DNA of 64,000 bases from Eledone cirrhosa. Lineage: Eukaryota. Below the pieces are notes generated by a model that saw nothing but the letters and a program-made list of their open reading frames with translations, was not told the origin of the DNA and searched no databases. The translations under genes and the position numbers were made by a program. The stretch's first letter is position 1. Every line of letters begins with the position of its first letter. The stretch lies in the NCBI GenBank assembly GCA_964016885.1, contig OZ024743.1, positions 235,042,001-235,106,000 on the forward strand, given 5' to 3'. Shown here piece after piece: positions 1-64,000 of this stretch.

Positions 1-156
1 TAAATACGAGGATCTTACTTACTTAAACCTTACCTTCTCGCTAACAACTCAACACCCCTCCCTCCCGCCCCTACGCACCACCATTATTATTACGTGGACC
101 AATCATAAGCCAGAGGCCTATACTATCGCTTACCTGGTTGCCTTTCGATATGATGG

Positions 157-3100
157 ATGGATGGACTACGGAATTCTGGAGAGTGGAAGAGAGAAAAATC
201 TGGACGCTCAGCGACAATGCCAAAGATAAAGACAAATTCACCTCGTGGACGAGAATGTGAGCACTCCTCTTTGTTTCGGCCGCGGATGGCTAACATAACC
301 CCATCTCCCCCCGCTCCCCACCGCTCCCACCCTCCAAACGCAATCCAAAACTTCAGAGTTGGTACCATGAATGTAGGCACCTTAAAGGGTCGCTCTCACG
401 AGGTTGTAGAAATGCTCGAACGTAAGGAGGTCGATGTTTGTTGTATTCAAGAGACCAGGTGGAGGGGTGGGTCTGCTAGATTCATTGAGGGTAAAAAAAG
501 GTTGCTATAAGCTTTACTGGGTCGGAAATGACAATGGGCTGGGTGGAGTAGGTATCATGGTAGCAGAAAAGTGGGCAGATAAGATAATAGACGTAAATAG
601 AGTGAACGACAGAATAATTAAAATAAGACTTGTCCTCAATAGAACTACGGTGACAGTAATATCTGCGTACGCACCCCAATCCGGACTGCCCGGCACTATA
701 AAAGACAGATTCTATGAGACACTGATGCTCACTACCTCCCAAATAACCGACAGTGACTATATAATTATTGCAGGCGACCTAAATGGTCACGTTGGACAAC
801 ATTGTGACGGCTACAACGAAATCCATGGAGGCTATGGGTTTGGTACTAGAAATGAGGAAGGCTCCAGAATCCTGGAATTCTGTGACGCAAATAACCTAAC
901 TATCTGTAACACTAACTTCAAAAAACGTGACAATCACCTGATCACCTATAGATCGGGGGAACACACAAGCCAGGTAGATTATATCCTTACCAGAAGATGT
1001 GACAGAGTGTCTGTTGTAAACACTAAATCCCTCCCCCATGAAGAATGCACCTCCCAACATAGACTGATAATTAGCGACCTAATAGTCAGGACAAGACGTA
1101 CTAGACAACAGAAGAGGACTATCCTCAGGAGAAAAATATGGAAGCTAAAGGACCCCACAGCCAGAAATAAATTTAAAAGCATACTACTTGATGCTTTCGA
1201 CAGTAAGGAAGAGCAATTAGAGTCGTACAATATAGAGGGAGAGTGGGAATTCCTGAAAGCAAACCTGCTGATGGCGGCAGACAAAGTCTGTGGCTGGAGC
1301 AGGCCTGTAGGCAGGAGGAGAGTAACATGGTGGTAGAACAGTAAGGTGGAGGGGTCAATTAAGGCCAAAAAGCAGGCTTGGAAATTATGGCGGGATGGGG
1401 GAAGTAGAGAAGATTATCAAGTGGCTAGGAGGGAAGCTAGGAGACAAGTGTACTTCGCAAGAAGGGAAGCAGAGGAAAGAAAGTTCAAGCATGTTCTACA
1501 ATGCGAGGACCAAAAACGTGAGGTGTTCAGGATTGCTAGGCAATGTGTCAAGGAAAACCGTGATATTGTCGGGGAGAAGTGTGTACTTAATGATGACGGC
1601 GTACTTGCCATCACCGACGCTGATAAGAAGGTAGCTTGGAAGTGTCACTATGAAAGGCTACTAAATGAGGAGAATAAATGGGAGAAAGACAGTCTCCCCC
1701 ACATCGACCCAATAGAGGGACCAGCAGTGTTAGTCGAGGGTAGTATAATAAGTAAGGCAATCAAGGATATGAAGACGGGTAAGGCGGCTGGGCCTTCGGA
1801 AATAGTTGCTGAGATGCTGAAGGCATCTGGTACGGTGGGACACACCATGGTCACCCGGATAGTTAACCAAGTCGTACAGAATGGGGTTGTTCCGAAGGAC
1901 TGGCGTAGCAGCATCATCGTTAACTGTTATAAGGGTAAAGGAGATGCCCTAGATAGGAGTAACTATAGAGGCATTAAATTAATCGACCAGGTCATGAAGG
2001 TCACGGAAAAAGTAATAGCGCAACTAATCAGAGAGAGAATTGATCTAGATGAAATGCAGTTCGGTTTTGTGTCAGGCAAAAGTACCACAGACGCTCTTTT
2101 CATTGTACGACAACTACAGGAGAAGTACCTAGCTAAAAGTAAACCCCTATACTTAGCTTTTGTTGACTTGGAGAAAGCCTTCGACAGAGTCCCTCGTTCC
2201 ATTATCTGGTGGGCTCTTAGAAAATTAGGTGTTGACGAATGGCTTGTGAGAGCTATACAAGCCATGTATAAAGAAACAGTCAGCAAGGTTAGAATTAACA
2301 ACGAATATAGTGAAGAGTTTAGCGTAAAAGTTGGTGTCCATGAGGGCTCTGTTCTCAGCCCCCTACTATTTATTATTGCCCTTCAGGCTATAACAGAGGA
2401 GTTCAAGACCGGCTGCCCATGGGAACTCCTATACGCAGATGACCTAACACTCATAGCTGAATCAATGGCCGAGCTAGAGAAGAAATTCCAAACATGGAAG
2501 CACGGCCTAGAATCAAAAGGCCTTAAAATTAACCTGGCTAAGACCAAAGTTCTAGTTTGTAGGAAAGAAAATAAGGCGGCGGTCCCTTCCGGGAAGTGGC
2601 CATGCTCAGTGTGTAGGAAAGGCGTAGGTAGAAACTCCATTTTGTGTCCCAAATGCAAAGTATGGGTGCATAAAAGATGTAGTGGGATCACAGGTAAGCT
2701 AACTAAGAACATAGATTTTAGAGGGTTCTATAGAAATAGTGGACAGCTTCCGTTACCTGGGTGACAAAATCAGCAGTGGGGGAGGGTGCTCTGAAAGTAC
2801 AGTAGCTAGAGTCAGAACTGGATGGAAAAAGTTCAGAGAGCTTATACCACTATTAGCCGCTAAAGGGTTCTCCCTAAAAATGAAAGGCAGGTTGTATGAT
2901 GCCTGCATACGAACAGCAATGTTGCATGGCAGTGAGACCTGGGCATTGTGTGCAGAGGATATACACAGACTAGAGAGGAACGAAGCTTGCATGCTCCGCT
3001 GGATGTGTAATAGTAATATACGTGAACGGCAAAGCATAAACGAACTAAGGAAAAAATTAGAAATAAGAGGGATCAGATGTTGTTTACTCGAGAGAAGGCT

Positions 3101-3815
3101 ACGTTGGTATGGTCACGTGATGCGCATGAAAGACGATAGCTGTATAACAAAGTGCAGGGCAATAAAGATAGATGGTAGCCACGGAATAGGCAGACCCAGA
3201 AAAACCTGGGACGAGCTGATAAATTCCGACCTCACACACTTACACCTCTCCAACACAATGTCACTGGACCGAGACCTTTGGCGGTACTCAGTAATAGAGA
3301 AGACCCGCCTTACCTAAATACAAAGTAAAACCTACTACAGTCAGTAGGCATCTCTAACAAAATACACCCCGACCCACCACCCCCACCCCATCCACACCGC
3401 CCCTTTCAATGTAAAGTTATGTTGGTGCCACAACATCCAGGCCGAAACAAATGAGATCGTGTAGGTGTCACGACAAAAAAACACACAGTCCACGCTGTAA
3501 TGTGGCCGTGTAGGCAACACGGTAAAAACCTCCCAGTCCCACACTGTAAATGTGGTCGGTGTTAGGAAGGGCATCCAGCTGTAGAAAACCCGCCAGACAG
3601 TCCACGCTGTAATGTGGCCGTGTAGGCAACACGGTAAAAATCTCCCAGACCCACACTGTAAATGTGGTTGGTGTTAGGAAGGGCATCCAACTGTAGAAAA
3701 CCTGCCAGACAGTCCTATGCGAGCAAGACAATCACTCTTGCCTCAAGTGGGAAAACCCCCGTCCAAACCCATGCAAGCGTGGAACACGGACGTTAAACGA
3801 TGATGATGATGATGA
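157..3815 (+). mobile_element. RTE-clade non-LTR retrotransposon, near full length, disabled (APE endonuclease - RT - PHD-like finger - 3' UTR - (GAT)n tail)
   Basis: ORF pieces 157-510, 434-1336, 1346-2764 and 2739-3317 carry APE motifs (GTMNVGTL, CIQETRW, AGDLNGHVG, SQVDYIL, SQHRLI), RT motifs (NYRGIKL, QFGF, AFVDLEKAFDRV, LLYADD), a CSVC..CPKC..HKRC finger and an RTE C-terminus ([18 protein letters not shown]). Lesions: frameshift in the A-run near 493, TAG at 1334-1336, deletion/frameshift near 2720. The 3' UTR ends in GATGATGAT. Confidence 0.95.
3487..3713 (+). repeat. Two direct copies of a 111-bp unit in the RTE 3' UTR
   Basis: cagtccacgctgtaatgtggccgtgtaggcaacacgg...aggaagggcatcca.ctgtagaaaacc.gccagacag starts at 3487 and again at 3598. 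Confidence 0.9.
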
Positions 3816-3829
3816 TATATAATATATAT

Positions 3830-3882
<53 letters not shown>

Positions 3883-4064
3883 ATTTATATATATAATATA
3901 TATATATAATATATATTATATATATATATAATATATATTATATATATATATAATATATATTATATATATATATATATAATATATATATATAATATATATA
4001 TATATATAATATATATATATATATAATATATATATATATATAATATATATATATATATAATATA
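3816..4064. repeat. (TA)n / TATAA microsatellite
   Basis: Read directly; a second tract lies at about 4289-4479. Confidence 0.98.
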
Positions 4065-4288
4065 TCATCATCATTCATCATTTCATTTTACGTCCGCTTT
4101 TCCCTGCTTGCAAGGGTGGGACGGGAACTGATTTTGGCTTGATTTCTACAGCTGGATGCCCTTCCTAACACCAACCTCATTTACAGTGAGTGCTGGGTGC
4201 TTTTTTGCCGTGGCACCTCCACGACCACTTTGCAGTGGAATGATAGGGACCCCAGTCCCTATCATCTCATTTCTACAGCTGAGTAAAC
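4065..4288 (-). mobile_element. 5'-truncated copy of the RTE-tailed SINE (full copy at 17095-17441)
   Basis: The reverse complement closely matches about 17215-17440 (tttactcagctgtagaaatgagatgata...aggaagggcatccagctgtagaaatcaagcc...gcggacgtaaaatgaaatgatg). Confidence 0.9.
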
Positions 4289-4302
4289 TATATATATAAT
4301 AT

Positions 4303-4334
<32 letters not shown>

Positions 4335-4446
4335 ATATATATATATAATATATATTATATATATATATATAATATATATTATATATAATATATATATATA
4401 TATATAATATATATATATATATAATATATATATATATAATATATAT

Positions 4447-4479
<33 letters not shown>

Positions 4480-4649
4480 CTCATCATTACCTGCATTTAA
4501 CATCTTTTTTCCATTCTTTCATGGATTGATGATGGATTGTCATGTTCTGATGCTAGATCAGTCAGGTGAATATGTTTAGCTCATGTGTTCCATTTTTGAT
4601 ATGGTTTCTACAGCGAGATGCTCTTCCTAATGCTAACCACTTTACAGTG

Positions 4650-7600
4650 TATACTTGGACCATTTTATCATGGCACCAGCACTACCTTCTTACTGGCTGA
4701 ACTGGGAGCATCTTATCGTGGCAGCAGTACTACCACCTTACTGGCTGAACTGGGAGCATCTTATCGTGGCAGCAGTACTACCACCTTACTGGCTGAACTG
4801 GGAGCATCTTATCGTGGCACCAGTACTACCACCTTACTGGCTGAACTGGGACCATTTTATCATGGCACCAGCACTACCTTCTTACTGGCTGAACTGGGAG
4901 CATCTTATCGTGGCACCAGTACTACCACCTTACTGGCTGAACTGGGAGCATCTTATCGTGGCACCAGTACTACCACCTTACTGGCTGAACTGGGAGCATC
5001 TTATCGTGGCACCAGTACTACCACCTTACTGGCTGAACTGGGAGCATCTTATCGTGGCACCAGTACTACCACCTTACTGGCTGAACTGGGAGCATCTTAT
5101 CGTGGCACCAGTACTACCACCTTACTGGCTGAACTGGGAGCATCTTATCGTGGCACCAGTACTACCACCTTACTGGCTGAACTGGGAGCATCTTATCGTG
5201 GCACCAGTACTACCACCTTACTGGCTGAACTGGGAGCATCTTATCGTGGCACCAGTACTACCTTCTTACTGGCTGAACTGGGAGCATCTTATCGTGGCAC
5301 CAGTACTACCACCTTACTGGCTGAACTGGGAGCATCTTATCGTGGCACCAGTACTACCACCTTACTGGCTGAACTGGGAGCATCTTATCGTGGCACCAGT
5401 ACTACCACCTTACTGGCTGAACTGGGAGCATCTTATCGTGGCACCAGTACTACCACCTTACTGGCTGAACTGGGAGCATCTTATCGTGGCACCAGTACTA
5501 CCACCTTACTGGCTGAACTGGGAGCATCTTATCGTGGCACCAGTACTACCACCTTACTGGCTGAACTGGGAGCATCTTATCATGGCAGCAGTACTACCAC
5601 CTTACTGGCTGAACTGGGAGCATCTTATCGTGGCACCAGTACTACCACCTTACTGGCTGAACTGGGAGCATCTTATCGTGGCACCAGTACTACCTTCTTA
5701 CTGGCTGAACTGGGAGCATCTTATCGTGGCAGCAGTACTACCACCTTACTGGCTGAACTGGGAGCATCTTATCGTGGCACCAGTACTACCACGTTACTGG
5801 CTGAACTGGGAGCATCTTATCGTGGCACCAGTACTACCACCTTACTGGCTGAACTGGGAGCATCTTATCGTGGAACCAGTACTACCACGTTACTGGCTGA
5901 ACTGGGAGCATCTTATCGTGGCACCAGTACTACCACCTTACTGGCTGAACTGGGAGCATCTTATCGTGGCACCAGTACTACCACCTTACTGGCTGAACTG
6001 GGAGCATCTTATCGTGGCAGCAGTACTACCACCTTACTGGCTGAACTGGGAGCATCTTATCGTGGCAGCAGTACTACCACCTTACTGGCTGAACTGGGAG
6101 CATCTTATCATGGCACCAGTACTACCTTCTTACTGGCTGAACTGGGAGCATCTTATCGTGGCACCAGTACTACCACCTTACTGGCTGAACTGGGAGCATC
6201 TTATCGTGGCAGCAGTACTACCACCTTACTGGCTGAACTGGGAGCATCTTATCGTGGCACCAGTACTACCTTCTTACTGGCTGAACTGGGAGCATCTTAT
6301 CGTGGCACCAGTACTACCACCTTACTGGCTGAACTGGGAGCATCTTATCGTGGCACCACTACTACCACCTTACTGGCTGAACTGGGAGCATCTTATCGTG
6401 GCACCAGTACTACCTTCTTACTGGCTGAACTGGGAGCATCTTATCGTGGCACCAGTACTACCACCTTACTGGCTGAACTGGGAGCATCTTATCGTGGCAC
6501 CAGTACTACCTTCTTACTGGCTGAACTGGGAGCATCTTATCGTGGCAGCAGTACTACCACCTTACTGGCTGAACTGGGAGCATCTTATCGTGGCACCAGT
6601 ACTACCACCTTACTGGCTGAACTGGGAGCATCTTATCGTGGCACCAGCACTACCTTCTTACTGGCTGAACTGGGAGCATCTTATCGTGGCACCAGTACTA
6701 CCTTCTTACTGGCTGAACTGGGAGCATCTTATCGTGGCACCAGTACTACCACGTTACTGGCTGAACTGGGAGCATCTTATCGTGGCACCAGTACTACCAC
6801 CTTACTGGCTGAACTGGGAGCATCTTATCGTGGGACCAGTACTACCACGTTACTGGCTGAACTGGGAGCATCTTATCGTGGCACCAGTACTACCACCTTA
6901 CTGGCTGAACTGGGAGCATCTTATCGTGGCAGCAGTACTACCACCTTACTGGCTGAACTGGGAGCATCTTATCGTGGCACCAGTACTACCACCTTACTGG
7001 CTGAACTGGGAGCATCTTATCGTGGCAGCAGTACTACCACCTTACTGGCTGAACTGGGAGCATCTTATCATGGCACCAGTACTACCTTCTTACTGGCTGA
7101 ACTGGGAGCATCTTATCGTGGCACCAGTACTACCACCTTACTGGCTGAACTGGGAGCATCTTATCATGGCACCAGTACTACCTTCTTACTGGCTGAACTG
7201 GGAGCATCTTATCGTGGCACCAGTACTACCACCTTACTGGCTGAACTGGGAGCATCTTATCGTGGCACCAGTACTACCACCTTACTGGCTGAACTGGGAG
7301 CATCTTATCGTGGCAGCAGTACTACCTTCTTACTGGCTGAACTGGGAGCATCTTATCGTGGCACCAGTACTACCACCTTACTGGCTGAACTGGGAGCATC
7401 TTATCGTGGCAGCAGTACTACCACCTTACTGGCTGAACTGGGAGCATCTTATCGTGGCAGCAGTACTACCTTCTTACTGGCTGAACTGGGAGCATCTTAT
7501 CGTGGCACCAGTACTACCACCTTACTGGCTGAACTGGGAGCATCTTATCGTGGCAGCAGTACTACCTTCTTACTGGCTGAACTGGGAGCATCTTATCGTG

Positions 7601-10354
7601 GCACCAGTACTACCACCTTACTGGCTGAACTGGGAGCATCTTATCGTGGCAGCAGTACTACCTTCTTACTGGCTGAACTGGGAGCATCTTATCGTGGCAC
7701 CAGTACTACCTTCTTACTGGCTGAACTGGGAGCATCTTATCGTGGCACCAGTACTACCTTCTTACTGGCTGAACTGGGAGCATCTTATCATGGCACCAGT
7801 ACTACCACCTTACTGGCTGAACTGGGAGCATCTTATCGTGGCACCAGTACTACCTTCTTACTGGCTGAACTGGGAGCATCTTATCGTGGCACCAGTACTA
7901 CCACCTTACTGGCTGAACTGGGAGCATCTTATCATGGCACCAGTACTACCACCTTACTGGCTGAACTGGGAGCATCTTATCGTGGCACCAGTACTACCAC
8001 GTTACTGGCTGAACTGGGAGCATCTTATCGTGGCACCAGTACTACCACCTTACTGGCTGAACTGGGAGCATCTTATCGTGGCAGCAGTACTACCACCTTA
8101 CTGGCTGAACTGGGAGCATCTTATCGTGGCACCAGTACTACCTTCTTACTGGCTGAACTGGGAGCATCTTATCGTGGCACCAGCACTACCTTCTTACTGG
8201 CTGAACTGGGAGCATCTTATCGTGGCACCAGTACTACCACCTTACTGGCTGAACTGGGAGCATCTTATCGTGGCAGCAGTACTACCTTCTTACTGGCTGA
8301 ACTGGGAGCATCTTATCGTGGCACCAGTACTACCACCTTACTGGCTGAACTGGGAGCATCTTATCGTGGCACCAGTACTACCACCTTACTGGCTGAACTG
8401 GGAGCATCTTATCGTGGCACCAGTACTACCTTCTTACTGGCTGAACTGGGAGCATCTTATCGTGGCAGCAGTACTACCACCTTACTGGCTGAACTGGGAG
8501 CATCTTATCGTGGCAGCAGTACTACCACCTTACTGGCTGAACTGGGAGCATCTTATCGTGGCACCAGTACTACCACCTTACTGGCTGAACTGGGAGCATC
8601 TTATCGTGGCAGCAGTACTACCACGTTACTGGCTGAACTGGGAGCATCTTATCGTGGCACCAGTACTACCACCTTACTGGCTGAACTGGGAGCATCTTAT
8701 CGTGGCACCAGTACTACCACCTTACTGGCTGAACTGGGAGCATCTTATCGTGGCACCAGTACTACCTTCTTACTGGCTGAACTGGGAGCATCTTATCGTG
8801 GCAGCAGTACTACCACCTTACTGGCTGAACTGGGAGCATCTTATCGTGGCAGCAGTACTACCACCTTACTGGCTGAACTGGGAGCATCTTATCGTGGCAC
8901 CAGTACTACCACCTTACTGGCTGAACTGGGAGCATCTTATCGTGGCAGCAGTACTACCACGTTACTGGCTGAACTGGGAGCATCTTATCGTGGCACCAGT
9001 ACTACCACCTTACTGGCTGAACTGGGAGCATCTTATCGTGGCACCAGTACTACCACCTTACTGGCTGAACTGGGAGCATCTTATCGTGGCAGCAGTACTA
9101 CCACCTTACTGGCTGAACTGGGAGCATCTTATCGTGGCAGCAGTACTACCACCTTACTGGCTGAACTGGGAGCATCTTATCGTGGCACCAGTACTACCAC
9201 CTTACTGGCTGAACTGGGAGCATCTTATCGTGGCACCAGTACTACCTTCTTACTGGCTGAACTGGGAGCATCTTATCGTGGCACCAGTACTACCACCTTA
9301 CTGGCTGAACTGGGAGCATCTTATCGTGGCACCAGTACTACCACCTTACTGGCTGAACTGGGAGCATCTTATCGTGGCACCAGTACTACCACCTTACTGG
9401 CTGAACTGGGAGCATCTTATCGTGGCACCAGTACTACCACCTTACTGGCTGAACTGGGAGCATCTTATCGTGGCAGCAGTACTACCACCTTACTGGCTGA
9501 ACTGGGAGCATCTTATCGTGGCACCAGTACTACCACCTTACTGGCTGAACTGGGAGCATCTTATCGTGGCACCAGTACTACCACCTTACTGGCTGAACTG
9601 GGAGCATCTTATCGTGGCACCAGTACTACCTTCTTACTGGCTGAACTGGGAGCATCTTATCGTGGCACCAGTACTACCACCTTACTGGCTGAACTGGGAG
9701 CATCTTATCGTGGCACCAGTACTACCACCTTACTGGCTGAACTGGGAGCATCTTATCGTGGCACCAGTACTACCACCTTACTGGCTGAACTGGGAGCATC
9801 TTATCGTGGCACCAGTACTACCACCTTACTGGCTGAACTGGGAGCATCTTATCGTGGCAGCAGTACTACCACCTTACTGGCTGAACTGGGAGCATCTTAT
9901 CGTGGCACCAGTACTACCACCTTACTGGCTGAACTGGGAGCATCTTATCGTGGCACCAGTACTACCACCTTACTGGCTGAACTGGGAGCATCTTATCGTG
10001 GCACCAGTACTACCTTCTTACTGGCTGAACTGGGAGCATCTTATCGTGGCACCAGTACTACCACCTTACTGGCTGAACTGGGAGCATCTTATCGTGGCAC
10101 CAGTACTACCACCTTACTGGCTGAACTGGGAGCATCTTATCGTGGCACCAGTACTACCACCTTACTGGCTGAACTGGGAGCATCTTATCGTGGCACCAGT
10201 ACTACCACCTTACTGGCTGAACTGGGAGCATCTTATCGTGGCAGCAGTACTACCACCTTACTGGCTGAACTGGGAGCATCTTATCGTGGCACCAGTACTA
10301 CCACCTTACTGGCTGAACTGGGAGCATCTTATCGTGGCAGCAGTACTACCACCA
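4650..10354. repeat. 48-bp tandem minisatellite/satellite, about 119 copies
   Basis: Unit ctggctgaactgggagcatcttatcgtggcaccagtactaccacctta with a few recurrent variants (agc/acc, ttc/acc, cat/cgt). It has no stops in two + frames, which produces the 1913-aa and 1904-aa ORFs. Confidence 0.98.
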
Positions 10355-10439
10355 ACTAACTCATGCTAGCATGAAAAGTAGATGTTACACGATGATATAT
10401 ATATTTCGCACATTTTTTATCATCTTGTTACCTACATAT

Positions 10440-10860
10440 CGCAGAGGTCATCACCAACTATCAACTAGCTGATGTTACGTAGGTGAATATATGAAAAAAC
10501 TTTGTGATATAGTAATCCCAGGGGAAATGATTTTTACACAGTACCATCTAGTTGTCAGTAACTTGAAGGTAAAGGGTGGGATGAGAGCTTAATGAAGGAA
10601 ATATCACCTAAGACTGAAGGTGTGGCGGTTGAAAGAGACAACAGTGGGGGAAGCTCTAAGGGAGAAACTATGTTAAAAGAAGACATGGATGAACTTGAGA
10701 ATACTTGGAAGTCATTGAAAGAGCGTTAGGAGCCATTGGCAATGTGTGTGGATGTACATAATGACCACTAAAACACTTGAAACAGAGTTGTTGGAAGGAT
10801 TGAAGAGGAGATTCAGAGAATGGCAAAGAGAAAAATGTTATGGGAGTAGAAGAGGAAGCT
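10440..10860 (+). mobile_element. Highly decayed RTE fragment (end of endonuclease and linker)
   Basis: gtaatcccaggggaaatga..acacagtaccatctagttgtcagtaac and aaggtgtggcggttgaaaga parallel the PHEECTSQHRLII / KIWKLKD region of the element at 157-3815. Confidence 0.55.
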
Positions 10861-10861
10861 C

Positions 10862-11200
10862 AGAATTCATCATGATCATGTTCCTGCAACTGGTGCAGCA
10901 AGTCGTTGGGGTGCCACTCTAGACTCTTTAGCAGTCAGCCGTTGCCACTGGTCTCTATTCTCCATCATGCATAAAAGGGTCTCAGTGTTGTGACCAATCC
11001 AGTCTTTTATATTGTTGAACCAGGATTTTTTTTGTCTGCCTCTTCTTTGCCCTCCCTAAACTGTGCCCTAGAGGATGGCGCGATATAGAACCATACCAGG
11101 CAAGCTTCTGTTTTTTCACCATCGCAATGAGTGGTTCCTGTCTGCTGGCATATTTGTTAACTTGCTGCCTGTCAAAGCTGTTTGTTTTGTGTTCTGTGAA
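10862..11200 (-). mobile_element. 3' fragment of a second RTE-type LINE family
   Basis: Minus-strand VNKYASRQEPLIAMVKKQKLAWYGSISRH, then GRQKKSWFNNIKDWTG in a shifted frame. Confidence 0.7.
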
Positions 11201-11849
11201 GGGATTAAGAGTGGTAGTGGAGGGGATATGGAAAAAGTGTTGGTGATATAAATGCAAAACATTTCCCATCAGATAATGTAAACAAAGAGGACAGACTACA
11301 CAGTTACGTTATCAGCTATTGTACAAAACTCAGATACAGTTCCAGCTCTTTTAACATGAGAACTGTTTGCCTTATAGGGCCCATGGCTATGAACTAGACA
11401 AGAAGGCTTTATGATCTAGGTTAACTAATACAAACAATAAATAATTAAATGTGATAGTTTTTCAACTGAAAAAAATAGAAAGTGTAATAAGTACACAATG
11501 ATAAGGTGTAAGGAAATGATAAGTTAAAAAGCACGTTTTGACATTTTTGTGGTCATAGGCAAAAAGGAATAAAAGAGAAAATGAAGAATGCGGCGACAAT
11601 CCAAACAAGAGAAAAGACCATTAAATTTTTTTTATGATTTGTTTAATGTTGTGCAAATGTAAGAATAACTAGAAATTGTCTACTTTTCAATAAAGATAGT
11701 AAAACTGTATTACTTAGAGCCAAATCAGTTCTTGAGATGATCACTTCATTAGAATGTGCACACATAACTATGAAGCTCATCTGTGATACAATAACCAGAT
11801 AGGAACCATCTAAATGTCCAGTCCTTAAATTTAAATTTCAAAGAAACTT

Positions 11850-12410
11850 TGCTTTGGAGCCTTTCTTTAAATAGATAGCTGGAGAGCGGCTGACAAAAGT
11901 CTTGCTGAGTGTTTCCAAGATACGCTCGGCCGTCTTGACAATTTTAGAGATGTGCTTTGTCCAACGCAAATCACTGCTGACAGTAATGCCCAGGTCACAT
12001 TCACAAGAAGACTTCTTGAGATTAGTGTTGTGGAGGGAGTATGTGGATACTGAGTTTTTCCTCCAAAAATACATGGTGGTATACTACTTGTCCACAGCCA
12101 GCTTGAGTTGTCAGTCCATGATCCATTGCTGCATTGTGTCCAGGTCTGATTGTAGGAAAGATCTATAGTGTTCAGGATCTGTCCTTTTTATCTCAAGGTA
12201 CAGCTTGATGTCCTTCGCATATTTCTTCAGCATTGTGGCTTTCTTTAAGTTGGCATCTATGTCATTAATATATGCAAGAAACAAAAGGGGACCAAGAACA
12301 GATCTGGTACACCAGATTACATCTCATAGGGTGAAGAATGCTGTCCTAGAACTATGATTACTTCTTTTCGACTGAGAATGAAGGACTTCAACCAGTTAAA
12401 AAAGATCATC
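11850..12410 (-). mobile_element. CR1/L2-group LINE RT fragment
   Basis: Minus strand reads SVLGPLLFLAYINDID, KYAKDIKLY, LQSDLD and ECDLGITVSSDLRWTKHISKIVKTA, typical of CR1-type RT domains. Confidence 0.8.
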
Positions 12411-12444
12411 TCTCACACTCATTGCAGTAATTATATATATATAC

Positions 12445-12662
12445 ATACATACAACATACAGAATATATAGGTACTGTATAGATATTACATAGAGTACCCC
12501 AGGACATATAAATATACAACATACAGAATATAGCACTACTAGGTACTGTATACATTACACAGAGTACCCCAGGACTTACATATATATACAGCATACGGAA
12601 AATAGCAGTACTAGGTACTGTATATTTATAATATAGAGTACCCAGGATTTACAAATATATAT
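12445..12662. repeat. Degenerate tandem repeat, about 60-70-bp unit, three copies
   Basis: acatacagaata..taggtactgtata..agagtaccc(c)aggac occurs three times. Confidence 0.8.
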
Positions 12663-12928
12663 ACTGTAAAGTGGTCATGTAGGTGTCAAGGCAAAAAGCA
12701 CCCAGTCCACACTTTAAAATGGTTGTATAGGTGTCACAACAAAAAGCACCCAGTACTAATTGAAAATGAGGTTGGCACTAGGAAGTGCATCCAGCTGTAG
12801 AAACCAAGCCAAAATTGGTTCTGTATGAGCACGGCATGGTCACCTGACCTGGCATTGCTCACAACAGGACAATTCGTCTAACCTATTGCTAGAGTGGAAA
12901 CATAAACGTTAAACGAGGGATGATGATA
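12663..12928 (+). mobile_element. RTE 3'-UTR/tail-only copy
   Basis: aaaagcacccagtccacac subunits, ggaagtgcatccagctgtagaaaccaagcc and a (GAT)n end. Similar tail-only copies: 27557-27780 (-), 33715-33847, 34125-34340, 34800-35030 (-), 40393-40690, 46560-46855, 56490-56650, 57785-58022. Confidence 0.85.
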
Positions 12929-13109
12929 TATATATTGCCTGAATTATGGTTGCAATCATTAAAGGAGCTTTCAATATGTAATCATAGAGGTAAATATACT
13001 AGGGTGATTTTCTGAAGGCTGAGTTGATTGAACCACTGGAACACTCATCTTCGGAACTCTTGGAGTCCCATTCCTTAGTTAATCTAAATCTATTATCATC
13101 TTTTGCTCA

Positions 13110-13228
13110 GGCACATGGCTTAGTGGTTAGAGAATTGGATTCACAATCGTGAGGTAGCAAGTTCAATTCTTGGACTGGGAGACACATTATGTTCTTGAGC
13201 AAGACACTTCATTTCACATTGCTCTTTC
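13110..13228 (+). mobile_element. tRNA-derived CORE-like SINE, 5' part
   Basis: A box tggcttagtggtt, B box gttcaattc, CORE-like ttcttgagcaagacacttcatttcacattgct. Confidence 0.8.
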
Positions 13229-13489
13229 TGCCAGGAGTTGCGACCAGTAGATAATTTAAGCAATGGAAAGACTAATGGAAACATTGTTTCCTTGGTCTGA
13301 TTTGACGAGCTCCACCTCACTTGGTAAGCGAATGAGCTCTGGGACCTTGTTGATCGATTCCATCAAGCTGACAGGTTTGCATTGGGTTTTGGGGATTACT
13401 TATAGGTGGAACTATATAGTAAGCATATATTAAGGTAAATAATTGTTTTATAGGAAAAAGAGTTTATTGGAGGAAACTTCTGTCATATA

Positions 13490-14030
13490 TTATCATTGCT
13501 TATTAAATTTCTTTGTTCTGTAGCTTCTTTAAAAGTTGCATAAACAATTCCATCTGCTATTTGTAACCATTTGAAACTAGTTGCTCCCTTTTACATTCAA
13601 CAATAATATTCCTCTTTGGGACAGACTGTACATATTCTTTAAATAGTTTTAATGTAACTGCGAATTCTTGGTTTCCACAGTGTAGCCTATCTAATTATAT
13701 TGAACAGATGAGCAGAGCAGGTCTTACACTTGCATAATCTGTTGGTAAGGCATGTATTTTTTTGATTAACAGCTTCTAGTGCTTGTCTCTCATCTCCTTC
13801 AGTGAAGTACACATTCTGCAGCCATATGACTGTGTGTGATTTGTCATGTCTTTTGTTTTCTAAGATTTGCTACATTCCTTCAGCAGCACTAATGTTGGCA
13901 TTTAAGTATTGCAACACTTCATTATGAACAATTTCTGGCTCATTATTAATTTTGCCAATTTGAAGACAATCATGCAATTGTAAGCCCTTATGTGAATATA
14001 TTTGAAGATTTATTTAACTCATTTCACAAA
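13490..14030 (-). mobile_element. Helitron Rep-helicase coding relic
   Basis: Minus-strand pieces NEVLQYLNA, QNVYFTEGDERQALEA, VSPKE and KGATSFKWLQIADGIVYATFKEATEQRNLI resemble, in the same order, the conserved Helitron RepHel linker motifs (DEI..YL.AR; Q.VYF; GPTSFEDLRTVDG..Y.TF.EAC..RGLL). Many stops and frameshifts. Confidence 0.75.
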
Positions 14031-14175
14031 AGATGTAATGATATAATGAACATTTTTAAGTTCGGGGTTGTGTTAAAAGTCAAATGAAAAGATAAAACCA
14101 CTTCATATTTTCAAACTACTAACTTTGGTGTTGTAAAGTAACAAGAATACTTCAAATATTGAGAAATAAGTGTTT

Positions 14176-15202
14176 ATATATATGTTCTTCATATATCCAA
14201 ATTGCAGACATCATATCTATGAAAGAGATAATAATCATACAGAAGGGTGTTTTTCTATTGTTTTCATCTGATATTTCATACTATAGTAGCCAAACAGGAA
14301 ATGACACTTACTAAATTGCCATTCAATATAGCAATTGAGCTTCTTTAGTATAGCCAGGCAGCCTGGAAGGGCTCAACCTTCATCACCAAAAAGTTCAGAC
14401 CAAATTTAGAGATGAATTTGAAAGTGAAGGAATCATAGCTCTGTCTTTTCTCAGAGGCCACATTAGTTGAAATGATTAAATAAATTATGGCAAATTTGAG
14501 ATTTCTTTATCTCATCATAACATTGCTGTGGGAGAAATTGTTGATGAAAACTGCATATTAAATGAAATGTTTCCTCCAAGGATGGTATGATGTGGAGACA
14601 CATTGTGGGTTCGATTCTTGGGCTGGGTTGTGTGTTGTGTTCTTGAGCAAAACACTTCATTTCACATTGCTCCAGTATACTCAGCTGAAAACGAGTACCA
14701 GCAATAGCTGGGGGTTTAGCCCTGTGATGGACTGGCGTCCTGTCTTGTACTCTCAGTCGCTTCATGCCATGAAACCGGGAGAAGCACCAGCCTGATGAGC
14801 CTTCTGGCTTAAACAGACTTAAACATAGAGATGGTATGATAGCATACCACCCAGCTTGTACCTGTTGCCATGGTTATCACCCACTGGCTTCAATATGATA
14901 GGAACTCAAGGTTTAGAAAGGATGTCTTTAATTATTCTATTGACTCTCACATGTCTTGCTAGCCTGCTGCTATTAAATCTGCAAGACAAGCAGTCATAAC
15001 AAAACATGCTACAAGCATACTTATTTTATATATATATATATGTTCTTCATATATCCAAACTGCAGACATCATATCTATGAAAGAGATAATAATCATACAG
15101 AAGGGTGTTTTTCTATTGTTTTCATCTGATATTTCATACTATAGTAGCAGAAAAGGAAAAGACACTTGCTAAGTTGCCATTCAATATAGCAATTGAGCTT
15201 GT
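14176..15202. repeat. About 170-bp dispersed direct duplication (14176-14343 and 15034-15200)
   Basis: tatgttcttcatatatccaaa.tgcagacatcatatctatgaaagagataataatcatacagaaggg...tgccattcaatatagcaattgagctt is present twice. Confidence 0.9.
14604..14822 (+). mobile_element. tRNA-SINE with CORE-like and V-domain-like segments
   Basis: B box ggttcgattc; CORE-like ttcttgagcaaaacacttcatttcacattgctcc; V-domain-like ccctgtgatggactggcgtcctgtc. Confidence 0.7.
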
Positions 15203-15289
15203 CTTCATATGTGAGTAAGAACTTTTTTTCAATGCCTGGTCTGATCTCTACTGCTATGTGTGAGTGTGTACATATGTAATATGTCGATG

Positions 15290-17050
<1,761 letters not shown>

Positions 17051-17094
17051 CATATATATACATATATATATATATATACATATATACACATGGT

Positions 17095-17441
17095 GGAGGC
17101 ACATGGCTTAGTGGTTAGAGCATTGGCCTTGCAATCGAAAGGTTGTGAGTTCAATTCTCAGACCGGGTGATGTGTTGTTTCCTTGAGCAAGACACTTTAT
17201 TTCACATTGCTTCAGTTTACTCAGCTGTAGAAATGAGATGATAAGGACTGGGGCCCCTATCATTCCACTGCAAAGTGGTCGTGGAGGTGCCACGGCATAA
17301 AAGCACCCAGCACTCACTGTAAATGAGGTTGGTGTTAGGAAGGGCATCCAGCTGTAGAAATCAAGCCAGAATCAGTCTCGTCCCACCCTTGCAAGCAGGG
17401 AACAAGCGGACGTAAAATGAAATGATGATGAAATGATGATG
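17095..17441 (+). mobile_element. Full-length tRNA/CORE-like SINE with RTE-derived 3' tail
   Basis: A box (tggcttagtggtt), B box (gagttcaattc), CORE-like block, then the aggaagggcatccagctgtagaaa...ggacgt..aa..gatgatg tail shared with the RTE 3' UTR. Confidence 0.9.
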
Positions 17442-17625
17442 ACATATATATATATACATATATATATATATACACATATATATATATACATATATACACA
17501 TATATATATACATATATACACATATATATATACGTATATATATACATATATATATATACATATATACACATATATATATATATACATATATGCACATATA
17601 TATATATATACATACATATATACAC

Positions 17626-17658
<33 letters not shown>

Positions 17659-17664
17659 TATCTA

Positions 17665-18025
17665 TCGAAGGTGGGTAAAATTCCCGAGATCTATGGACGA
17701 GTTCTCTCCAGCGGTCTCTGTCCCTCATTATCGCTGCCATGTCCTGCGTTTCCAACAGACCAGTGTCTGTCCTTAGGGCATCAACATATGTTAACCTTGG
17801 TCTTCCTCTTCTAGTGTGTCCATGTAGGGGCTCCCAAAGGAGCACTGAGTGCAATGTCAACTCTGGATGTCGGTGAGCATGTCCAGCTAACCTCAGTCTC
17901 CTCTGTGTCACTTTTGAGCTGACTTTTGGGATGCTCCCATACAGCTCTGAGTTTTTCATCCTCAGTGTATACTGATTAATGTTCAGAGCCATCCTCAGCA
18001 TTCTCGTGTAGCACCCATCCACCAC
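17665..18025 (-). mobile_element. 5'-truncated, intact-frame C-terminus of a third RTE-type LINE, inserted in (TA)n
   Basis: [48 protein letters not shown]; about 120 aa with no stops. Confidence 0.85.
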
Positions 18026-18077
18026 ATATATATATACATATATATATATATACATATATACACATATATATATATAC

Positions 18078-18660
18078 ATATAAGTATGTATACATACATA
18101 CATATATGTATACAGACGTACAGTAGTATGTATATATATATACATACATGCACACATATATATATATACGTATGGATTCACCGAACATTTATTATAATGC
18201 TCGGTGTGTTTGTAAACAAACATCCCGAATTAAGCCGTACAGTGTCTAGCAACCATCGTTGCTCATTTGTTCAACACTGACAAAGGAACGCTGTACTAGT
18301 TTCAAGCTTATTAGCTATCGTCAGCAACGTATACCTTCCTGCCAGATGATTGAACGTCTGAAAGTATATACTTTCCTTATGCATATTAACAGCTGAGAAG
18401 CCTAATTTGCATATCGAGTGAGTTAATCAGCTGGGGCACCGAAAGCAATAAACGGAAAAAATGAAACGAAATTTAATTTCTCACTCTTAGTACGGCTGTT
18501 ACTTAAATATAAGTATGTATATGTACATACATATATGTATACAGACGTATAGTAGTATGTATATATATATACTTACATGCACACATATATATATGTACGT
18601 ATGGATTCACCGAACATTTATTATAATGCTCGGTGTGTTTGTAAACAAACATCCCAAATT
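18078..18660 (-). mobile_element. Hammerhead-bearing tandem element, family B (429-bp unit, about 1.35 copies; retrozyme-like)
   Basis: Direct repeats of about 154 bp (18078-18231 and 18507-18660, period 429) flank a unique core containing the hammerhead at 18288-18330. Confidence 0.8.
18288..18330 (-). ncRNA. Minimal type I hammerhead ribozyme motif (family B)
   Basis: Minus strand ACGUUG-CUGACGA-U-AGCU-AAUA-AGCU-U-GAAA-C-UA-GUA-CAGCGU. Stem I has 6 bp with one G-U pair, stem II has 4 bp, stem III is the palindrome ACUAGU, and the cleavage triplet is GUA. Confidence 0.9.
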
Positions 18661-18694
18661 ATACATATATATATATATACATATATACATATAT

Positions 18695-18771
<77 letters not shown>

Positions 18772-18930
18772 CATATATATACATATATATACATACATAT
18801 ACATATATATATGTACATATATATACATATATATATACATATATATATATATATACATATATATACATATATATATACATATATATATACATATATATAT
18901 ACATATATACATATATATACATATATATAT

Positions 18931-19680
18931 ATCATCATCATCATCGTTTAACGTCCATGTTCCACGCTTGCATGGGTTTGGACGGGGGTTTTCCCACTTG
19001 AGGCAAGAGTGGTTGTCTTGCTCGCATAGGACTGTCTGGCGGGTTTTCTACAGCTGGATGCCCTTCCTAACACCAACCACATTTACAGTGTGGGGCTGGG
19101 AGGTTTTTACCGTGTTGCCTACACGGCCACATTACAGCGTGGACTGTCTGGCGTGTTTTCTACAGCTGGATGCCCTTCCTAACACCGACCACATTTACAG
19201 TGTGGGACTGGGAGGTTTTTACCGTGTTGCCTACACGGCCACATTACAGCGTGGACTGTGTGTTTTTTGTCGTGACACCTACACAATCTCATTTGTTTCG
19301 GCCTGGATGTTGTGGCACCAACATAACTTTGCATTGAAAGGGGCGGTGTGGATGAGGTGGGGGTGGTGGGACGGGGGTGTATTTTGTTAGAGATGCCTAC
19401 TGACTGTAGTAGGTTTTACTTTGTATTTAGGTAAGGCGGGTCTTCTCTATTACTGAGTACCGCCAGAGGTCTCGGTCCAGTGACATTGTCTTGGAGAGGT
19501 GTAAGTGTGTGAGGTCGGAATTTATCAGCTCGTCCCAGGTTTTTCTGGGTCTGCCTACTCCGTGGCTACCATCTATCTTTATTGCCCTGCACTTTGTTAT
19601 ACAGCTGTCGTCTTTCATGCGCATCACGTGACCATACCAACGTAGCCTTCTCTCGAGTAAACAACATCTGATCCCTCTTA
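18931..19680 (-). mobile_element. 5'-truncated young copy of the RTE at 157-3815 (last ~750 bp)
   Basis: The reverse complement is nearly identical to 3063-3815, including [30 protein letters not shown] and the duplicated 111-bp UTR unit. Confidence 0.95.
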
Positions 19681-19766
19681 TATATATACATATATCTATA
19701 TATATACATATATACATATTTATATATATATACATATATACATATTTATATATATATAAATGTACA

Positions 19767-19810
<44 letters not shown>

Positions 19811-19961
19811 CGTATTTATATATATATATATACATTTTTATATATATATATATATACATTTTTATATATATATATATATATACATATTTATATATATATA
19901 TATATACATCTTTATATATATATATATATATACATATTTATATATATATATACATATATAC

Positions 19962-20011
<50 letters not shown>

Positions 20012-20652
20012 ATATATACATATATACATATACATATATATACATATATATACATATATATACATATATATACATATACATATATATACATATATATACA
20101 TATATATACATATATACATATATATACATATATATATACATATATATACATATATACATATACATATATATATATATACATATATACATATATATACATA
20201 TATACATATACATATATATATAGATACATATATACATATATACATATATATATACATATATATACATATATATACATATATATATATACATACATATATA
20301 CATATATATATACATACATATATACATATATATATACATATATATATATAAATATATACATATATATATATATATATAAATATATACATATATATATATA
20401 AATATATACATATATATATATAAATATATACATATATATATATGTAGATAAATCTACCAAGAGTTTACGGTAGTGTCCAAATATATATATATATTTTTAC
20501 ATATATATATATACATATATATTTACATACATATAAACATATATATATATACATATATATATACATACATATATACATATATATATACATATATACATAC
20601 ATATATACATATATACATATATATATACATATATATATATATACATATATAT

Positions 20653-20683
<31 letters not shown>

Positions 20684-21023
20684 TACATATATATATACAT
20701 ATATACATATATATATATACATATATATACATACATATAATATATATACATATACACATATATATATATACATATACACATATATATATACATATACACA
20801 TATATATATATATATATATACACATATATATATACATATATACACATATATATATACATATATATATATATATACACATATATATATATATACATATACA
20901 CACATATATATATACATATATATATATATACATATACATATAAACATATACATATATACATATATACATATATACATATATATACATATACATATATATA
21001 CATATACATATATATACATATAC

Positions 21024-21085
<62 letters not shown>

Positions 21086-21364
21086 ATATATATGTATACA
21101 TATACATATACATATATATATATATACATATACATATACATATATATATATATATTTATTGATATTTTATTTGAGTGACCCGAATCTTCCTGGTCGTTCT
21201 TTTTCGGCTGTACGGGTGATTTTAGGCATAATCTCTATGTGTTGGTAATTTAACGATGGTTATAGCTCTGATTTATCCAAATTATTGAGCCCTCTGCCAC
21301 TCATATCGGATAATGTTTATCGTTAATTCGTGAGCTGATTTTCCGATACTCGATTATTCTATTA

Positions 21365-21426
<62 letters not shown>

Positions 21427-21452
21427 CATATCTTCTTTCTTCTCATGTTTTT

Positions 21453-21598
<146 letters not shown>

Positions 21599-21602
21599 GA
21601 TT

Positions 21603-21652
<50 letters not shown>

Positions 21653-21663
21653 CATATATATAC

Positions 21664-21702
<39 letters not shown>

Positions 21703-21706
21703 GATT

Positions 21707-21756
<50 letters not shown>

Positions 21757-21783
21757 CATATATATACATATATATATATATAC

Positions 21784-21814
<31 letters not shown>

Positions 21815-21931
21815 CATATATATACATATATATATATATACATATATATATATACATATACATATATATATACATATATATATATACATATACATATATA
21901 TATACATATATATATATATACATATATATAC

Positions 21932-21978
<47 letters not shown>

Positions 21979-22116
21979 CATATATATATACATATACATA
22001 TATATACATATATATATATATACACATATATATCCGTCCCACCCTTGCAAGCAGGGAAAAGCGGACGTAAAATGATGATGATGATGATGATGATATATAT
22101 ACATATATATATATAC

Positions 22117-22251
<135 letters not shown>

Positions 22252-22264
22252 CATATATATATAC

Positions 22265-22315
<51 letters not shown>

Positions 22316-22324
22316 CATATATAC

Positions 22325-22357
<33 letters not shown>

Positions 22358-22378
22358 CATATATACATATATATATAC

Positions 22379-22427
<49 letters not shown>

Positions 22428-23019
22428 CATATACATATATATACATATATATATATATATATATGAGAGTATTGAAGTTTGCTTGAAGCATTGTGGAACA
22501 ATAAGTAAATATTTATAAGTCGTTTGGAAGCCTCGACAATGCAAATGGGTAAATCTCCGGGTAACAAGGTCCGGTGGTGGAGAGAGAGAGATATGTAAGT
22601 GGGTGTACGTTGAGATGCGTGGTGTGTATAAGATGTGTGAGATGTGTAGAATGAAGGGAAGAGTGAAAGGGTAAAAATAATAACAACACAAGAGAGAGAG
22701 AGTAACCTTGGGAGAGATTTAATAGTCCCTATATATTTCGGATTCACATCCATCAACTGGGGGTTTTTTTCCGGGGTGGGGAAAAGGTTGTCTGTCGGAC
22801 AATTCGGAACGCGTCTTTCGCTAAGAACAAAAGATGGTTAAAGGAGTTCCATGTATTTTATTATGCGCATTTCATATACATATATATATATATGTAGGAG
22901 GTGAGTTTTATTGTAGTACAATAAAGCAATGCAGATATTGGATAAGAAGCACTCTACAGTTTGTAGGACTGGAGTATACATAATATATAAGATCAAATGA
23001 TGGTTAAAGGAGTTCCATG

Positions 23020-23090
23020 TATTTTATTATGCGCATTTCAAAAACAAACATCATCATGCAATAATATTTGTGTTTTCATCAGATAAAACA
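23020..23090 (-). ncRNA. Type I hammerhead ribozyme motif (family A, inverted copy)
   Basis: Reverse complement of the 16841-16911 motif. Confidence 0.85.
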
Positions 23091-24252
23091 GGAGGACATG
23101 ATATGAAGGCTAAAAAACACTTGTGGATAGTGCAGTTTTGAATCAACATATGGGAAGTAATTTTAGATTGATGTGTGATATTGGGAAAAATATTTTATTT
23201 AGAGAGGGGGGGTGGAAAGGATGAAAAAAGGGGAGGAGATGAGAGTGAAGGTGGAGAGGGAGAGATGGGTGATAGAGAGAAAGAGATAGTTTTTATAACT
23301 GAGAAAAGATATATTGTTTTACATAGAGAGGTTGAAAACCGTTGGAAGATAATGTATAAATTAAAAGAATTTGAAAATTAACGAAGGGAAAAATATGTAC
23401 GAAGAAGGAGAGGAAGTTAATATGTATTGAGATTAAAAAGTTTGATGATAGAGAGAATAGAATAATGGATATACATATACATACACCTCTTTTAAAATAT
23501 ACCCATCTTCCTACCTTACTTCAAAGGGTATTATACACTCTATAATACTTGTTTACTCATTACCCTCACTCTATCTTCACCTTGTAAAATCCTTCGTAAC
23601 ATATACATTTGTTTTGACGCCAGATTATTCATCCTTAATTTATTATTTTTTTCTCCCCATCATCTAACTCATTTTTAATACATATTAACTCTTTCTTCGC
23701 ACATATTATCAATTCCTTCAATATACAAACCTTAACTTCACATTATTTTTCTCAAATCCTTCAATACACAAACCTTAATAATTTTTTCTTAATAATTCTC
23801 TTCGTTAATTTTCAAATCTCCATAATACTTGTAAACATACACACATTTTTTTGACGTTAGAATATTCATCCGCAATCCATTATTCTATTCTCTCTATCAT
23901 CAAACTTTTTAATCTCAATACATATTAACTCCCTCTCCTTCTTCGTACATATTTTTCCCTTCGTTAATTTTCAAATTCTTTTAATTTATACATTATCTTC
24001 CAACGGTTTTCAACCTCTCTATGTAAAACAATATATCTTTTCTCAGTTATAAAAACTATCTCTTTCTCTCTATCACCCATCTCTCCCTCTCCACCTTCAC
24101 TCTCATCTCCTCCCCTTTTTTCATCCTTTCCACCCCCTCTCTAAATAAAATATTTTTCCCAATATCACACATCAATCTAAAATTACTTCCCATATGTTGA
24201 TTCAAAACTGCACTATCCACAAGTGTTTTTTAGCCTTCATATCATGTCCTCC

Positions 24253-24323
24253 TGTTTTATCTGATGAAAACACAAATATTATTGCATGATGATGTTTGTT
24301 TTTGAAATGCGCATAATAAAATA
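24253..24323 (+). ncRNA. Type I hammerhead ribozyme motif (family A)
   Basis: Same sequence as 16841-16911; CTGATGA at 24261-24267 and GAAA at 24304-24307. Confidence 0.85.
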
Positions 24324-24823
24324 CATGGAACTCCTTTAACCATCTTTTGATCTTATATATTATATACATATATATATATATATACATATATATACATATA
24401 TATATACATATATATATACATATATATACATATATACATATATATATACATATATATATATACATATATATATATACATATATATATACATATATATATA
24501 TACATATATATATACATATATATATATACATATACAGATATATATACATATATACATATACAGATATATATACATATATATATACAGATATATATACATA
24601 TATATATACATATATATACATATATATATATACATATATATATACATATATATATACATATATATATATACATATATATATACATATATATATATACATA
24701 TATATATATACATATATATATACATATATATATACATATATATATACATATATATATATACATATATATATACATATATATATACATATATATATATACA
24801 TATATATATATACATATATATAC

Positions 24824-24872
<49 letters not shown>

Positions 24873-24879
24873 CATATAC

Positions 24880-25280
<401 letters not shown>

Positions 25281-25281
25281 C

Positions 25282-25352
<71 letters not shown>

Positions 25353-25444
25353 CATATCTATATATATATATACATATCTATATATATATATACATATATA
25401 TATAGCGTGGAAGAACGGGCGTAAAACGGTGATGATGATGATGG

Positions 25445-26045
25445 TAACGGGTTGTCCTTTGTGAGCAGTGTCCAGTCAGCTGACCTTGTCTTGCTCATAC
25501 AGGAACTGATTCTGGCTTGATTTCTACAGCTGGATGCCCTTCCTAACACCAACCTCATTTACAGTGAGTGTTGGGCGCTGTTTTCCATGGCGCCTACATG
25601 TCCACTTTACAGTGTAGGCTGGGTGCTTTTTTGCCATGTCATCTCCACGACCACTTTGCAGTGGGAGGGTGTGGGTGCATATTGACTATATGCTTCAGCT
25701 TCGGCTTGTTCATGTGTGGGGGGTGGGGGTCTTCTGTATTACTGCATGACGCCAGAGGTCACGGTCGTGTGTCATTGCTCTTGAGAGGTGCAATTGTGTA
25801 AGGTTAGCCTTTATCACCTCATCCCAGGTTTCTTGTGCCTCCCGACTCCGCGGCTTCCATCGACATCTAGTGCTCTGCACCTTTTTATGCAGCTGTCATC
25901 CTTCATGCGCATCACATGTCCATACCAACATAACCTCCTCTCCTGCACACAGCATTTGATTCCTCTGATGCTCAGTCTCTCTCTCAATTCGTTTATACTT
26001 TGCTGTTCACGTATATTACTATTACATATCCATCGGAGCATGCAA
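25445..26045 (-). mobile_element. RTE 3' fragment (C-terminus and UTR)
   Basis: MLRWICNSNIREQQSINELRERLSIRGIKCCVQERRLCWYGHVMR on the minus strand, followed by UTR subunits. Confidence 0.85.
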
Positions 26046-26060
26046 TATATATATATATAT

Positions 26061-27546
26061 ATTGACGAATATAGGGTACAAGAGGCAATTAAGGAAATGA
26101 AAAATGGTAAGGCTGCTGGACCATCGGGGATAGTTGCTGAGATGCTGAAGGCATCAGGAGAAGTAGGCACTAAACTAGTTGCACGCATCATTAATCAAGC
26201 TAAATATGGTGGTGTCATACCCAAAGACTGGTGCAGCAGTATTCTCATAAATTGCTACAAAGATAAAGGGGATGCTCTAGAGAGGAGCAATTATAGGGGC
26301 ATAAAGCTGATGGATCAGGTTATGAAAGTGGCAGAGAGAATATTAGCGCAACTGATTAGAGAAAGGGTCAAATCAGATGAGATGCAGTTTGGTTTTGTTC
26401 TTTGTGAGGCAACTACAAGAGAGGTTCTTAGAGAATAAGCCACTATACTTAGCTTTTGTTGACCTAGAGAAGCCCTTTGATAGTTTCCTTAGGGACCACC
26501 AGAGTGTACCCTAAGTGTAGAGGAATGGCTTATGAGGACAGTGCAAGCTATGTACAGGGGTGCTGTCAGTAAAGTGAGAATACAAATGGAGTTTAGTGAG
26601 GAATTTCAGATACAAGTAAGTGTACATCAGGGTTCGGACCTCAGCCTGCTCTTGTTCATTATAGTCCTCCAAGCCACAACAGAGGAGTTTAAGACTGGAT
26701 GCCCATGGGAACTTCTCTATGCTGATGATCTGGTTCTTATAGCAGAATCAGTAGAGGAGCTAGAGAATAAATTCTGGCTATGGAAACATCAGTTGGAATC
26801 AAGAGGCCTGAGAGTGAACATAGCTAAAACAAAACTATGTATGCAGTAGATGTACAGGGAAAGTTGGCAGTAGTAATCACAGTGATAGACACATTTTACC
26901 AATGCAGGTAGGTTCTATAGAAGTGGTTGATAGCTTCTGGTACCTAGGTGATCAGATTAGCATGGGAGGCGGGTGTTCTGAGGCCATAGTATCTAGAATA
27001 AGGATGGGTTGGAAGAAGTTTAGGGAGCTGCTTCCTCTGTTGACAAAGAAGGGTTTCTCCCTGCGTACAAAAGGCCGGTTATATGATGCCTGTGTGAGAT
27101 GCGCGATGCTGCATGGTAGTGAGACATGGGCAGCAACTGCAGAGGATATGCGACGGCTGGAGAGAAATGAAGCAAGTATGCTCAGTTGGATGTGCAATAT
27201 CAATGTGCGTGAATGACCAAGCATGAACGAGTTGAGAAAGAAACTGGGTATAAGAGGGATAAGTTGTGGTGTGCAGGAGAGAAGGCTGAGATGGTATGGA
27301 CATGTGATGCGCATGGAGGATGACCGCTGGGTAAAGAAGTGCCAAGAAATCCCAGTAGAAGAAAAACGCAGTAGAGGTAGACCACGAAAAAAATGGGTGG
27401 AGGTGGTGAGAGCAGACCTCAGATTGCTGAAACTCACCAAGGAGATGACGAAGGACCGTGACAAGTGAAGAGATGTTGCGCTGAATAGGACCCGTCCAAC
27501 TCTTGCAAGCAGGGAAAAGCGGACGTAAAATGATGATGATGATGAT
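26061..27546 (+). mobile_element. Decayed RTE copy (RT to tail)
   Basis: [44 protein letters not shown] and a (GAT)n tail, with internal deletions. Confidence 0.92.
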
Positions 27547-28699
27547 ATATATATATACATCATCATAGTTTAACGTCCATTTTTTCATGCTAGTATTGGT
27601 TAGACGAGTTGTCCTGTTGTGAGAAATGCCAGGTCAAGTTACCATGCCTTGCTCATACAGAACTGATTTTGGCTTGGTTTTTACAGCTGGATGCCCTTCC
27701 TAACGCTAACCACATTTACAGTAAGTACTGGGTGCTTTTTGTTGTGACACTTACACAACCACTTTACAGTGTGGGTTGGAGGCTTCACTCAATGTATGCT
27801 TCAGCTTGTCCTCATGAGAGATATATGGAAAGTTGTGGTGGAGTGGAGTGGGGAATGGGACATACTATATATATATGCTACAGCTTCAGCCTATGCCCAT
27901 GTGAAGGCGGATCTTCTGTGTATATATATATATAAATATGAGTGTGTATGTAATTATTCGTTCATGGGCTTGGAATATTACATTGATATATACATATATT
28001 TGTGAAGACTAAACTAGATATGTTATATATTTCGTCCATATGTTATATATGTCGTTATTTTGTTACATATTTTAAGAAATATTTCAACGTTTTAAGAAAA
28101 TATTTTGTAGTTTTCCCGCCAACATCCTGTTGGCTGACAGTAGCATTTGAAGCTAAGGGAGAGAGGAGGGCAGATTAAAAGCTAGGGATGGCATATAAAT
28201 TATGTTAGCGTGTGTGTGTGTGAATGTGTACATGTGTAATGTCAATGTATATGTATATATATATATATTTAAAATGAAGAAAAACCAAGATTAACAAATC
28301 TATTCTTTAATTTCTACATATGTTTCTATACAGGTGATAATGGTACATGTATATGTAAACAATAAGTTAATTAGAAACAGTTAATTAGCAATTATTTACA
28401 CAAAACATAATACATATAACATCCGCATATTATCGGGAATTATAAAAAGAGATAAAGTTTAACCAAACACAAATCATATCAAATATTGGACATTGGCAAG
28501 CATATAACGAAGAAAATATGCGGAGCAGATTTTATGTGCAAAGTTATAAAAGATTGTGTTTTTAGGTTGAGGTAAAAAGCAGTACATCATTATTATTATT
28601 AATATTATTATTATTATTATTATTATTTCTTGTAACAGTTAGAAGAATATTCATTGGTGGTTAAATAATATCAGAAAGCAAGAAGTGTATGCATTTATG

Positions 28700-64000: not shown

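What the first reader, a model, noticed from the sequence alone, without database searches (positions are those of the whole stretch)
22894..24362. Family A: two hammerheads on opposite strands in a ~485-bp inverted repeat
Seen: arms at about 22985-23468 and 23876-24362 are near-perfect reverse complements around a ~400-bp spacer, and each has the same hammerhead with an unusually long AU-rich stem II and an AUGCGCAU stem III. On the minus strand the left arm continues to an AATAAA shortly before the (TA)n junction, which suggests the natural 3' end. A further truncated piece lies at 22830-22875. Established: inverted terminal copies are characteristic of Penelope-like insertions. Inference: hairpin-primed or template-switch integration; a read-through transcript would form long dsRNA.
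Basis: partly seen in the sequence, partly recalled or inferred. Interest (0 to 1): 0.75.

Follow-up and report, generated by a model that had tools for sequence, protein, structure and literature searches.

The report
Penelope element copied from both ends
This is one of thousands of back-to-back insertions of a young jumping gene of a known type (a Hydra-clade Penelope-like retrotransposon that carries a hammerhead-ribozyme motif), and its two arms, which end at two fixed points, were likely copied from one RNA starting at both cut strands of a TA repeat, not by a hairpin folding back.

Summary
The inverted repeat is real (494 bp, 99%), with an intact type I hammerhead motif in each arm. It is a 5'-truncated, head-to-head insertion of a young Hydra-clade Penelope-like element. 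A 3.5-kb parent with an RT plus GIY-YIG ORF lies elsewhere in the genome, and a 26-mer of the family has 9,976 exact matches. The 'spacer' is the parent's 3' UTR. The AATAAA end is not a poly(A) end: it is one of two fixed insertion ends about 83 nt apart. Inverted arms, a tail, opposite-strand hammerheads and (TA)n targets are all published for this group. The copies bear on the unsettled mechanism. 46 of 60 sampled insertions pair one short end with one tail end. Either arm can be longer, and some pairs do not overlap, which fold-back cannot make. Arms share subfamily alleles (269/285) and never mix start-site and long classes (0 versus 14 expected). At least 1,400 mini-copies stop at one base, often with an extra G, likely a capped start. 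Best reading: two-ended priming on one RNA (inferred). The scan reached similar readings for other families. New member of a known kind.

The parts
22894..23470 (-). Left arm: 5'-truncated copy of the element's 3' UTR and pLTR, ending at the 'tail' end (parent L061 4893-5470)
   Evidence: 99% to parent
22894..22976 (-). Tail of about 83 nt present on one arm only; in the parent it is the leader between hammerhead and ORF; holds the AATAAA
   Evidence: no poly(A) in 56 ends
23020..23090 (-). Type I hammerhead motif, left arm; predicted cut between 23028 and 23027
23471..23874 (+). 'Spacer': 2-nt AT junction insertion, then the unpaired 5' part of the right arm (parent 3' UTR starting 41 nt after the ORF stop, with the 111-bp repeat unit)
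23473..24366 (+). Right arm: 5'-truncated copy ending at the 'short' end inside the element's own TATATTAT, merging with (TA)n (parent 4503-5385)
   Evidence: 98% to parent
24192..24192 (+). Base at which 40% of arms in the family begin (parent 5211); likely capped transcription start. Both arms of this insertion read through it
   Evidence: 37 of 92 arms
24253..24323 (+). Type I hammerhead motif, right arm; predicted cut between 24315 and 24316
   Evidence: covariation
24361..25404 (.). (TA)n-rich microsatellite target on the right
22822..22880 (-). Fragment of the family (parent 5316-5374; GAAA, stem III and 3' stem I only; TTCT variant, so a separate event) fused to family B
22465..22822 (-). 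3' end (pLTR with its own 36-nt tail) of a second, unrelated Penelope-like family with a CCHH-type endonuclease
15864..16956 (+). Second insertion of the same family in the window: 31-nt inverted tail arm (15864-15894) plus long short-end arm (parent 4467-5387) with hammerhead at 16841-16911; the arms do not overlap

Best explanation
This is a head-to-head insertion of two 5'-truncated copies of a young Hydra-clade Penelope-like retrotransposon into a (TA)n repeat, likely made when both nicked target strands primed reverse transcription on one RNA at two fixed internal sites about 83 nt apart. Shown: parent element, two fixed 3' ends, one per arm, variable 5' ends, target, shared alleles between arms. 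Inferred steps: (1) the element's GIY-YIG endonuclease, probably as a dimer, nicks both strands of the symmetric (TA)n target; (2) one 3' end primes at the RNA's UAUAUUAU (short end), the other at CUAC/AU (tail end), each with a few bases of AT homology; (3) the two cDNAs extend independently towards the RNA 5' end over the same template, passing through an uncleaved hammerhead; (4) their 3' ends join by microhomology or small templated insertions and each is filled in. Priming at the 5' copy of the pLTR would run off the capped start at parent 5211 and give the 430-bp mini hairpins; priming at the 3' copy gives long arms such as this one. The hammerhead is predicted to need a dimer (palindromic stem III) and does not set the usual template end.
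For: Parent L061: pLTR 1554-1990, 808-codon open frame 2036-4462, 3' UTR/pLTR to 5470; 18 homologues at E<=1e-80, RT and EN motifs aligned. 46 of 60 insertions have one short end and one tail end; 2 tail+tail, 1 short+short, 1 unclear, 10 with no inverted partner found. 91 of 100 arm ends have (TA)4 within 20 nt. Tail arm longer in 8, short-end arm longer in 20, equal in 18 of 46; 4 pairs overlap by 15 nt or less, as does the window's copy at 15864. Arms agree at 269 of 285 diagnostic-site comparisons against 158.5 expected, 44 insertions. 0 of 46 pairs mix a start-site arm with a long arm against 14.4 expected; none of 100,000 shuffles reached 0. 37 of 92 arms begin at 5205-5216; 2,865 junction matches, mostly two per element; depth in short-read contigs steps up about 2.5 to 3-fold there. 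A G precedes that start 2,340 times against 2,444 for A plus T, where the parent has C; 22 of 48 junction ends not explained by the partner begin with this letter. In vitro, an anole Poseidon protein cuts and extends both strands, starts at two internal sites that define the tail, and uses uncleaved RNA (PMC11167929).
Against: Copying the same RNA stretch twice needs strand displacement, which was not shown; two RNAs from one locus fit equally well. A predicted pile-up of tail arms at the short-end site was not found (286 matches versus 335 in the downstream control window). In PMC11167929 the start site did not differ between strands, so the strict one-short, one-tail pairing is unexplained. 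7 of 17 long-long pairs end within 45 nt of each other and many mini-copies have a perfect palindromic centre, which fold-back could also give. Arm likeness could come from later conversion between arms. The extra G is ambiguous where the partner arm supplies it (18 of 42 cases). 0 of 11 insertions that span the pLTR-ORF junction begin at the proposed start; 7 reach further upstream, so a second template type is needed. 4 of 30 tail-selected loci have an arm starting within 2 nt of the hammerhead cut. The sample is the first 59 Mb of one contig and needs one exact 26-mer.
Confidence: 0.6

Rival explanations
1. Two-ended priming, but on two RNA molecules of the same locus and length class, held in one dimeric particle, possibly paired through the palindromic stem III.
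For: Avoids copying one template twice; AUGCGCAU self-duplex is -10.5 kcal/mol and forms in the predicted dimer; no collision signal; the anole protein is a predicted dimer (PMC11167929).
Against: No mixed-subfamily pair at the five clean diagnostic sites in 44 insertions with at least five haplotypes, one private haplotype shared by both arms (L118), and 0 of 46 mixed length classes; two RNAs would have to be matched in source and priming end.
Confidence: 0.22
2. Hairpin or self-priming (first reader; self-priming is proposed in PMC3846280): one cDNA folds back at a palindrome and copies itself.
For: Near-identical arms (median 0 differences in about 153 nt versus 4 between insertions); palindromic junction centres; 18 of 46 pairs with equal 5' ends.
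Against: A fold-back copy must lie inside the first arm. Either arm can be the longer by up to about 2.5 kb, the short-end arm cannot template the tail, and 4 of 46 pairs plus the window's 15864 copy barely overlap. In this locus the short-end arm is 390 nt longer at its 5' end, while the tail is on the other arm.
Confidence: 0.12
3. The mini hairpins are a self-propagating non-autonomous subfamily transcribed from an internal promoter, not by-products of full-length RNA.
For: At least about 1,400 copies with a fixed start; Drosophila Penelope likely has an internal promoter (PMC2377424); long junction-spanning copies never stop at that start (0 of 11).
Against: Four of five haplotypes occur in both mini and long copies. 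This rival concerns the template source and is compatible with two-ended priming.
Confidence: 0.3
4. Assembly artefact or DNA-level inverted duplication after insertion.
For: 99% arm identity beside long microsatellites.
Against: Asymmetric tail, unique flanks, 5 differing columns between arms, the same layout at 46 of 60 loci, and loose ends at the same three boundaries in short-read contigs of run X1 (X1 may be the source sample).
Confidence: 0.03

Closest known systems
Hydra clade of Penelope-like elements, including Hydra-1_Obim of Octopus bimaculoides (Craig et al. 2021, PMC8557442; passages, supplement tables S1/S2 part 2 and alignment passages seen)
   Same: C-terminal GIY-YIG, DKT, CxCx5C linker, no CCHH, CxxC/CxH around E and N, canonical hammerhead, (TA)n target, inverted 5' copy with one-sided tail
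   Different: A different family from Hydra-1_Obim (other hammerhead and protein, by eye); 3.48-kb unit with 0.9-kb 3' UTR and an Asn-rich insert; 83-nt tail instead of 30-40; long A-U-closed stem II; thousands of copies with clear pLTR
Poseidon of Anolis carolinensis, PAc (Frangieh et al. 2024, PMC11167929; main text parts 1-2 read, supplements not seen)
   Same: Two internal start sites that define the tail, AT-rich target, both strands cut and extended, uncleaved RNA as template
   Different: Other clade; there the sites lie inside the ORF and were not homologous to the target; the main text does not link two-strand extension to inverted repeats
Adineta vaga Penelope elements with inverted pLTRs (Arkhipova et al. 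2013, PMC3846280; passages)
   Same: Head-to-head inverted pLTR, optional tail, palindromic junctions
   Different: Explained there by self-priming, which the arm lengths here contradict as a general route
Minimal hammerheads of PLEs (Cervera and de la Pena 2014, PMC4209133; passages)
   Same: Type I, palindromic helix III, large helix II, predicted dimer; pairs 100-700 bp apart on opposite strands already noted
   Different: A10.1-U11.1 instead of the usual G-C; stem II region of 36 nt
L1 twin priming (bioRxiv 10.1101/2024.08.27.596794, passages; Ostertag and Kazazian 2001 seen only as a reference)
   Same: Both nicks prime on one RNA, cDNA ends join by microcomplementarity, arm lengths correlate
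   Different: L1's second primer lands at chance sites and the arms barely overlap; here both sites are fixed and the arms overlap almost wholly

Membership tests
Penelope-like element (EN+) | Single ORF with RT and GIY-YIG endonuclease | tested here: met
   808-codon frame in L061 with FDI, MGA, YRDD and IY..YFG motifs; no Pfam match at E<=0.1, 7 of 18 homologues carry PF26215. The window's own copy lacks the ORF.
Penelope-like element (EN+) | pLTR from partial tandem, inverted 5' copy, one-sided tail | tested here: met
   L061 and 213 junction matches; 46 of 60 inverted with tail
Hydra clade | DKG changed to DKT | tested here: met
   SDKT
Hydra clade | No CCHH between GIY and YIG | tested here: met
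   One Cys only between the two motifs
Hydra clade | CxCx5C linker; CxxC before E and CxH after N | tested here: met
   CNCPIKNKC in L062-L064 (one Cys changed in L061); CNLC..E and N..CLH
Hydra clade | N-terminal RWK motif | tested here: inconclusive
   RW present, third residue I
Hydra clade | Canonical hammerhead and (TA)n insertion | tested here: met
Hydra clade | Generally shorter than 3 kb (a tendency, not a strict criterion) | tested here: not met
   Unit length 3,480 bp
Hydra clade | Phylogenetic placement with reference Hydra RTs | not tested
   Reference sequences were only viewed in the supplement; motif blocks match by eye
Hydra-1_Obim family | Same hammerhead and protein sequence | tested here: not met
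   Published motif has CTGAAGA, short stem II and ACCA/TGGT stem III
Type I hammerhead ribozyme | Conserved core and stems I-III with covariation | tested here: met
   Core intact in 184 of 194 arms; 8 of 9 stem II pairs change on both sides across 11 chosen variants, 0 of 500 shuffles reach the score (relatedness inflates this control)
Type I hammerhead ribozyme | Self-cleavage | not testable with these tools
   Needs in vitro transcripts
Non-LTR retrozyme | Non-coding tandem monomers, each with a hammerhead | tested here: not met
   Copies are truncations of a coding element, arranged head-to-head
MITE or DNA transposon | Fixed symmetric terminal inverted repeats around a fixed body | tested here: not met
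   Ends are asymmetric and 5' ends vary from 1992 to 5391

The most novel reading that the evidence does not exclude
Penelope-like insertion is double-ended by design: one RNA is reverse-transcribed twice, from both target strands at two fixed sites, and when this happens at the RNA's 5' pLTR both cDNAs run off the cap, so the genome holds over a thousand integrated 'strong-stop' hairpins that record the transcription start, the cap and both priming sites. This would explain inverted pLTRs and the tail in one step and replace the self-priming model.
Probability: 0.5. Interest if true: 0.68.

Novelty: new member of a known kind. Interest (0 to 1): 0.42.

Why it matters
The structure itself is ordinary for Penelope-like elements. 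How their inverted and tandem repeats form is named as open in PMC8557442, and the one in vitro study found does not address it in its main text. A young family with thousands of copies, intact-looking frames (821, 808, 775 and 762 codons among five long copies) and diagnostic alleles turns that question into simple tests, and gives exact predicted start and priming sites. The thousands of near-perfect hairpins would also be a source of double-stranded RNA if transcribed, which was not tested.

Tried and rejected
Rfam: 0 matches in the window. Pfam: 0 families for the ORF. No RNA holder listed among 6 runs, so expression, cleavage, small RNAs and editing are untested; laid runs were contigs of unrecorded kind and showed no strand-change joints. 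Collision of the two cDNAs at the short-end site: rejected, 286 versus 335 in the control window. Hammerhead cut as template 5' end: by eye about 12 of 87 junctions start within a 7-nt window round the cut, about 20 expected if even, while about 44 start at the base of stem II. Hairpins beside the two priming sites (a lead from finding e1-10307541): predicted but no better than shuffles (z -1.04, -0.78, -0.16). Poly(A) end at AATAAA: rejected. Arm differences in this locus show no A-to-G cluster. Target-site duplications cannot be read inside (TA)n. No scan finding near this place or by sequence. Searches for a published two-ended model: 'Penelope, twin priming, head-to-head, pLTR, second-strand', 'Penelope-like, retrotransposition, mechanism, inverted, both strands, cryo-EM' from 2022, 'Penelope, retrotransposon, twin priming' listed none that makes the claim, judged from listings. 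Arkhipova 2006, Evgen'ev and Arkhipova 2005 and the PAc supplement were not seen and may already propose it. An O. vulgaris repeat annotation lists 31 recently active Penelope-like families with no mention of Hydra or hammerheads (PMC13282606, passages). No tree with reference Hydra proteins was built.

Full report
Observation. The arms at 22977-23470 and 23875-24366 are reverse complements at 99.0% over 494 columns, and each holds a type I hammerhead motif with an 8-bp stem I, a 36-nt stem II region and the palindrome AUGCGCAU as stem III. A third copy lies at 15864-16956. Rfam finds nothing at gathering score and the single sequence folds no better than shuffles. The core is intact in 184 of 194 arms. 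Among 11 variants picked from the 93 found, including more distant families of the same genome, 8 of 9 stem II pairs change on both sides. Stem III stays self-complementary or nearly so in most relatives, and the 8-mer forms no hairpin alone but a -10.5 kcal/mol duplex with itself, as described for dimer-acting PLE hammerheads (PMC4209133).

The parent. The genome (3.0 Gb; probably an octopod, inferred from the nearest named homologue, an Argonauta protein at 38%, and from a SINE recalled from memory) has 9,976 exact matches to a 26-mer of the family. Locus L061 holds a partial tandem: pLTR 1554-1990, an open frame of 808 codons (797 from the ATG that aligns with homologues) and a 3' UTR/pLTR to 5470. 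[quoted passage not shown] The paper lists one octopus Hydra family, with a different hammerhead. No tree was built. On the parent, the window's left arm is 4893-5470 inverted and the right arm 4503-5385; the spacer is 3' UTR.

Architecture of the family. The first 100 matches fall in 60 insertions, all fetched. 46 are head-to-head with one arm ending near 5387 (short end, inside TATATTAT) and one near 5470 (tail end); 2 are tail+tail, 1 short+short, 1 unclear and 10 had no inverted partner in the fetched stretch. 91 of 100 arm ends touch (TA)n. None of 56 tail ends has poly(A); 3 run on into the ORF leader, a junction found 213 times in the genome. So the AATAAA end is a fixed insertion end inside a longer RNA. 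This fits the anole PLE, where two internal start sites define the tail and both strands are cut and extended (PMC11167929).

Tests of mechanism. Fold-back needs one arm inside the other. The tail arm is longer in 8 pairs, the short-end arm in 20, and 18 are equal; 4 overlap by 15 nt or less, as does the window's copy at 15864, whose tail arm is 31 nt. Two separately primed cDNAs are therefore needed in many cases. They are not independent draws: arms agree at 269 of 285 diagnostic-site comparisons (158.5 expected; most disagreements lie in four low-complexity columns or at gaps), and no pair mixes a start-site arm with a long arm (0 of 46, 14.4 expected). One RNA, or two matched RNAs, is the simplest reading; later conversion between arms is not excluded. 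Junctions show overlap in 26, blunt joins in 6 and insertions in 18 of 50, many of them copies of nearby sequence, which resembles polymerase-theta joining (recalled, not tested). A predicted collision of the two cDNAs was not seen.

A fixed 5' end. 37 of 92 arms begin at 5205-5216, mostly A5211, in a TCA context in the common subfamily. Junctions with both arms at that point match 2,865 times, mostly twice per element, so at least about 1,400 mini hairpins of some 430 bp. Short-read contigs of one sample step up in depth there and show loose ends at all three boundaries (possibly the source sample). Where the parent has C, a G precedes the start 2,340 times against 2,444 for A plus T. In all G, A and T cases of the first 116 Mb of C1 (92 ends), 22 of the 48 classed as not explained by the partner begin with that letter, or 20 of 44 after dropping by eye four rows with a diverged partner (L163, L181, L210, L212; P about 0.0004 against base composition); 18 of the 42 G cases are ambiguous. 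Untemplated G is taken as a cap mark in L1 and SVA (PMC4859970), and Drosophila Penelope starts inside its pLTR from a likely internal promoter (PMC2377424). A capped start 124 nt upstream of the hammerhead cut is likely (about 0.7). The cut site itself is not enriched as a 5' end (counted by eye), although 4 of 30 tail-selected loci start there. Against a single template type: 0 of 11 insertions that span the pLTR-ORF junction stop at 5211 and 7 go further upstream, so tandem read-through, a circle or a template jump must also occur.

Neighbours. The 22822-22880 piece is parent 5316-5374 of another subfamily variant, fused in the same direction to 22465-22822, the 3' end of a second PLE family with a CCHH endonuclease, a 36-nt tail and the same head-to-head layout.

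Known and new. Inverted 5' copies, tails and (TA)n targets (PMC8557442, PMC3846280) and opposite-strand hammerhead pairs (PMC4209133) are published. The family was not found described in the searches made. The two-ended reading was formed before the scan's notes were opened; those notes reach similar readings for other families here and a cap run-off reading in another genome, which is not independent support. Verdict: real, a new family of a known clade, with copy statistics that argue against self-priming and make two-ended priming testable. Interest 0.42.

Noticed in passing
window 22465-22822; L148-L161: Second young PLE family (C-terminal EN with CCHH and a cysteine-rich linker, Nematis/Neptune-like from recall) with head-to-head arms, 36-nt tail and a 5' cluster at a GATATTCAAATC near-palindrome; my scan found no canonical hammerhead in its pLTR.
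   Followed up: partly
L122 848-1043 (G000:C1:41.39 Mb): A 194-nt piece of the second family, itself with an inverted repeat, is captured between the two arms of a family A insertion: cross-family template switching.
   Followed up: no
L012:1077-1144, L037:2359-2423, L057:2408-2473, L064:3666-3731, L149, L150:580-644, L159: Further hammerhead families with the same stem I and a long, variable, covarying stem II; stem III AUAUGUAU or AUAUAUAU.
   Followed up: partly
L063:3344-3414, L016, L018: A 76-85% diverged sister subfamily with core CUGAUCA (G8 changed), joined tail-to-tail to family A copies inside (TA)n.
   Followed up: no
L134 (G000:C1:54092100-54102000): A 9-kb near-palindrome of two near full-length tandem units.
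   Followed up: no
L061 about 3800-4030: Asn-rich insert of about 75 residues between RT thumb and EN linker, absent from homologues, like the N-rich inserts of Adineta Penelope ORFs (PMC3846280).
   Followed up: no
window 4653-10353: 48-bp tandem array of about 119 copies, 96% matches.
   Followed up: no
window 35043-35132: Old fragment related to the Hydra ORF (70% DNA, 61% protein over 28 residues).
   Followed up: no
window 26060-26500: RTE-like LINE reverse transcriptase fragment (seen in the sequence, identity recalled).
   Followed up: no
runs X5, X6 (organisms B, C): Related copies with the same tail end followed by (AT)n occur in two other coded organisms.
   Followed up: no
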